From: an uncultured Dehalococcoidia bacterium | GTDB taxonomy: Bacteria; Chloroflexota; Dehalococcoidia; Lucifugimonadales; UBA3495 | Reading direction: 5' to 3' | Length of the DNA stretch: 64,000 bases | Assembly: GCA_951813535.1 (NCBI GenBank) | Contig: OX638345.1 | Coordinates: forward strand, 2,899,477-2,963,476 | Shown: one piece after another, positions 1 to 64,000 of the stretch | Numbering within the stretch: position 1 is the first letter of the stretch | How the letters are laid out: each line of letters opens with the position of its first letter | Translations under genes and position numbers: made by a program | Notes under the pieces: model-generated | Told to the model about the DNA's origin: nothing | Database searches by the model: none | What the model saw: only the letters and a program-made list of their open reading frames with translations

Positions 1-1291
1 CCCCGAACTGCAATGCTGAAACAGGGACGCGCTCGTTGGCGGCGTGGATTGTTTTGAGGAAGTCGAAATCTGGGGGCAGGTTCATGGGCATCCAGCCGTA
101 GGTCTGAATACCCAGCGCGGCGAAATGTCGCCCATCGGTTCCGGCCGGCATGAGCATGGGAACGGAAACCCCCTCGGGGTCGTGTTCGCGGATGATGCCG
201 GACAGGGTGTCGAACAACCCCATGTTCAGGACCCAGGGTTTGGGTTCGTAGCGGACGGCCTGAAGCTCGATGTCGGGGCCAGCGATGTGCTGCAATTCGC
301 CGAGCAGATCCTCGGCGTCATAGCCCGGGAGCATGCGGCAATCCAACGTAACCGTAACCTCGCTGGGGATGACGTTGGTCTTTTCGCCGCCGGCGATGAC
401 CGTGGCGTTGGCGGTGTGACGGAACAGGGGCTCCATCTCGCGGCCCACGGTTCCCATGCGGCGCAGCATCCGGCCGGTGAAGGCGGGGTTCAGGAGCAGC
501 CGCAAGAACGCCCCATCGGCCAGAGGCAATCGGCCGGCCATGGCCTCGATCATCATGCGTGTGACCGGATGGGCGTGGAACGGCAGCGGAGTGCGGTCGA
601 GTTTGACCAGGAAGTGGGACATGCGAGTCGGAGCGGTATCGTGGTGCACGAGGGAGCCGTGTCCACCAGGTCCGCGGGCTACAGCTTCGACGCGGCAGCC
701 CTGCTTCTCGGCGACCTGGACCATGTAGAACTTGCGGCCCCGGTACGTCTTGCTAAACCCGCCGAACTCGCCGACGGCGTAGCGGACACCGTCGAACATC
801 TCCGGGTGGGTTCGGGCCAGCCAGGCAGCGCCGGTGTTCCCGCCGGCCTCCTCGTCGCTGACCAACGCGAGGATCACGTCGCCGGGCAGGCTGGCATCCT
901 CCTGGTGAGCCCGAATGAAGGCGTCCATCATCATGGCGACGCCGCCTTTCATGTCCAGCGCGCCGCGACCCCAGACATAGTCGTCCTGAAGCCGGCCCTC
1001 GAAAGGAGGCACGTCCCAGGGTTGGGCAACGGTGGGCACCACATCGATGTGCCCGTAAAGCAACAGCGGCGGGGCGTCACCCCGGCCGGGCAGGCGGCTG
1101 ACCACGTTCAGTCGGTCTGGATCTTCTCCGAGGAGGTCAGCGGCGATTCCGGCGTTGGCGAGAACATCGCGGCAGTAGGCTGCGCAGTCGCTCTCGTTGC
1201 CGGGTGGGTTGGTGGTGTCGAAGCGGATGAGCTTCTGGAGGAGGTCGGCTACCGGAGGTCGGACCTGGGTGGAACCTGATGCGGAAACCAT
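1..1291 (-). CDS. M20 family metallopeptidase (ArgE/DapE/dipeptidase-like); 3' end runs off the window
   Basis: Not in the ORF track because there is no stop in the window. My reverse-complement translation from ATG 1291..1289 reads MVSASGSTQVRPPVADLLQKLIRFDTTNPPGNES...LLLYGHIDVVP...GRGALDMKGG...LVSDEEAGG...GTDGRHF, which are typical M20 metal-ligand contexts. The listed 44..1279 + ORF is its antisense shadow. Confidence 0.8.
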   Translation of the reverse strand, partial: MVSASGSTQVRPPVADLLQKLIRFDTTNPPGNESDCAAYCRDVLANAGIAADLLGEDPDRLNVVSRLPGRGDAPPLLLYGHIDVVPTVAQPWDVPPFEGRLQDDYVWGRGALDMKGGVAMMMDAFIRAHQEDASLPGDVILALVSDEEAGGNTGAAWLARTHPEMFDGVRYAVGEFGGFSKTYRGRKFYMVQVAEKQGCRVEAVARGPGGHGSLVHHDTAPTRMSHFLVKLDRTPLPFHAHPVTRMMIEAMAGRLPLADGAFLRLLLNPAFTGRMLRRMGTVGREMEPLFRHTANATVIAGGEKTNVIPSEVTVTLDCRMLPGYDAEDLLGELQHIAGPDIELQAVRYEPKPWVLNMGLFDTLSGIIREHDPEGVSVPMLMPAGTDGRHFAALGIQTYGWMPMNLPPDFDFLKTIHAANERVPVSALQFG

Positions 1292-1322
1292 TGGTCAACC
1301 AGCCCCTGCACGTTGGCGGAGC

Positions 1323-2216
1323 CTAGCGGTTTTCCTCGTCGTCGCCCAGATCCGCGCCCAAACCCTGGAGGAACTCCTCAATACTGGAAGGCAGCGGCGT
1401 GGTTGGCTCGGTTTGCGCGTCGCCGCCGTATTCGCTGTCGTACATCTCTTCGATGCGCGTGAGCGTGTCCCCGGTGGGGATCTGGCCGTCGTTGGGGGTG
1501 AGCTCGTCGTATTGCTTCTGGCCACGCTCGGTCTGCGCAATGTAGTCAGGAAGGTTGTACAGACGACACAGCAGATCCATCATGCGAGCCGCGCCCTGGT
1601 GGTCATCGTCCAGGTTGAGGTATTGGGGCAGGTGCACGACGAAGGCGCGGGTCTCCACGCCGGTCTGAGCCGCGGTTTGGCTCACGGTGTAGGTGATGGT
1701 GGTGGGGCCCTCGTAGCTGCTGGCGCGAGCGTTGGCGATCTGGTAATCGCGTTCCACGTTCTCACCGGTGCCCAAACCGGAAACCACCAGCGGGCGGGTG
1801 TGCGGGACCATGTCGTACATGCCACCGATGAGGGAATACTGCTTCACGCCGAAGTGGTTGATGATCTCCAGCAGGGCGTCAGAGTAGTCCTCGCCATAAA
1901 GGTGAGGCTCCAGGAGATGGGCGGTCAGCAGGTGAGGGCCATCCTCGGGGTTGGCGTAACGGATGATCGTGTTGGGAATGGTAACCTCGCGGCGGCCGTT
2001 GACGAGGTAGGAGCGCGGGCGGTAACGGGTGAAATCGTAGTAGCGGCCCGGGCGATAGAGGCGACCGAGTTCCTGGCTACGCAGATGGCGCTCAACCCTG
2101 CCGAGCGACAGGCTGCCCACGTTTCCCACGTCGATCCACGGTCGGAGCACAGCCAGCATGTGCGGCTCGTGCAACTCCGGCACCGGTTCGGCTATGTCGA
2201 ATTCACCAATACGCAT
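1323..2216 (-). CDS. PAC2 (proteasome assembly chaperone 2-like) family protein
   Basis: 297-aa ORF with GAGGA 7 nt upstream of the ATG. It has an acidic C-terminal tail, and the overall pattern resembles PAC2-family proteins as I remember them. Not searched. Confidence 0.55.
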   Translation of the reverse strand: MRIGEFDIAEPVPELHEPHMLAVLRPWIDVGNVGSLSLGRVERHLRSQELGRLYRPGRYYDFTRYRPRSYLVNGRREVTIPNTIIRYANPEDGPHLLTAHLLEPHLYGEDYSDALLEIINHFGVKQYSLIGGMYDMVPHTRPLVVSGLGTGENVERDYQIANARASSYEGPTTITYTVSQTAAQTGVETRAFVVHLPQYLNLDDDHQGAARMMDLLCRLYNLPDYIAQTERGQKQYDELTPNDGQIPTGDTLTRIEEMYDSEYGGDAQTEPTTPLPSSIEEFLQGLGADLGDDEENR

Positions 2217-2429
2217 AACGTGTCCTCACCGTATCAGTCGGCTACCGCAGCGTCAAGGAAGGTTCGGATAGGGCTTTCGGCGCCCGGAACCGCCCAATTG
2301 TAAATCGGACCGTCACCCGACGCGTGCGTACAACCGGTACACGGGGTCACACCGTCAGTAGGCGATGGGTTCAACACCGGCGGGAAGGACATATGGGCCG
2401 TGGTGGGTTGACCCGAAAATCTACGAAAT

Positions 2430-3608
2430 CTAACACTCCCCCATCTGCACTAGTTGGCCCTCACGCCAGGCGGTGAAGCCACCCTTGACGGTGGCGAAGG
2501 TGTCGAGACGAAGCGCGCCATCGACGTTGTGACCAGCCATGTCGTGCCACACGAAACGGCCTTCGCGCTTGTCCCATATAGCGGCGTCGCCCTCCATGCC
2601 GACAGCCAGGGAGCCAATGCTGTCCTGCAGGCCGAGGATCTCGGCGGGTCGGCTGGTGCTGGCGGCGACGGCGTCGGATAGAGGCATGCCCAACGCGTGG
2701 AACTTGCTGACCAGGTCGTTCATGAGGTAGACGACGCGTCCCGGCGGCGCGATGTGGACATCGGTGCTGATGGTGTCGGGCACGACGCCCTGGTCCATGG
2801 CGGCCTTGACCACCTCCACGTCGCAGTGTATGCCGGCGTGTCCGACGTCCATGACCACCCCACGGTCGGCGGCAGCGCGGACCTCGGGACGGATTTTGCC
2901 AGAATTGTCCAGCATGTTTTCCGGGAAGCCGTTGAAGGCGTGGGTGGAGATGTCGCCGGGGCCGAGGTGTTCGAGCACGTCGGGCAAGGGGATGGGCGTG
3001 CCGCTGACATGTACCATGAGGCGAACGCCCGCCTCGGTGGCCGCTTCGCGGGCCCGCGACATGGCCTCGTGGGCGTTCCACCGGGCCACGGCGTCGAAGT
3101 GCATGCGGACCTTGACGCCGAATACGAAATCAGGGTTGTCCTTGATGGCCTGCACCGTCTGCTCCACGTCAATGATGCGCATGTCGTGGAGACCACCACC
3201 GAGAACCCGATTGGCCGCCAAACCGACAGCCCCGATGTGCAGGAAGGCGAGCAGCCGGGTGCGGTGCGCGGGAAATACGTAGTCGCGCATGGCGCCGTAA
3301 TTGAGGAAACCAGCGCTGCCAGCATCGACGCCGGTGGTCACGCCGCTGCCCAGGCAGGTCTGGTCGGCGTGGACGGCGCTGCCGCTGCCTCCATGATAGA
3401 AATGGCCGTGGAGGTCGATGAGGCCGGGAGTGACCAGTTTGCCGCTGGCGTCGATGGTCTGCGTGGCGGAGGTCGGATCGATGTGATCGGCAACCGCGGC
3501 AACCTTGCCGTCCTTGAAGGCGATGTCGCGGGGTTCGTCGTTGATGCCCTGGGTCGGGTCAAGCAGGTTGCCGCCCGACAGCACCAGGTCATAAGTGGCG
3601 GTGGTCAT
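2430..3608 (-). CDS. amidohydrolase-superfamily metallohydrolase (dihydroorotase/deacetylase-like)
   Basis: Motifs DLHGHF (HxH), VHVSG, DVGHAG and STDVH fit the amidohydrolase TIM-barrel. GGAGGG lies 9 nt upstream of ATG 3608. The ORF-track start at 3626 is a TTG overlapping that RBS. Confidence 0.75.
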   Translation of the reverse strand: MTTATYDLVLSGGNLLDPTQGINDEPRDIAFKDGKVAAVADHIDPTSATQTIDASGKLVTPGLIDLHGHFYHGGSGSAVHADQTCLGSGVTTGVDAGSAGFLNYGAMRDYVFPAHRTRLLAFLHIGAVGLAANRVLGGGLHDMRIIDVEQTVQAIKDNPDFVFGVKVRMHFDAVARWNAHEAMSRAREAATEAGVRLMVHVSGTPIPLPDVLEHLGPGDISTHAFNGFPENMLDNSGKIRPEVRAAADRGVVMDVGHAGIHCDVEVVKAAMDQGVVPDTISTDVHIAPPGRVVYLMNDLVSKFHALGMPLSDAVAASTSRPAEILGLQDSIGSLAVGMEGDAAIWDKREGRFVWHDMAGHNVDGALRLDTFATVKGGFTAWREGQLVQMGEC

Positions 3609-3651
3609 CGGATTGGTTCCCTCCAATCAACGTTCAACGCGAAAGCCCGGC

Positions 3652-3660
3652 GTTCTATCA
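3652..3660 (-). promoter_or_regulatory. extended -10 promoter element TGaTAGAAC for the amidohydrolase gene
   Basis: Minus strand reads TGATAGAAC about 44 nt upstream of ATG 3608. The same TGnTAGAA(C/T) pattern recurs upstream of other genes in the window. Confidence 0.4.
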
Positions 3661-3707
3661 AAGTGCATGGCGCTCGCATTGCACCTCAGAAAATTGGCGA
3701 CCCGGAG

Positions 3708-4181
3708 CTAGTCCTCGTCCCAGTAATAGTCCTCGGCGGCGAGATTTTCCTGCCACCAGCGGCGCAAACGGGGCAGCACCAACTCCTTGGGCTTGCGAAA
3801 ATCGGTCTCAACGAAGTCGAGGGAATCCGAAAGGGGCTTCGCCTCCCACTTTTCGATGGCCTCCATGATGAACCGTCGCACCATTTCCGGGGAACGGGAC
3901 TCCAGCCGGCCCAACTGATAGGCCAGGGTCACGGCCATCTGCATCTGGCAGATCACCGCGTGGGCATCCTCGTCGCGCAGGTTTTCAGGCATGGCGCCGG
4001 ACTGGTCGATGAAGTCGTCCAGAACCTGACCGATGATGAGCGGGGGATCGTTTTCTTCGTGTTCCGGGAGGAACTCCACCAACCGGTCTGCCAAGTCGGC
4101 AACGCCTTCTTCCGGAAGGGCGTAGTCAGCCCAACGGTCATCGCCGGGCTCCGGGTTAGGAGTAAACTGGTCGTCGCTCAT
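3708..4181 (-). CDS. hypothetical acidic protein
   Basis: Open frame with high third-position GC. ATG 4181 has AGGA 8 nt upstream. The ORF-track start at 4223 (GTG) would leave only about 30 nt to divergent ybeY. No motif recognised. Confidence 0.5.
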   Translation of the reverse strand: MSDDQFTPNPEPGDDRWADYALPEEGVADLADRLVEFLPEHEENDPPLIIGQVLDDFIDQSGAMPENLRDEDAHAVICQMQMAVTLAYQLGRLESRSPEMVRRFIMEAIEKWEAKPLSDSLDFVETDFRKPKELVLPRLRRWWQENLAAEDYYWDED

Positions 4182-4253
4182 TGCATCGTCCTGAGCCCCA
4201 AACTGTTCAAACAATTGTATCACGCACCCATTACAAGGATGATTCTCAGCAAT

Positions 4254-4808
4254 ATGACGGTGTTGCTCCCAAATGTTTCCGTGTCAGTACAGACGGACCT
4301 GCCAGAGGGATGGGAACCCATTGACGAACCGGGGTGGCTCGATTCGGTCGTGCGCCGCGGTTTGGCGCAGGCCATACCGGCGAATGCGTCGGGTCAAGTG
4401 AGCCTGCTCCTCACGGACGACGCGACCGTGCGCCACCTCAACCGGGAGTACCGAGGCGTAGACCGTACAACGGACGTGCTGTCGTTTTCGTTCGATCACT
4501 GGGGTCACTGGGAAGGGGATGAGGACGCGCCGGGGTCCGACGAAGAGCTGTTACCGGGGTGGCCGCTACCGGACGACGAGCCGCCGCCGCTGGGGGAGAT
4601 AGTGGTCTCGGTTCCACAGGCGGCTCGACAGGCGGAAACACAGGGGGTGCCGCTGCAGGAGGAGCTGGCGCTGCTCATAGTGCATGGGGCGTTGCACCTG
4701 CTGGGGTACGACCACTATGACGACGAGGAACGGGAGGCGATGCAGGCGCTTGAGCGAGCGGCGTTGTCGGGCCTGTTCCAGAATCCCGAGCCTCCGGTCG
4801 CCGACTAG
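4254..4808 (+). CDS. ybeY: rRNA maturation endoribonuclease YbeY
   Basis: C-terminal part of listed ORF 2697..4808. Carries the HGALHLLGYDH zinc motif and DVLSFSF. Start is ATG 4254, with in-frame alternative ATG 4239. The upstream part of the listed ORF is shadow of minus-strand genes. Confidence 0.85.
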   Translation: MTVLLPNVSVSVQTDLPEGWEPIDEPGWLDSVVRRGLAQAIPANASGQVSLLLTDDATVRHLNREYRGVDRTTDVLSFSFDHWGHWEGDEDAPGSDEELLPGWPLPDDEPPPLGEIVVSVPQAARQAETQGVPLQEELALLIVHGALHLLGYDHYDDEEREAMQALERAALSGLFQNPEPPVAD

Positions 4809-5353
4809 AGGTAGACCATCGCCACCATGATGGCGAAGTAAACCAGCGTCGAGACGACGAGAGCCCAGACGCCGGCCGCCAGATCGTCCAGCATGATTCC
4901 CCACCCGCCATGGAGGTCTTCGAGGCGCCGGCATGGCCAGGGCTTGAGGGTGTCGAAAGCGCGGAAGGCGAAAAAGCACAGCGCCACCCACCACAGCGGC
5001 CACCAGGGCGCAAAGAGGGCGGAAGACAGATGCCAGGAGGCCCAGGCGGTGGGAATCAACGTAATCCACATGCCAACAAACTCGTCCCAGACCGCAGTGC
5101 CGGGGTCGGGGTTGGCGTCAGTGGACATGCGTCCGGTGGCCCAAACACCGACGACCGTTCCGCCCAGGATCAGGACCGCGAGGACCAGCAAGCGCAGCAG
5201 AGTCGCAAAAGGACCGTCGGCGGGGAGCAGAAACATCAGGGCGCAGTAGATAATCGCCGCGGCACCCGCGCCGGCGGTACCCGGCGCCAGGGGGGAGAGC
5301 CCGCTGCCGAATCCGCTGCCGATGAGCCAGGCCAGGCGATCCGCCCAGGACAT
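4805..5353 (-). CDS. pgpA: phosphatidylglycerophosphatase A
   Basis: PgpA motifs FGSGLSPLAPGTAG, DEFVGMW, FRAFDTLKPWP and GGWGIMLDDLAAG. ATG 5353 avoids overlap with the upstream gene (stop at 5364). The 3' end overlaps the ybeY stop by 4 nt (convergent). Confidence 0.8.
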   Translation of the reverse strand: MSWADRLAWLIGSGFGSGLSPLAPGTAGAGAAAIIYCALMFLLPADGPFATLLRLLVLAVLILGGTVVGVWATGRMSTDANPDPGTAVWDEFVGMWITLIPTAWASWHLSSALFAPWWPLWWVALCFFAFRAFDTLKPWPCRRLEDLHGGWGIMLDDLAAGVWALVVSTLVYFAIMVAMVYL

Positions 5354-5363
5354 TTTCCGGAGA

Positions 5364-5738
5364 TCAGGCGTAGCCCAGCCGGTCCAGATCATGCTCACTC
5401 AGGCCCAGATAGTGACCGATTTCATGCAGCAACGTTGTTCGCACTTCCCGGACCACGTCGTGGTGGGTGTCGCAGATATCCAGGATGGGCAGCCGATAAA
5501 TATAGATGCGGTCGGGCATCATAGGATCGGCAGCGTATCGCTCGACCAGAGGTACACCGACGTAGAGGCCAAGGAGGTTGTCGCCGTGATCGTGGTCGGA
5601 CAGGTCCCCGGCGTCAACGGCCTCGGGTCCCGGAAGGTCCTCGACGAGGATGTCGACGTTCTCCAGGGATGCGCGGAAGTTTTCGGGCAACTCCCAATAG
5701 GCCTGCTGAACCAGGCCTTCAAACTCGTCGGGGCTCAT
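5364..5738 (-). CDS. small zinc metallopeptidase-family protein (DUF1025-type)
   Basis: 124 aa with an HEIGHYLG zinc-binding motif near the C-terminus. Lies 14 nt downstream of nfo on the same strand. Confidence 0.7.
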   Translation of the reverse strand: MSPDEFEGLVQQAYWELPENFRASLENVDILVEDLPGPEAVDAGDLSDHDHGDNLLGLYVGVPLVERYAADPMMPDRIYIYRLPILDICDTHHDVVREVRTTLLHEIGHYLGLSEHDLDRLGYA

Positions 5739-5752
5739 GGAATCAGGGAAAA

Positions 5753-6619
5753 TCAGCCGGCGGACACGCGGGCGCGGATTTCCTTGAGAATGTCGACGTT
5801 GGGTTTGTCGGGGCCGCGGTTGTCCTTGTCGTAGCCGGGAACCTCGAGGAAGAAGGGCACATCGGCGAAAGCGGGATGGGACATGATATTGGTGAAGCCT
5901 TCCTCACCGATCAGGCCCTCTCCAATGTTGTCGTGACGGTCCACCCCGGAGCCGCAGGCGCGCTTGGAATCGTTGGCGTGCACTGCGCTCAGCCGATCCA
6001 GGCCGATATCCCGGTCGAACTCGTCGATCATGCCAGCGACGCCGTCGGGGTTGGTGAGGTCATATCCGGCGGCGAAGGCGTGCTGGGTGTCGAGGCAGAT
6101 GCCCAAGCGGGGGCTATCGACGGCGCGCATCACCTCGCCCAACTCGCCGAACTTGGCGCCGATGTGCTGGCCCATGCCGGCCATGTTCTCAAGACACAGC
6201 AGGGGGCCATCAGGAGACTGGTCCAGGACCCGGTTGATGCTGTCCACGACTTGCTGGAAGACGCCGTCGTACCCGGCCCCGCCGTGGCTGCCGGGATGGA
6301 AGATGACACCGCCGGCGCCGATCTGGTCAGCCAGGTGCATGTACTGGACCAGCGAGGTCACGGACTTGTCGACGTTTTCCGGGTTGGAGTTCCCGAGGTT
6401 GATCAGGTAGATGGCGTGCAGGAAGGGCGGCGCCAGCCCGGCTTCGGCGTTCTTTTCGCGGAAGGCGTCCGCCTGGGCATCGGTGAGGGCTTTGAAACGC
6501 CAGGAGCGAGTGGAGGACCCGAAGATCTGGACGGCCTCGGCGCCGATTTCGACGGCGCGACCCACTGCGTTGCCGATGCCGCCGGCGGCGGAAACATGAG
6601 CGCCAATAATCATCGTCAT
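5753..6619 (-). CDS. nfo: deoxyribonuclease IV (endonuclease IV, AP endonuclease family 2)
   Basis: Motifs IGAHVS, HAIYLINL, FHPGSH, LENMAG, CLDTQHAFAAGYD, HANDSK and DRHDNIGEG. Full-length at 288 aa. Confidence 0.9.
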   Translation of the reverse strand: MTMIIGAHVSAAGGIGNAVGRAVEIGAEAVQIFGSSTRSWRFKALTDAQADAFREKNAEAGLAPPFLHAIYLINLGNSNPENVDKSVTSLVQYMHLADQIGAGGVIFHPGSHGGAGYDGVFQQVVDSINRVLDQSPDGPLLCLENMAGMGQHIGAKFGELGEVMRAVDSPRLGICLDTQHAFAAGYDLTNPDGVAGMIDEFDRDIGLDRLSAVHANDSKRACGSGVDRHDNIGEGLIGEEGFTNIMSHPAFADVPFFLEVPGYDKDNRGPDKPNVDILKEIRARVSAG

Positions 6620-6667
6620 TGCCTCGGTAGTTGCCCGGCAGACACCGGCGGGATTTTCGTGATGGAC

Positions 6668-6676
6668 AGTATCGCA
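6668..6676 (-). promoter_or_regulatory. extended -10 promoter element TGcGATACT for nfo
   Basis: Minus strand reads TGCGATACT about 50 nt upstream of ATG 6619, in the 77-nt divergent spacer with the ADH gene. Confidence 0.35.
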
Positions 6677-6696
6677 GATACCAGTCTTGCTTTACC

Positions 6697-7767
6697 ATGA
6701 CCCCGATGACGCTTTCGTCGGTTCCGCAAACCATGTCCGCACTGTCGCTGGTGGAACCCGGGGATCCGCCCACCCTAGCGATGGTGGAACGCCAGGTCCC
6801 GACGCCGGGCCCCGGCGAGGTATTGCTGCGGGTGGACGCCTGCGGATTCTGCCACCACGACTACCTGGTGATGGCGGGAACGCTGCGGCGGGGCGTCGCG
6901 GCGGACGTTGTCCTGGGGCATGAAATGGCGGGGACCGTGGTGTCGTTCGGCGAAGAGGCCACCGCATTTCGGGAGGGCGAACGGGTGGTCAGCCTGCTGA
7001 CTGCGGCGTGCGGTCGTTGCCGGCGGTGCCGCTCCGGCCGAGAACACCGTTGCTTGCAGGGCGCCGGAATCGGCCACGGCCGGGACGGCGGGTTCGCCGA
7101 GTACGTCGCTCTCCCCGAAACGGCGTTGGTATCCGTCCCGGCCGCGGTGCCACCGGAGCGAGCGGCGCTGCTGGCCTGCCCGGCCGGGGTCGCGCTGTCG
7201 GGCATCGACAATGCAGAGGTCTTGGACGGCGAAACGGTGCTGATCACGGGAGCCGGGGGCGGATTGGGCAGCCACGTAGTGCAGCTGGCGACAGTGAAGG
7301 GAGCGCAGGTCATCGCCGTTACGTCATCGCCGGAGAAGGAGGACGCCCTGGAAAGCCTGGGGGCGTCGGTGGTGATTGAGATTGCGGACGGGCCAGACCT
7401 GGCGGAGATGGTCCTGGCGATCACCGAAGATCGGGGCGCTGACGTGGTGATCGATACGGTAGGCCCGCCGCTGTGGCCCGACGTTATGCGGTGCCTGGGG
7501 CAATACGGGCGCATGGCGCTGCTCGGGGACGTAACCGGGGAACCCGCGCCGGTTCGGTTGGCCGAGTTGATCTTCCGGGATCTACGGCTGACCGGGGTAT
7601 CCGGGGTTTCCAAACTTACTCTGGAGCGCTGCGTCGAGATGGCCGCGACGGGCGAGTTACAGCCAGTGGTCGCGGGTGTGTTGCCTCTCAACGCGCGGGG
7701 CGCAGAGGAGGCGGTGCGGATGGTGCGAGAGCGGGAGCCGTTGGGCCGGGTGGTTTTGGTGCCCTGA
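6697..7767 (+). CDS. zinc-dependent alcohol dehydrogenase (MDR family)
   Basis: GHEMAGTVV catalytic-Zn region, CGRCRRCRSGREHRC structural-Zn loop and GAGGGLG dinucleotide loop. ATG 6697 is chosen because the listed start 6631 lies in the spacer right next to the nfo start. Confidence 0.8.
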   Translation: MTPMTLSSVPQTMSALSLVEPGDPPTLAMVERQVPTPGPGEVLLRVDACGFCHHDYLVMAGTLRRGVAADVVLGHEMAGTVVSFGEEATAFREGERVVSLLTAACGRCRRCRSGREHRCLQGAGIGHGRDGGFAEYVALPETALVSVPAAVPPERAALLACPAGVALSGIDNAEVLDGETVLITGAGGGLGSHVVQLATVKGAQVIAVTSSPEKEDALESLGASVVIEIADGPDLAEMVLAITEDRGADVVIDTVGPPLWPDVMRCLGQYGRMALLGDVTGEPAPVRLAELIFRDLRLTGVSGVSKLTLERCVEMAATGELQPVVAGVLPLNARGAEEAVRMVREREPLGRVVLVP

Positions 7768-7778
7768 CCGGGGTGGGA

Positions 7779-8735
7779 TCAGGCGGTTGCCTCGCGGCGA
7801 CCGAGGGTGAAGACGCGGCCGAACTCGCGTCGCTCCCAGATAACCAGGAACTGGGCCGCGATGAAGATTGAGCTATAGGTTCCGACTATCACGCCAATGG
7901 CCACCACCAAGAGCAGTTCACGGATCGATTCGCCGCCGATGAGCAGCATGGCGAGCAGCACCAAAAGGGTGGTGAAGCTGGTGTTCACGGACCGCCCCAC
8001 ACTCTCGATGATGCTGAGATTCACGGTGTCTTCAAGGCTGCGGTCGGGGACCCGGATGGTATTCTCGCGGATGCGGTCGAACACCACGATGGTGTCGTTT
8101 ACCGAGTATCCCGCCACGGTCAGGATGCCGACGATGAACATGGCGTTGACTTCCATATCCAAAACGCGGCCGAGGATGGAGAACACGCCGAGGACGATCA
8201 CGGTGTCGTGAACGAGAGTTACAACCGCGGCCACGCCGTAGCGATAGGCCCGAGGAACCCGGCGGAAGGCGTACCAGATGTAAATGAGGATGAAAACGGA
8301 AGCGACGAGGAGGGCCAGGAAGGTGTTGCGCACCGTCTCCTGAGCGACGATGGGTGACACGGTATCAACGCCGGAGGCGTTGATGGGACCAATCTGCGCC
8401 TCCAGCGCGTCCTCAATCCGTTGCCGTTCGGACGACCCACCGGCAGAGGCTTCTTCGAGCACGCGAGTACGAATCAAAACGGAGCGATCGTCCAAGGACT
8501 GAACCAACGCTTGCGGATGGCCGACGTCGGACAACAGACTACGAACGGCGTCAGCGTTGGCTGGATCCTCAAAAGCGACGGTCAGAACCGAACCACTGGA
8601 GAAGTCGATGCCCGGCTTCAGACCGGAGCCGCCGGAGGCCCAACCGGGCGGGGCGATCATGGACAGCAGGCCGGGTATGATCACCAGGGCCGAAATGACA
8701 AAGTACCAGCCGCGTTTGCCGACGATATTGAACAT
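7779..8735 (-). CDS. secF: protein translocase subunit SecF
   Basis: 318 aa with six predicted TM segments and a conserved SecF pattern (GIDFSSG, AGYSVNDTIVVFDRIRE). Lies 3 nt downstream of secD. Confidence 0.9.
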   Translation of the reverse strand: MFNIVGKRGWYFVISALVIIPGLLSMIAPPGWASGGSGLKPGIDFSSGSVLTVAFEDPANADAVRSLLSDVGHPQALVQSLDDRSVLIRTRVLEEASAGGSSERQRIEDALEAQIGPINASGVDTVSPIVAQETVRNTFLALLVASVFILIYIWYAFRRVPRAYRYGVAAVVTLVHDTVIVLGVFSILGRVLDMEVNAMFIVGILTVAGYSVNDTIVVFDRIRENTIRVPDRSLEDTVNLSIIESVGRSVNTSFTTLLVLLAMLLIGGESIRELLLVVAIGVIVGTYSSIFIAAQFLVIWERREFGRVFTLGRREATA

Positions 8736-8738
8736 TGG

Positions 8739-10571
8739 TTATTGGCCCTCCCGGGCCGACTGAGGGCGCTGCCCCGTGGATCGGGGCTGGATCTTTTCCG
8801 GCGTGAACAGGTTGGCGGCGCGTCCCAGACCTGTGGCCTGAAGGGCCTGCAGCAGGTTGCGGCTAACCAGAACGGCGGTGAACATGCTGACCAGCACGCC
8901 CACGAGCAGGGTCAGGGCAAAGCCGTTGACCAGTCCGCCACCCAACCGGTTGCCGAACCAGAGCAGCACCACGCAGGTGATCAGGGTACTGACGTTTCCG
9001 TCCCTGATGGCAGGCCAGGCGCGGTTGAAGCCCACGTCCATGGCCGAACCTAAGGATCGGCCCAGCCGGATCTCTTCCTTGATGCGCTCGAAGATCAGGA
9101 TGTTGGCATCGACGGCGAGTCCTATGGACAGGATGAAACCCCCAATGTGGGGCAGGGTGAGAGTGATGGGCACCAACTTGAAGATGGCCAGGGTAACTAT
9201 CGCGTAACACACGAGAGCGACGGCGGCCACCACGCCGGCGGCGCGATAGTAGGCGATGACAAAGACGAGGACCAAACCCAAGCCGACCATGCCGGCCTGG
9301 AGGCTGCGTTCGAGGGATTCCTTGCCGAGGATCGAGTCGACGTCGGATTCCTGGATGAGGTTCAAGGGCACCGGGAGACTACCTGACTTGAGCTGAATCG
9401 CCAGCCTCCGGGCGGTTTCACGGTTGAACCCACCGGAGATCTGGCTGCGCCCGTCACGGATGTGAGCGCGAGCGACGGGAGCGATAAGCTCGTCGCGGTC
9501 GAGGAAAATGGCGATGACCTCGTCGGTCTGGGGATTGGTCCGAGTGTTGATTTCGCCGGTCATTTGGCCGAACAACTCAGCGCCGCGATCATCGAACTGG
9601 ACGTTGACGACCCACGCGCCGATCTCGTCGGTGCTGACAAAGGCGTCATCCAGGTCGTCGCCGGTGAGGCCGACGCTGCTGTCGGTGTACGGAGGCAAAC
9701 AGAGGCCATCGGCGGCAGCGAGAGGTCCCGCGCATTTCCGGCGGAGAAACTCGAGCTGGGCAGTCTCGCCGATGAGACGCTTGGCGTCATCGACGCTGCC
9801 GGTTACCTGGTAGTCGATGATGGCGCCCACTTCGGATACGAGAATGGTCTGGAGAGCCTCGCGCTCGGGTGCGCCGAGGGTGGCGTCGGTGGTAATGCGG
9901 AAACGGTTTTCACCACGACTATCCACGTTGTTGCCGTAACCCTGATCGGCGACTACGCTTCCCAGCTTGGCAACGTCGGCGTCCTCGGCGAACTGCACGG
10001 ACACCACCGAGCCGGTGGCGCCGGGAAGTTGAACGATAATCCGGTCGTCGCCGAAACGCTGGACTATCGGTTCCTCGGTCCCGTAGAGGTTGACGCGATT
10101 GCTGATGATGCCGAGCACGCCTTCCATTTGCTCGTTGGTGGGAGGCGGCGTGTCGTCGGTGATGAACTCGACGGGTTCGGCGATGGCGTCGGTCAATGCC
10201 TGGCGCACCGCGTCACGGCGTTCGGGGACGAGGAACTCACCGGCAATCCGGAAAGTCAGTCCGTCGTCCGACTGGCTCACCTCACCCTGGTAATCGACTG
10301 CAGCAAGGGCATCCTCGACGGCTGCGAGGTCGGCTGCAGCATCGCCGGGGAAGGTGGCCGTCAGGACGGTTCCGGTGTCGGCCTGGTAAACGAGGTGCGC
10401 TCCGCCCTGGAGGTCGAGGCCCAGCTTGAGGCCCAGCGGTCCGGTGTCGGCGCGGTCGATACGGGGCACGCCCGGAATCGAGAGATGAATTTCCGGCAGG
10501 GCCAGCGAGACGGCCGAAACCGCCAACACCGCCAGAATGAGAATCGTCAGTAAAACGGTGCGTCTTCGCAT
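8739..10571 (-). CDS. secD: protein translocase subunit SecD (long periplasmic domain)
   Basis: 610 aa. Motifs LGLDLQGG and GLAVDANILIFERIKEE, N-terminal signal-anchor, C-terminal SecD/F TM bundle. Confidence 0.9.
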   Translation of the reverse strand: MRRRTVLLTILILAVLAVSAVSLALPEIHLSIPGVPRIDRADTGPLGLKLGLDLQGGAHLVYQADTGTVLTATFPGDAAADLAAVEDALAAVDYQGEVSQSDDGLTFRIAGEFLVPERRDAVRQALTDAIAEPVEFITDDTPPPTNEQMEGVLGIISNRVNLYGTEEPIVQRFGDDRIIVQLPGATGSVVSVQFAEDADVAKLGSVVADQGYGNNVDSRGENRFRITTDATLGAPEREALQTILVSEVGAIIDYQVTGSVDDAKRLIGETAQLEFLRRKCAGPLAAADGLCLPPYTDSSVGLTGDDLDDAFVSTDEIGAWVVNVQFDDRGAELFGQMTGEINTRTNPQTDEVIAIFLDRDELIAPVARAHIRDGRSQISGGFNRETARRLAIQLKSGSLPVPLNLIQESDVDSILGKESLERSLQAGMVGLGLVLVFVIAYYRAAGVVAAVALVCYAIVTLAIFKLVPITLTLPHIGGFILSIGLAVDANILIFERIKEEIRLGRSLGSAMDVGFNRAWPAIRDGNVSTLITCVVLLWFGNRLGGGLVNGFALTLLVGVLVSMFTAVLVSRNLLQALQATGLGRAANLFTPEKIQPRSTGQRPQSAREGQ

Positions 10572-10604
10572 GCTACCTATTCCAGGCCTCTAATCTGCTA
10601 TTGG

Positions 10605-10622
10605 AGGCGCACCGGTGCGCCT
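10605..10622. repeat. perfect 18-bp palindrome AGGCGCACCGGTGCGCCT in the secD upstream spacer
   Basis: Read directly from the sequence: AGGCGCACC is followed by its exact reverse complement. It lies 34 nt upstream of the secD ATG (10571). Confidence 0.9.
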
Positions 10623-10742
10623 ATTGGGCTCGACCGAGTTATATGGCCGCTACCTTTACGGGGGCTAAAAGCGCGCGTCGGGCGAATCAAGAAAACAGGT
10701 GGATGTATTTGCATTGATCCGAAAGAGGTGCGCCAACGGGTA

Positions 10743-12215
10743 TTACGATTGCTCACCCTCATTGACCAACCTGGCGGCCAGTTTCATCGCGTCCTCCCGG
10801 CTGGAAATTTCGCCGACCGCCTCGGCTTCGCGAAGGCGTTCCAACAAAGAGCCGATGCGGGGGCCGGGAGGGAGGTCGAGAGCGTCCATCAGGTCATGGC
10901 CATTGATCAAGGGTGGGTTGTCATTACGATTTCCCGGTTGTTCAGCCCCGGCTTCGAGAACGGCGGCAATCATTTTAGCATAGTTGCCCCAGCGTTCCGG
11001 GGAGAGTTCCGGGCCGCGGGCGGCCAACACATCGGCCATGGCGAGGTAGAGGGTGTCCACGGCAGCATCGCCGACGTCGCGGTAATACCTGAAGATCGCC
11101 CGGGCGGACGGCATGTCAGACCCGTGCCGGAGTTGGCTGGGCCGAAGATGGTGGAGCACCATAGCCGAGACCAGATCAGTGATCCGGCGCGACATGCGAA
11201 GACATGAGAGGCGGCGTTGCACGACTTCCGCCCCCTCTTCGCTATGCCCAAGGAAGCGCACGCGACCGTCGGCATCGGCGTCGCGGGTCTGGGGCTTGGC
11301 GATGTCATGCAGCAGGGCCGCCAGCTTGAGCACGGTGCGGCGAGTGTGGCCGTCACCGATGATTTCGCTGAAGTAGGCGTCTCCTTTCGCGGTCCACGGG
11401 GCCATGGTGTAGATGGCGTTGTTCCGGTGACCGGCGGTGACCTCCTCGGCGTATTCAACGCAGTGGAGCAGGTGGCCCCACACGTCCCAATAATGGTGTG
11501 ACCGGGGCTGCTGGCAGTCCCGGGTTGCCTCCAACTCGGGGACCACGCGACAGAGGAGGTCGAGACGATCCAGTACTTCGAGCTGCGGGCGGGCGCCGTC
11601 GCCAGCGAGGATCGTCATGAACTCGTCGCGTACGCGTTCAGGCGACACCTGGGTGAGTAGATGAGCGTTCCGGCGGATCAGGCGAGCGGTGTCGGGCTCC
11701 ATGCGGAGCCCCACCTGCTGGGCGAGGCGAACGGCGCGAAGCATCCTCCCGGGGTCGGCGGCGAAAACATCGTCGCCACCGGCGCGGAGGACGCGACGCG
11801 CGAGGTCCGCTCTGCCGTTAAGGGGATCAACGATGGCGTCGAAGCGCTCGTCGGAATCCCAACAGCGGAGAGGTACCCCCATGGCGTCGACGGTGAAGTC
11901 CCTGGAACGGAGATCGTCTTCGATGGATCCCGCGTGGCCCGAAATGTCGATCAGGAATGGACGGTTGTTTTCGCCCGCTCCGGGAAGTGCGACGCGGACA
12001 ATATTCCACTCGGGCAGGGGGACCGCGGTCCCGCCCACGAAATCAGCGACGGCGCGGCCCACAGGATGCGCGTCGCCGGCGACGGCGATGTCGACGTCCT
12101 GGAGTTCGCGGCCCAGCAGCGCGTCACGCACCGCGCCACCGACCAGCCAGGCCGGAGCAGCGATCTGAGTGTCGAAGAACCCGGCCAGCCGGGTGATGAG
12201 GCTGGCAGAGTCCAT
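10743..12215 (-). CDS. cca: CCA-adding tRNA nucleotidyltransferase with HD domain
   Basis: GGAVRDALLGRELQDVDIAV pol-beta head and RDFTVDAM, plus HD-domain motifs (LLHDIAKP, HSEEGA). The start lies 1 nt after the def stop. Confidence 0.8.
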   Translation of the reverse strand: MDSASLITRLAGFFDTQIAAPAWLVGGAVRDALLGRELQDVDIAVAGDAHPVGRAVADFVGGTAVPLPEWNIVRVALPGAGENNRPFLIDISGHAGSIEDDLRSRDFTVDAMGVPLRCWDSDERFDAIVDPLNGRADLARRVLRAGGDDVFAADPGRMLRAVRLAQQVGLRMEPDTARLIRRNAHLLTQVSPERVRDEFMTILAGDGARPQLEVLDRLDLLCRVVPELEATRDCQQPRSHHYWDVWGHLLHCVEYAEEVTAGHRNNAIYTMAPWTAKGDAYFSEIIGDGHTRRTVLKLAALLHDIAKPQTRDADADGRVRFLGHSEEGAEVVQRRLSCLRMSRRITDLVSAMVLHHLRPSQLRHGSDMPSARAIFRYYRDVGDAAVDTLYLAMADVLAARGPELSPERWGNYAKMIAAVLEAGAEQPGNRNDNPPLINGHDLMDALDLPPGPRIGSLLERLREAEAVGEISSREDAMKLAARLVNEGEQS

Positions 12216-12216
12216 A

Positions 12217-12867
12217 TTAGTCGGCGACGCCGGCGTCGTCGGTCTGGCGGGCGGCGGGCCGGCCGTTACTGGGGTCGAACTGGGGGAGATCGGACCGGGG
12301 CGCGATATTGCGGCCGTTCATACGCTGGGCCGCGGCTTCCAGTTCGGCGGCGTCGGGCTCGCCGGTGGGAAGGTATTCCACGTCCCCTTCTTCATTGACG
12401 TGGATCCGGAAAAACTGGTCGTGGGCGATCAGGTGGTCAAGGTACAGTACGCCGTTGAGGTGATCGGTCTCGTGTTCGACGGCCTGCGCCAACATGCACT
12501 CGGCCTTGAGGCGCTGCTGCTTGCCGGTGAGATCCTGATAGCGGACTCGGATTCGTTCGGCACGGTTGACCATACCCCGGTATCCGGGCAGGCTGAGACA
12601 GCCCTCTTCAACCTCGCGGAGGCCCTCGCGCCGCATGATCTCGGGGTTAACCAGGACCAGGGCCTCTTCCCAATCTTCCATTTTCACCACGCACATGCGC
12701 TGCAACACGCCGACCTGGTTGGCGGCCAGACCAACGCCGTGATGGGCGTCCATGGTCTCCGCCATGTCGGCCGCCAGTTGAGCGAGCTTAGCGTCGAACT
12801 GCGTCACCTTGCGGGCCCGCTGACGCAGGATGGGATCGGGAAATACGCGCATCTGGAGCACGGCCAC
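12217..12867 (-). CDS. def: peptide deformylase with about 45-aa C-terminal extension
   Basis: All three Def motifs are present: GVGLAANQVG, EGCLSLPG, HETDHLNG. GTG 12867 (VAVLQMRVFPDPILR) is preceded by AGGGG; ATG 12852 is the alternative. The ORF-track start 13056 would read through the promoter. Confidence 0.85.
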   Translation of the reverse strand: MAVLQMRVFPDPILRQRARKVTQFDAKLAQLAADMAETMDAHHGVGLAANQVGVLQRMCVVKMEDWEEALVLVNPEIMRREGLREVEEGCLSLPGYRGMVNRAERIRVRYQDLTGKQQRLKAECMLAQAVEHETDHLNGVLYLDHLIAHDQFFRIHVNEEGDVEYLPTGEPDAAELEAAAQRMNGRNIAPRSDLPQFDPSNGRPAARQTDDAGVAD

Positions 12868-12933
12868 GGTAGCACCCCTGGTTAGGCGAACATTGTCGCC
12901 TTTGGTATTGCGAAATTCGTAATTGTACCGGCG

Positions 12934-12963
12934 ATTATATTCTGGGCGTTTCCGCAGTGTAAA
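12934..12963 (-). promoter_or_regulatory. sigma70-type promoter TTTACA-N18-TATAAT for def-cca
   Basis: Minus strand has TTTACA (12963..12958), an 18-nt spacer, then TATAAT (12939..12934). A perfect TATAAT is rare in this GC-rich DNA. It sits about 67 nt upstream of GTG 12867. Confidence 0.5.
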
Positions 12964-13106
12964 GCCGGGAGCGTCACCGTGCCTGTGTGTTCCAGGGGAG
13001 ATTGGCGCGATGCCGTTCTCTTCTACCGGAGCACGGGAGCCGCCGCACGCGATCAACGCCCTCAGCCGCTGAACGGACTGAAGGCCTACCGGTCCGGTCC
13101 CGAATG

Positions 13107-14744
13107 CTAAAGATTCACTATCTCACCCTCGGAGTCGACATCCATGTCCACAGCCCGGGGTCGGGTGGGCAGGCCGGGCAGGGTCTCGATGCGACCGGCT
13201 AAGGTGTAGAGGAAACCTGCGCCAACCGAGGCGCGGATATCAGACACCGGGAAGACGTAACCGGACGGACTGCCCTTGAGAGTCGGGTCGTGGGAAATGG
13301 ACAAGTGAGTCTTGGCCATGCAGATCGGCAGCTTGTCCCAACCCTGGGTGGCGAAGAAACGAGCGCGGCGGCGAGCATCAGGGGTCCAGGTAACGCTCTC
13401 GGCGCCGTATACCCGTTTGGCAAGGGCCAGCACCTTGTCCTCGATGGATGCGTCCAGGTCGTAGGCGTAGTCGATTTCCCGTGGTGCGACGGAAGGGTCG
13501 TTGGCGGCGCGGGCGACGGCCTCAGCCAGGGCCACTCCGCCCTCACCACCGTCGGTGAAACCGGAATATTCGGCGGTGGCGTACGCGCCGGCCTGCTCAG
13601 CGATTTCGGCGGCAGCCTGCAACTCCTCGGCGCTGTCGCCCTCGAAGCGGTTGAGTGCTACCACCACCGGCAGCCCGAAACTCTGGACGATGTTGATGTG
13701 ATGCACCATGTTGGCCGCGCCGACCTTCATGGCCTCGAGGTTAGGTTGGGACAGGTTGCGGCGCAAAACGCCGCCATGCCAGCGCATGGCTCGGACTGAG
13801 GACACCAAGACGGCGGCGGCAATCGGTAGGCCGCTGTTGCGGGTCTTGATGTGCATGAACTTTTCGAAGCCAAGGTCCGAGGCGAAACCGGCCTCGGTGA
13901 TGATGATGTCGGCGTAACCGAGGGCCAGGCGGTCGGCGATGATGGAGCTGCAGCCGTGGGCGATGTTGCCGAAGGGGCCGGAATGGACGATTGCGGGTTG
14001 GCCTTCCATGGTCTGCACCAGGTTGGGCATGATGGTTTGGCGCATGACAGCCATGAGCGGGCCGGCCAGGCCCAAGTCGCCGACCGACACCGGGTCTCCC
14101 GTGCGGCTGGTGCCAACTACGATGCGGGAAAGGCGCGCGCGCAGGTCTTCGAGGTCGGTGGCCAGCGCGAGAATGGCCATTATCTCCGATGCGGTCACAA
14201 AGTCGAACCGGGTCTCGCGCAGCGGGCTGTTGGCGTTTCCGCCCAGCCCGGTGGTTATCTGCCTAAGGGCGCGGTCGGAGGCGTCGGTAACGCGGGACCA
14301 GGTGACTCCTTCGGGCGCCATATCACAGGCCTGGTTGCGATAGACGGCGTTCTCGACCAGTGCGGCCAACAGGTTGTGCGTGGACCCGACGGCGTGGGCG
14401 TCGCCGGTGAAATGGATGTTGATCTCGTCCTCGGGAACAACCCTGGCCTTGCCGCCGCCGGTGCCGCCGCCTTTGATGCCGAATATCGGACCCAGCGCCG
14501 GTTCGCGGAGGTTTACAACAGGCTTGTGGCCCAAACGGCCGAGGCCATCGGTCAGACCAATGGAGGTGGTGGTCTTGCCTTCGCCGGCCGGGGTGGGCGT
14601 GATACCCGTCACCACGACGAGCTTGCCGCGCTGACCGTTTTCGCGAATTGCGTCGAGGCTCACCTTGGCCTTGGTGTTGCCGAAGGGGATCAGGTGCTGC
14701 TGGTCCAGGCCCAGACGTTCGGCTACAGCGTTTATGGGATCCAT
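13107..14744 (-). CDS. fhs: formate--tetrahydrofolate ligase
   Basis: 545 aa. ITPTPAGEGKTTTSIGL P-loop and end-to-end FTHFS pattern. Confidence 0.95.
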   Translation of the reverse strand: MDPINAVAERLGLDQQHLIPFGNTKAKVSLDAIRENGQRGKLVVVTGITPTPAGEGKTTTSIGLTDGLGRLGHKPVVNLREPALGPIFGIKGGGTGGGKARVVPEDEINIHFTGDAHAVGSTHNLLAALVENAVYRNQACDMAPEGVTWSRVTDASDRALRQITTGLGGNANSPLRETRFDFVTASEIMAILALATDLEDLRARLSRIVVGTSRTGDPVSVGDLGLAGPLMAVMRQTIMPNLVQTMEGQPAIVHSGPFGNIAHGCSSIIADRLALGYADIIITEAGFASDLGFEKFMHIKTRNSGLPIAAAVLVSSVRAMRWHGGVLRRNLSQPNLEAMKVGAANMVHHINIVQSFGLPVVVALNRFEGDSAEELQAAAEIAEQAGAYATAEYSGFTDGGEGGVALAEAVARAANDPSVAPREIDYAYDLDASIEDKVLALAKRVYGAESVTWTPDARRRARFFATQGWDKLPICMAKTHLSISHDPTLKGSPSGYVFPVSDIRASVGAGFLYTLAGRIETLPGLPTRPRAVDMDVDSEGEIVNL

Positions 14745-14834
14745 ACTTTGGCGCTCCAGAAATGAAGGTTTGGTTTACCGGGTTGGGAATGACGCGGCAC
14801 GGACGACCCTGGGACGAACGGGCGCACCCATAAA

Positions 14835-14863
14835 ATTATAGGCCCACGGAGCGCGGGCGGCAA
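14835..14863 (-). promoter_or_regulatory. sigma70-type promoter TTGCCG-N17-TATAAT for fhs
   Basis: Minus strand has TTGCCG (14863..14858), a 17-nt spacer, then TATAAT (14840..14835), about 90 nt upstream of ATG 14744. Confidence 0.45.
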
Positions 14864-15102
14864 AACGGGGATACGGCTGCGACCGTTCAGGCCGCGGAAC
14901 GCGTCCCGAGCCTAACCCGGAGTTTCAGCGAAGTACCGGGGCAGGGTGGTTGTCAATCAGCTGCGTTGGGACCAGTTGACGACCTTGGATTCCGGCCTTG
15001 AGCCGGAATTACGGTTGGAGCGCCACCGGTCCCCCAAGACTGGAACCATCGGACAGATCAACCTGCCGGCAAGTTACGTTAACCCGGGCGCAGCCGGCGG
15101 CG

Positions 15103-15879
15103 TTATAGCCAGGCGACTTCGTAGTCAGTGGAGACGGGGGCCATCACATCCAGATCCCAGTCAAACACCAGGATTGCCGACTCCTCACCGCAGAAGGCCT
15201 GGAGCACGCGCTCGCCGTCGACGGCAACGACGCTGACCGCTTCGTTGAAATCGAGGTCGTCGGCTTCCCAGCCGGAACGGTTGCAGACCATGATGGGGAG
15301 ACCGGTGTCCAGGGTTCGCTGCTCCCATTCTCCCAAAGGCCCGCAGTCCCCAGGACCCCAGGACGCCGGCGAGACCAGGATTTCGGCGCCACGGTCTTTC
15401 AGAATACCGGCGACGTCGTTGCGGTAGGCGTCGGCGCAAATCATCACGCCCACGGCGGTTCCGTCGCAGTCGATGGGGACGATTTCATCGCCGGCAGAAG
15501 ACCAGGCTTCCGGGCCGCGCAGCGCCTTGACCTTGCGGTGGCGGCCTATGATGGCGCCATCGGGGCCGATGACGAAAACGGTGTTGTACATCAAGCCAGC
15601 ATCGGGGTCCCGTTCTGGATGGGACAAAAACACCGTAACGCCGTGCTCGCGAACCTGGCTGCAGAAGGTCTGCATCCAGTCGTCGGGTTGCGGCAGAATC
15701 CAGTCCGTGCCGATCATCTCGGCGAACTTGTACCCGGTGACGAACAACTCCGGGGTGATTACCCATTGGGCTCCCATGGCGGCAGCGCGGGCCAGGCCCT
15801 GCTCGGCCAGGGCGCGATTGTGCGCCACGTCGGCCAGCTCGGGGGCCAGGTGCAGCATGGCAACGCGCAACGATCTCAT
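15103..15879 (-). CDS. carbon-nitrogen hydrolase (nitrilase-superfamily) protein
   Basis: Glu-Lys-Cys triad contexts ITPELF, HRKVK and VMICADAY. 258 aa. Confidence 0.8.
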   Translation of the reverse strand: MRSLRVAMLHLAPELADVAHNRALAEQGLARAAAMGAQWVITPELFVTGYKFAEMIGTDWILPQPDDWMQTFCSQVREHGVTVFLSHPERDPDAGLMYNTVFVIGPDGAIIGRHRKVKALRGPEAWSSAGDEIVPIDCDGTAVGVMICADAYRNDVAGILKDRGAEILVSPASWGPGDCGPLGEWEQRTLDTGLPIMVCNRSGWEADDLDFNEAVSVVAVDGERVLQAFCGEESAILVFDWDLDVMAPVSTDYEVAWL

Positions 15880-15945
15880 CGGGCACCTCTCAATCCTGGA
15901 ATCGCTGGGGAACTGGCAGTTTCCGATCGGCAGTTGCAGCCGGCG

Positions 15946-16650
15946 CTACTGTTGAAACAGGATCCGGCCGCAGGTGCTGCATGGAACCTGCTTCGTCTTG
16001 TCGCGCAACTGGCGCAGGACGTTGCTGGTAAGGGTCATGCGGCACGCCAGGCATACGCGGCCGTTATCCACGAGGGCGACGGCGGTGCCAGCCTTGTTGC
16101 GCCGCAGCCGTTCGTAGCGTTGCAGATCGGCCTGGGGAAGGGTATCTGCCATATCCTGCCGCTGGCAGGATGCGGTTTCGCGGTCGCTCTCCAACTCCGT
16201 CAACCGTTTGCCGAGGGTTTCGATGATATCCTGCCATTCCACCGCGGCAGCCTCCATTTCATCGCGGGCGGCGACGGCGGCGGCCTCGTGAGTGCGCTGT
16301 TCCTCCTCGAGTTCGAGCAACAACTCGTCGAGCTGATCCAACTGGTATTTTGAGGAATCAACCTCTCGTTGAATGGCGGACAAATCGCGGCGTGAAGCGT
16401 TTCCGCCGTAAAGCCGGGATTCCAGTCCGGTCAAACGCTCACGGATTCGTTCCCCTTCTTCGCGCCGCGAGTGGGCGTTGGCGCCGACCGCTACCGCGCG
16501 GGCCGAGTGGTGCTCCGCCTCGCTGGTCAGGTCCGGCCGGTTGACGCCGGCAGCAAGCCGTTTTTCAATGCGGCTACGCTCAGCATCAATACCGTCGATC
16601 CGATGATCCAATTCTTGCAGCTGATATAACTGCTGCGGTGTAGTAGTCAT
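15946..16650 (-). CDS. coiled-coil protein with C-terminal C4 zinc ribbon (COG1579/DUF164-like)
   Basis: Heptad-rich N-terminal two-thirds, then CLAC...CSTC near the C-terminus. Confidence 0.7.
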   Translation of the reverse strand: MTTTPQQLYQLQELDHRIDGIDAERSRIEKRLAAGVNRPDLTSEAEHHSARAVAVGANAHSRREEGERIRERLTGLESRLYGGNASRRDLSAIQREVDSSKYQLDQLDELLLELEEEQRTHEAAAVAARDEMEAAAVEWQDIIETLGKRLTELESDRETASCQRQDMADTLPQADLQRYERLRRNKAGTAVALVDNGRVCLACRMTLTSNVLRQLRDKTKQVPCSTCGRILFQQ

Positions 16651-16811
16651 TCTGCGGCCAACAGCTCCATCATCTGAATATCACGCCGTCAGTCTAGCAG
16701 GGTTGGGGGGCGAATTATAGTCGGCGTTTGCACCGCCCCGGTTCCATCTCACGCCACCGCTATCCCCGTCAACATCGGCGGGACCAGAGCTGCGGTTCGT
16801 CGCAAGACGAA

Positions 16812-16840
16812 GCCCCGCCGGGCAGGAGCGCCGACGGGGC
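16812..16840 (-). terminator. possible intrinsic terminator after the DUF35 gene
   Basis: GCCCCGCCGG / CCGACGGGGC stem (one mismatch) with a 9-nt loop. On the minus strand it is followed by TTCGTCTT, a weak U-tract. Confidence 0.3.
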
Positions 16841-16864
16841 TTAAACCAACGAATACAACCCTGA

Positions 16865-17293
16865 TCAGCCGGCCGGCTTGAAATAAGGGATGGTGATCTG
16901 CGGTGTGGCGGTCTGGAAAGTTACTTCCACGGGCATGCCGATATGGACGTCCCGGGGGTTGCAGTCAACGATGTTGGTGAACATCCGGACGCCTTCTTCC
17001 AGTTCCACGAGAGCGAGGACATAGGGCACCATTTCGGCGAAACCGGGCGTGCGGTTCTGGTAGGTGACCGTGTAGGTCCAGACGGTGCCTCGCCCACTGG
17101 ACTGGACCCACCGGATGTTTTCGCCCCAGCAGTTGGCGCAGATGCCCCGGGGGTACCATTGGTACTCGTTGCAGTCATCGCAGATCTGGATGACCAGTTG
17201 GCCGCGGCGGCAGGAGTCCCAGAAGGCCTTGGTCTCGCCGGCGACGGTGGGAAGGGGTTTGTTCCAAGCAGTAGTCATGGTGGTTCCTTGCAA
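16865..17293 (-). CDS. DUF35 Zn-ribbon/OB-fold protein (thiolase partner)
   Basis: CDDCNEYQWYPRGICANC zinc ribbon followed by an OB-fold region. Lies directly downstream of a thiolase-like gene, the usual pairing. Confidence 0.8.
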   Translation of the reverse strand: MQGTTMTTAWNKPLPTVAGETKAFWDSCRRGQLVIQICDDCNEYQWYPRGICANCWGENIRWVQSSGRGTVWTYTVTYQNRTPGFAEMVPYVLALVELEEGVRMFTNIVDCNPRDVHIGMPVEVTFQTATPQITIPYFKPAG

Positions 17294-17329
17294 AGATGCA
17301 TGGGTTCCCGCTTGCGCAGGAACGACGGG

Positions 17330-18511
17330 TCAGTCGCGGGCCAGGATGACGGTGCCGCCGCTGTGGCGGGAACCCAGCGCCCCACCGGTGCCGTGGGCCA
17401 GGGCGAGTTGGCAGTTGGGAACCTGGCGTCCGGTGCCGTCGAACTGATGGCGGAGCTGGCGAGTGGCTTCGAGGAGCAGGAAGAGGCCGCGCATCCCCGG
17501 ATGGTTGGAGGACAGGCCGCCACCGTCGGTGTTGATTGGAAGCCCGCCGCCGACCTTGAGGCGGCCGCCGCTGACGAATTCCCCACCCTCACCCTTCTTG
17601 CAGAAACCCAGGTCCTCGAGAGTCTCTACCACGGTGATGGTAAATGAGTCGTAGACCATGGCCATGTCGATGTCGTCGTGGGTCACGCCGGCCATCTCGA
17701 AGGCGCGGGGAGAACTCTGGTGCGCGGCGATGTAGATCAGGTCGCGCTTGCCCGCGCCCTGGTGGGCGATGGCCTCGCCGGTACCGAGGACCCAGACCGG
17801 GGTGTGGCGGCAGTTGCGTGCGACTTCGGGAGAGGCCACCACGACGGCGCCACCACCATCGGTGATAATGCAGCAGTCCATCAGGTGGAGCGGGTCGGAG
17901 ATGACGCGGGAACCGACCACGTCCTCCACGGTGATGGGGTCTCGGAAGAGCGCCTCGGGGTTCATCGAGGCGTGGTGGCGCATGGCCACGGAGACCTCCG
18001 CCAGTTGCTCGGCCGTGGTGCCGTAGAGGTGCATGTGCCGGCGGGCGATCATCGCGTAGAGGCCGACGGTGGTCATGCCATAGAGTTCCTCGAAGCTGTC
18101 GGGGGACGGCTCCAGGATGGGATGCCCGAAGCGGCCGACGCCGCCGGTTCCCACGGACACGCCGCCGGAGCGGGCGAGGCTGCTGTAGGTGATCACCGCC
18201 ACGTTGATGCGGCCGGCCGCGATGGCGGTGAGGGCGTGGGAGAGGTGGAACTCGAAGGACCCGCCGCCGACGGTGGTGTTGTCGACGTAGCTGGGGTACA
18301 TGTTGAGGTAGTCGGCCAGGTTCATCCCACTGTTGCGGGCGCTGCTGGAGGCGGTGAAGAGGCCGTCCACGTCGTCCTTGGTGAGGCCGGCGTCGGCAAG
18401 AGCCTTGATGACGCTCTCGCCCTGTATCTGGAGTTCGCTCTTGTCGGGAGCGTAGCGGGTGACGTGCTCGTGGATGCCCACGATGGCGGCGGCGCGCCTG
18501 AGGTCAACCAT
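17330..18511 (-). CDS. thiolase-like (SCP-x type) protein
   Basis: 393 aa thiolase fold pattern, C-terminal GGLSSNHPGMRG...AHGTGG. Confidence 0.85.
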   Translation of the reverse strand: MVDLRRAAAIVGIHEHVTRYAPDKSELQIQGESVIKALADAGLTKDDVDGLFTASSSARNSGMNLADYLNMYPSYVDNTTVGGGSFEFHLSHALTAIAAGRINVAVITYSSLARSGGVSVGTGGVGRFGHPILEPSPDSFEELYGMTTVGLYAMIARRHMHLYGTTAEQLAEVSVAMRHHASMNPEALFRDPITVEDVVGSRVISDPLHLMDCCIITDGGGAVVVASPEVARNCRHTPVWVLGTGEAIAHQGAGKRDLIYIAAHQSSPRAFEMAGVTHDDIDMAMVYDSFTITVVETLEDLGFCKKGEGGEFVSGGRLKVGGGLPINTDGGGLSSNHPGMRGLFLLLEATRQLRHQFDGTGRQVPNCQLALAHGTGGALGSRHSGGTVILARD

Positions 18512-18602
18512 GGGGGAGGTACCTCCGTTGGGTGATGGGTTTGAGTATTATGCCATAAGGTAGGATTGGCATCCGACGCGAAACGGGCAACAGCAAGAAG
18601 CG

Positions 18603-19034
18603 TCACTCAGATTGCTCATGGGTGGGAGCCGGGGTGACGGGACCGGTTTCGATTTCCGTTTCATTAACCACGCGGCGAAGAACGTCGTTGATGCGAGCCC
18701 TCCAATCCCCGCCCTTGCGGCGGAAGTGCGTAACGACATCCTGGTCAAGGCTGAGCTCTACGTTCACACGGTTCTGGCCGTTGGTTCGGGCCGCGAGGTA
18801 TGCATTGACCAGGTCAGGGTCGACTTCGATCGCCGGACGCGCCTGGGCGAATTCTGCTTCGATAGGCACCCAACAGTCAGGGTCGGTTGCGATGATAACG
18901 TGGATGGCGACTTGCTCGCCGTAAATGGCCGTGACTTCGGAGAATGTCTTGCCGGCGATTTCATCATAGGGGGGCAATGCGGCGAATTCTTCGGGAGTAA
19001 GGCCGCTGGGTTCATAGCCTTCAGCCATATTCAT
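18603..19034 (-). CDS. brnA: BrnA-type antitoxin (DUF4415) with extended N-terminus
   Basis: C-terminal VNVELSLDQDVVTHFRRKGGDWRARINDVLRRVV matches the DUF4415/BrnA signature (..RLD.DV..WF...G.GYQTRIN..LR). Overlaps brnT by 14 nt. Confidence 0.7.
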   Translation of the reverse strand: MNMAEGYEPSGLTPEEFAALPPYDEIAGKTFSEVTAIYGEQVAIHVIIATDPDCWVPIEAEFAQARPAIEVDPDLVNAYLAARTNGQNRVNVELSLDQDVVTHFRRKGGDWRARINDVLRRVVNETEIETGPVTPAPTHEQSE

Positions 19035-19293
19035 TCACCTCTATTTGGCTGGCGGGACGGAAGCTGATTATGCGCCTGATTTCACCCATTGCACCGCGCC
19101 GAGTGTACACGACAACATACAACCGGGCGTCGAAATAACCGTAAGCCACCCAGCGGGACTCTTCATATCGGTTGCTCGGAACGATGATGGCCGTATCCCG
19201 CTCAAACAGAGATCCTGCATCAGCAAAATCCAGTTCGCGTCCGTCCAGGGTTTCACGGCGTTTATCTTCGTCCCACTCGTATCGGATATTCAT
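19021..19293 (-). CDS. brnT: BrnT-type ribonuclease toxin (DUF497)
   Basis: 90 aa. N-terminal YEWDEDKRRETL and C-terminal IRRIISFRPASQIE match the DUF497 pattern (FEWD..K...N..KHG ... IRIISAR.A...E). Confidence 0.8.
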   Translation of the reverse strand: MNIRYEWDEDKRRETLDGRELDFADAGSLFERDTAIIVPSNRYEESRWVAYGYFDARLYVVVYTRRGAMGEIRRIISFRPASQIEVNEYG

Positions 19294-19310
19294 TGTACCT
19301 TCGCCGGCTC

Positions 19311-19347
19311 GTCAACAAAAACAGGGGCGAATAGTTATTCGCCCCTG
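19311..19347 (-). terminator. rho-independent terminator of the CaiB-family gene
   Basis: Minus strand has CAGGGGCGAATA-ac-TATTCGCCCCTG (12-bp perfect stem, 19347..19322) followed by TTTTTGTTG, 24 nt after the stop at 19372. Confidence 0.7.
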
Positions 19348-19371
19348 TGGGTGCGCTGATGTACAGCCGGG

Positions 19372-20586
19372 TCAGCCAGGCACTTCGTCGTAATGGTGGA
19401 AGGTGCCGATGACGTTGGCCTCGTACATGGCCTGGACTTCGTCCTCAGTATAGTCAAGGATGCCGGTCAGCACGTCTTCGTTGTGCTCGCCCACCTGGGG
19501 AGTGGTTCCGACGACGGCGGGGGTGCGGCTGAAGTGCCAGAAGTCGCCGGAGACGGCGATGGTGCCGGCCAGGAAGTCGTCGACCTCGACCATGGCGCGC
19601 CGCTCCCACGGATGCGGATCGGCGGCGGCCTGGGCGATGGTGTTGACCGGAGCCGCGACCACGTCGTGGTGGGTGAAGTGCGCGATGGCTTCGTGCATGG
19701 TCATGTCGGCCATCAGATCGCGCATGGCCTGGTTGACCAGTTCGCCGTTCGCTCCGCGCTCGTGGCGGGTGGTGAACCGAGGGTCTTCCAGCCACTCGGG
19801 CTTGCCCAGGGCGTTGCAGACGCGGTGCCAGTGGTGCTGGTCGCCGGCGGAAATGAGCACCCAGCCGTCCTTGCACGGATACGTGCCGGACGGGGGCGCC
19901 GCCGACTCGCCGCGCCTGGGCTCGATGCCGGCGCCGTGGTAGGCGGTGATGGGGATTTCGGTATAGCTGTAGCCGGTGTCGGCGAGGCAGGCGTCGATGG
20001 TCTGACCAACGCCGGAACTCTCGCGCTCGTGCAGAGCGGCGAGGGTGCCGATGGCGGCATGGAGCGCCGTGGTACGGTCAATGATGGGCACGCCGGCGCG
20101 GATGGGTGGCATCCCCTCTTCTCCGGTGACCATCGCGATACCGGACATGGTCTGACCGATAGGGTCGTATCCGATCTGCTCGCGGTAGGGCCCGAACTGC
20201 CCGTAGGCCGAGACGTTGACCATGATGATGCGCGGGTTCAGCTCGTAGAGCACGTCGTAGCCGAAGCCCATAGTATCAATGGTGCCGGGCCGGAAGTTTT
20301 GAAGCAGCACGTCAGAGACCTGGACCAGCTTGCGGAGGACTTCCTTGCCACCTTCTTTGCGGAGATCGATGCTGAGGCTCTTCTTGCCACTGTTGTACTG
20401 GACCCAGTAGGCGGACTGCTTGCGGACCCAGGGAGCGTGGTAGCGAGTTTCCTCGCCACCGAGGCGCTCAACCTTGATGACTTCGGCGCCCAAACGGGCC
20501 AGTACCTGGGCGCAGCGGGGGCCGGCCTGGTGCCGACCGAGGTCAATGACGCGTATCCCGTCCAGAGGGCCTTTAGCTTCTGGCAT
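19372..20586 (-). CDS. CaiB/BaiF family (class III) CoA-transferase
   Basis: N-terminal PLDGIRVIDLGRHQAGPRCAQVLARLGAEVIKVE signature. 404 aa. Confidence 0.85.
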   Translation of the reverse strand: MPEAKGPLDGIRVIDLGRHQAGPRCAQVLARLGAEVIKVERLGGEETRYHAPWVRKQSAYWVQYNSGKKSLSIDLRKEGGKEVLRKLVQVSDVLLQNFRPGTIDTMGFGYDVLYELNPRIIMVNVSAYGQFGPYREQIGYDPIGQTMSGIAMVTGEEGMPPIRAGVPIIDRTTALHAAIGTLAALHERESSGVGQTIDACLADTGYSYTEIPITAYHGAGIEPRRGESAAPPSGTYPCKDGWVLISAGDQHHWHRVCNALGKPEWLEDPRFTTRHERGANGELVNQAMRDLMADMTMHEAIAHFTHHDVVAAPVNTIAQAAADPHPWERRAMVEVDDFLAGTIAVSGDFWHFSRTPAVVGTTPQVGEHNEDVLTGILDYTEDEVQAMYEANVIGTFHHYDEVPG

Positions 20587-20677
20587 AACAGATTCTCCTC
20601 AATCGAATGCGTAAACCGGGGTTACGAATGAAGTTCCGCCATTCTACGCCGGCAGGCTTTATTGGGCAAGCGAGCAG

Positions 20678-20687
20678 GTGGCTAACG
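20678..20687. repeat. target-site duplication (left copy) GTGGCTAACG
   Basis: An identical 10-mer directly abuts both IS ends (20678..20687 and 21918..21927). Confidence 0.85.
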
Positions 20688-21917
20688 CAGGGCAATCGCA
20701 TTTCACAGGGATAGGACTTTGAGCAGGTAATCGAAGTCCCATCCGGCTTTTTTGCGTTTGGCCTTGATGCCGACTTTGGCGGTGCGTTCCTGCTTGAGCA
20801 GGTTCAGTGCCAAGTGCCTGATCACTGCCAGGTTCTGGTCAGCGTGGCCGGTCCTCACTCGGCTGTGGTCCTCGTCGAAGGCCACGTCCAGCACCCAGTG
20901 CAGGCTGTTCTCGATGCTCCAGTGGCTTCTGGCCGATGCCAGCAGCGTGGCCGCGTCCGCCGGATAGCTGCAGATGTAGTAGCGGGTATCGGTTGGGGCA
21001 TCGGTGGTAGCGTCCCGTCGGTAGCTGACCCGGGCCACCGCGCCCAGGCTGGCCCATTGGCGCTGGGGGTCCACGTAGGTCAGTTCCTCTGGGTCGGTGA
21101 TCGCCCAGCACTCCCGCCGTTCCAGCCGGCCGTGGTCTTTGCCCACCTGTTGGTGGTGGCTGTAAGCCACACCATCCCATCCTACACGCTCACAGCAGGC
21201 GAACAGGTCCTTGATGTTCTGGTGCAACTCTCCCTGGTTGGCCTTCACCGCCAGCAGGTAGTCAGCGCCCCCCTGCACCACCTGCTGGGCGATGTTCCTC
21301 TGGCAGCCCATGGCGTCTATCGTCACCAGGCAACCCTTCAGTTCCAACACCTTGAGCAGTTCCGGTATCGCCGTGATCTCGTTGGAATGGGCCTCGGTGC
21401 GGGTCTGTCCCAACACCATCCGGTTCTCGGTGGCCCACGCGCTGACCATATGCAGCGCACCTCGGCCGTTGGCCCGGTCATGGCAACCCCGCAGGGTCTT
21501 GCCATCTATCGCCACCACCTCACCCTGGGCCAGTTCACTCACCGAGCGTACCCAGTCCATGAAACAGGCCGAAAACTGCTCCGGGTCCAGCAGACCAAAC
21601 ACCCGACCAAAGGTGTCGTGGGAGGGTATGCCGTTTGGCAACTGCAAGAAGCGGCGGAACCAATCCTCCTTGGCTTTACCGAACTCCTCAATCTCCACCC
21701 AGTTGTCGGCGCAACAGATCACCGCGCAAAGAGTGATGACGATGATGTCCAGCAACTCATGCCTTTTGGCATGTCCGGTTCTCGGGTCTTCCAGCATTCC
21801 AAACCGTTCGGCAATCGAAAGCGGTACATTGTCCATCTCCACCACGCACCTCAGACAATCAGATCGTGGCAACACTTTAGCCCGATTTTTAGAATAATCT
21901 GAAATGCGATTGCCCTG
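20688..21917 (-). mobile_element. ISAs1-family insertion sequence, apparently intact (1230 bp)
   Basis: Perfect 18-bp terminal inverted repeats: CAGGGCAATCGCATTTCA (20688..20705) and its reverse complement (21900..21917). Contains a single transposase ORF and is flanked by a 10-bp direct repeat. Confidence 0.85.
20703..21836 (-). CDS. ISAs1 family transposase (H-repeat-associated type)
   Basis: N-terminus MDNVPLSIAERFGMLEDPRTGHAKRHELLDIIVITLCAVICCADNWVEIEEFG is the DDE_Tnp_1-associated signature, followed by AIDGKTLRG...ITIDAMGCQ...HWSIENSLHWVLDVAFDED. The listed ORF extends to 21875, but ATG 21836 fits family N-termini better. Confidence 0.85.
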   Translation of the reverse strand: MDNVPLSIAERFGMLEDPRTGHAKRHELLDIIVITLCAVICCADNWVEIEEFGKAKEDWFRRFLQLPNGIPSHDTFGRVFGLLDPEQFSACFMDWVRSVSELAQGEVVAIDGKTLRGCHDRANGRGALHMVSAWATENRMVLGQTRTEAHSNEITAIPELLKVLELKGCLVTIDAMGCQRNIAQQVVQGGADYLLAVKANQGELHQNIKDLFACCERVGWDGVAYSHHQQVGKDHGRLERRECWAITDPEELTYVDPQRQWASLGAVARVSYRRDATTDAPTDTRYYICSYPADAATLLASARSHWSIENSLHWVLDVAFDEDHSRVRTGHADQNLAVIRHLALNLLKQERTAKVGIKAKRKKAGWDFDYLLKVLSL

Positions 21918-21927
21918 GTGGCTAACG
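21918..21927. repeat. target-site duplication (right copy) GTGGCTAACG
   Basis: See the left copy. Confidence 0.85.
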
Positions 21928-22063
21928 GTACTGATGGTTGGACTACCATCGGGGAGCGCCAGGGCGGGTGAGCACGAGGATTCGTGGAGGACAGAACGAT
22001 CCCGAGTGAACCCACAGGCGCGTCGGGGAGGCTGGATCGTGCATGTAACAAAATTGAAACGTT

Positions 22064-22136
22064 TTCACAATTTGTTCACTAATATCGGGCCTGTTTTCAC
22101 TTGCTTTTCACAGTTGGTTGCTACGCTGTGTTCACA
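22064..22136 (+). promoter_or_regulatory. array A of five phased TTCAC(A/T) direct repeats
   Basis: TTCAC starts at 22064, 22075, 22096, 22107 and 22131, all in the same orientation, with spacings of 11, 21, 11 and 24 nt. It sits about 95 nt upstream of a small ORF with an AAGGAG RBS. Confidence 0.6.
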
Positions 22137-22229
22137 GATGCGAACGAGGCCAAGCTGGGTTGGCAACACCGAAACGGGAAGCCTCCCCGACCGTCCGCAG
22201 AAAAATCCACACAAGGAGACGACCGCATC

Positions 22230-22349
22230 ATGGGCGCAGCGAAAATCAAAATCGGCAGACTCACCTGGAAGGAATTCGGAATGGTCGCAGTGGCCGGCGC
22301 CTTGCCCGTTGCCGTCCTGGGGCCGGCGCTGATGATCATTGCGCAGTGA
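22230..22349 (+). CDS. 39-aa single-TM peptide (hypothetical)
   Basis: ATG 22230 has AAGGAG 11 nt upstream. Product is MGAAKIKIGRLTWKEFGMVAVAGALPVAVLGPALMIIAQ, a basic N-terminus plus one hydrophobic helix. In frame with the tail of listed ORF 22101..22349. Confidence 0.45.
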   Translation: MGAAKIKIGRLTWKEFGMVAVAGALPVAVLGPALMIIAQ

Positions 22350-23149
22350 CAACAACGACGCGGCGCGACACCAGGAGGGACATCGTCAAATAGCGGTGGA
22401 AGAGGTCCAGATCGGATCAGAAACCATGTCAAACCGGTGGCTCTGCAGGCGCCATAATTCGCCAGGAACAGGGTCTACCATACACCAGCGACGGGCGTGA
22501 ATAAGCGCAGCAGCATCAACACAAGCCAAGTGCTCCGAAACACATAGCGACGGGGCGGGGATAATCAAACAATTCGCATAGGCGCGCCGCAACTGGGGCC
22601 AGTGGGTGATAATGCTCGCTGGCCTCTTCTTCTGTCTTGGAAACCCGAGTATCTCTGCCAAGCCATGGCGAGCCTGGCGTCGTGGAGGTAAGGGCGTACG
22701 CTTTCGAGAACAAGACCGAAATCAGTGCCAGTCAACCCGTACGTCGGCAATGCAACGGGCCGGAGGATACGACGACCTCCGGCCTACCTGCCGGTCGGAT
22801 CCTCCAAGATGAAAAATACGCTGTGCATCCGGCCGCGACCTCCGTGCGAATATCCGCGGCCCGAGGCCGAGAGGTGCGGCGCTCCCCTTCATCCCCGCCG
22901 CGCTGACCAAGTCTGCTCTCCCGTCGGGATTGCCGAGTTTCGCTTGCAATGACAGTTCGAATTCAATGGGTACGGATATGCGTACTTTCGGCGGCAGAGC
23001 CCGGCAGCGTCGCGGACCGCAATGGAGCGGGGCCCAACTATGGGGTCGGAATGTGCGAGTCCAACGTGTCGAACGTTCGTCTTTTTTGCCAGCCAAGACG
23101 CGTGGGCTGACACCATTCTCCAGAGAAACAAGCGCAGTAAATGGGGCAG

Positions 23150-23219
23150 TTCACGTCCCGCAATCGGCCTTTCACGTTATGTTCATACATTTACGCCTGA
23201 TTTTCACTCAGTTTTCACA
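23150..23219 (+). promoter_or_regulatory. array B of five phased TTCAC/TTCAT direct repeats (paralog of array A)
   Basis: Motif starts at 23150, 23171, 23182 (TTCAT), 23203 and 23214, with spacings of 21, 11, 21 and 11 nt. It aligns without indels to array A from the first pair through TTTTCACARTTGRTTGMTAC. Confidence 0.6.
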
Positions 23220-23561
23220 ATTGATTGATACCATCAATATGTGGACGGGGACGAGGCAAGGGTTCAGTCAGGCGGGTGAGTGCGGTATCGCCGAGCCTCG
23301 TCCATTTTCCCAAACGCGGGACTAGCTACCTTCGCGACGATCCTCACCAGCAATTACTGAACGTCAACCCGAGCCGACAGAGGCACGCACACACGGCAAT
23401 GGCCATCCGAGCAGCAGCGCCGCAGCATGATCTCGCCACCACTCGAACGGGCGAAAACTCTTGCAGAACCAGGCAATATCAACAAACGTGAAATACACGA
23501 TTCATACAAGTGTCATTGGGAACGCCACCAGCCTGGCATCATAATTCATCGAGGAGGAACC

Positions 23562-23858
23562 ATGTTTGCAGCGAATGCGCATAAGGGAAGACCGAGAGCG
23601 CCGGTGCCCAGAGGACGCAAGGGGCTTTGGGTGTTGGCGCTGGCCGCGATTGTATTGGTCGCCCTGATGGGCCTGATGATGGCATCAGCAGACCAGACCC
23701 CCTACGGGGCGACGCAAGTATGGTCTGCCGAACCCACAGGAGCGGTCAACACCGAAACATCATCCATGTCCGTGAGTCACCTCATCGGCGGCCACCCTTA
23801 CGGCCAGGATGCGGGAAGCCTTCCGGCGGCTACGCTCATACACGTGGGAGCGCAGTGA
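23562..23858 (+). CDS. 98-aa signal-anchored small protein (hypothetical)
   Basis: ATG 23562 has GAGGAGG 5 nt upstream. Product MFAANAHKGRPRAPVPRGRKGLWVLALAAIVLVALMGLMMA... has a basic N-terminus, one TM helix and a polar tail. In frame with listed ORF 23427..23858. Confidence 0.55.
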   Translation: MFAANAHKGRPRAPVPRGRKGLWVLALAAIVLVALMGLMMASADQTPYGATQVWSAEPTGAVNTETSSMSVSHLIGGHPYGQDAGSLPAATLIHVGAQ

Positions 23859-24317
23859 GGCATCGCCGAATGGATCGTACCGGCGACCGTAAGTTGGCAT
23901 CGCTCCACAGGAGGTGCGCGGCAATATCCACTCAATTCGACCTGAATCACCAAGCCGGAGCCAATAACTTTCGAGGGTTCAATCGGATCTACGGCGGGCT
24001 TTGCCCAGGCAACACACGCCGGTTTGGAGAGAGGGGTGCTAAGCGGACCGACGGCATGGCCATATTGGCGGAGACAATAACTCCTCTTCAGGCCTGAGGT
24101 CCGTGGCGTCGCAAGACGCAGCCGCAAATTGCCATTCGAATTCGGCGCATAAGCCGACCGGGGCCAGCGGGCAATGACGCTCGTTGGCCCCATTGCTTGT
24201 CGAAAGTCGTTACCGGCACGGTGGACCCGGCGGCACGGCGACCGGCGTCGGGCCGTGCTCGATTGCGGCGCCAATACCCGTTTGGGACGAGGCGCAAAGG
24301 ACGAAGCGGAAAACGGG

Positions 24318-25490
24318 CTAACGGTGCCGAGCTCGGGGGTGTTCCATTTGCGACGCCCTTTCCGCCGTCACACTGACGAACCGCTCGGGACGGTATGGGC
24401 CGAGCACCGCGTCGGCACGGGCGCCGTCGCAGATCTCCAGAGCAGCCAGTTGGCTCAACGCCGGCGCGAGCGTGACGCCGCTGTGGGTGAGGGCGACGTA
24501 GAGATTGGAGGCTTCTCGGGCAAAGCCCATGACCGGGTAGCCGTCCAGCGGCATGGGTCTCCAGCCAACGGGCACGGGCACGGCCGCGGCCCCTTTCAAT
24601 CCAGGCAGGTGCTGGCACGCCCTGGCCAGAAGGTCATCGGCGTGGGCCTGGCTGTCGTCTTCGGCGAGGCTTTCCTGATCGCCCTCGCCGATCATGAGGC
24701 GACCGTCCGGACACTGCCGCAGGTGAATCTCGCGGCGGCCGTCTTCCAGTGGAGGGGCGTACACGATTGGTACGTGGTGCAGCAGAGGCGGCATCGGGCT
24801 GGTGCGAATAACGACGCCGGGGCTCTCGGCCTGTGGCACGTGGACGCCGGCCATAGCTGCCACGGCCGTGGTGGCAGTGCCGGCAGCGACGACCACGACG
24901 TCGGCGTCGATGTCGCCGTTGGTAGTCTGGACCGCGCTGACGCGATCCTGGGAGTCTTTGCGCAGCCCCGTGACTTCCACACCGGTAACGACAGAGGCTT
25001 CCAACTCGCGCAGCCGGTTGAGGCAGGCGCCAACCACCATCTGCGGTTCGACTTGCCCTTCGTTTTCGCTGTATTCCGCGGCGGCTACCGGGCCGATGCG
25101 CAGGGCCGGTTCCAGTTCCTGGAGTTCCTCGCGGGAGACCAGGCGGGTGGGATAGCCCCAGGATTGGAGTTGCTGCACCCGGGCGACCAGAGCCTGGGCG
25201 GCATCCGGGTCGGATTCCCAGGACACCTTGCCACCCCAGCGCAGGTCCACGTCTTCGCCCAGGGCTTGGGCGAACCGTGGCCACATCTCCAGCGAGCGGC
25301 GGTTGAGGTTGTGGTAGCCGACCGGTTCCTTGGCGCCAGCGTTGATCCAGGCGAAGCTGTGGCTGGAGGCCCCACCGCCGGGTTGGCCCCGGTCAATGAT
25401 CGTGACGCGGATGCCCCGGGAGGCCACGCGCCAGGCGATGGAAGCTCCAACGATGCCGGCGCCGATGACTACAACGTGTCTTGCGTTCAT
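24318..25490 (-). CDS. FAD-dependent oxidoreductase (DAO/glycine-sarcosine oxidase-like)
   Basis: N-terminal HVVVIGAGIVGASIAWRVASRG dinucleotide fold. ATG 25490 lies 1 nt after the MoxR stop. Confidence 0.8.
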   Translation of the reverse strand: MNARHVVVIGAGIVGASIAWRVASRGIRVTIIDRGQPGGGASSHSFAWINAGAKEPVGYHNLNRRSLEMWPRFAQALGEDVDLRWGGKVSWESDPDAAQALVARVQQLQSWGYPTRLVSREELQELEPALRIGPVAAAEYSENEGQVEPQMVVGACLNRLRELEASVVTGVEVTGLRKDSQDRVSAVQTTNGDIDADVVVVAAGTATTAVAAMAGVHVPQAESPGVVIRTSPMPPLLHHVPIVYAPPLEDGRREIHLRQCPDGRLMIGEGDQESLAEDDSQAHADDLLARACQHLPGLKGAAAVPVPVGWRPMPLDGYPVMGFAREASNLYVALTHSGVTLAPALSQLAALEICDGARADAVLGPYRPERFVSVTAERASQMEHPRARHR

Positions 25491-25491
25491 G

Positions 25492-26445
25492 CTAGCCTCT
25501 GCGTCCGCCGCGCCGAGGGCCGCGGTTACGGGAGCGTTCCAGAAGGGAGCGGGCGGGCTCACCGCGCACGGCTTCGATGTCGTCCTGGTACTTCAGCATG
25601 ATGCCGAGGGTGTCGTCGATGACTTCCGGTTCGAGCTCACGCATGTTCAGTGCCATCAGCGCAGACGTCCAGTCCAGGGTCTCGGAGACTCCCGGGATCT
25701 TGTAGAGCTCGGTTTCCCGCAGTTCCTGGATGAAACCCGTGACCTGCTGGGCCAACTGACGGGGTGCGTCCGGGAGGCGCGCCGTGACGATCTGGAGTTC
25801 CTTCTGGTAGTCGGGGTAATCGACCCAGTAGTACAGGCACCGGCGCTTCAGCGCGTCGTGGACCTCGCGGGTGCGATTGGACGTGATCACGACGACGGGC
25901 GGGAAGGCGGCGTGAAAGGTACCCAGTTCGGGAATCGTGATCTGGTAGTCGGCGAGAAGCTCCAGGAGGAATCCCTCGAACTCCTCGTCGGAACGGTCCA
26001 GCTCGTCGATGAGGAGCACCGGGGCGCGGTCCCGGCTCTCGTCGATGGCTTCCAGCAACGGGCGCTTGATGAGGAACTGCGGGCCGAAAAGATCAACGCT
26101 TGACGCATCGCCACCGGCAGCGTCGCGCCGGGATTCCATCAGGCGGATTTCGAGCAGCTGACGGGTGTGGTTCCATTCGTAGACCGCGTGGTTGATGTCG
26201 AGGCCCTCGTAGCACTGCAACCGGATCAGGTCGGTGCCCAGGCCCGCGGCGAGTGCCCGGGCGATTTCGGTCTTGCCAACCCCGGCTTCGCCTTCCAGGA
26301 ACAGGGGTCGGCGCAACTTCAGAGCCAGGAAAATGGCGATGGCCAATCCCCGGTCGGTTACGTAGGACTGATCCCGCAGCAGGCTCTGAACGTCTTCCAC
26401 TGAGGCGGGGGCGGGTGATTCGTGCTCGGCGTGCAGGGTAGTCAA
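25492..26445 (-). CDS. MoxR-family AAA+ ATPase
   Basis: Walker A LEGEAGVGKTEIARAL, Walker B LLIDELDR and a MoxR-type C-terminal lid (PGVSETLDW). Confidence 0.85.
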   Translation of the reverse strand: MTTLHAEHESPAPASVEDVQSLLRDQSYVTDRGLAIAIFLALKLRRPLFLEGEAGVGKTEIARALAAGLGTDLIRLQCYEGLDINHAVYEWNHTRQLLEIRLMESRRDAAGGDASSVDLFGPQFLIKRPLLEAIDESRDRAPVLLIDELDRSDEEFEGFLLELLADYQITIPELGTFHAAFPPVVVITSNRTREVHDALKRRCLYYWVDYPDYQKELQIVTARLPDAPRQLAQQVTGFIQELRETELYKIPGVSETLDWTSALMALNMRELEPEVIDDTLGIMLKYQDDIEAVRGEPARSLLERSRNRGPRRGGRRG

Positions 26446-26478
26446 GGGTAGCTCCGTCGGCGATCAACTTTGGCCGGA

Positions 26479-27138
26479 TTATTGTAGCCGATTTGGAGGG
26501 ACGGTATGCCCGTGCGACCAGCGGGGAACGAATTCCTGAACGCGTTCGCGCAGCGTCTGCCAGTGGTCGCCCAAACCGGCGCGCTCGGTTTCCGTCAGGC
26601 GGTCGTAGGTGCGGCCGAACTCGGAAAAAAACCACAAGGGAAAGACCCAGAAGCCGTCGCCGTCAGTGTCCTTGCCTCGTTGCGCCATGGAATCCACAAT
26701 GCGCCCGGTGGCGCCGTTCACCTCCCAGGACGCGACGGTTTTGCCCCCGTCAGCGATGGCCAGGGCCTCCACGAAAGCGGCGCTGCGGTCAACACCTTTG
26801 AACGGTTGCATCAAGTCCATGAGGCGGCGCTGGCGTTCGGAATCATCCGCGGCGGGACCGGCAAAGCGATGGGTGTGCCGACTTTCCCAGTTTGGGCCCA
26901 ACACGGGAACCACCAGGCCGCCATCGCTGGCGATGGCGGGTATGCCCGAGATTCGGGACCATTCTTCCGCCTTGGCGCGGGCGATGGTTTCATGGGTGTT
27001 ACCACTCTCGTCTGGATCTGCGGTCACGCCCAGGTCGGCGGGCGCGACTGCCCGGATCGGCGTCCCTTCCAGCAGCCACGCGAGCATCCGCTGCTTGTCG
27101 GCATTGCCCGTAGCCAGCAATATTTGAGGGCGCGACAC
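26479..27138 (-). CDS. Ham1/RdgB-like non-canonical NTP pyrophosphatase (divergent)
   Basis: N-terminal ILLATGNADKQRML resembles the ATGN.GK..E ITPase motif. The rest is divergent. Confidence 0.5.
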   Translation of the reverse strand: MSRPQILLATGNADKQRMLAWLLEGTPIRAVAPADLGVTADPDESGNTHETIARAKAEEWSRISGIPAIASDGGLVVPVLGPNWESRHTHRFAGPAADDSERQRRLMDLMQPFKGVDRSAAFVEALAIADGGKTVASWEVNGATGRIVDSMAQRGKDTDGDGFWVFPLWFFSEFGRTYDRLTETERAGLGDHWQTLRERVQEFVPRWSHGHTVPPNRLQ

Positions 27139-27152
27139 CGGAGGATTGGCGA

Positions 27153-27551
27153 TCAGGAACCGCGCACGTTGACGTTGATGGGCAACCGAGCGACCTCAGC
27201 TCCGTCGATGGCAACGTGAAACGCGTGCGGCCCAGCCTGATCGAAGGTGACGCCGTTGACCTCGGCAATGATCCGGGCGGTGGCGTCGACGACCCCGTCA
27301 CGGGAAGGGAGCGCAATATCCTGCTCGATGGGCGGGATGGCATCCCGAGCGTCGGGAGTAAGCAAACGGATCACCATGCGCTTGTCGCCGGCTTCCACGA
27401 CGGAATAACGCATCACGCAGACCACCACGAACCGGGGGTGGGTCATGGGCAGGGAACCGCCCGACACTCCGTCGATGCCCACTCCCAAGGCGTGCAACTT
27501 GCCCCGGTCTTCAAGGGCAGAGTCACACAGGAACGCCAGATCGGTCGTCAT
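27153..27551 (-). CDS. hypothetical protein
   Basis: 132-aa ORF, 14 nt upstream of the Ham1-like gene and 21 nt downstream of the MFS gene. Coding-like third-position GC. No motif I can name with confidence. Confidence 0.5.
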   Translation of the reverse strand: MTTDLAFLCDSALEDRGKLHALGVGIDGVSGGSLPMTHPRFVVVCVMRYSVVEAGDKRMVIRLLTPDARDAIPPIEQDIALPSRDGVVDATARIIAEVNGVTFDQAGPHAFHVAIDGAEVARLPINVNVRGS

Positions 27552-27572
27552 GGGCGACGACGGAGCGTCTGA

Positions 27573-28979
27573 TTAGTTCCCGTCGCCGCCGGCGCTGCCG
27601 AAAGCGACGCCGGTGGCAGCGGCCGCCGGCGGGACTATCGCCGGAGCGGCATTGACGGTAGGCGTGCGTGCTTCGGGAGGCAACTGGTCCTCCCAGTCCG
27701 GGATCAACTGCCGCTTGGTGGTCTCGAGAGTCATGATGATGACGACGCCCAGGCCGCTGAAGGTCATGGACAGGATGAACGCCGGGATATACCCGATGAA
27801 CTGGATGATGATGCCGGCCACCAGCGTGGAGATAAAGTGTCCCATCATGGCGCCGGAGATCTGGAAGCCGTACACCGTGGCCACCGGGCCGGTGCCAAAG
27901 TACTGCCGATTGACCACCGGATAAGCCGACATCTCGCCGCCGAAGCCCAGACCGAAGACGCAGGCGAAGAGGTAGAACGCCCAGACATCACCGGCGAACA
28001 GCAGGATCGCCACCGAGCCGGCCTGTATTGCCAACGCGGCGGACATTATGAGCTTGCCGCCGATCCGCTCGGTGATGATGGGAACGAGGAAGCGCCCACT
28101 TATGCTGAACACGTTGATCAGCGTCAGGATGACCGCGGCGGTGGTGAACTCGATGCCGCGGTTTACGGCGAAGTCGACCACGAAAATCAGGACGATACCG
28201 TGCCCGGCGCAGCCCATGCCGTGAATGACGGGCAGATTCCAGAAGGCCCGAGTGTGCTTCATCTGGCGCTGGAATACCTTGAGACGGAGCTTGGATGCTT
28301 CGGGACTGAATCTGGTGGGCGGCGGGTCGGTGGGCGACGCTCCGTAGGCAAGCAGTCCTTTCTCGGCGGGCTGGTTGCGGAAGAACGGCATAAGGCCCAG
28401 GGTCAGTCCGCCGCCGACCAGGCCGATCACCACGAAGGTGGCGGTCCAGCCGAAGTTGACCAACAACAGCGAGTAGATCGGGGCCAACGCCGCCGCTCCC
28501 ACGCCGCCTGCGGCCCACATGAGGCCGATGCCCAAGCCCAGTCGCCGCTTGAACCAGGGGTTGACTGCCGCCATCAGCGGGACCATTGCGATGGAAGAGG
28601 TGAGCGCCAGCATGACGCTGTAAACGATGAAGAACTGCCATACCTCGGTGATGAACCCGATCAGGACCATGCTGACGCCGAACAATATCCCGCCCGCCAT
28701 CAGGAGCTTCCGGGCTCCCAGGATGTCGCCGAACCTTCCACTGAACGGGGAGGTGAGCGAACCCACCAGGTAGTAGCCGGCCAACGCGAAGCCGATGATC
28801 GCCGGCGACCATCCGAAGCGTCCGCCTTCGTCCAGAGGCATACGCAACTCGGGGACCATAATTCCGGCCGACATTGAAATGGACTGGCCGAAAATCTGGA
28901 CCACCGCCAGGATGGCGATGATTACCCACGCGTAGTGAAATCCGCCGGAGGATCGGCGAATACCGTTAGATGTGGCCAT
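27573..28979 (-). CDS. MFS transporter
   Basis: 468 aa, about 12 hydrophobic segments, with an MFS loop motif (GRFGDILGARK). Confidence 0.85.
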   Translation of the reverse strand: MATSNGIRRSSGGFHYAWVIIAILAVVQIFGQSISMSAGIMVPELRMPLDEGGRFGWSPAIIGFALAGYYLVGSLTSPFSGRFGDILGARKLLMAGGILFGVSMVLIGFITEVWQFFIVYSVMLALTSSIAMVPLMAAVNPWFKRRLGLGIGLMWAAGGVGAAALAPIYSLLLVNFGWTATFVVIGLVGGGLTLGLMPFFRNQPAEKGLLAYGASPTDPPPTRFSPEASKLRLKVFQRQMKHTRAFWNLPVIHGMGCAGHGIVLIFVVDFAVNRGIEFTTAAVILTLINVFSISGRFLVPIITERIGGKLIMSAALAIQAGSVAILLFAGDVWAFYLFACVFGLGFGGEMSAYPVVNRQYFGTGPVATVYGFQISGAMMGHFISTLVAGIIIQFIGYIPAFILSMTFSGLGVVIIMTLETTKRQLIPDWEDQLPPEARTPTVNAAPAIVPPAAAATGVAFGSAGGDGN

Positions 28980-29016
28980 TCAGAGGGGACTCCTGTGAGG
29001 AAGGATTGGCAATCGG

Positions 29017-29307
29017 TTAGTGCAACGGGCACGCGACCAGGAACGATTTGCCCCACCAAGTCTCCGAGACCGGGTTCGCGGAAGCCAAACGCGGGACGGA
29101 ATCGGAATCGACGGCGCCGGGCACTGATCCGGGCTGATAGGGGGTGCCGGTGAATCCGGCGGTGGCAGTGTCGGCGAGGCTGGAGAGATCGGCATCGCCG
29201 GCGGCAGAAACCGCCCACGCACCTAAGAAGATGATCAGCATGAGGGTGACCACCATCGCGCCGATGGAGGTCAATATGGCGAAGTTGCGCCTAGCGTACC
29301 TGACCAT
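29017..29307 (-). CDS. small membrane-anchored hypothetical protein
   Basis: ATG 29307 gives MVRYARRNFAILTSIGAMVVTLMLIIFLGAWAV... (96 aa). The longer listed ORF (to 29454) would overlap the acyl-CoA dehydrogenase gene. Confidence 0.4.
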   Translation of the reverse strand: MVRYARRNFAILTSIGAMVVTLMLIIFLGAWAVSAAGDADLSSLADTATAGFTGTPYQPGSVPGAVDSDSVPRLASANPVSETWWGKSFLVACPLH

Positions 29308-29368
29308 AGGGCGCCATCTTACTCCCCCAACGCCGGTCACGCCAATCACGGACTCGTCGCGTACCGAG

Positions 29369-30523
29369 TTATTCGGCCAGGCTCTGCTGGAAAACCTGAT
29401 CCCAGGCGAGGGCCCACGGCGGGCGCAGGTAACCGAGGGCTCGCACGTCGTCATACCAGACGGACAGGGGAGAATAGCGGGTATACGCGCTGCCTCCGGA
29501 CAACTTGCAGAGCCGGCCCAGGCAGTCCTCCGCGAGCCTGGCCACGCTTTCCTTGGCCAGGAGGAGATCCCGGCGGCCGGTGTTGGTTTCCAGGCAGCGG
29601 ATGGCGCCCTCCCATGCCTGGCCGATTAGCCACGCCTCCTGCTCGGCGTGGGCCCACTCGACCTGTTGGAATGCCCGCAAGCCGGGGTCGGATGCCATGC
29701 CGTTCTTGATGCGAGGGCGCACATGATCCATCGCCGCATCGACCACGCCGACGATCACTGAAGTGAACGCAGCCGCGCCCAGGCCGCCGTTGGCGCCCAT
29801 CAGCTCGGCCTGGTGGTTGGGCCAGGCAACCCGTGTCGCGGGAAAGTTGGCAAACTCGAAAGCGTGGCTGTTGGTGGACTTCATACCGTGCCCGCGCCAC
29901 TCTGCGGTGAGCTTCAGGCCGGTGGAGCCGTCCCAGGGGTGATTTCGGACCTCCATGAAGAACAGGTCGGGCACAGCCTCGCCGGCGGCCAGGGCACGGG
30001 TGGTCATGAACGACGTCAGGCCGGATCCGCTGCCGAAGTGTTTCTGACCCGAGATCCGGTAACCGAAATCGGTGACACCGTCGTGCTCGCATACGCTGGC
30101 GGTGCGAGACGTATCGCCACCGGAGCCGGGTTCGCTGACGATGGTGCCCCACCAGCAGCCGCTGTGGACGCTATCGAACACTGCATTGCGCTGCTGAATC
30201 CAACCCTCGGTGAAGGGCTCGGGGACGGTGGGCAGACGCCAGGAGGACAGCACCAGGTGGTGCATGGCGCTGGCCAGGGTGATGGAGGGGTCGCCGACGG
30301 CCAGTTTCCTGAGCATGGAGCAGATGGGCCGGGCGGACTGTTCGAGGCTCTCCCAGGTGCCACCGAGATCGGTGGGTACCGCCATGAGGGGTACGCCGAT
30401 CTGGCCCAAACGGGCGTAATCAGCCGGGTCGGCCTTGGTCCGCTGCTGGCGGTCAGCCCGGTCTTCCGCCCATTCCGCGGCCACGACGGGGGCCTGTTCC
30501 ACGATGGAGGCGATGGTCGTCAT
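29369..30523 (-). CDS. acyl-CoA dehydrogenase-family flavoprotein
   Basis: 384 aa with the ACAD three-domain pattern by eye. Family-level call only. Confidence 0.65.
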   Translation of the reverse strand: MTTIASIVEQAPVVAAEWAEDRADRQQRTKADPADYARLGQIGVPLMAVPTDLGGTWESLEQSARPICSMLRKLAVGDPSITLASAMHHLVLSSWRLPTVPEPFTEGWIQQRNAVFDSVHSGCWWGTIVSEPGSGGDTSRTASVCEHDGVTDFGYRISGQKHFGSGSGLTSFMTTRALAAGEAVPDLFFMEVRNHPWDGSTGLKLTAEWRGHGMKSTNSHAFEFANFPATRVAWPNHQAELMGANGGLGAAAFTSVIVGVVDAAMDHVRPRIKNGMASDPGLRAFQQVEWAHAEQEAWLIGQAWEGAIRCLETNTGRRDLLLAKESVARLAEDCLGRLCKLSGGSAYTRYSPLSVWYDDVRALGYLRPPWALAWDQVFQQSLAE

Positions 30524-30527
30524 ACTG

Positions 30528-31214
30528 TTATTCTCCGCGGCCCGTCAGTTCGGCGTAGCGGTCGAACAAGAGCCTTTTCACTTCAAACGCAAAACCGGCC
30601 AGGACGTCTTCCCCGGACAGGGTTTCGGGATCGTCCAAAACCTCAACGCCCCGCCCGGTCCGATAGACGTAAACGCGCCGACCGTAGGGGTCGATGTACC
30701 ACCCCAACCGGGCGCCGCCATCCATCCACTCCCGCATTTTTGCTAGGCCGGCCTCGACGCGGTCCGTACGGGAGCGGACTTCAACGACGAAATCGGGAGC
30801 GCCGGGAATGGTGCTCCGATATTCGCCAGATCGGAGAGCGTCGAACCTTTCCTGAGTGATCCACGCCGCATCAGGCATGTACACGGCACCGCTGGGCAGT
30901 TGGTAAAGAACGTTCTGAGAGGACGCATACCCGCCGTTTTCTCTTCGCCACAAAGCCAACGGAACGTTGGTCTCGTTCTCTCCTATGTTGCTCTCCCAAC
31001 CGGCTGGAGGCATAACGATCAATTCTCCCTGAGCAGTGTATTCAAACTCGTAGGGGTCGTTGTCGCAGGCCATCCGGCAAAATCGCTCCGCAAAATCCGG
31101 AGCCCGGTGGTCGATCCCAAGCGCCGACAGATTGATGCGCAGGGGCGCCGACAGCGATAATCCAGTCTCAGCTGCCGCGTCGGTTTGGCGAACAGGTTTG
31201 GCGGCTGTGGTCAT
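30528..31214 (-). CDS. Uma2 family (DUF820) putative endonuclease
   Basis: GELIVMPP..., PDAAWI..., APDFVVEVRS... and YVY... match the PD-(D/E)xK Uma2 pattern. ATG 31214 lies 5 nt after the upstream stop. Confidence 0.75.
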   Translation of the reverse strand: MTTAAKPVRQTDAAAETGLSLSAPLRINLSALGIDHRAPDFAERFCRMACDNDPYEFEYTAQGELIVMPPAGWESNIGENETNVPLALWRRENGGYASSQNVLYQLPSGAVYMPDAAWITQERFDALRSGEYRSTIPGAPDFVVEVRSRTDRVEAGLAKMREWMDGGARLGWYIDPYGRRVYVYRTGRGVEVLDDPETLSGEDVLAGFAFEVKRLLFDRYAELTGRGE

Positions 31215-31219
31215 TCCGT

Positions 31220-32425
31220 CTACTCGACCGTGATGTCGTAGCCGACGATGGCGCTGAAGTTCTTGCGCATATTGTTGTAGCGCGGCTCGTGGGATTGGAC
31301 CTGGCCTACGCTGTCGGTAGCGCGTGACATGACGTTGTACTGTCCCGGAGCAGCTTCCCAGACCCAGGACCAACGACGCCACATCCACCGCTCAGCCGGT
31401 TCTTCGAGGCGAGCGGGTTGCCAGGACTTCCCGCCGTCGACACTCACGTCGACCTGAGTGATGGCGCCGCTGCCGCTCCAGGCGTAACCGCGCACCACGT
31501 GCTTGCCCGCGGGCAAAGTGGCGGTGTCGTCGTTGGGTTGGGACACCAACGACTTCACACCGATTGTAGTGATCAGTTCCTTGTTGGGATCATCCGGCGA
31601 GTCGCCATAGTAATAGAAGTTGTAGTGGTACCAGCAGTCCGGCTCGTGATCCAGTACCTCCAGTCGGCGCAGCCACTTGACGGACCAGTTACCGGACCAA
31701 CCGGGCACGAGGAGGCGGATCGGGGCGCCGTGGAGGTGCTCCAAAACCTGACCGTTCTGGGCGTACGCGAGGATAGTGTCGGGATGGAGAGCTTTCTGGA
31801 GGGGAAGACCCTTGTCGTAGAAGAAGGGCTCGGTGCCCTCTGCGGCGGTGGCGGGCACGCCTTCATCCCAGCCCTCGGCGCGAATATGGGTGGCGCGGCC
31901 GGTGAGGCCAGCCTCGTTGAGGATGGCCGCCAGGGGCACGCCGGTCCACTCGCTTCCGGACAGGATCATGCGCTCCTGGGTGCGGGACGGGCGGGGGCCC
32001 TCGTCCTTGAAGTACTCGAAGTAGGTAGCGTCGCTGCCGGAACACTCCATTACGGTGCGAACTGAGCGGGAAGGGAACCGTCGAACGTCGTCGTAGGAAA
32101 GGCGCAGCGGCTTTTTCACCTCGCCGTCGACGGACAGGGACCAGTTGCGAACGGCAACCGGGTCCGGCACGCCGAAATGCTGTACAACATAGTGCAATTC
32201 GGTGGGAGTGATGAGGCCCTCCAGGTCCATGACCGGCGTGCGGACGCGCTCGGTCTTGCCGTCAGGGCGCGGAAGGGTAACCGGTTCGACCTTCTTGTGG
32301 GGCCAACCGTACCAGGAGTCAGTGTTGTCGCCGCTGTCCGAAGACTCTGCGCCGTCCATTTGCAAAAAGTCGGGCCGGGCGGCATCGTCGGCCTGATTCT
32401 CCGGGGTGTTCTGCTGCGTAGTCAT
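31220..32425 (-). CDS. sulfite-oxidase-like molybdopterin oxidoreductase (SorA-like)
   Basis: TPTELHYVVQHFG, RTVMECSGS and HGAPIRLLVPGWSGNWSVKWL, plus a C-terminal dimerisation/Ig-like domain pattern. ATG 32425 (MTTQQNT) is chosen over the listed 32566. Confidence 0.7.
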   Translation of the reverse strand: MTTQQNTPENQADDAARPDFLQMDGAESSDSGDNTDSWYGWPHKKVEPVTLPRPDGKTERVRTPVMDLEGLITPTELHYVVQHFGVPDPVAVRNWSLSVDGEVKKPLRLSYDDVRRFPSRSVRTVMECSGSDATYFEYFKDEGPRPSRTQERMILSGSEWTGVPLAAILNEAGLTGRATHIRAEGWDEGVPATAAEGTEPFFYDKGLPLQKALHPDTILAYAQNGQVLEHLHGAPIRLLVPGWSGNWSVKWLRRLEVLDHEPDCWYHYNFYYYGDSPDDPNKELITTIGVKSLVSQPNDDTATLPAGKHVVRGYAWSGSGAITQVDVSVDGGKSWQPARLEEPAERWMWRRWSWVWEAAPGQYNVMSRATDSVGQVQSHEPRYNNMRKNFSAIVGYDITVE

Positions 32426-32673
32426 TGGGCGTGCGTCTCCAAGGTTGGATGGCCGGCCCCCTGGCCGGCGATTAGCCAGTTTCCCATGCCGGGGGCGCGG
32501 CGACAAGTGGCGACCCGCGATTCGGCAGGGCTTTGCGACCCCACTCTCGAACCGACCATTGCCCAACGATTGGTGGCGAACCGGCAGGATCGTGGAACGT
32601 AGTCGTCGTGTGGCCGCCCGGGTTGCTGCTCTGGAAAGAACGACAGATTGGCGTTGTCAGGCGTCAGCACGAT

Positions 32674-32702
32674 TTGACACCGGGCGATACCACGGGAACA
32701 AT
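32674..32702 (+). promoter_or_regulatory. possible promoter TTGACA-N17-AACAAT for the small ORF at 32742
   Basis: Perfect -35 hexamer, 17-nt spacer and a weak -10, 40 nt upstream of the TTG start. Confidence 0.3.
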
Positions 32703-32741
32703 CTCCGTTAGCCGCGCAAGGCCGGACGCCAGGAGGTTCCA

Positions 32742-32999
32742 TTGACCACGTTGCACATCATCGTCGAGATAGCGGAGCAGGTCCCCACCGGCCGGACGGA
32801 GTGGCGCGTGGACTGCGCGGAATGTGATTGGTACGACATATTTGACGACCGGAGGCGGGCGGAGGACGCGGCAACAAATCACGTCGGCCAGTCCCATGAA
32901 TCTGAGACGGCGTACAACCGCATCGTGCAGACCCTGCGGATAGAGCCCAACCCAGAAGAAAGCGACCTGGTCGTCACGTCTGCCGAGCCAGGTCGCTAA
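32742..32999 (+). CDS. hypothetical 85-aa protein
   Basis: TTG start with AGGAGG 5 nt upstream (32731..32736). No recognisable motif. Confidence 0.5.
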   Translation: MTTLHIIVEIAEQVPTGRTEWRVDCAECDWYDIFDDRRRAEDAATNHVGQSHESETAYNRIVQTLRIEPNPEESDLVVTSAEPGR

Positions 33000-33070
33000 C
33001 TGTTGATCCGAGCCTCGTACCCGGCCGGGGAGCCGGGGTCAGTTGCTGCGGGCGCCGCACGATGGCTCCG

Positions 33071-34687
33071 TCAGCTGGCGGCGTACTTCTCGCCCAGGGC
33101 GGTCTCCCACCGCAGGTAGTTCTGCATATCGGCATAGTTCCGGTCGGGTCCGCTGAAAACCACGTCAGAAGGCGTCCGCGTGACCCCGCTGAGTCCTTCC
33201 TCCACCGGGAGGCGGGAGGCCTGCCACGACGTGACACCCCCAGCCAGGACTTTCGTGTCGGAATAACCGATCTGGCGCAGCGTTGCGGCCGCCAGCAGGG
33301 ATTGGCGCCCGTCGACACAGGTAACCACGATGCTGGCATCATTGGACCTGACGTGGTCCGTGACCTGCCATTCGAGCCATCCTCGCGGCACCCAGCGTGA
33401 GCCGGGCACGTGGGCACGGGCGAATTCCTGGCTGGTATCGACAAAGATGATCACGTCGGGGCGATCTTGGTCGAGGGCCTGAGCCGAAACGGCCGGCACC
33501 GTACGACGAGCCTCCGCCAACAGTTCGGACTCGGTATCGCCAGCGATGGAACCGTCGTTCAATGCGCCGAGGCTCATTCCGGATTCCAACGGACGCCCTG
33601 CAGCGACCCAAGCCTGGGTACCGCCGTCGACGGCGTAGACCTCTGCGTGCCCCAATTGGCGAAACCAGGAACCGGTCAGGGTAGCCCTGGCCTTGCCGTC
33701 GCAACAGAACACTATCGGGGCGTTTTTCACGACTGCCACGTCGTCGCTACGCTGGACGCACTGGCCACCGGGGAACCACCGGAAGCCCGGAATTCGACCC
33801 CGGTCATATTCTTCAGACGTACGCACGTCAATGAAGTAGATGCTCTCGGTCACACTGCGGTCGGCCATGGCGTCCAAGCCAGCGACGTCCAGGAAGCGCA
33901 CGCCGTCTTCGGCCGCGCACCGTTCGGCGTAGGCCTCCGCTGCGGCGCGGCCTTCATCAGACACGCTGGGCAGGCGGTCCCGAGTCGCGCCAGATTCCAG
34001 ATCGTATCCGGCCAGCACCCAGCCGGAAGTGCCGTTTTTGAGGCCGACTACCTGGCGGTCCAGTCCCATGCGTTGCAGGACACGGGTCCCGATGATGCTG
34101 CGGGTGCGTCCGGCGCAGTTAACCACCACGGTGGCATCCGGGTCCAAGTCTGCCGTGATGTCCGTAATCCGCAGAGCTAACTCACCACCAGGCACACTTC
34201 GGCCTCCGGGTATGCAGAAACGGCGGTACTCCTCCGGCGTGCGCGTGTCTAGGATGACCATTTTTTCACCGCGATCCATACGGGCGCGCAATTCAATGGC
34301 ATCAATCTCGGGCACGTGGTGAACAACTTCGACCTTTTCGCCGAAATCCTTGCTGGGCACATTTACACCCCACTCGGTGGGGTAGTCCAAACTCACCCAG
34401 CGGTTGATGCCGCCGTCCAGCCAACCAACATTGTCGAACCCCATCGCTTCGACCGTGGCCACTGCCCGCGACACGCGGCGGCCGTCATCGTCGCACAGTA
34501 CAATCAGCGACCCCGCGTGGGGCACCGCGGAATGGAGGTCGAATTCCAGCCTCCGGCGAGGCATCAGGCTGCTTCCGGGGATGTGGCTGGAGTTGTATTC
34601 CCCGGGTTCGCGTACGTCAATCAGGGCAAAGGGTTGAGTGTCGTTGAACAACTCGTGAAGCTGTTCCGGACTAAAGGGACTAGCCAT
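33071..34687 (-). CDS. four-domain rhodanese (sulfurtransferase) protein
   Basis: Four tandem rhodanese-like modules. Candidate active-site loops are CDDDGRR, CAGRTRS, CCDGKAR and CVDGRQS. GGAG lies 8 nt upstream of the ATG. Confidence 0.8.
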   Translation of the reverse strand: MASPFSPEQLHELFNDTQPFALIDVREPGEYNSSHIPGSSLMPRRRLEFDLHSAVPHAGSLIVLCDDDGRRVSRAVATVEAMGFDNVGWLDGGINRWVSLDYPTEWGVNVPSKDFGEKVEVVHHVPEIDAIELRARMDRGEKMVILDTRTPEEYRRFCIPGGRSVPGGELALRITDITADLDPDATVVVNCAGRTRSIIGTRVLQRMGLDRQVVGLKNGTSGWVLAGYDLESGATRDRLPSVSDEGRAAAEAYAERCAAEDGVRFLDVAGLDAMADRSVTESIYFIDVRTSEEYDRGRIPGFRWFPGGQCVQRSDDVAVVKNAPIVFCCDGKARATLTGSWFRQLGHAEVYAVDGGTQAWVAAGRPLESGMSLGALNDGSIAGDTESELLAEARRTVPAVSAQALDQDRPDVIIFVDTSQEFARAHVPGSRWVPRGWLEWQVTDHVRSNDASIVVTCVDGRQSLLAAATLRQIGYSDTKVLAGGVTSWQASRLPVEEGLSGVTRTPSDVVFSGPDRNYADMQNYLRWETALGEKYAAS

Positions 34688-34979
34688 CAGCGCATCTCCG
34701 TCGACCAGGTCTATTTGATTCCGATCCTTGCGATCAGCAGCCGGTCACGCGGACGAGAACATCGACAATCAATATTGTGGTTCTACAATCCGCTCATTGT
34801 CTGTCGGAAATTATATGGGCTCCCACGCGATTTATGTTCGCGCCGCAGGAACTGGAGGCGGGGTTGGGGATTCACTATATCTTGGTCGAGACTACAGGTT
34901 GGCGATTCGCCAATATCGATGGGTATGCCACAAGTATACACTCCGAGCGCCAATGCGTCCCCGGCGTGACCATGCGGGA

Positions 34980-35567
34980 TCAACAGTTGTCGTACTTCTC
35001 CGTCATCATCTGCCGGATTGCGCCGGTTTCCAGGTCGTAACGCACCCGCTCGAGGCCGCGTAGGTCCTGCCCGTAGACGTGGACTTCAACGGTTGGGCGG
35101 TTGGTGAAGTTATCCATCTGGTGGATTTCGTCGACTTCGGGGATCAGCAGGCTTATTTCGCCCGGCTTGACCACGGCGGAACGGTCCCGCTCCAACCGGG
35201 CCCAATTTTCGCGCTCGCGATCGTCGACGCGGCGAAATCGGGTTTCGGTCAGGGCATTGTCCATCACGCCGATCATGCCCCAGGTACGGTGGTCGTGCGG
35301 AGCCGCGTGGTCGCCAGGACCCCACACTACGGCGGTGACCAGGAGGCCGCTTTCCGGGCTGTGGTGGAGCAACCAGGACCCGTGATTAGCGCGACCTCCG
35401 GAGCCACGGGGCAACCGGAAACGTTCGGGGATCGCGTCGGGATTCGAGATAAGGCGGGAAAGGCAGTCCGAGCCTTTATCGAAGATTTTTTCCTGGACAG
35501 GCTGGGAGATCAGAAGATCCTCCATATCCTGCACGAAATCTTCCAGCCCGTATCTGACAGCGACCAT
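34980..35567 (-). CDS. cysteine dioxygenase type I-like cupin
   Basis: 195 aa. WGPGDHAAPHDHRTWG metal-binding His cluster and later EVHVYG, a cupin pattern. Confidence 0.6.
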   Translation of the reverse strand: MVAVRYGLEDFVQDMEDLLISQPVQEKIFDKGSDCLSRLISNPDAIPERFRLPRGSGGRANHGSWLLHHSPESGLLVTAVVWGPGDHAAPHDHRTWGMIGVMDNALTETRFRRVDDRERENWARLERDRSAVVKPGEISLLIPEVDEIHQMDNFTNRPTVEVHVYGQDLRGLERVRYDLETGAIRQMMTEKYDNC

Positions 35568-35629
35568 TTCGCGTGTCCTCCCCTGCGCTAGTGGCGGCAG
35601 TGTAACCGTGTGGGGCCTTTAGTGGCAAC

Positions 35630-35638
35630 ATTCTCGCA
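35630..35638 (-). promoter_or_regulatory. extended -10 element TGcGAGAAT for the cysteine-dioxygenase-like gene
   Basis: Minus strand reads TGCGAGAAT about 63 nt upstream of ATG 35567. Confidence 0.3.
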
Positions 35639-35678
35639 ACCGCGGCGTCAGGGACACACGAGGCTCCCTGGGCTACGC

Positions 35679-35687
35679 TGCTATACT
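35679..35687 (+). promoter_or_regulatory. extended -10 element TGcTATACT for the LLM oxidoreductase gene
   Basis: TGCTATACT about 49 nt upstream of ATG 35736. Confidence 0.4.
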
Positions 35688-35735
35688 ACCGCGACCGAAT
35701 TGAATGAACGCCATTTGTCGACGGAGGGAACCCGT

Positions 35736-36785
35736 ATGGCAGAGTCCATCAAGATTTCGATGCGCGTGCCCGGCACATCGCCGATGCCGGACCTGTTGAG
35801 AATGATAGGTCAAATCGAGGATGCAGGGTTTGATGGGGCAGGGATCCTCGACAGCCAGATGATATGCCGGGATACCTTCGTGACCATGGGCATGGCAGCC
35901 AACGCCACCAGCAAGCTGCGATTGTTCCCTGCGGTAACCAACCCGTTCGGACGAATCCCGTCGGTGTTGGCCGGGGCCGCGCAGACGGTGGCGGAAATCG
36001 CCCCCGGCAGGACCAAGTTCATCATTGGAACCGGGTACACCTCAGCGACCACGATAGGAAGGCGGCCGGCTACCTTGCGCCAGATGCGCCGCTGCATCAT
36101 GGAGGTGAAAGCGCTGCTGGCGGGCGAAGCAGTGGAATACGACGGTATGACCAACCGGCTGGACTTCGCCGGCAGTGACGGCGGCCACGGGGTTCCCGTA
36201 CTGATGGCAGCATCGGGCCCACGTTCGCTGGAATTGGCCGGCGAGGTGGCCGACGGGGCGCTGGTTCTGGTCGGGTACACGCCGGGGATCGTCGGCAAGG
36301 CGCTGGAGCACCTGGAAATCGGAGCCAAACGAAGCGGCCGAACTTTGGAAGATCTCGACGTGATGTTCGCGGTGCGCACGTGCGTCTCGGATTCCACCGA
36401 AGAGGCCCGACGCCTGGCGCGCCCCGTGGCGGCGCACTGGGCGCTGTTGTGGGGCGGGCCCAACTGGCTGCCCTATTCTGGGCTGGACATCCCGGACTAC
36501 GAGGTCCCGCAGGCGGTGCGTGACGTTTATCCCGACCTGGGACACGCGCCGAATTGGGAAGAAGCAATTGAGTTGACGCAGTTCGTAGACGACGAGGTGA
36601 ACGGCCAGCTGTGCGATGCGCTGGGGTTGATCGGTACTCCGGAGTACTGTACGTCACGCATCAAGGAGATGGCGCAACACGGGGTCAATCAGCTTTACCT
36701 GATGCCGTGCCTGACCTTCGCGCCGCCCGAAGCCGAAGTGCAGGCATTCGGAAACCACGTGATCCCGGCGCTGGCCGCGGCGTGA
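35736..36785 (+). CDS. LLM-class (luciferase-like) flavin/F420-dependent oxidoreductase
   Basis: ATG 35736 has GGAGGGA 7 nt upstream. TIM-barrel LLM pattern by eye. The listed start 35610 lies in the divergent spacer. Confidence 0.7.
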   Translation: MAESIKISMRVPGTSPMPDLLRMIGQIEDAGFDGAGILDSQMICRDTFVTMGMAANATSKLRLFPAVTNPFGRIPSVLAGAAQTVAEIAPGRTKFIIGTGYTSATTIGRRPATLRQMRRCIMEVKALLAGEAVEYDGMTNRLDFAGSDGGHGVPVLMAASGPRSLELAGEVADGALVLVGYTPGIVGKALEHLEIGAKRSGRTLEDLDVMFAVRTCVSDSTEEARRLARPVAAHWALLWGGPNWLPYSGLDIPDYEVPQAVRDVYPDLGHAPNWEEAIELTQFVDDEVNGQLCDALGLIGTPEYCTSRIKEMAQHGVNQLYLMPCLTFAPPEAEVQAFGNHVIPALAAA

Positions 36786-37097
36786 ACGAACGCCGGCATC
36801 TATCGTGGTCGGCCTTCGGACCGAACGCCGGCGAGAAGGTTGCCGGGCTTGACGAATTATCGCCGGGAACGTGGGCCAACCATGCACGAATATGGAGCAG
36901 CGTGACGCGGGCCTGCTCGCACACCGCTTGACAGCCAGCCAGATACCGGGGCGAAGGGCCGTATGCCGCGCCCGCCCGGTGTCGGGAATGAGTTGTGCGG
37001 GGCAGATCGTATTTGCTAGTCTCCCGGACCGGAAGCAGGAAGAACAACCCCCACCGTCCCTGAACAGCTGGCGCCAGGGCAGGCGAGAGGCAAGCGC

Positions 37098-38543
37098 GTG
37101 ACTACGGCAGATCGGTTCCGAGACTACAGTATCGACGCGGACATCTTCGACGAGATGTTTCACGTCGACGGGCGAACCCGGGACAACTGGCAGGGGCTCC
37201 GGCGCGCGCTCACCGACATTTCCAGCGAAGAGCTGACGGCCATCCAGGAACGGGTGACGAGGTCGTTTTCCAACGAGGGCATTACCTTCACCGTGTACGG
37301 CGATGAGGAGGCCGACGAACGGATCATCCCCATCGACTGCGTGCCGCGGCTGATTGCCGAAGCGGAGTGGCGCGAGTTGGAAGCGGGCCTGACGCAGCGG
37401 CTGAGGGCGCTGAACCTGTTTTTGCAAGACGTATACGGCGAGTCGCAGGTAACCAAAGACGGTGTGATCCCTGATGAGATGGTCCTGAGCTGCCCGCAAT
37501 ACCGGTTGGAAATGCGCGGGTTTACTCCGCCGCACGGGACCTGGGTAGCGATCTGCGGCACCGACTTGGTGCGCACGAACGAAGGGTTTCGCGTATTGGA
37601 GGACAACCTGAGAGTGCCCTCAGGCGTGTCCTACATGATCGCGAACCGCAAGGCGGCAAAAACGAGCCTGCGACGACTTTACCGCGCCTCCCGGGTGCTG
37701 GAGGTGGAGCACTACGGACGCTTGCTCCTGGACACGCTCAAGGAGCTGGCCCCGACGGAACGTGGCAACCCGAGCATCGCCCTGCTCACGCCCGGCGTTT
37801 ACAACTCGGCCTTCTACGAGCACATGTTCCTGGCCCACGAACTGGGCGCGGAACTGGTGCAAGGACAGGACCTGGTGGTGAACGAGGGCTTCGTTTACAT
37901 GAAAACCACTGCCGGCCTCCGCCGCGTCGACGTGGTCTACCGACGGGTTGACGACGACTTCCTCGACCCGACGGTTTTCAGACCGGACTCGGTGCTGGGG
38001 GTTCCCGGATTGATGGACGCGTATCTGAAGGGGAACGTTGCCCTGGCGAACGCCCCGGGAACGGGCGTGGCCGACGACAAGAGCATCTACACCTACGTGC
38101 CGGACCTGATCCGATACTACCTCGGCGAAGAGCCGTCGCTTCAGAACGTCGAAACCTACCTCTGCCGGCGGCCGCAGGAACTGGAATACGTGCTGGACAA
38201 CCTGGACGAACTGGTCGTTAAGCGCGTGGGAGAATCGGGTGGCTACGGGATGTTGATCGGGCCCCACGCCACGTCACAGGAACGTTCGGAGTATGCAGAG
38301 CAGGTGCGATCAAACCCGGCGGACTTTATAGCCCAGCCCACGCTGGCGCTTTCCCGGTCCCCCTGCCTGATCGACGGCAAGTTCGAGCCCCGTCACGTTG
38401 ACCTGCGGCCGTTCATATTGCATGGACAGACCACCCGTATAGTGCCGGGCGCTTTCTGCCGTGTCGCGCTGCGGCGAGGCAGCCTCGTGGTCAACTCGAG
38501 CCAGGGAGGCGGCGGCAAGGACGTCTGGGTCCTGGAGGAGTAG
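37098..38543 (+). CDS. circularly permuted type-2 ATP-grasp protein (COG2308)
   Basis: GTG start. ITFTVYGDEE...ERIIPIDCVPRLI..., NAPGTGVADDKSIYTYVP and GESGGYGMLIGP are typical of the family. Confidence 0.8.
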   Translation: MTTADRFRDYSIDADIFDEMFHVDGRTRDNWQGLRRALTDISSEELTAIQERVTRSFSNEGITFTVYGDEEADERIIPIDCVPRLIAEAEWRELEAGLTQRLRALNLFLQDVYGESQVTKDGVIPDEMVLSCPQYRLEMRGFTPPHGTWVAICGTDLVRTNEGFRVLEDNLRVPSGVSYMIANRKAAKTSLRRLYRASRVLEVEHYGRLLLDTLKELAPTERGNPSIALLTPGVYNSAFYEHMFLAHELGAELVQGQDLVVNEGFVYMKTTAGLRRVDVVYRRVDDDFLDPTVFRPDSVLGVPGLMDAYLKGNVALANAPGTGVADDKSIYTYVPDLIRYYLGEEPSLQNVETYLCRRPQELEYVLDNLDELVVKRVGESGGYGMLIGPHATSQERSEYAEQVRSNPADFIAQPTLALSRSPCLIDGKFEPRHVDLRPFILHGQTTRIVPGAFCRVALRRGSLVVNSSQGGGGKDVWVLEE

Positions 38544-38548
38544 TCGCA

Positions 38549-39583
38549 TTGCTGGCTCGAAGCGCACAGGGACTGTACTGGATGGGCCGCTACCTGGAAC
38601 GGGCCGACCACCTGAGCCGGCTGCTCCAGCTCCAGGCCGAGGCCCTGGTCGACCGTTCGACCGGCGAAATTTACTCCGGATGGAGGCGCATATACGGCAG
38701 CCTGGACCGTGAACCGCCGGGAGGCGGGCTGGAACTGGAACCGTCGCACGACGGGGCAGCGCCACAGTTCCAGCAGACCCGAGCGCCATCGGGACAGGCG
38801 CAGACGCAGCGACGGATCAGCGACGAGTACACCCTGGCGGATTCGTTCACTCTGGCGGACGACCTCACGTTCGAGCGGGCCAATCCAAGCTCGTTGTGGA
38901 GTTGCTTCGCGTTGGGGCGGGAGAACGCGCGACAGATGCGCCATTGCATTAGCGCGGAGATGTGGCGGTCACTGAACCTGACCTACCTCAAGCTGCAGCG
39001 GATCAGGATGCTGGATATCTGGTTGGCATCGCCCGAGGGGTTCTACGCGGAAACGGCGGAAGACATCGAAACCTTCATGGGGGTGGCGTCGGCGACGATG
39101 TACCGGGACGAGGGGTGGCATTTCATGCAGTTGGGCAGGTTCCTCGAACGGTCCCAATTGGCGAGCAGCCTCCTCCTGGCACAATTGGAGGTCGACAAGG
39201 ATCCCAACGAACAAGCGGATTCGGAACACACGGAGTCAGACTGGACCACCCTGCTCCGGATCTACCATGCCCAAGAGGCGTATGCCCGCACGCACGGCGT
39301 CGAGATCAGGCCGGACCAGGTCCTGGACCTGCTGGTCACCGACCCTCTTCTCCCGGACTCGATGCAGCGCGCCGTGGATGCGGTGTCCGATGCGGTGGCG
39401 GCGGTAGGGCCGGGCCCGGACCGGGAATCGAGCGCCGCGGCCAACCGCCTGGCCGGCCGGCTCAGATCGCTGGTATCGTACGAGTGGCCGGACGCCGAAG
39501 ACAAGCCGAGGCTATTGCTGCGGATTGCAGACCTCAGCCGACAGTTGCACAGCCTCGTCAACGCCGTCTATTTCGACTACTGA
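38549..39583 (+). CDS. alpha-E domain protein (COG2307)
   Basis: N-terminal MLARSAQGLYWMGRYLERADHLSRLL is the family signature. Lies 5 nt downstream of the ATP-grasp gene. Confidence 0.8.
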   Translation: MLARSAQGLYWMGRYLERADHLSRLLQLQAEALVDRSTGEIYSGWRRIYGSLDREPPGGGLELEPSHDGAAPQFQQTRAPSGQAQTQRRISDEYTLADSFTLADDLTFERANPSSLWSCFALGRENARQMRHCISAEMWRSLNLTYLKLQRIRMLDIWLASPEGFYAETAEDIETFMGVASATMYRDEGWHFMQLGRFLERSQLASSLLLAQLEVDKDPNEQADSEHTESDWTTLLRIYHAQEAYARTHGVEIRPDQVLDLLVTDPLLPDSMQRAVDAVSDAVAAVGPGPDRESSAAANRLAGRLRSLVSYEWPDAEDKPRLLLRIADLSRQLHSLVNAVYFDY

Positions 39584-39710
39584 CCCGGGACTGTCGCTGA
39601 TAGAAGGCAACAAGGGCGAAATCCGAGCTCACCGCGGGCTCATTCGGAAGAGCGGGCAGCCGTGAAGAGCAAGAGCGCCGGGTATCCCAAATTTCTGCTC
39701 GGGGACCGTG

Positions 39711-39739
39711 CTGACACTCAGGGTGCCGAATGCTATAAT
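39711..39739 (+). promoter_or_regulatory. promoter CTGACA-N17-(TGc)TATAAT for rpsF-ssb-rpsR
   Basis: CTGACA at 39711..39716, a 17-nt spacer containing TGc at 39731..39733, then TATAAT at 39734..39739. It sits 37 nt upstream of the TTG start. Confidence 0.6.
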
Positions 39740-39775
39740 CGCCGTTGCGCTTTCACCAATGCAGGAGATTCTAAC

Positions 39776-40483
39776 TTGCGTCATTACGAAATGGTAACAA
39801 TTCTCAGCCCGATGCTGAATCAGGACGAAGCATCGGCAACATGGGACGAAATCAAGTCGTTCATCACGAATCGGGACGGCGAAATCACCGCGGAGCAAGT
39901 GTGGGGAACCCGCCGGCTGGCCTACCCCATCCGCAAGGGGAACTACAATTTCCTGGAAGGATCGTACTACCTGAGCACCTTCACGGTGGACAATTCCTTC
40001 AACCGCGAGTTGGAGAACTACCTGCGGCTGGACGAGCGGGTACTGCGGTCGCTCATCCTGAATTGCGAAGGGCCGTTGCCGGACAAGCCGCCGCCGGGAC
40101 CCCTGACCGCTCCCTCACGGTACATCCCGCCCGGACGTGGACGACGACAGGACGGTGGCGGACCGATACCGGACGCGCCGGGCGGCTTCGGCGATCGCCG
40201 GCAGGGCGGTCCTCCGCCCGCACCCGCTGCGCCGGCCGCGCCGCCGCCGAGTGCGGAGGCCCCTACGACCACAGAGGCCGCTCCGGAATCTGCCGTGCCA
40301 GCGCCCCCCAGTCCAGCAACGGAGAACGCCGGGGATGTCCCGGCCGCGCCTGAGCCGGCCGCAACTCCTGAACCGACTGCCGCAGTTCCTGAACCGACCA
40401 CGGCTCCCGAGCCGGCTGCCCCCACGGAGCCAGCGCCGGCGCCCGAGCCGCCAACCGAAACCGATGGGGACGCCCAGGCGTAA
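39776..40483 (+). CDS. rpsF: 30S ribosomal protein S6 with about 130-aa Pro/Ala/Glu-rich C-terminal extension
   Basis: TTG 39776 has AGGAG 8 nt upstream. The S6 core is (L)RHYEMVTILSP...WGTRRLAYPIRK...GSYYL, followed by a low-complexity PAPEPT-type tail. Confidence 0.85.
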   Translation: MRHYEMVTILSPMLNQDEASATWDEIKSFITNRDGEITAEQVWGTRRLAYPIRKGNYNFLEGSYYLSTFTVDNSFNRELENYLRLDERVLRSLILNCEGPLPDKPPPGPLTAPSRYIPPGRGRRQDGGGPIPDAPGGFGDRRQGGPPPAPAAPAAPPPSAEAPTTTEAAPESAVPAPPSPATENAGDVPAAPEPAATPEPTAAVPEPTTAPEPAAPTEPAPAPEPPTETDGDAQA

Positions 40484-40489
40484 CTTCCC

Positions 40490-40990
40490 GTGAACAAGAT
40501 CATCATAATCGGCAATCTTGGTCAGGATCCGGAGATGCGGTACTCGCCCTCTGGTCAACCGATGACAAGTTTCAGCATCGCGAGCAACCGTCGCTATACG
40601 ACCGCGGCGGGAGAGCAACGTGAAGAAACCGAGTGGTTTAACTGCACCGCCTTCGGTCGCCTTGCGGATACCTGCAACCAATATCTCGCGCGCGGGCGGC
40701 AGGTTTACGTGGAAGGTCGCTTGCGTTCCCGACAGTACGAACGCCGAGACGGAACCCCGGGCTTCTCTTTAGATGTCAATGTCACCGAAGTCCAGTTTCT
40801 TGGCCGGCGCGACGAGCAACCAGACGCTGGATATGGCGGATACGGCGGCCAGCAAGAACCTAGCTACGGGGGCCGAGCGGACAGCGGTGGCTACACCGAG
40901 CAGCGCGGCGGATATGACGACCGGCGTGGGGCTGGCTCCGGAGCCGGCAACGCCGGGGACCCCATGGACGTTGACGACCTCCCCTTCTAA
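40490..40990 (+). CDS. ssb: single-stranded DNA-binding protein
   Basis: GTG start. [19 protein letters not shown]-fold, a Gly-rich linker and a C-terminal DDLPF tip. Confidence 0.9.
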
Positions 40991-41034
40991 AACTGCGATA
41001 TCCAAACTCCCCAACACCGGAGGAGCCTCCACCA

Positions 41035-41478
41035 ATGACTACGCCACAATCCGCACCTTCATCTCCACCCCCAGGGCCGGCGCCGGCTGCGCCAACTGGC
41101 GGTCCACCTCCCGGCGGGCCGGGAGGGCGGCCCGGCGGTGGACCTCCCGGCGGACCAGGCGGACGACCGGGTGGGCCAGGGGGACGACCTCCGGGACGGG
41201 GTGGACCGCGCGGCGGAGGCCGCGGCGGGCGACGCTACGGACCCCGTCGGAGGGTGTGCGCCTTCACGGTTGAGGGAGTGACGCCCGACTATAAGGATGT
41301 TGACCGTCTGCGGCGGTACATCTCCGAGCAGGGCAAGATCGAACCCACGCGCAAGACCGGCACCTCGGCGAAGAACCAGCGGCTCCTGGCGCAGGCGATC
41401 AAGCGAGCCCGATACCTCGCTCTGCTGCCGTACGCTCCCGAACACAGCATCAACGTCGGCATGCGTTCCGGTCGTTAA
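41035..41478 (+). CDS. rpsR: 30S ribosomal protein S18 with about 70-aa Gly/Pro/Arg-rich N-terminal extension
   Basis: S18 core is [49 protein letters not shown], preceded by [13 protein letters not shown]-type repeats. GGAGGAG lies 8 nt upstream of the ATG. Confidence 0.85.
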
Positions 41479-41492
41479 CCGGCCCAGCCCAG

Positions 41493-42686
41493 ATGCTGAA
41501 CCTTTCGCTGCCCTGGAAACGCAGCGCCGCTGAGGCAGACGAACCACCGGAACAGCCCGTCAGGCGGCGTCCCGTAAGGAACGCGGCCGGCCGCAGTCGC
41601 CGGCTGGGAACGAACAACCCCGGCGCGCCGCAAGCTACGCGCACCCGCCGCGTGTTGGAATCGCGCCGGCAACGGATTGCGATCGTCGTCGGAGCTGCGT
41701 TGATACTGGTGATCGTCGGTGTGGTTCTGGCCGGCGTGTATCAACAATTCATCCTGCCGCCGCGAGTGATGGCCGGAGACGTTAGGGGCGTGCGTTTCAC
41801 CATGGGCGACCTGGTGGAACGGATACGCGTCCTGCAGGGGATCAATCGCTACCAGGGCGGCCAGGTGGATTTCAGCCGGATCCCGTTCCAGTTACTGACC
41901 GACCTGCTGCACGCCGAAATTTTGAGGCAAGCGGCGCCAGGTCTCGGCATTGACGTTACCGATACCCAGATTGACGAGGCGATCAAGAGCCAATTCCGAC
42001 CCGAGCCCGAGCCGGGGCAGGAAGTAACCGACGCGCAGTTGGACGCGGAATTCGACAACATCTACAAGAACTTCCTCACCCAGGTCAACCTGACGGACGA
42101 TGCCTACCGCCGAATCATGCAAGAGCGGCTGCACCAGAGCACGTTGTTCGGCATCATGTTGGGGTCACTGCCGGAGGAAGCGCCGCAGATAGAACTGCAA
42201 GCTATCGCGCTCAGCCTCAACTCCACCGCCTCCCCGGAAGGAGTGCGCGAGCGGTTGGTCCTGGGGCAGGATTTCGGATCGGTGTCACGGGAAATCGCCG
42301 GCAACGACGGATACATCGGGTGGGTGCCCGAAGGTGCGTTTCCGGAATTCGACAGCTACCTGTTTGGCGAAACCGAAATTGCCGACGATGGGACCGAAAC
42401 GCGCAAACCCGCCTCGCTGGAGCCGGGGGAGATATCTACCCCCATATACCAGGACGAAACGATCTTCATCATCCAATCTATCGACGGGCCGGAAACGCGC
42501 AAGGTCGAGCCGCAGATGCTTTTCCAGATGGCTAGCGCCCGGGTTGAGGAATGGAAGGACGACCAGTTGGCGCGGGGCTCTGACGAAGGCTGGGTGAAGA
42601 TCAACTTTGACAGCAACCGCTACGCGTGGGTGACCGACCAGGTCCGACTGACTGCGCCGCGGGTCACGCCCCAACCTCAGCAGTAG
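41493..42686 (+). CDS. membrane-anchored SurA-N/PpiD-like chaperone-domain protein
   Basis: Basic N-terminus, one TM (IAIVVGAALILVIVGVVLAGV), then a SurA N-terminal-like region. Family call is tentative. Confidence 0.5.
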   Translation: MLNLSLPWKRSAAEADEPPEQPVRRRPVRNAAGRSRRLGTNNPGAPQATRTRRVLESRRQRIAIVVGAALILVIVGVVLAGVYQQFILPPRVMAGDVRGVRFTMGDLVERIRVLQGINRYQGGQVDFSRIPFQLLTDLLHAEILRQAAPGLGIDVTDTQIDEAIKSQFRPEPEPGQEVTDAQLDAEFDNIYKNFLTQVNLTDDAYRRIMQERLHQSTLFGIMLGSLPEEAPQIELQAIALSLNSTASPEGVRERLVLGQDFGSVSREIAGNDGYIGWVPEGAFPEFDSYLFGETEIADDGTETRKPASLEPGEISTPIYQDETIFIIQSIDGPETRKVEPQMLFQMASARVEEWKDDQLARGSDEGWVKINFDSNRYAWVTDQVRLTAPRVTPQPQQ

Positions 42687-42780
42687 GTTTCTCCAAGACC
42701 CTTATCCATCCACGCGACCGGTTCACGAACCCTGTAGCATTTAACGCCCTTCTGAACGAGCCAGACCGCAGTATTACGAG

Positions 42781-44100
42781 ATGCCCGGCGCAACGGAAGC
42801 AATCAACATCGGCCTGATGGGCCTGGGAACCGTTGGGGGCGGTGTTGCTGCGGCCCTATCGGGCAACGCTGATGAGATCCGGCGGAAGACCGGGCGCACC
42901 GTTCGATTGCGAAGAGCCCTGGTGCGTGATGCGTCGAAAACGCGCGAACCGTCGCCCCCTCCGGGAGTCCTGACCACCAATCCGGAAGATATCCTCGCCG
43001 ACCCTGACATCCACGTCGTGGTCGAGGTGATGGGCGGCGACACTCCGGCCGGCGAATATCTGGAACGGGCCCTGGCCGGCGGCAAGCACGTAGTCACCGC
43101 CAACAAAGAGGTGATGGCCAGGCGTGGCGCATCCCTTTTGGCCTTGGCCCAATCCCGAGGCGTCAGTCTCCTGTTCGAGGCATCAGCCGGCGGTGGGATC
43201 CCCATCGTCGGCTGCTTGATGTCACAGTTGCTGGCCAACGACATCCGGTCGATCCGGTCCATCATCAACGGCACCACCAACTACATCCTCACGAGGATGG
43301 CGCGTAGCCAGACCCCATTCGCCGACGCGCTGGCTGAAGCCCAGAGCCGGGGATACGCCGAAGCCGATCCCACCAACGACATCGAAGGCATCGATGCCGC
43401 GTACAAACTCTCGGTCCTGGGAAGCCTGGCGTTTCACCGGTCAATACCCCACGGATCGATCCACACCGAAGGGATCAGTCGCCTGGGCCCCGAAGATTTC
43501 CGTTACGCCGCCGAGTTGGGCTACGCCATAAAGTCGTTGGCGATCGCGGCAGCCCAGCCGGACGGGACGGTCCAGGCGCGAGTGCATCCTGCCCTCGTAC
43601 CTGAGGACCACCTGCTGGCCAAAGTGGACGGCGTGTATAATGCCGTGGAGGTGACCGGTGACCTGTGTGGTCAGATCATCCTGCACGGGCAGGGAGCCGG
43701 ACGCGACGCCACAACCAGTGCGGTGATGGGCGACATCCTGAACGTGGTGAGGTTCATCGACAGCGCCGGCGCGCCACCGCTGCTCCCGGTTTCGAACGGC
43801 CACACACAAGAAGCTGGGGACGCGATCCGACCCATCGACGAGCTTTCCAGCGCGTACTACCTGCGACTGACGTGCGCCGATCAAGCCGGCGTATTGGCGC
43901 AGATAGCGCGGCTGCTGGGCGACGGCAACATCTCCATCGCCACCGTGATTCAGAAAGACACCGACCCCGGCAGCGGCACCGCCCAATTGGTTATCACCAC
44001 GTATCCCTCCCGGGAAGCCGACGTCCAGACCGCACTGGCGGCGGTGGCAGAGTTGGGTGTGGTGGTGAGCGTCGACAACCTGATCCGTATCGAGCAGTAA
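42781..44100 (+). CDS. hom: homoserine dehydrogenase
   Basis: NIGLMGLGTVGGGV NAD fold, a central catalytic domain and a C-terminal ACT domain pattern. Confidence 0.9.
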   Translation: MPGATEAINIGLMGLGTVGGGVAAALSGNADEIRRKTGRTVRLRRALVRDASKTREPSPPPGVLTTNPEDILADPDIHVVVEVMGGDTPAGEYLERALAGGKHVVTANKEVMARRGASLLALAQSRGVSLLFEASAGGGIPIVGCLMSQLLANDIRSIRSIINGTTNYILTRMARSQTPFADALAEAQSRGYAEADPTNDIEGIDAAYKLSVLGSLAFHRSIPHGSIHTEGISRLGPEDFRYAAELGYAIKSLAIAAAQPDGTVQARVHPALVPEDHLLAKVDGVYNAVEVTGDLCGQIILHGQGAGRDATTSAVMGDILNVVRFIDSAGAPPLLPVSNGHTQEAGDAIRPIDELSSAYYLRLTCADQAGVLAQIARLLGDGNISIATVIQKDTDPGSGTAQLVITTYPSREADVQTALAAVAELGVVVSVDNLIRIEQ

Positions 44101-44182
44101 AGCAACCGTAGCGAACCGCCCGACGCATCGATTGTAGTTAGCAGGTAAAACCATGGCACCAGCCACCCAAACCCGGTAGAAA

Positions 44183-45250
44183 ATGGGCGTAGGCGTTTTA
44201 CAACAGTACCGGGACCTGCTGCCGGTCAGTGAAGAGACACCCATGTTCTCAATGGGTGAAGGCGACACGCCGCTGGTGCGTTCCCGTCAGCTTGGTCCGG
44301 AATTGGGTTGCCCCGACCTCTACTTCAAGCTGGAGGGCTGCAACCCCACCGGATCGTTCAAGGACCGGGGCATGGTGGTGGCCATGGCCAAAGCGCTGGA
44401 AGAGCGCAGCGTTGGCGTGATGTGCGCTTCTACCGGGAATACCAGCGCGTCGGCCGCAGCCTACGCGGCCTATTGCAACCTCGCCGCCTGGGTGTTGATC
44501 CCGAAAGGCGAAGTGGCGTTGGGCAAGTTGGCCCAGGCCATGGCGTACGGGGCCCGCATACTGCTGGTGGACGGCAACTTCGACGCGGCACTGGCGCTGG
44601 TCAGGGAGTTCACCAAGACCAACCCGATCACGCTGGTCAACTCGGTGAACCAGCATCGCATCGAGGGACAAAAGACCGCAGCGTTCGAGATATCCGATGT
44701 ACTGGAAGACGCGCCGGACTACCTGTTCATACCAGTGGGCAACGCGGGCAACATCACGGCATACTGGCGCGGGTTCGTGGAGTACCACCAGTTGGGGCGC
44801 AACGAAATCCTGCCCAAGATGATGGGTTTCCAGGCGGAGGGGGCGGCCCCGATCGTGCGCGGCGAACCGGTCCCGTATCCGCAGACGATAGCCTCGGCAA
44901 TACGCATCGGTAACCCGGCGAGCTGGAAATCGGCGGAGCGGGCGCGAGACCAGTCGGGAGGCGTCATCGACGCGGTTAGCGACGACGAGATCCTCGAGGC
45001 ATACCGGCTGCTGGCGTCGCGAGAGGGGATATTCGGTGAACCGGCCTCTGCGGCCTCCGTAGCCGGCCTGCTCAAGCTGAAGCGAAACGGCTTGGACCTG
45101 ACGGGAAAGCGGGTGGTATGCATCATCACCGGCAGCGGCCTCAAAGACCCGGATATGGCGGTGAGCAGCGCCCAGGCTGATACGGTCGAGGTACAGCCCA
45201 ACCTGGAGGCCATCGAAAACGCCATCATGGAGACCCTGCCCGCCAGATGA
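44183..45250 (+). CDS. thrC: threonine synthase
   Basis: FKLEGCNPTGSFKDRG PLP-lysine motif. 355 aa. Confidence 0.9.
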   Translation: MGVGVLQQYRDLLPVSEETPMFSMGEGDTPLVRSRQLGPELGCPDLYFKLEGCNPTGSFKDRGMVVAMAKALEERSVGVMCASTGNTSASAAAYAAYCNLAAWVLIPKGEVALGKLAQAMAYGARILLVDGNFDAALALVREFTKTNPITLVNSVNQHRIEGQKTAAFEISDVLEDAPDYLFIPVGNAGNITAYWRGFVEYHQLGRNEILPKMMGFQAEGAAPIVRGEPVPYPQTIASAIRIGNPASWKSAERARDQSGGVIDAVSDDEILEAYRLLASREGIFGEPASAASVAGLLKLKRNGLDLTGKRVVCIITGSGLKDPDMAVSSAQADTVEVQPNLEAIENAIMETLPAR

Positions 45251-45849
45251 CCGACGCCGGAACTAAAATGAACCTGGCGGCCATTGAGGTCGCGGTGGGC
45301 ACGGTCCTCAAGTACATCGACGAGGACAGCGGGCGTGAGGGTCTATGGCGGACGCCAGAACGGGTCGCGGAAATGTACGCGGAACTTTTTGCCGGAGTGG
45401 GAAGGGACCCAGCGGCGGAGATTGACGCAGTCTTTTCGGATGACGTGACTCACGACCCCGTAATGGTAGCCGATCTGCCCTTCTACTCGATGTGCGAACA
45501 CCATCTTCTGCCTTTCTTCGGGCGGGCGAGCCTGGTCTACGTACCCGACCGGCACATCGCTGGCATAAGCAAGATCGCCCGGGCGCTGGACGCAACCGCC
45601 CGGCGCTTGCAGGTCCAGGAGCGCTTGACCGCCCAGCTTGCGGAAGCCGTCCTGTCGCGCGTGCAACCGCTGGCGGTGGCGTGCCGCGTGGAGGCGGAAC
45701 ACCTGTGCATGTCGATGCGTGGCATTCAAAAACCGGGTCATCGCGTCGTGACCACCGCGATACGGCACGCGCCGGGTGGACGGGAGAATGGCTCTGCGCC
45801 GTCGTATTCCCCGAGCGAACTGCTGAGCCTACTGGACAACCGAGGATAA
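45247..45849 (+). CDS. folE: GTP cyclohydrolase I
   Basis: FYSMCEHHLLPFFG, ISKIARA and QVQERLT motifs. ATGA overlap with the thrC stop. Confidence 0.9.
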   Translation: MTDAGTKMNLAAIEVAVGTVLKYIDEDSGREGLWRTPERVAEMYAELFAGVGRDPAAEIDAVFSDDVTHDPVMVADLPFYSMCEHHLLPFFGRASLVYVPDRHIAGISKIARALDATARRLQVQERLTAQLAEAVLSRVQPLAVACRVEAEHLCMSMRGIQKPGHRVVTTAIRHAPGGRENGSAPSYSPSELLSLLDNRG

Positions 45850-45863
45850 CCGGCGCCTGTGAC

Positions 45864-46874
45864 ATGACATCAACCTCTCAAGCTAATCCCATCAAGTCAT
45901 TCGAAGACATCCGGCTGCAATGGCAGGAACTGCTGGGCCGGTCGGTGGTCAACAACCTGTACATCACGCCAACGTGGCAGGAACTGTGGTGGAGCGCCTT
46001 CCAGAATGGCCGTTCACTGGCCGGGTTTTACCTCACCGACGGCGCGGGCCAACTCACGGCCCTGGCGTCGTTGTCACGCTACGGCGACAACTTTTCGTTC
46101 GTTGGCAACAGCGACACGTGTGACTACAACGATTTCGTGATAGCCCGCGGGACGGAGCCTGAGTTTTTCCCGGCCCTGCTCGACGCGATCGACTCCGGCG
46201 GGGGACGACAACTCGATCTCTTTTCGGTGGGGGAAGACTCTCCAACATTGGCGATGCTGCCGGACCTCGCGCGTGCGCGGGGTTATTCGGTAGACATTGA
46301 CGAAGAGGACGTGGCGCCGCGCATCGATCTGCCGCCCACCTGGGATGACTATCTGGCCGGGTTGAGCAAGAAAGACCGGCACGAACTGCGGCGGAAATTG
46401 CGTCGGCTCGAGGGGCACGACAACTGGCGGTGGTTCTGCGTTTCAGATCCCGAAGAGGCCACGGAACGCGCGGACACGTTCCTGGACCTGATGCGGCGGA
46501 GCGATCCGGCAAAGGCCGAGTTTCTCACTCCTGACCGGGAAGAGTTCTTCCGGCGGCTCATAGCGGCCACCGCGAGCCAGGGAGTGCTGCGGCTCTTTTT
46601 CATGGAGATGGACGACAAATTGGTCGCCACGTCGCTGTGCCTCGATTACGACGGCGTGCGAATGCTGTACAACAGCGGGCACGACATGGAATACCGCTAC
46701 TACAGCGTCGGACTGCTGCTCCATGCGCTGTGCCTGCGCGACGCTCTGGAACAAGGCTACCGATATTTCGATTTCCTGAGGGGGAACGAACCCTACAAAT
46801 ATAGATTGGGCGGCCGTGACCACCATCTCTACCGCATAACGCTCCGGCGCGCGGATGCGCTAGCCGGCGGATAG
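45864..46874 (+). CDS. GNAT-fold acetyltransferase (CelD/BioF2-like, FemAB-related)
   Basis: ATG 45864 is in frame within listed ORF 45492..46874, whose 5' part overlaps folE. The C-terminal FDFLRGNEPYKYRLG motif is typical of the CelD/Acetyltransf_6 group. Confidence 0.65.
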   Translation: MTSTSQANPIKSFEDIRLQWQELLGRSVVNNLYITPTWQELWWSAFQNGRSLAGFYLTDGAGQLTALASLSRYGDNFSFVGNSDTCDYNDFVIARGTEPEFFPALLDAIDSGGGRQLDLFSVGEDSPTLAMLPDLARARGYSVDIDEEDVAPRIDLPPTWDDYLAGLSKKDRHELRRKLRRLEGHDNWRWFCVSDPEEATERADTFLDLMRRSDPAKAEFLTPDREEFFRRLIAATASQGVLRLFFMEMDDKLVATSLCLDYDGVRMLYNSGHDMEYRYYSVGLLLHALCLRDALEQGYRYFDFLRGNEPYKYRLGGRDHHLYRITLRRADALAGG

Positions 46875-46970
46875 CGACACGCATCAGAAACATCCTACTG
46901 CTAAAATTCGGAACCTCCCTATCATGAATATCATATCTGTGCGTGTCGACCGCCGCAGGAGCGTCTTGCT

Positions 46971-48209
46971 TTGATATCTGACTGTACATCTCGCGTTGCC
47001 CTGATCTCCTACCACACGTGTCCGTTGGCTGCGCCCGGGCAAGGAAAGGCGGGAGGGATGAACGTGCACGTCCGCGAATTGGCGCGGGCAATGGCGGACA
47101 CGGGAGTGGGAGTCGACGTATTCACTCGAGAGCACGATTACGTTTGTGATGCGGTCGGCGGCGGTAGCGACAGGATCAACTACGTTCACGTTCCCGCCGG
47201 TCCTGCCGATGCCGCCCTGAACGACCTGGCCAGCTACCTGGATGATTTCGTCGCTGGAGTCGGGGAGTATCAACAGCGCAACAATGTTCGATACGTGGCG
47301 ATCCATTCTCACTATTGGCTAAGCGGGTGGGCCGGCACACGCGTGGCGGCCGCGACGGGGGCGCCCCACGTCGTCACCTTCCATACCCTGTCGCGGATCA
47401 AGATGCAGTCGCGCTCTGGGGAACAGGAGCCGCCGGTGCGCCAGGAGATGGAAGAGCGGATCATCGCGGACGCCGATTGCCTGGTGGCGTTCAGTCCCCA
47501 CGAGCGGGACGCGATGGTGCGGCTCTACGGGGCCGACGGAAAGCGGGTGGAACTCATACCGTGCGGGGTCGACCTGGGTCGATTCCGGCCCATCGGACGG
47601 ACGGCAGCGCGCCGGGAACTCGGTCTGAACGGGCACAAGGTACTGTTATACGTGGGCCGCATCGAGCCGCTGAAGGGAATGGATCTGCTGCTGCACGCCG
47701 CAGCCTCGCTGGAATCAGAGGAAGGCGTACAGGTGCTGGTGGTGGGTTCGGACGCCGACGGCAGCGGGGAGCTGGAAAGGTTGCACAAGCTGTCCGACGA
47801 TCTGCAACTGGGCCACACGGTCGAGTTCGTCGGGCGGGTGCCGCAGGAGCGGTTGGCCCTGTACTACTCTGCAGCCGACGTATGCGTCGTCCCGTCGTTT
47901 TACGAGAGTTTCGGTCTCGCCGCGCTGGAGAGCATGGCGTGCGGCACTCCGGTGGTGGCTTCCCGCGTCGGCGGGCTCTCCACGATAGTGCAGCACGGCC
48001 GCACTGGGTACCTGAAGTCGTGGCGCTGCCCCGAGGCGTTCGCCCAGTCGTTGGAAATGATCATGGCCAACGAAGACCTGCGGGACAGCATGGGCCGGGC
48101 TGCGCGAAGCCGAGCCGAAACCCTGAGTTGGGACCAGGTAGCCGGTCGCCTGCTCGCGCTCTACGATCGCCTGACGACGGACGAACCGATTCCCGGAACC
48201 GCTGACTGA
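46971..48209 (+). CDS. GT4 glycosyltransferase, MshA-like
   Basis: TTG start with AGGAG 9 nt upstream. N-terminus RVALISYHTCPLAAPGQGKAGGMNVHV closely parallels the MshA signature (..HTSPL.QPG.GDAGGMNVYV). C-terminal E..G....EAMA.G.PVV GT-B motif (ESFGLAALESMACGTPVV). Confidence 0.75.
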   Translation: MISDCTSRVALISYHTCPLAAPGQGKAGGMNVHVRELARAMADTGVGVDVFTREHDYVCDAVGGGSDRINYVHVPAGPADAALNDLASYLDDFVAGVGEYQQRNNVRYVAIHSHYWLSGWAGTRVAAATGAPHVVTFHTLSRIKMQSRSGEQEPPVRQEMEERIIADADCLVAFSPHERDAMVRLYGADGKRVELIPCGVDLGRFRPIGRTAARRELGLNGHKVLLYVGRIEPLKGMDLLLHAAASLESEEGVQVLVVGSDADGSGELERLHKLSDDLQLGHTVEFVGRVPQERLALYYSAADVCVVPSFYESFGLAALESMACGTPVVASRVGGLSTIVQHGRTGYLKSWRCPEAFAQSLEMIMANEDLRDSMGRAARSRAETLSWDQVAGRLLALYDRLTTDEPIPGTAD

Positions 48210-49063
48210 TGGATCCCACGCCGCGACGACGGATGCCCAACGACTTCAGCATGGCGGATTACCCGGGCTTCGGCAGGCAGAGCCCTCCGCGGCGCCGTCG
48301 GCCCTTCGCGTCCGCGCTGCGCCACCTCGAGAGCCGAATGGGCGCCGGGCTGCTGGTGTTCCTGCCGGTGCTGGTGACCTATTTCGTCTTCAACTTCTTC
48401 TACGACGTCCTGTCTTCGCTGCTGGAGCCATTTGTCCGTTGGCTGAATATTCCCAAAACCGGGGGGTTCGATTGGACGGACCTTGTCGGAGTAGCCGCGG
48501 TGCTGGTGGTGATTTACGTCGTCGGCCTGCTCATCGGCTGGGCGGTGGTCAAGTTCCTGATCAATCAGGTGCACGATTTGATCGGGCGGCTCCCGGTGGT
48601 TGGAGCGGTGTACAAGACGACGCGGGCTGGCATCGATTTCCTGTCGGATACTCAAACGCAGGCATACCGTGGGGTGGTGCTGATGGAGTTTCCCCGCCTT
48701 GGGGTTTTGTCGATCGGGTTGATCACGTCCAACCTGGGCAAACTGGACGGCGTCGAGGACTATCTGTCGATTTACGTCCCCACGACTCCGGTGCCTTCTT
48801 CCGGCTACCTGGTGGTGGCCCCGTCGAGCAAGGTGACCTCCACCGATATCACGGTAGACGAAGCGATGCGCATCATCATTTCCGGCGGCATCCTGGCCGG
48901 GGACATCTTCGCGGACCGAGTTTCGCTGGGCGGCGTTCAGAACGCGCCATTAGACCTGCATTGGTTGTGGGGTGACGGCGGAAACGTGGAGCCGTTGGCA
49001 GACGAACCGGCTCCACCACTGGTGCCGGAGCCGGCTCCCGTGGTTACGGGGATTCAAGACTAG
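48209..49063 (+). CDS. DUF502 membrane protein
   Basis: Two N-terminal TM helices, then the GRLPVVGAVY...PTTPVPSSGYL pattern of DUF502. The start overlaps the GT4 stop (TGATG). Confidence 0.7.
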   Translation: MDPTPRRRMPNDFSMADYPGFGRQSPPRRRRPFASALRHLESRMGAGLLVFLPVLVTYFVFNFFYDVLSSLLEPFVRWLNIPKTGGFDWTDLVGVAAVLVVIYVVGLLIGWAVVKFLINQVHDLIGRLPVVGAVYKTTRAGIDFLSDTQTQAYRGVVLMEFPRLGVLSIGLITSNLGKLDGVEDYLSIYVPTTPVPSSGYLVVAPSSKVTSTDITVDEAMRIIISGGILAGDIFADRVSLGGVQNAPLDLHWLWGDGGNVEPLADEPAPPLVPEPAPVVTGIQD

Positions 49064-49157
49064 ACGCATCAGCGGTTACCGGCTGAGACGATCCGGGGAA
49101 GAAACGGGTCGTATTCCGCATTTTTCATCTGCATTCTGACCCGGAGGAGCATATTCC

Positions 49158-49889
49158 ATGGACAACACACCCGAACGCGCTTTGGTGGTTATCCCACATC
49201 CCGATGACGCGGAAGTCTGGGCAGGCGGCACTATCGCCCGCTGGGTGCGCGGCGGCTGTTACGTCCATTACGTGCTGTGCACCGACGGCAGCAGGGGCAC
49301 GGACGATCCGGAGACGGATCCATCCGAGTTGGTAGCCATGCGCAGCCGGGAGCAACTGGCGGCAGCGGACGTCCTGGGCGTGAAAAACGTAGTGATGCTG
49401 GGCCGGACGGACGGCGAACTGGAAGATACGTCGGATTTCCGGAGGGACCTGGTTCGGCAGATCCGCATGGTCAAGCCTGACGTGGTGCTGACGACCGAGC
49501 CCTACCGGCGCAACATGCAGTGGCACCGGGACCACCGGATCGCGGGACAGGTGACGCTGGACGCGGTGTTCCCGTACGCCAGGGACCACCTGCACTTCGG
49601 CGAGCTTTTCGCCAACGAAGGCATCGAGCCCCACAAAACCGCAGCGGTGATGTTCTGGGGATCGGAAAACCCCAACACCTTCGTGGACATAGCCGCCGAT
49701 TTCGACGCCAAGATGGACGCGGTGATGGCGCACCGTACCCAAGCGCGCCAACGCACCAGGGAAGAGCTGGAAGAATTCGTGAGGGCAAGGGCCAAAGAGG
49801 CTGCCGAAGCCGGGAACGAATACCCCGACGAGGAATTCAGCGGACTCGCGCTGGCCGAAGCGTTCCGGCGGGTGACGTTCCGGACCTAG
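49158..49889 (+). CDS. PIG-L/LmbE-family N-acetylglucosaminyl deacetylase
   Basis: ALVVIPHPDDAEVWAGGT zinc motif, a later HRDH motif and GGAGGAG upstream. Confidence 0.8.
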   Translation: MDNTPERALVVIPHPDDAEVWAGGTIARWVRGGCYVHYVLCTDGSRGTDDPETDPSELVAMRSREQLAAADVLGVKNVVMLGRTDGELEDTSDFRRDLVRQIRMVKPDVVLTTEPYRRNMQWHRDHRIAGQVTLDAVFPYARDHLHFGELFANEGIEPHKTAAVMFWGSENPNTFVDIAADFDAKMDAVMAHRTQARQRTREELEEFVRARAKEAAEAGNEYPDEEFSGLALAEAFRRVTFRT

Positions 49890-49913
49890 CCGCTATAACC
49901 TGGTTGGCTCCGG

Positions 49914-51353
49914 CTAGATCGGCGCTCGTCGGGTGTGCCACTCGGTGGCCTCCTGGTAGGCGTATGCGGCTCTCAGGATGGTTGCCTCCGCGAATGGCCC
50001 AGCGCCAAGCTGAACGCCGATCGGGAGCCCATCTTCCGTGAAGCCTCCCGGGATAGACACGGCGGGCATGCCGGCCAACGGGTAGCAGCCGGTGTACGAC
50101 CGCCGGAAGAAGAACCGTTGGCGCACATCGTCGGCCGACTCGAACGGCGCCGTCAGGGCATCGTGTCGCGGAGCCGGATATGGCGCGGTCGGGGACACCA
50201 GCAAGTCGACCTGGCGGAAGGCGTCCTCGAACTGGCGACGGAGCAGGACACGAGCCTTCATGGCCCGGTTCTGCACCTTGGCCGGAACCAGGGAAGCGCT
50301 CTGAAGGCGGGTGCGGGAAGCCCGGTCCAATAGCTCGGGGGACCGCCGCATCAGACCGTCGCGGGCGCCGGCTCCTTCGGTATCGGCAATGCCCACGAAG
50401 ATCGCACCCGCGATTTCCGTCAACGGAAGAGACACGTTGACCACCTCGGCGCCCAGGCCGGCGAGCGTCTCGAGGACCGCTTCGGTAGCGCGCCGCACGT
50501 CCGGGTGCATGTCGGGCGCGTCGCACAACTCCGTCATGCGGCCAACCTTCATGCCGCGGATGTCGCCGTCGAGCATGCCGCGATAGTCGGGAACCAGGCG
50601 CCGGCTGGTGGTAGGATCCATGGGGTCGTAGCCAGCCACGGCGCCCAAAACCAGAGCGCAGTCCTCAACGGTCTTGGTCATGGGTGATGCTGCATCCATG
50701 AACCAGCACATGGGTGTGATCCCGTGCCGGCTGATGCGCGTGAAGGTCGGCCGCAGGCCCACCGCGTTGCAGTACGAAGCCGGCCCGCGTCCACTCCCGC
50801 CCGTGTCCTCGCCTACGGACGCGGCACAGAGATTGGCCGCCAGGGCCGCGCCCGACCCGCTGCTCGACTCGCCGGGAGTGTGTCCGCTGCGCCAGGGATT
50901 GTCAGGAGTGCCGTACGGCGGATCCGCGGTTCCGCCCATGGCCAGTTCACTGAGGTTGAGCTTGCCCAGCAGGATCGCTCCGGCGGACTTGAGACGGGTC
51001 ACCACCGTTGCATCCTCGGCCGGCACGTTGTCCGCATAGGCGCGGGAGCCGTTGCTGGTGAGGATGCCCTCGGTGTTGAACTGGTCCTTGATGGCCATGG
51101 GGACGCCGAACAGAGCGCCACGGACGGCCGTTTCGTCTCCGCGACGCAACGCCTCGTCCACGTCCGCGGCGGCGCCCAGGGCCTCCTCGCGGCACACGGT
51201 GATGTAGGCCTTGATGGCGCCGTCCATGGCGTCGATGCGGCGGAGATAAGCGTTCACCGCGTCGGTGGCGGTGAAATCCCCGTTGCGGATGGCCGCTGAA
51301 GTGGCTTCAGCGGAGAGGAAGACGATGTCGTCGTGGGCTCGGGTAGAGGTCAT
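49914..51353 (-). CDS. amidase-signature enzyme (GatA/AtzE-like)
   Basis: MAIKDQF (Lys), a GESSSGSGAA Ser-rich signature and GGSGRGPAS. 479 aa. Confidence 0.85.
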   Translation of the reverse strand: MTSTRAHDDIVFLSAEATSAAIRNGDFTATDAVNAYLRRIDAMDGAIKAYITVCREEALGAAADVDEALRRGDETAVRGALFGVPMAIKDQFNTEGILTSNGSRAYADNVPAEDATVVTRLKSAGAILLGKLNLSELAMGGTADPPYGTPDNPWRSGHTPGESSSGSGAALAANLCAASVGEDTGGSGRGPASYCNAVGLRPTFTRISRHGITPMCWFMDAASPMTKTVEDCALVLGAVAGYDPMDPTTSRRLVPDYRGMLDGDIRGMKVGRMTELCDAPDMHPDVRRATEAVLETLAGLGAEVVNVSLPLTEIAGAIFVGIADTEGAGARDGLMRRSPELLDRASRTRLQSASLVPAKVQNRAMKARVLLRRQFEDAFRQVDLLVSPTAPYPAPRHDALTAPFESADDVRQRFFFRRSYTGCYPLAGMPAVSIPGGFTEDGLPIGVQLGAGPFAEATILRAAYAYQEATEWHTRRAPI

Positions 51354-51670
51354 TGTGAAGCTCCGGCGGTTTGGCCTGCCTGAATGACGGCATACTGTTT
51401 GGCGATGATCGCCTGGAACGCGGGGGAAACCTCGTGCCAGTCCAGGACGTCGACACGGAATGGCAGGGTGGATTCCTGAAACGCCTCAATCAATCGTCCG
51501 GCTTTTTGGAAACCCAAAGGCTCCGGCCCCATCACTGCCAGATCCAAATCGGACCACGGCTTGGTCATCCCAGTTACGCGCGAGCCGAAAGCGTACACTT
51601 CGCATCCAGGGACGTATTGTTCCAGTATGCTCTTGATTTCGGCCAATTGATCCGGTCTCACGTCAATCAT
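51350..51670 (-). CDS. MNT-type minimal nucleotidyltransferase (antitoxin of HEPN/MNT pair)
   Basis: ATG 51670 gives MIDVRPDQLAEIK...YAFGSRVTG...SDLDLAV (GS...DxD pol-beta motif). The stop TGA overlaps the amidase ATG (ATGA). Confidence 0.8.
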   Translation of the reverse strand: MIDVRPDQLAEIKSILEQYVPGCEVYAFGSRVTGMTKPWSDLDLAVMGPEPLGFQKAGRLIEAFQESTLPFRVDVLDWHEVSPAFQAIIAKQYAVIQAGQTAGASQ

Positions 51671-52106
51671 TGCGGGCCTCCAGAGCGTGCAATAAACATC
51701 GTGCGTCCTGCAGAAAAGCCGGTATTGCTGCAAAGACTGCGTCGGCCGTGGTTTTTCTGTAGGTGTGTGACGTATCATTTCGCGCCAAGTGGTGATCCAT
51801 CCAGCGATCAACATCGTCTATGAGGCGATTCTCTGCGCCCAGCCGGAACAGCTCGCGCCTGGTGACACCGTCGGCCGAGTTAGGGTTGACGTTGAGCTCC
51901 AACCAGCGCTTGATCGATAGCCATGAAAGCTCGTAGGTGAACTCGAAGTGTTTGATCACGCCGGATTGAAGCACTCGGCGGAAGGCTTCTTCCAAGTCGC
52001 CCGTCGTCAGGTGCTCGCCCTCCCGATCATCCAGTGCCTGATAAACGGCGAGGGCCTGCTCAAGGCTTCCGATGGCATTTTGCAGGTTTTCCAGGTCAAG
52101 AGGCAT
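51663..52106 (-). CDS. HEPN-domain protein, HI0074 nucleotidyltransferase-substrate-binding family (toxin)
   Basis: 147 aa with the RNDTSHTY R-x4-H HEPN motif. 8-nt overlap with the MNT gene. Confidence 0.8.
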   Translation of the reverse strand: MPLDLENLQNAIGSLEQALAVYQALDDREGEHLTTGDLEEAFRRVLQSGVIKHFEFTYELSWLSIKRWLELNVNPNSADGVTRRELFRLGAENRLIDDVDRWMDHHLARNDTSHTYRKTTADAVFAAIPAFLQDARCLLHALEARND

Positions 52107-52141
52107 GGAGGCTCACAGAGGACACTTCCCCCTCCTCGGGT

Positions 52142-52336
52142 TCAGCCTTCGCCGGCGTCCGGAAAGATGGTGACGGGTTCAAGGCCCTCCAGATCCAGGT
52201 CGCGCAAACGATCAAGTTCCTGCATCAGGCTGGCGAAGCGATTGGCCACTTCGGGCAAATCGGAATCGTCGATAAATATTCCCACCAGGTCCGCCATTTT
52301 ACGTACCTGTTCAACACTGAGATCAGGGTCAGGCAT
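52142..52336 (-). CDS. GatC/AtzG-like small amidase accessory subunit
   Basis: 64 aa. LSVEQVRKMADLVGIFIDDSDLPEVANRFASLMQELDRLRDLDLEGLEPV parallels the GatC pattern (..EEV..IA.LARL.L..EE.......L..IL.....L...D..GVEP). Confidence 0.6.
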   Translation of the reverse strand: MPDPDLSVEQVRKMADLVGIFIDDSDLPEVANRFASLMQELDRLRDLDLEGLEPVTIFPDAGEG

Positions 52337-52426
52337 GAGCTTGTTCGTCCTTTACGGTAACTAGTTGACCGGGCAACGGCGCAAGGGCGGGCTCAACCAT
52401 GCGCCGGAACGCGTGCAGGTGGGTGA

Positions 52427-54496
52427 TCACAGCCAACGGCGGAACCAATCCAGCATGCGTTGCAGGTATTCCTGCCGCAACGCAACGTGTCCGGTTCGGA
52501 GAAAACCGTGCCCGCAGCCGGGGAAGCGGACCATTTCGACCTCTTTGTCCAGCCGCTTCAGGACCTGGAAATACTGTTCGCTCTGCCCGATCGGACACCG
52601 CGCGTCGGATTCGCCGTGCAGCAGGAGGACCGGCGTTTCGACCTGCGGAGCGAACTTGATGGGGGAACGCTGGAGCAAGCGGTATGCGAGGGTATCCACG
52701 CCCTCGGCCAATTCGCTGGCCAGGTTCCGGCTGATGGGCATACCGCCAGCCAGGCGGATGGCCCACTGCGTCTCGCCGAAGCTGGTGGCGATGTCGGAAG
52801 TGCCGTACATGGTCCACAGGTCGATGCACGGAGCGCCGGCCACGGCCGCACGGAACCGGCCGGTTTGGCCGATCATCCAGGTGGTCATGTATCCGCCGTA
52901 GCTGTACCCGTGAACGCCTAGCCGGTCGGTGTCCACGTAGTCACGCTGGCATACCGCGTCGACGGCCGCCATCAGGTCACGAAAGTCGTCGCCGCCCCAA
53001 TCCCCCAGCACCGCGTTGACGAACTCTTCGCCGTAGGTAGAAGAGCCGCGAGGGTTCACCGCGAGGGTGAGGTAACCGGCGCCGGCCAGCACCTGATGCC
53101 ACGGCACGAAGGAATCGTAAAATGCCCCATTGGGGCCTCCGTGAATTTCGAGCACCAGCGGGTAGCGTTGTGTTGGGTCAAAGTCGGGCGGATGGTACAG
53201 GCGGCACTCGATATCCCAGTCCTCCCGCTCCAAAAGAAACTTCTCCATGGGCGCAGGCGTGTGCTTGGCCAGCCAACCGTCATTGTGAGCCGTGAGGCGC
53301 CGTCGGCTCGGTTGGCCCGGCTCGGAGTCACGCTCGATCAGGTAGGCATCCGACGGACTTGCCGGGTCCGAACCGGTCACCACCAGACGCCGTGCCCGGC
53401 AGTCCATGGCGACGCCGGAGAGCAGTTCACCTCCGACGGTGACAGCGAACGGAACGTCGCCTTCATCCGGCCCAACAGCCGTTTCGTAGAGCTTAGTTTC
53501 GCCCTCGGAGTCGCCCAGGAAGAGGATCCGACCGTCACACCCATCCTCCGCCAACCATCGGAGTTCAAGGGGAGGGAAGATGCCCGGGTACCCAAGACAG
53601 GGACGCAGGCTGTCGTCGGTCAATTGCCGGGGAGGACCGCCCGGCTCCAGCACGTAAAGATATGCCTGCCACAGCACCATCAGGCCGTCGCCGGTTCCAC
53701 CGGCGGCCAGCAGGCGGTCGCCATCGGGCGCCCAGGAGACGGCAGCCACGTCCGCCAGACCGTGCGAACGTAGCTCGGGCTCGGGGGGGTCGCCCTCTGG
53801 CGTGACGCCATCGGGAACCGACACGACGTAGACTTCGTTGGTGGCGGTAACGTCCCGGTCGCCGGAACGACCAGATATGAAGGCGATGCGACTACCGTCC
53901 GGCGACCATGCGGGAGCCATGTCATCCCAATCGCCAGAGGTGAGTTGAACGCATCCGCCGGTTTCTGCATCAACCAGGAACAGGTGAAAATGGCTGTCAC
54001 CCCGCCAGCCGATGGCGTCGTGCCGGTAACGGATGCGGCGCACCTCCCGGGCGACGGGCAGGTCCGGCTCCTTGGGGGGTTCCGTTGGCGACACGTCCGA
54101 CACCAGGGCCAACCGATCAGAATCCGGTGACCACGCGAACTCTCTGACACCACCGGTCAGGTGTGTCAGTTGTGCAGCTTCGCCTCCGCCGGCGGGCATC
54201 AACCAGACCTGGCGCGTGGAGTCGGCATCGTCAGCGCCGGGACGCAGGAAAGCCAGGACTGCGCCGTCGGGCGAGAAGCGGGGATGCCCATCGTTGCTTC
54301 CCTGCGTGAACGGCCGAGGCGTTCCGTCACCGGCTGCGGCGTCCAGACCCACCTGGTAAATGCGCGCCCGAGGCTCCAGGCTTTCCTGATCGATCCAGGA
54401 GAGCACATACGCGCACCTGCTCCCATCGGATGAGACCGTGGGGTCGCCAACTGATTTCAGGTGCCGGAAGAGGTCTGGGCCTATGGGTTCATACAT
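52427..54496 (-). CDS. S9 family serine peptidase (beta-propeller + alpha/beta hydrolase)
   Basis: TolB-like propeller repeats (SPDG.. motifs), then the GYSYGGYM nucleophile elbow and a C-terminal D/H region. Confidence 0.85.
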   Translation of the reverse strand: MYEPIGPDLFRHLKSVGDPTVSSDGSRCAYVLSWIDQESLEPRARIYQVGLDAAAGDGTPRPFTQGSNDGHPRFSPDGAVLAFLRPGADDADSTRQVWLMPAGGGEAAQLTHLTGGVREFAWSPDSDRLALVSDVSPTEPPKEPDLPVAREVRRIRYRHDAIGWRGDSHFHLFLVDAETGGCVQLTSGDWDDMAPAWSPDGSRIAFISGRSGDRDVTATNEVYVVSVPDGVTPEGDPPEPELRSHGLADVAAVSWAPDGDRLLAAGGTGDGLMVLWQAYLYVLEPGGPPRQLTDDSLRPCLGYPGIFPPLELRWLAEDGCDGRILFLGDSEGETKLYETAVGPDEGDVPFAVTVGGELLSGVAMDCRARRLVVTGSDPASPSDAYLIERDSEPGQPSRRRLTAHNDGWLAKHTPAPMEKFLLEREDWDIECRLYHPPDFDPTQRYPLVLEIHGGPNGAFYDSFVPWHQVLAGAGYLTLAVNPRGSSTYGEEFVNAVLGDWGGDDFRDLMAAVDAVCQRDYVDTDRLGVHGYSYGGYMTTWMIGQTGRFRAAVAGAPCIDLWTMYGTSDIATSFGETQWAIRLAGGMPISRNLASELAEGVDTLAYRLLQRSPIKFAPQVETPVLLLHGESDARCPIGQSEQYFQVLKRLDKEVEMVRFPGCGHGFLRTGHVALRQEYLQRMLDWFRRWL

Positions 54497-54679
54497 GAGA
54501 GCAGCCTATGAGTTGTGCGGCCGGACGGCGGGGTTGCGGGTACGCCCGTATTCTAACGCATCGAAGGCGACAAACCAGAATGCCTACACTTCACTATCTG
54601 GCGCGGAACTACCGCATGGCCGGTGCGGGGAATCACGCCGCAGTTGCAGCGTAGCCGCAGCAAATCCGGGTACCCGTTA

Positions 54680-54688
54680 TGCTAGAAT
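54680..54688 (+). promoter_or_regulatory. extended -10 element TGcTAGAAT for metG
   Basis: TGCTAGAAT 41 nt upstream of GTG 54729. Confidence 0.45.
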
Positions 54689-54728
54689 TGAACTCCCCTT
54701 TCAGCCATCGGATTTATGGAGGGTTACC

Positions 54729-56414
54729 GTGCCCGAGCGCATCTTGATAGGTGTCGCGTGGCCCTACGCCAACGGCCCGCTGCACATGGGACACGTCGCC
54801 GGCTGCTATCTCGCCGCCGATATTTTCGCCCGCTATCACCGCATGAAGGGCAACGACGTGCTGATGGTATCAGGCTCCGACGCGCATGGCACGCCCATAA
54901 CCATACGAGCCGACCAGGAAGGAATCGCACCCCAGGAAGTGCTGGAGCGGTACCACGCGCAGTTCCTGGACACCTGGAAGCGGCTGGGGATTTCCTTTGA
55001 CCTGTTCACGTCAACGCACACGGCAAACCACCAGGAGGTGGTGCAGGACTTTTTCCTGCGGCTGAAGGAGCAGGGCTACATTTATCCCGACACCATGTTG
55101 CTGGCCCACTGCGTCGGCTGCGACCGATTCCTGCCCGATCGCTACGTGGAAGGCACCTGCCCGCATTGCCGGAACGAAAAGGCGAGAGGCGATCAGTGTG
55201 ACAACTGCGGGCACACCCTGGACCCGATCGATCTGGTGACCCCCTATTGCAGCATCTGCGGGGCGACGCCCGACTTTCGCGATTCGGAACATTTCTTCCT
55301 GAAGCTGTCCGCCTTCCAGGAACCGCTTCTGGAGTGGATCAACCGGCAGGATCACTGGCGGCCCAACGTGGCGAATGGCACCCGCAGCTTCCTGCAGGGC
55401 GGCCTGAAAGACCGGGCGATCACCCGCGACCTCACCTGGGGAGTGCCGCTGCCTCTGGAAGGGTACGAAGAGAAGCGGATTTACGTGTGGTTCGAGGCGG
55501 TGATCGGCTACCTGTCGGCGGCAGTGGAATGGGCTTCGCGGAACGGGCATGCGGACGATTGGCAGGACTATTGGAAAGACGACAACGCCAGGTCGTACTA
55601 CTTCATCGGCAAGGACAACATCCCGTTCCACAGCATCATCTGGCCGGCCATGCTCATGGGATACGGCGGTCTGAACCTGCCCTACGACGTGCCCGCCAAC
55701 GAGTTCCTGAGCCTGGAGAGCCGCAAGTTCTCCACCAGCCAGAACTGGGCAGTCTGGGTGCCCGACTATCTCGATCGATATGATCCTGACCCACTGCGCT
55801 ACCTGCTGTCGATCAATATGCCGGAGACGGGCGATACTGACTTTAGCTGGAGCGAGTTCGTCCGGCGCAACAACGACGAACTCGTGGCAACCTACGGCAA
55901 CCTGGTCAACCGGGTGCTCCGGTTCACCTACCGCAACTTTGATGGACAGGTCCCGGTGGAAGCCGCCGCTCCAGAGGACGCGGAACATGCGTTGATGCTG
56001 ACGGCGCGAGAGGCAATGGCCGCAGTAGATGACAGCCTCAGCCACACGCGTTTTCGCGCTGGCATCAGCCAGGCCTTCGGGTTGGCCCAGGAATGCAACC
56101 GGTATCTCGACGCCAGGGCGCCCTGGCAGGCGATCAAGGAAGATCGGGCGCACGCGGCCCGTTCGCTGGGCACGACCATCCAGGTGCTCAATTGCCTGAA
56201 GGTCATGCTGTCGCCGTATCTCCCGTTCACCAGCCAGAAGTTGCATGGGTTCCTCGGATTCGACGGAGACGTCACCGACGAGCCGTGGGACTTCGACGCG
56301 TTGGTCGGGGCCATCAAGCCGGGCGGCATGTTGCGGAACCCGTCCAACCTCTACACCAAGCTGGACGACGACGTGGCCGAGCAGGAAGCCAGCCAGCTGG
56401 GCGTCTCCGCCTGA
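54729..56414 (+). CDS. metG: methionyl-tRNA synthetase
   Basis: GTG 54729 has GGAGGG 6 nt upstream. PYANGPLHMGHVAG (HIGH), CPHC...CDNCG zinc knuckle and KFSTS (KMSKS). The listed start 54438 overlaps the peptidase gene on the other strand. Confidence 0.9.
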   Translation: MPERILIGVAWPYANGPLHMGHVAGCYLAADIFARYHRMKGNDVLMVSGSDAHGTPITIRADQEGIAPQEVLERYHAQFLDTWKRLGISFDLFTSTHTANHQEVVQDFFLRLKEQGYIYPDTMLLAHCVGCDRFLPDRYVEGTCPHCRNEKARGDQCDNCGHTLDPIDLVTPYCSICGATPDFRDSEHFFLKLSAFQEPLLEWINRQDHWRPNVANGTRSFLQGGLKDRAITRDLTWGVPLPLEGYEEKRIYVWFEAVIGYLSAAVEWASRNGHADDWQDYWKDDNARSYYFIGKDNIPFHSIIWPAMLMGYGGLNLPYDVPANEFLSLESRKFSTSQNWAVWVPDYLDRYDPDPLRYLLSINMPETGDTDFSWSEFVRRNNDELVATYGNLVNRVLRFTYRNFDGQVPVEAAAPEDAEHALMLTAREAMAAVDDSLSHTRFRAGISQAFGLAQECNRYLDARAPWQAIKEDRAHAARSLGTTIQVLNCLKVMLSPYLPFTSQKLHGFLGFDGDVTDEPWDFDALVGAIKPGGMLRNPSNLYTKLDDDVAEQEASQLGVSA

Positions 56415-56440
56415 TCCCTCCCCTGCCTGAGCGATCCACA

Positions 56441-57439
56441 GTGCAGACCGGGCTGGACCTGCAAACCGTATCGATCTACGCTCCGGTGGTCGACCAGCTG
56501 GCCCAGGTCGAGGAACAGCTGTACGAGCTGTGCCAGACCGACATCGCCGACCTGGACCCGCTCCTGGACTACGCCCTGCGCTCCGGAGGCAAGCGGGTCC
56601 GTCCCGCGCTGACCCTGCTGGCGGCGGAGTTTCACGAGCACGAGCGGAAACTCTCCCTGATCATGGCGGCGGCCGTCGAACTTCTGCACCTGGCGACACT
56701 GATCCACGACGACACGGTGGACAACGCCGGCCTGCGCCGGGGCAAGCCGACCATCAACAAGATGTACGGCAATCACGTCGCCGTGCTGCTGGGTGACTAC
56801 CTGTTCGCCACGTCCGCGACTTTCGTCTGCGATACGGGGGTAATCCGGGTTATCCGCAGGTTTTCGGAAACGATCATGGAACTGGCCAGCGGGCAACTGA
56901 TCGAGTTTTTCACCACCTTTGACCCTTCGAAGGCCCGCCGGCTGTATGACGAGCGCATCTACCGCAAAACCGCGTCCCTGTTCTGCACGTCCGCCGAGAC
57001 CGGGTCCATACTCAGCGGCGCGCCGGAGAACCAGGTGCAGGCGCTGCGCCGGTACGGATACAACGTGGGCATGGCATTCCAGATCGTCGACGACCTGCTG
57101 GACATCCAGGGCGACGCCACCGAAATCGGCAAGCCCGTGGGCAACGACCTGCTGCAGGGTGTTCTGACGCTGCCCACGATCATGTTGATGGAAAGATACC
57201 CTGAAGACCACCCGATCGACACTCTTTTCACTTCCATCACCAACGGCGGCTCGGACGTGGACCATCTGTTGCAGAAGTCGCTGGACATGATTGACGGGTC
57301 CGGCATCGTGCCCGACTGCTTCGCGGTGATTCGCGACTACTGCGCCGAAGCCGCTGCGGCATTGGACCTTCTGCCTGACTGCGCGGCCCGGCGGTCGCTG
57401 TTGGAAATGGTGGACTACATCCGCGAGAGGTCGCGCTGA
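56441..57439 (+). CDS. polyprenyl diphosphate synthase (long-chain, hepta/octaprenyl-type)
   Basis: LIHDDTVDNAGLRRG (first DDxxD) and FQIVDDLLD (second). GTG 56441 follows the metG stop. Confidence 0.85.
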   Translation: MQTGLDLQTVSIYAPVVDQLAQVEEQLYELCQTDIADLDPLLDYALRSGGKRVRPALTLLAAEFHEHERKLSLIMAAAVELLHLATLIHDDTVDNAGLRRGKPTINKMYGNHVAVLLGDYLFATSATFVCDTGVIRVIRRFSETIMELASGQLIEFFTTFDPSKARRLYDERIYRKTASLFCTSAETGSILSGAPENQVQALRRYGYNVGMAFQIVDDLLDIQGDATEIGKPVGNDLLQGVLTLPTIMLMERYPEDHPIDTLFTSITNGGSDVDHLLQKSLDMIDGSGIVPDCFAVIRDYCAEAAAALDLLPDCAARRSLLEMVDYIRERSR

Positions 57440-57624
57440 GGGAAAGTAGCCGCGGCCGGCGGACCGGGGCCTGAGCAAAGGCGACTCCCAATGTGGCGTT
57501 CCGGGCGATGGCGATCCGGTACCCGGCATCCCTCCCACGCACGCGAGTGGTCGATCCCGTATAGTTGCGGCGGGCGTACCGCGATGGCGCCATTTCAATT
57601 CAGGCACGCTGATGGAGTAATACC

Positions 57625-58875
57625 ATGACCTCACCTGCCAACGTTGTATCGAACCTGCAACCGCTGCCGCTGGAAGGGCTCCGCGTTCTGGACGCCACCC
57701 ACATCGTGGCCGGGCCGTTCTGCTCCATGATCCTGGCGGACATGGGCGCGGAGGTGATCAAGATCGAAAGGCCGGGCATCGGAGACCAGGCGCGCCGGAA
57801 CGAGCCTTTCGTGGAAGGTCCGGACGGTTCTCAGGTCAGCGCGCGCTATCTTGGGGTCAACCGCAATAAGAAAAGTGTATCCCTGGACCTGAGAGACCCG
57901 GTCGGCAAACGCGCTTTCGAAAACATGCTCCGGGTATCCGACGTGCTACTGGACAACTGGGGGCCAGGCGCCATGGCCCGCCTTGGGTTCAGCTACGAAC
58001 GGCTCAGCGAAATCAACCCCGGTCTGGTCTACACCAGTATCAGCGGTTACGGCGACAGCGACGGGATGCGCGGACCCTACTCCAACTGGCCGGCCAACAA
58101 CCCCTGCGTCCAGGGCATGGGCGGCTGGATGGCGACCACGGGGACGCCAGAGAGCGGGCCCCAGATGGTGGGCGACAACATGGGCGACTCGGTGCCGGCG
58201 GTGTGGTCCGCCCTGGGCGTCATGCTGGCGTTGGAGTCGCGTCGAAAGACCGGCCGAGGGCAGCACGTCGACATGGCGATGTACGACTGTATGGCGGCTC
58301 ATACCACCAGCAGCATGCCGCTGTTCCAGTCCACCGGGCAAGTGACCACCACGGCCCGCGAGAACATGTTTTCGGCGCAACTCACCCTGCGCGCGTCGGA
58401 TGGGTTCGTGGTCCTGGCCGGCGCGGGCAACGCCGACGACAAGTGGACCGCCATGTGGAACCTCGTCGGTCGGCCCGAACTGGCCGCCGATCCGCGCTAT
58501 CTGGGTCGCGGCGTGACCGGACCCTTCTACACCAGCCACATCGTGCCCGCAATCGAGGAGTGGTCCCAGAACATTCCCAAGCGCGAGCTGAATCAGCACC
58601 TGCTGGATTGCGGGTTTTCCATGGGCATCGTGCAGGACGCGGCAGACCTGGACAGCTGTCCGCACCTGGAAACCCGTAACATGTTCGTGGATAGCGGGGA
58701 TACCTACGGTCAGCCCTTCCGAACGGTCAACACGCCGGTGCAGCTAACCGGATGCGTCGATACGCCGGCGAACCCGCCGCCAACGCTGGGTCAGCACAAC
58801 CGTGACGTCCTGTGTACCATCGGCGGACTGACGCAGCAGGAAGTAGCCCAACTGGAATCCGAGGGCAAAGCTTAA
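57625..58875 (+). CDS. CaiB/BaiF family (class III) CoA-transferase
   Basis: PLEGLRVLDATHIVAGPFCSMILADMGAEVIKIE signature. 416 aa. Confidence 0.85.
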   Translation: MTSPANVVSNLQPLPLEGLRVLDATHIVAGPFCSMILADMGAEVIKIERPGIGDQARRNEPFVEGPDGSQVSARYLGVNRNKKSVSLDLRDPVGKRAFENMLRVSDVLLDNWGPGAMARLGFSYERLSEINPGLVYTSISGYGDSDGMRGPYSNWPANNPCVQGMGGWMATTGTPESGPQMVGDNMGDSVPAVWSALGVMLALESRRKTGRGQHVDMAMYDCMAAHTTSSMPLFQSTGQVTTTARENMFSAQLTLRASDGFVVLAGAGNADDKWTAMWNLVGRPELAADPRYLGRGVTGPFYTSHIVPAIEEWSQNIPKRELNQHLLDCGFSMGIVQDAADLDSCPHLETRNMFVDSGDTYGQPFRTVNTPVQLTGCVDTPANPPPTLGQHNRDVLCTIGGLTQQEVAQLESEGKA

Positions 58876-58923
58876 CGGCTGGCGCCGGACCGATCGAAAT
58901 GCTCCCGGGGTCCGGCGGGCCGG

Positions 58924-58932
58924 TGATAGAAT
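58924..58932 (+). promoter_or_regulatory. extended -10 element TGaTAGAAT for hisS
   Basis: TGATAGAAT about 186 nt upstream of ATG 59118. Confidence 0.4.
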
Positions 58933-59117
58933 GAAACGCGGACACGCTTTTCACCTCGCCTGGTCGGACCATTCGGTTGCCCCGTGCGCTGCGCCGTTGA
59001 CCGGAACCGCTCACCTGGCCAAGGAACGCCGCTGAATTCGGGAAACCCCGCGTCCGCACATGGTTACGGTTCGCGAGATGTTTGCTCGGCCAATGCCCAA
59101 GGAGTGTTGACAACGCC

Positions 59118-60374
59118 ATGCCCACCTTTCAGGCCCCCCGGGGTACCGCCGACCGCCTGCCCGCAGAGCAAAAATACTGGCGTTACATCGAGTCCCACGC
59201 CACCGGTGTGGCGAGGCGTTTCGGCTACGGCAGAATTGACAGCCCGATGTTCGAGGACGCCGGGCTCTTCGTGCGTGGCGTCGGCGAAGGGACGGACATC
59301 GTTGAGAAAGAGATGTACGTCTTCGAGGACCGCGGCGGCGACCAACTGACCCTCAGGGCAGAAGGGACGGCCCCGGTGTGCCGGGCATACCTCGAACACG
59401 GGATGCACAACCAGGCGCAGCCGGTTCGGATGTACTACCTGTGCCCGGTTTTCCGCTACGAACGGCCGCAGGCCGGCCGGTTCCGGCAGCACCACCAGTT
59501 CGGCGTCGAGGCCATCGGAGACGGCGACCCATCGGTGGACGCAGAGGTAATTGAGCTGGCCTGGACGTTCATACACGGCATCGGTCTCTCGGACATCACG
59601 CTGCTGACCAACAGCATCGGTGACGCGCAGTGCCGTCCGGAATACATCGCGGCCCTGAAGTCCTATTACGAAGGCCAGACCAGCAACCTGTGCCCGGACT
59701 GTCGGCAACGCCTGGGCCGAAATCCCCTGAGGCTCCTTGACTGCAAAGTGGAGACTTGCCGCGCGCTGGGCGAGGAAGCCCCGAAGTCGGTGGAGTGCCT
59801 GTGCGCCGAGTGCCAGATTCACTGGGACCGAGTCCGCTCCTACCTGGACGCGGCGGGCATACCCAACCGGGTGGACCACCGACTGGTGAGGGGACTTGAC
59901 TACTACACGCGCACGGTGTTCGAGATCCAGCCGGCGGTGGAAGGAGCGCAGTCCACCATCTGCGGAGGCGGGCGGTACGACGGGTTGATCGAGCAGTTGG
60001 GCGGAAGGCCCACGCCCGGGATCGGTTTCGGCAGCGGTATAGAGCGGCTGGCGCTGAACCTGCGGCGCGCCGAGACCTCGGTTCCCGATGAACCGTCTCC
60101 CCGCTACCTCATCGCAACCATCGGCGAGGATGCTCGCGTGGAGGGCGTTCGGCTGGCAAGCCGGATGCGCAACGCCGGAGTCGGGGCAATCCTGGCCAAC
60201 GGCGGCCGGGCTCTGCGAGGTCAAATGCGACAGGCCAACGCGCTGGCCGTGGCCGCCACGCTGATCATCGGCGAAGATGAGGTGCGGGACGGAACCGTGG
60301 TGGTCCGGGACATGCAGACCTCCAGCCAGGAAACGGTTCCGGTTGATCAGTTCCTCCAGCAGGCCGCCGGGTAA
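59118..60374 (+). CDS. hisS: histidyl-tRNA synthetase
   Basis: MPTFQAPRGTADRLP..., LRAEGTAPVCRAY, FRYERPQAGRFRQHHQFG and GGGRYDGL class II motifs. Confidence 0.9.
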   Translation: MPTFQAPRGTADRLPAEQKYWRYIESHATGVARRFGYGRIDSPMFEDAGLFVRGVGEGTDIVEKEMYVFEDRGGDQLTLRAEGTAPVCRAYLEHGMHNQAQPVRMYYLCPVFRYERPQAGRFRQHHQFGVEAIGDGDPSVDAEVIELAWTFIHGIGLSDITLLTNSIGDAQCRPEYIAALKSYYEGQTSNLCPDCRQRLGRNPLRLLDCKVETCRALGEEAPKSVECLCAECQIHWDRVRSYLDAAGIPNRVDHRLVRGLDYYTRTVFEIQPAVEGAQSTICGGGRYDGLIEQLGGRPTPGIGFGSGIERLALNLRRAETSVPDEPSPRYLIATIGEDARVEGVRLASRMRNAGVGAILANGGRALRGQMRQANALAVAATLIIGEDEVRDGTVVVRDMQTSSQETVPVDQFLQQAAG

Positions 60375-60400
60375 TCCATTCGGCCCGAACCCGTGAACCG

Positions 60401-60424
60401 GGCCGGCGATATCGCCGGCCTTTT
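60401..60424 (+). terminator. rho-independent terminator of hisS
   Basis: GGCCGGCGATATCGCCGGCC is a perfect 20-nt palindrome, followed by TTTT, 27 nt after the stop. Confidence 0.75.
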
Positions 60425-60482
60425 GCATTGCATGTTGCCGCGAGAATTGGAACAAACATCCGCAAATTGGACGGCTCCGGTG

Positions 60483-60510
60483 TTGACATAGAACAGGCGT
60501 TTGTTAGAAC
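60483..60510 (+). promoter_or_regulatory. promoter TTGACA-N16-(TGt)TAGAAC
   Basis: Perfect -35 at 60483..60488, TGt at 60502..60504 and TAGAAC at 60505..60510, 46 nt upstream of ATG 60557. Confidence 0.55.
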
Positions 60511-60556
60511 ATACGCTCAACACAAATGCGCTGCGACCAGCGCGACAGGAGCTGAA

Positions 60557-60865
60557 ATGAGCACTTCCATCCGCAATAGCGTAATCGACGCGACCCACGC
60601 CGTGGCCACCTCCCGCATCCCGGCCGGCGGACGCCGGATATCCTACCGGGGATACCTCATCCACGGGGAGGTCCCGTCGATCTGCTACGTGATCTACGGA
60701 CGCAACGGGTTCGGCCAGCTGACCGAACTGGGCGCCACCCGCAGCTTTCCCGACGCCATGAGGTGGGTCGACAAACATCTGGCCAACCTGGTGGGGATGA
60801 TCCCGGCGGGAGTGCAGCAAGCCCGTACCCCGGAGGCTCATGACGAATTCCGGGCCGCCGCCTGA
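60557..60865 (+). CDS. hypothetical 102-aa protein
   Basis: ATG has AGGAG 5 nt upstream and a dedicated promoter. No motif recognised. The listed ORF start 60428 lies at the terminator. Confidence 0.55.
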   Translation: MSTSIRNSVIDATHAVATSRIPAGGRRISYRGYLIHGEVPSICYVIYGRNGFGQLTELGATRSFPDAMRWVDKHLANLVGMIPAGVQQARTPEAHDEFRAAA

Positions 60866-60882
60866 CCAGTGTACTTCCCTCG

Positions 60883-61599
60883 ATGGCACAGCCCGAACTG
60901 ACTATCGCGTATCGCCGGGTCGTGGATTTGACCCACCCCATACGGCCGGGGATTCCCGTTTGGCCCGGCGACCCGGCCGTCCAGTTTGAAACGGTAGCCA
61001 CCATCGAGGACGATGGGTACTTTCTACGGCAGTTCCGGATGGGCGAGCACAGCGGCACGCATGTCTCGACGCCATCGGCAATGGCGGACGATGGCGCCGG
61101 ACCGGACAGCATCTCAGCCCAGGCATTGGTTGTGCCCGCCATCGTGATCGACGCCAGGGAGGCCGCGGCCAGTGACCCGGATTACGCACTGGGCGCTGAA
61201 GACGTGATCGAATGGGAAAACCGCAACGGAACGGTCGCTGAAGGTACCTGCGTGCTGCTGTTGACCGGCTGGAACCAATATTGGGACGCGCCGGAACGGT
61301 TCATCAACCTGGGGGCGGACGGCTCGATGCATACGCCGGGATTCACCCCGGAGGCAGTGTCATTCCTGTTGGATGACCGGTCAGCGGCCGGGATCGGGAT
61401 CGACACGCACGGGGTTGACGCAGGAAGGGACGCCGGCCTGGAGGCCAGCAGGGCGGCGCTACGCAAAGGCGCCCTGGTGCTGGAGTGCCTGAACAACCTG
61501 GACCAGTTGCCAGCCACCGGAGCGACGCTGGCCATCGGGCGGTTGCCGCTGGTGGGCGGCAGCGGAAGCCCGGCAGCGGTATTGGCGCTGGCGCCCTAG
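60883..61599 (+). CDS. cyclase-family protein (kynurenine formamidase-like)
   Basis: GEHSGTHVSTP metal motif and GIDTHGVD. 238 aa. Confidence 0.75.
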   Translation: MAQPELTIAYRRVVDLTHPIRPGIPVWPGDPAVQFETVATIEDDGYFLRQFRMGEHSGTHVSTPSAMADDGAGPDSISAQALVVPAIVIDAREAAASDPDYALGAEDVIEWENRNGTVAEGTCVLLLTGWNQYWDAPERFINLGADGSMHTPGFTPEAVSFLLDDRSAAGIGIDTHGVDAGRDAGLEASRAALRKGALVLECLNNLDQLPATGATLAIGRLPLVGGSGSPAAVLALAP

Positions 61600-61703
61600 C
61601 TGCCGTCCTGGTCAACACGACAAAATCCGCCGGTGGATCGGGGCGCATCCATCGATACCCCGCCCGCCGGCGGAACCTGGGACTTACCCAGCAGGTTTGT
61701 GGG

Positions 61704-62099
61704 TTACAGGGCTCCGGCTCCGGCGGAAGCGCACTGCTCGTCCTCTTCGCTGGTACCGCCGCCGACACCGCAGGCTCCCACAACCGCGCCGCCCTGCACG
61801 ATGGGAACCGCGCCCTGGCCGAAGATCATCTCGGAACCGGAACGCTCGCGGATGCCGGCCGGCGTGGGAGCGGTGGCCCGGTCCTGCATCTCGCCGCTGG
61901 GTCGTCCGAACGCGGCCGATGCAACGGCTTTGCCCTGGCAGCCGTATGCCGACGCCCAGATCGCCCCATCCATGCGCTGCACGCCGATAAGTCGGCCCCC
62001 GGCGTCCACCACGGCCACGCTGATCTTGATATTGAGTTCCTCCGCCTGGGCGATGGCCGCCGCCATGATCCGGTTGCTGTCTGAGAGTGTCAGTGCCAT
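61704..62099 (-). CDS. GlcG/HbpS-like heme-binding protein (DUF336)
   Basis: ATG 62099 gives MALTLSD.... VAVVDAGG and GGAVVGACGVGGGTSEEDEQCA match the DUF336 pattern. Confidence 0.7.
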   Translation of the reverse strand: MALTLSDSNRIMAAAIAQAEELNIKISVAVVDAGGRLIGVQRMDGAIWASAYGCQGKAVASAAFGRPSGEMQDRATAPTPAGIRERSGSEMIFGQGAVPIVQGGAVVGACGVGGGTSEEDEQCASAGAGAL

Positions 62100-62217
62100 T
62101 CTTTGCCTCCTGTGTGCAATCGGCCTGTGGCCGTTAATCGGTTCACCATCATAGATGCCCACCGGGTGCCCGGCAACAATGCCAGGCCAGGCAATACCCG
62201 GGAAAAGGGGCGGCGAG

Positions 62218-62226
62218 TGCTATACT
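62218..62226 (+). promoter_or_regulatory. extended -10 element TGcTATACT for hisF
   Basis: TGCTATACT 37 nt upstream of GTG 62263. Confidence 0.45.
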
Positions 62227-62262
62227 GTTCCAGCAATTCGCCGCGACACCCTTACGCCCGAC

Positions 62263-63072
62263 GTGCTGACCCGCCGCATCATACCCTGCCTGGACGTTGA
62301 CGCCGGCCGCGTCGTTAAAGGCACCAGTTTCGTCAACCTGCGCGACGCCGGCGATCCGGCGGAGCTTGCAGCCCGCTATGACGTGGAAGGCGCGGACGAG
62401 TTGGTCTTCCTCGACATCACCGCCAGCAGCGATTCTCGTGACACCATGGTCGACGTGGTGCGGAGCGTGTCGGAGCAGGTTTTCATCCCGCTGACGGTGG
62501 GCGGCGGCATCCGATCCATCGAAGATGTGCGCCGAATGCTGAACGCCGGCGCCGATAAGGTATCGGTCAACACCGCCGCGATCAACACGCCCGAGTTGGT
62601 TTCCGAGGGAGCGGCGCAGTTCGGTAGCCAGTGCATCGTCACGGCCATTGACGCCCGTCGCGTCGTGCCCGGCGAAGAGTTCCCGTCGCCGAAGGACCGT
62701 ACGCTGGCGGTTGACAACGATTCCGGGTGGCAAGTCTTCACCCACGGTGGACGCAATCCCACCGGTTTGGACGCCGTCAAATGGGCGACAAGAACGGTTT
62801 CCCTGGGCTCCGGTGAAATCCTGCTGACCAGCATGGACGAAGACGGACAGCAGGGCGGTTACGACCTGGCACTGACCCGCGCCATATCGCGGGCGGTACA
62901 GGTTCCGGTGATCGCCAGCGGCGGCGCCGGTACCCTGGAGCACTTGCACGACGCCTTCACCGACGGCGAGGCCGACGCCGTATTGGCCGCCAGCATCTTC
63001 CACTTCGGAACCTACTCGATCGCGCAGGCCAAGGAATACCTGGCCGCCTGCGGCGTACCGATGCGGGTCTGA
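62263..63072 (+). CDS. hisF: imidazole glycerol phosphate synthase cyclase subunit HisF
   Basis: (V)[11 protein letters not shown]..., [12 protein letters not shown] and GGGIRS..., the canonical HisF pattern. GTG 62263 matches the family N-terminus, whereas the listed start 62155 lies upstream of the promoter element. Confidence 0.9.
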
Positions 63073-63103
63073 CCCGCAGCCAAAGCGAACCGGAGGCAGT
63101 CCA

Positions 63104-63805
63104 ATGGGCGCGATCACCACCGTAATCTTCGATATGTTCAACACGATAGCGCAGGACGGGACCGACCTGTGGCGCCAGACGTTCTCCGCAATTATCGAGG
63201 AGCAAGAACTGGAAACTACCCCGGAAGCATTGCGGCACGCCTGGGACTATGGCGCCGGCAATTTCCGGGACCGGCGGACCGCGCCGGGAGCTCCCTTCGA
63301 GTCATACCTGGACGGGTGGGCCCACGCTTTCGCCGAGGCCTTCAACGAGTTGAACCTGAGGGGCGATGCCATGGCGGCCTCGCAGAGATCAATCGACGAC
63401 CTGGGCACGCGCCCGCTGTTCCCCGAGGCAGAGGAAGCGCTGGCGATCCTGGGACAAAACCACAAACTCGCGGTGATATCGAACGCCGACGACGCCTACC
63501 TCAACCCGGTGGTCGCGCGCATACCGGTTAGTCTGGGCGCTGTCATATCCTCGGAAGCCGTGCGGTGCTACAAACCCGACCGGCGGCTCTTCGATGCGGC
63601 GCTGGATCGGCTCGGGGTGCAGCCCGCGGAGTGCGCCTACGTGGGCGACCGGCAGTTCGAGGATGTCATGGGTTCGCGGTCGGTGGGCATGACCGCGATA
63701 TGGATCAACCGGTTCGATCGCCCGGCGGACCCGGATTTGCCCACGCCGGACGCGGAGATTCGCGACCTGCTGGAATTGCCCGCCGTCCTGGCCAAACTTG
63801 CATAG
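63104..63805 (+). CDS. HAD-superfamily hydrolase
   Basis: Motif I VIFDMFNT (DxF variant), ISNAD, K at CYKPD and motif IV GDRQFEDV. Confidence 0.7.
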   Translation: MGAITTVIFDMFNTIAQDGTDLWRQTFSAIIEEQELETTPEALRHAWDYGAGNFRDRRTAPGAPFESYLDGWAHAFAEAFNELNLRGDAMAASQRSIDDLGTRPLFPEAEEALAILGQNHKLAVISNADDAYLNPVVARIPVSLGAVISSEAVRCYKPDRRLFDAALDRLGVQPAECAYVGDRQFEDVMGSRSVGMTAIWINRFDRPADPDLPTPDAEIRDLLELPAVLAKLA

Positions 63806-63826
63806 ACCTTCCTGACGGAGGACACG

Positions 63827-64000
63827 ATGAGCGAAGTAAAACTGGACGACAAAGGGTTGGTACCGGCCATCGCGCAGGACATCAACACCGGCCAAGTGCT
63901 GATGCTCGGGTACATGAACCCCGGTTCGCTCAAGAGAACCGTGGAAGGCACTCAGGTGTGGTTTTATAGCCGCAGCCAGGAAGACCTGTGGCACAAGGGC
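63827..64000 (+). CDS. hisI: phosphoribosyl-AMP cyclohydrolase HisI (5' part; runs off window)
   Basis: My translation from ATG 63827 (GGAGGA 5 nt upstream) reads MSEVKLDDKGLVPAIAQDINTGQVLMLGYMNPGSLKRTVEGTQVWFYSRSQEDLWHKG, the HisI signature. Not in the ORF track because there is no stop in the window. Confidence 0.85.
   Translation, partial: MSEVKLDDKGLVPAIAQDINTGQVLMLGYMNPGSLKRTVEGTQVWFYSRSQEDLWHKG

Follow-up and report, generated by a model that had tools for sequence, protein, structure and literature searches.

A toxin-antitoxin (TA) cassette of a HEPN gene and an MNT gene was identified in the short spacer of a two-subunit amidase gene pair in the genome of a SAR202 bacterium, a marine Chloroflexota. 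We consider it likely that this is a selfish, probably host-transcribed HEPN/MNT cassette that resides in an ancestral AtzGE-like operon, where it has been kept, exchanged between lineages, and lost with the toxin going first. The components are of known kinds, and their context at an operon junction is unusual.

The window is the whole stretch of 64,000 nucleotides that was analysed. The features of the locus are listed below in the order in which they are read on the minus strand.

52427..54496, minus strand: S9 prolyl-oligopeptidase-family peptidase with a beta-propeller, 689 aa (PF00326, E=2e-47; PF07676)
52142..52336, minus strand: GatC/AtzG-like small subunit gene, 64 aa (profile, Pfam, and Foldseek)
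52107..52141, minus strand: spacer of 35 nt from the small-gene stop to the HEPN start, left boundary of the cassette (sequence)
51663..52106, minus strand: putative HEPN toxin gene of the HI0074 / NTase_sub_bind type, 147 aa (PF08780, TIGR01987)
51350..51670, minus strand: putative MNT antitoxin gene, 106 aa (PF01909)
51361..51364, minus strand: GGAG Shine-Dalgarno of the amidase within the MNT 3' end, right boundary of the cassette (read in the window)
49914..51353, minus strand: amidase-signature enzyme, 479 aa, GatA/AtzE-like paralogue (PF01425)

All four minus-strand reading frames that had been claimed in the preliminary description (64, 147, 106, and 479 aa) were found at these positions. 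The 8-nt overlap between HEPN and MNT (ATGATTGA) and the ATGA shared by the MNT stop and the amidase start could both be read in the sequence as it had claimed. All four genes had been regarded as translationally chained; this holds for HEPN, MNT, and the amidase, which are joined by overlaps, and not for the small gene, because the 35-nt spacer parts it from HEPN. The S9 peptidase gene is co-directional, is located upstream of the small gene at a distance of 90 nt, and occupies the identical position in all close relatives; the transcription unit may begin with it.

The GC content of the cassette (0.563) is the 18th lowest of 1265 segments of 765 nt each. The drop in GC that the preliminary description had noted is real; the GC3 values are 0.655 for HEPN, 0.636 for MNT, 0.819 for the amidase, and 0.600 for the 64-aa gene. 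Low GC was rejected as a marker of foreign origin because the 64-aa gene, which is ancestral to the locus, has an equally low GC3. Paralogous HEPN, MNT, or Hic copies were not found elsewhere in the 64-kb window. A BrnT/BrnA TA pair is present in the same window, where it is wedged between unrelated metabolic genes.

The small subunit and the amidase

The 64-aa reading frame has 265 homologues of about 63-65 aa and exhibits a dN/dS of about 0.12; by these sequence measures, it is a real conserved gene. Its product had been described as GatC/AtzG-like, and three tests (a PDB profile search, the Pfam matches of orthologues, and Foldseek) agree on this. The three best PDB matches of a profile built from 29 orthologues are all GatC chains (3h0l_C, E=3e-4; 2df4_C, E=1.9e-3; 4wj3_C, E=3.5e-3). 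The profile aligned to GatC residues 1-53, which comprise the two N-terminal helices and the first part of the GatA-wrapping loop. The 29 orthologues matched GatC (PF02686, 18/29), AtzG-like (PF13318, 16/29), and GatF (PF20977, 14/29), with all of these matches below the gathering scores. The window protein alone matched gatC (TIGR00135) with E=0.0086 and AtzG-like with E=0.14.

The AF2 model of the 64-aa protein (pLDDT 74) exhibits helices at residues 8-18 and 24-46 followed by an extended tail, which is the fold of the GatC/AtzG/GatF superfamily (two N-terminal helices and then an extended segment). Foldseek ranks 1-9 for this model are all GatC or GatF chains (prob 1.00-0.44, TMq 0.53-0.62), with E-values that are weak (at least 0.05) because the protein is short. 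The comparison with AtzG (6c62_C) gave a TMq of 0.58. Judged from its sequence and predicted structure, the 64-aa product is a GatC/AtzG-like protein in truncated form. Its gene is regarded as the ancestral partner of the amidase gene, which it adjoins or overlaps in most relatives without the cassette. Unlike GatC, it does not have the C-terminal half, and it scores below the gatC equivalog cut-off.

The amidase matched PF01425 over residues 31-460, which cover the whole 445-position profile (E=4e-107, 359.5 bits, above the gathering score). Its best PDB relatives are GatA (4wj3_A, 1e-78) and AtzE (6c62_A, 1.5e-55). It scored 298.8 bits against gatA (TIGR00132), under the cut-off of 481.1 bits, and 278.1 and 274.7 bits against the AtzE families NF006631 and TIGR02715, under their cut-offs of 461 and 425.75 bits. 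True Chloroflexota GatA proteins scored 638-649 bits against gatA and are only 37-38% identical to the window amidase. On these family scores, the amidase is a GatA/AtzE-like paralogue that is neither GatA nor AtzE proper.

The same scores bear on the alternative that the pair is the housekeeping GatC and GatA of the tRNA-dependent amidotransferase, so that the TA cassette invaded an essential operon. GatA of GatCAB is the closest structural relative of the window amidase and the best PDB and NCBIfam relative of the large protein, and some homologues of the small protein are named 'GatC' by JGI. However, the match to TIGR00132 (299 bits against a cut-off of 481) is concentrated in the N-terminal two-thirds of the protein, and the genuine GatA of related bacteria is a separate family. 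The small protein has 64 aa compared with 92-100 aa for GatC, the C-terminal part being the one that is missing, and the locus has no gatB gene nearby. The housekeeping identity was rejected on the family cut-offs and the comparison with the genuine GatA proteins, and we give this alternative almost no credence.

The locus resembles that of AtzG-AtzE, the 1-carboxybiuret hydrolase of Pseudomonas sp. ADP, in which AtzE depends strictly on AtzG as its partner and is not soluble in its absence (PMC6219798). In both, the gene for an amidase-signature enzyme derived from GatA is directly preceded by a gene for a small, non-catalytic subunit (about 65 aa) derived from GatC. They differ in that the window amidase is below both AtzE family cut-offs, that AtzG-AtzE belongs to Proteobacteria whereas the window belongs to Chloroflexota, and that the window genes are split by a TA cassette, a split that is not reported for atzGE. 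An atzH-like gene adjoining the amidase was not seen among the neighbours checked. Pairs of a GatC/AtzG-like subunit and a GatA-like amidase, so far mainly represented by the proteobacterial AtzGE, thus appear to occur in Chloroflexota too.

The locus was compared across 72 species-level SAR202/Dehalococcoidia loci, of which 52 belong to an in-group of close relatives and 20 to an out-group of species with amidases that are 65-69% identical. The gene context was drawn from near-identical relatives of the window, and many of the genomes are long-read complete chromosomes. The preliminary description had stated that a small GatC-like gene normally adjoins its amidase. The distant orthologues bear this out, with the small gene located within -11 to +110 nt of the amidase in 18/20 out-group species. 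In L032, L035, and L082, the two genes overlap by 4 nt at the amidase start. The pairing is regarded as ancestral because the two genes abut or overlap in most distant orthologues and in the basal close relatives. Two outcomes had been set beforehand as refuting, namely a small protein that has no likeness to GatC or AtzG and orthologous amidases that have no adjacent small subunit; both were examined and neither was found. The GatC/AtzG likeness and the near-universal adjacency in orthologues therefore support the reading, already offered in the preliminary description, that a TA cassette was captured inside a two-subunit enzyme operon. The ancestral unit would have consisted of the truncated GatC/AtzG-like subunit of 64 aa and the GatA/AtzE-like amidase, encoded next to each other and often translationally coupled. 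For annotation, this serves as a warning that selfish inserts can break gene adjacency while the functional partnership is not lost.

The HEPN/MNT cassette and its boundaries

HEPN matched NTase_sub_bind (PF08780, E=7e-33) and the HI0074 family (TIGR01987, 68.4 bits, above the cut-off of 55.8). It carries the motif RNDTSHTY (RX4HXY) at residues 109-116 (51782..51759), and RX4HXY is kept in nearly all junction HEPN proteins of the relatives. MNT matched PF01909 (E=1.6e-10) and carries the motif GSRVTGMTKPWSDLD (GSX10DXD) at residues 29-43 (51586..51542). PADLOC gave no match for HEPN; for MNT, it gave weak PDC-S09 matches and a 'Specificity_I' match that is likely a model artefact.

Class I HEPN/MNT pairs are defined by RX4HXY and GSX10DXD and include PF08780/PF01909 pairs (Yao et al., 2020, PMC7641770). 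Both motifs are present in the window, where a PF08780 HEPN with RX4HXY neighbours a PF01909 MNT with GSX10DXD. The cassette resembles type VII HepT/MntA (class I; HI0074/HI0073 type) in its overlapping neighbour genes and in having the same domains and motifs. It differs in its order, which is toxin first, whereas MNT is upstream in the pairs tested by Yao et al. (2020, PMC7641770). It also differs in that the 35 nt to the preceding gene leave no space for a promoter of its own, that host sequence (the spacer and the Shine-Dalgarno) supplies the C-terminus of MNT, and that MNT is below the MntA equivalog cut-off (NF047752, 48.1 bits against 60). The order of HEPN and then MNT and the 8-nt overlap are also exhibited by a free-standing relative of the cassette (L093). 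From homology and motifs, HEPN is predicted to be an RX4H RNase toxin and MNT an AMPylating antitoxin of the type VII mechanism. MNT would neutralise HEPN through its GSX10DXD site, which would AMPylate the Tyr of RX4HXY.

The cassette is positioned after the small-gene stop and before the amidase Shine-Dalgarno, and the reading frame of MNT passes through that Shine-Dalgarno. The basal in-group lineages are empty and have a spacer of 13 nt ('acGGAGCTTCCCg'); the basal empty alleles have just 'TGAacGGAGCTTCCCgTTG' from the small-gene stop to the amidase start. The sequence GGAG(C/T)T at about -13 to -8 from the amidase start is kept in most alleles, be they empty, filled, or decayed. The homology of MNT to the free-standing L093 stops at residue 101, beyond which the L093 MNT runs for 23 residues more. 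The codons for the last residues of the window MNT therefore belong to the spacer and Shine-Dalgarno region of the host. The MNT stop overlaps or abuts the amidase start in every MNT-bearing allele (ATGA, TAATG, or TGATG).

A consensus scan of the minus strand over the whole cluster found no promoter-like or terminator-like sites, a result that is weak evidence in Chloroflexota. As no such matches flank the cassette, the cassette and the host genes are probably co-transcribed. The 8-nt overlap would couple the translation of MNT to that of HEPN. The MNT frame reads through the Shine-Dalgarno to the TGA of the ATGA, and translation of the amidase would then follow that of MNT, having formerly followed that of the small subunit. 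Thus, a cassette can apparently occupy a translational-coupling junction and leave the downstream gene undestroyed.

Distribution, loss, and probable exchange of the cassette

The cassette is absent in 20/20 out-group species. The in-group (n=52) comprises 18 species with intact HEPN and MNT, nine with MNT and a HEPN that is truncated, stopped, or deleted, and three with MNT 3' fragments alone. HEPN without MNT is found in none of the 52 species. The position of the cassette is kept in at least 27 species. The TA-bearing lineages form a derived clade in the unbootstrapped NJ tree of the amidase, and the HEPN-then-MNT cassette would have entered the spacer in the ancestor of one sponge-associated SAR202 subclade. 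The preliminary description had also judged that this is not a clean recent insertion. We reach the same judgement, since many species share the insertion and synonymous divergence approaches saturation.

The decayed alleles form a deletion series (L024 > L015 > L014/L021) in which the Shine-Dalgarno-proximal end of MNT is always kept. L014, L015, and L021 carry untranslated MNT 3' fragments only, and their amidase is intact. The 55-nt spacers of L013, L025, and L076 were examined as possible deletion scars of the cassette; the last 13-14 nt alone match it, and these are the ancestral Shine-Dalgarno region. The cassette would be lost in the safe order only, with the toxin going before the antitoxin and the leftover MNT 3' remnants carrying the ribosome-binding site of the amidase. 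The toxin-first pattern of loss is confounded by geometry: deletions of the MNT 3' end are possibly selected against because MNT abuts the ribosome-binding site of the amidase. The lack of toxin-only states in this comparison suggests, at the level of sequence, that toxins of PF08780-type HEPN/MNT and of HicAB are active in uncultivated sponge-associated SAR202.

The nine species above have an intact MNT and no functional HEPN, and the MNT stop overlaps or abuts the amidase start throughout. Both observations would fit a domesticated MNT. In that case, MNT would be a leader reading frame that the amidase needs for its translational coupling, or else a nucleotidyltransferase with the amidase or the small subunit as its substrate. 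However, the amidase is kept intact in L014, L015, and L021, which have untranslated fragments, as well as in many lineages without MNT. Any TA pair is also expected to decay in such a way that the antitoxin outlives its toxin. We regard domestication as very improbable.

The dN/dS values of HEPN (0.13) and MNT (0.14) indicate that both genes are under purifying selection. Between the window and L055, dS is 0.29 for the cassette and 0.81 for the amidase; between the window and L016, it is 0.41 for MNT and 3.5 for HEPN. Both contrasts suggest that the lineages exchanged sequence by recombination and that a breakpoint lay within the cassette. The cassette would accordingly behave as a selfish addiction element that is under purifying selection and is exchanged between lineages by recombination. 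The distribution of the filled alleles is consistent with one insertion followed by losses and also with spread by recombination, two histories that are hard to separate cleanly because the NJ tree is unbootstrapped and dS is near saturation.

Other inserts at the junction and the role of the cassette

An unrelated HicB/HicA cassette is found at the same junction in L083, L037, L051, and L056, and HicB alone is left in L042, L044, and L057. Seven junction proteins of the relatives matched HicB_lk_antitox (PF15919, E=6e-9 to 1e-6). HicA_toxin (PF07927) was matched in L083 (E=1e-6, 29.2 bits) and in L051 (E=3e-5, 24.4 bits, just under the 27-bit gathering score). The adjacent genes in these relatives have the domains of the HicAB type II TA system; HicAB is not present in the window. 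Also present at this junction are tandem MNT copies (L037), a partly duplicated small gene located upstream of HEPN (L037, L051, and L056), and a palindromic insert of 146 nt (L030). The roughly 50 species-level genomes constitute an unusually complete natural series for the evolution of a TA module inside an operon. Its states are empty ancestral, filled, stacked with a second TA family, toxin-deleted, antitoxin-remnant, and possibly clean.

The sharing of one junction by two TA families, tandem MNT copies, a small-gene duplicate, and a palindromic insert could indicate that the spacer is a dedicated recombination site, similar to an integron attachment site, that takes up promoter-less cassettes again and again. 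The cassette ends were searched for direct repeats and target-site duplications, and the short sequence 'AAACCG(CC)' recurs at both ends and at the same relative positions in 6 loci. However, this repeat exceeds the shuffled sequences only in the deletion derivatives L015 (p=0.005) and L014 (p=0.03) and is absent from most filled loci. No integrase or recombinase gene is located near the locus. These genomes appear to be TA-rich, such that coincident arrivals over about 50 species are plausible, and the spread is explained by homologous recombination by way of the conserved genes on either side. Site-specific capture is therefore considered improbable.

The preliminary description had also raised the possibility that HEPN/MNT activity is coupled to the amidase. 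This is not supported: in most relatives the cassette is absent, decayed, or replaced, and the amidase is still intact. The cassette has no demonstrable role in the function of the amidase, and nothing links the two functionally. A broader version is that the cassette persists because the operon profits from it, either as a guardian that stabilises the amidase locus against deletion or through a HEPN RNase that tunes the operon mRNA and the expression of the amidase. In line with this version, the cassette keeps its position in at least 27 species, in all of which MNT abuts the amidase start, both genes are under purifying selection, and a second TA family is present at the same junction. CreTA and HicAB have been associated with CRISPR-Cas loci, and TA guardians of neighbouring genes, such as CreTA and the 'toxic guardian' TAs on plasmids, are described in the literature. 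However, strong purifying selection acts on intact copies of the amidase and the small gene in the 20 out-group species and in about 25 in-group species without a functional toxin. The cassette has been lost repeatedly, and its state and the amidase sequence do not co-vary. The BrnT/BrnA pair between unrelated metabolic genes suggests general colonisation of this genome by TA modules rather than a locus-specific function. Guardian or regulatory coupling is unlikely on this balance, and a selfish cassette is preferred. The presence of the cassette in about 35% of the species with conserved catalytic motifs also fits a role that benefits the host, such as defence or locus stabilisation.

It is similarly doubtful that the spacer is a preferred landing pad for promoter-less TA cassettes and that the resident cassette polices or tunes the operon. 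If the landing pad is true, HEPN/MNT and HicAB would have been captured repeatedly, stacked, and swapped by recombination. If the policing is true, amidase genes would be guarded from deletion, or cells that silence the operon would release the toxin via the antitoxin-dependent translation of the amidase.

Chromosomal TA modules in or appended to a host operon are exemplified by relA-mazEF in E. coli. The HEPN/MNT cassette resembles TA modules embedded in host operons in being co-oriented, probably co-transcribed, and polymorphic among relatives. It differs from them in that it lies at a translational-coupling junction, where it parts the genes for both subunits of one enzyme, and in that a second TA family (HicAB) is present at the same junction in sister lineages.

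Genes of the locus and their products

The TA cassette (the HEPN and MNT genes) is located on the minus strand between a gene for a small GatC/AtzG-like protein (the small gene) and an amidase gene. The genes are listed in their minus-strand order:

54496..52427, minus strand: S9-family peptidase gene, first in the order
52336..52142, minus strand: 64-aa ORF (small gene)
52106..51663, minus strand: 147-aa ORF, HI0074-type HEPN (PF08780, E=7e-33; TIGR01987, 68.4 bits against a cut-off of 55.8; Pfam, NCBIfam)
51670..51350, minus strand: 106-aa ORF, minimal nucleotidyltransferase, MNT (PF01909, E=1.6e-10; Pfam)
51353..49914, minus strand: 479-aa ORF, amidase-signature enzyme (PF01425, E=4e-107; Pfam)

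The gene order, the 8-nt overlap of the HEPN and MNT genes (ATGATTGA) and the ATGA shared by the MNT stop and the amidase start were read from the sequence, as the preliminary description had stated. Its statement that all four genes are chained holds for these two overlaps and is slightly overstated for the small gene because a 35-nt spacer separates that gene from HEPN. Since just 35 nt precede HEPN, the simplest inference would be that the cassette is co-transcribed with the host genes. A search of the minus strand for promoter-like and terminator-like sites found none, which is weak evidence.

The cassette is also less GC-rich than its neighbours, as described: its GC content of 0.563 ranks in the bottom 18 of 1265 windows, and GC3 is 0.64-0.66 for HEPN and MNT compared with 0.82 for the amidase. 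GC3 of the small gene (52142-52336) is also low, at 0.60: it matches the TA genes and is well under the 0.75-0.82 of the neighbours. Composition is therefore not enough by itself to identify the insert. This low value could be caused by a short, highly charged protein or by recombination tracts that reach in from the cassette.

The window 64-aa protein by itself exhibits weak matches (gatC, E=0.0086; AtzG-like, E=0.14). A profile of 29 small-protein orthologues drawn from related loci exhibits GatC chains as its top three matches across the whole PDB (3h0l_C, 3e-4; 2df4_C, 1.9e-3; 4wj3_C, 3.5e-3), with alignments that cover GatC residues 1-53. Scanned singly against Pfam, the orthologues match GatC (18/29), AtzG-like (16/29) and GatF (14/29). 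The AlphaFold model (pLDDT 74) consists of helices 8-18 and 24-46 followed by an extended tail; its nine best Foldseek matches are all GatC or GatF chains, and it aligns with AtzG (6c62_C) at TM 0.58. The three approaches agree on the GatC/AtzG-like assignment proposed earlier. With 265 homologues of ~63-65 aa in Chloroflexota/Dehalococcoidia MAGs, several of them sponge-derived, and a dN/dS of ~0.12, the ORF encodes a real conserved protein.

The nearest solved relatives of the amidase are GatA and AtzE. It scores below the gatA cut-off (299 against 481 bits) and below both AtzE cut-offs (278 against 461 bits and 275 against 426 bits), the latter being a difference from AtzE. Genuine GatA proteins from elsewhere in the Chloroflexota reach 638-649 bits and share just 37-38% identity with the window amidase. 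The gatA score and this identity rule out a housekeeping amidotransferase. The small protein and the amidase would instead form a GatCA-derived, AtzGE-like two-subunit amidase, because the gatA and AtzE cut-offs are missed and genuine GatA is separate. AtzG is a non-catalytic obligate partner, and AtzE is insoluble without it (PMC6219798); the likeness lies in a small GatC-type protein paired with an AtzE-related amidase. The enzyme pair is a new member of this known kind.

The HEPN protein has the motif RNDTSHTY (RX4HXY, residues 109-116) and the MNT protein has GSRVTGMTKPWSDLD (GSX10DXD, residues 29-43). Class I HEPN/MNT pairs are defined by both motifs in adjoining PF01934-or-PF08780 and PF01909 genes, and MntA poly-AMPylates the motif tyrosine, by which the RNase is blocked (Yao et al. 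2020, PMC7641770). The TA pair, a PF08780 HEPN beside a PF01909 MNT, is a new member of class I, although its MNT falls below the MntA equivalog cut-off. Because both motifs are present, a type VII mechanism is predicted, in which Tyr116 of HEPN would be the AMP acceptor.

The junction in related genomes

Searching one genome per species with the amidase gave 80 loci. Almost all belong to SAR202/Dehalococcoidia MAGs, and many lie on complete long-read chromosomes. The window proteins were mapped onto these loci to score the junction, the spacer between the small-gene stop and the amidase start. HEPN, MNT and Hic genes are absent in all 20 distant species (out-group; amidase 65-69% identical), and in 18/20 the distance between the small gene and the amidase start is -11 to +110 nt, often with an overlap. 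Among the 52 close species (in-group; amidase identity 84-94%), the junction is likewise unoccupied in the basal lineages, which have a 13-nt spacer, 'TGAacGGAGCTTCCCgTTG'. In the amidase NJ tree, which is unbootstrapped and indicative only, the genomes with the cassette group together as a derived clade. Because the out-group and the basal in-group lack the cassette and have the small gene beside the amidase, the adjacency is ancestral and the TA pair an insertion.

This comparison of relatives with and without the TA pair had been proposed as a test in the preliminary description. The observation as a whole is confirmed, and its main interpretation, a TA cassette captured within a two-subunit enzyme operon, is supported. 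The other reading, in which HEPN/MNT activity is coupled to the amidase, is not upheld; nothing found in the analysis ties the TA pair to amidase function. The context of the cassette is unusual and informative on evolution, and mechanistically unsurprising.

The cassette sits after the small-gene stop and before the amidase Shine-Dalgarno motif, GGAG(C/T)T, which is found ~8-13 nt before the amidase start in most alleles. The MNT frame passes through this motif and terminates at ATGA, TAATG or TGATG. A free-standing relative (L093) is located in an unrelated context, after rpsT. Homology to its MNT, which continues for 23 more residues, stops at residue 101/106 of the window MNT; therefore the last MNT codons are host spacer sequence. 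The L093 pair has the same HEPN-then-MNT order and 8-nt overlap, therefore the architecture arrived with the cassette. No recombinase gene was found near the junction and no convincing flanking repeats at the cassette ends.

Constraint, decay and exchange of the cassette

Junction states of the 52 in-group species

Intact HEPN and MNT: 18 species (3 of 18 also with HicB/HicA upstream)
Intact MNT, HEPN truncated or interrupted: 5 species
MNT, HEPN missing from the junction: 4 species (L019, L024, L057, L044)
Only the 3' 23-38 MNT codons remaining: 3 species (L014, L015, L021)
Hic genes or remnants only: 3 species
Nothing recognisable: 19 species

In this census, no genome has intact HEPN without MNT or HicA without HicB; HicB without HicA is found in L042, L044 and L057. 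Toxin loss before antitoxin loss is what an active TA pair would predict, with the caveats that the loss events are partly non-independent and that the MNT 3' end holds the amidase ribosome-binding site, which alone would bias the surviving deletions.

The median dN/dS from 19 loci with all four genes is 0.13 for HEPN, 0.14 for MNT, 0.12 for the small gene and 0.06 for the amidase, and the RX4H(X)Y region is kept in nearly all junction HEPNs. The cassette proteins diverge far more than the flanks (median identity 66% for HEPN and 70% for MNT compared with 89% for the amidase), and some HEPNs of the same junction are only 57-58% identical to the window HEPN. Between the window and L055 the pattern is reversed, with a dS of 0.29 for the cassette and 0.81 for the amidase. 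Between the window and L016, dS is 0.41 for MNT and 3.5 for HEPN, the latter qualitative only since values above ~2 are saturated. The dS mosaics of these two pairs indicate that cassette alleles have been replaced by recombination whose breakpoints fall within the cassette.

Other inserts at the junction and in the window

Pfam-confirmed HicB/HicA cassettes, solitary HicB genes or a hicA remnant are found at the junction in L037 (2929-3486), L051/L056 (3565-4122), L083 (4352-4951), L042 (4637-4996), L044 (4203-4520), L057 (4333-4671) and the L038 spacer, where the remnant is 159 nt with 84% identity to the L051 hicA region. The Hic genes lie upstream of HEPN/MNT in some sister lineages.

A second TA pair is located in a low-GC stretch of the window (18603-19293, minus strand). 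Its BrnT toxin (19293..19021, PF04365, E=3e-20) and BrnA antitoxin (19034..18603, PF14384, E=6e-11) genes overlap by 14 nt and are likewise wedged between co-directional host genes of metabolism, for a family III CoA-transferase (20586..19372) and a thiolase-like protein (18511..17330). For sponge symbionts, an enrichment of defence and TA genes has been described (Slaby 2017, PMC5649159). Because of these two observations, the coincident inserts may be explained by TA pairs colonising these genomes in general, without a dedicated capture site. The region 20703-23300 contains an IS transposase (DDE_Tnp_1 and DDE_Tnp_1_assoc; 21875..20703, minus strand), then the lowest-GC stretch of the window (~21350-23200, GC 0.54-0.57), whose ORFs have no Pfam matches.

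L037 has three tandem MNT genes (4048-4326, 4366-4644 and 4684-5001, within 3493-5001) and a partial small-gene duplicate (3493-3648) directly upstream of HEPN; the same fragment is found in L051 and L056. This arrangement suggests that filled alleles recombined with each other unequally or illegitimately. L044 (2185-4994) exhibits a complex rearrangement, in which a duplicate comprising an HTH_73 gene, a fragment of the small gene and HEPN precedes a HicB-HTH gene; next come an in-frame fusion of HTH_73 with the small gene, then HicB, a remnant of hicA, MNT and finally the amidase. A small HTH_73 gene (PF24718) lies between the S9 peptidase and small-subunit genes in L092 (3041-3247), L095 (3035-3292) and L044 (2185-2409), and is absent in the window.

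The 146-nt small-gene/amidase spacer of L030 (4855-5000) holds a long imperfect palindrome (CGCTCATCTTGAGCTTGTCGAA...TTCGACAAGCTCACCATGAGCG) that could be a MITE, a REP-like element or a hairpin. The out-group locus L078 (3433-4970) has an insert of another kind at this junction: the small gene and the amidase are 1.5 kb apart, and the DNA between them holds a 345-aa Ala/Pro/Thr-rich ORF that has no Pfam match. L084 (CAVZBC010000024.1), binned as 'uncultured Gammaproteobacteria', contains a small-gene/amidase pair 66% identical to that of SAR202 with an 11-nt overlap, which is either mis-binning or horizontal transfer.
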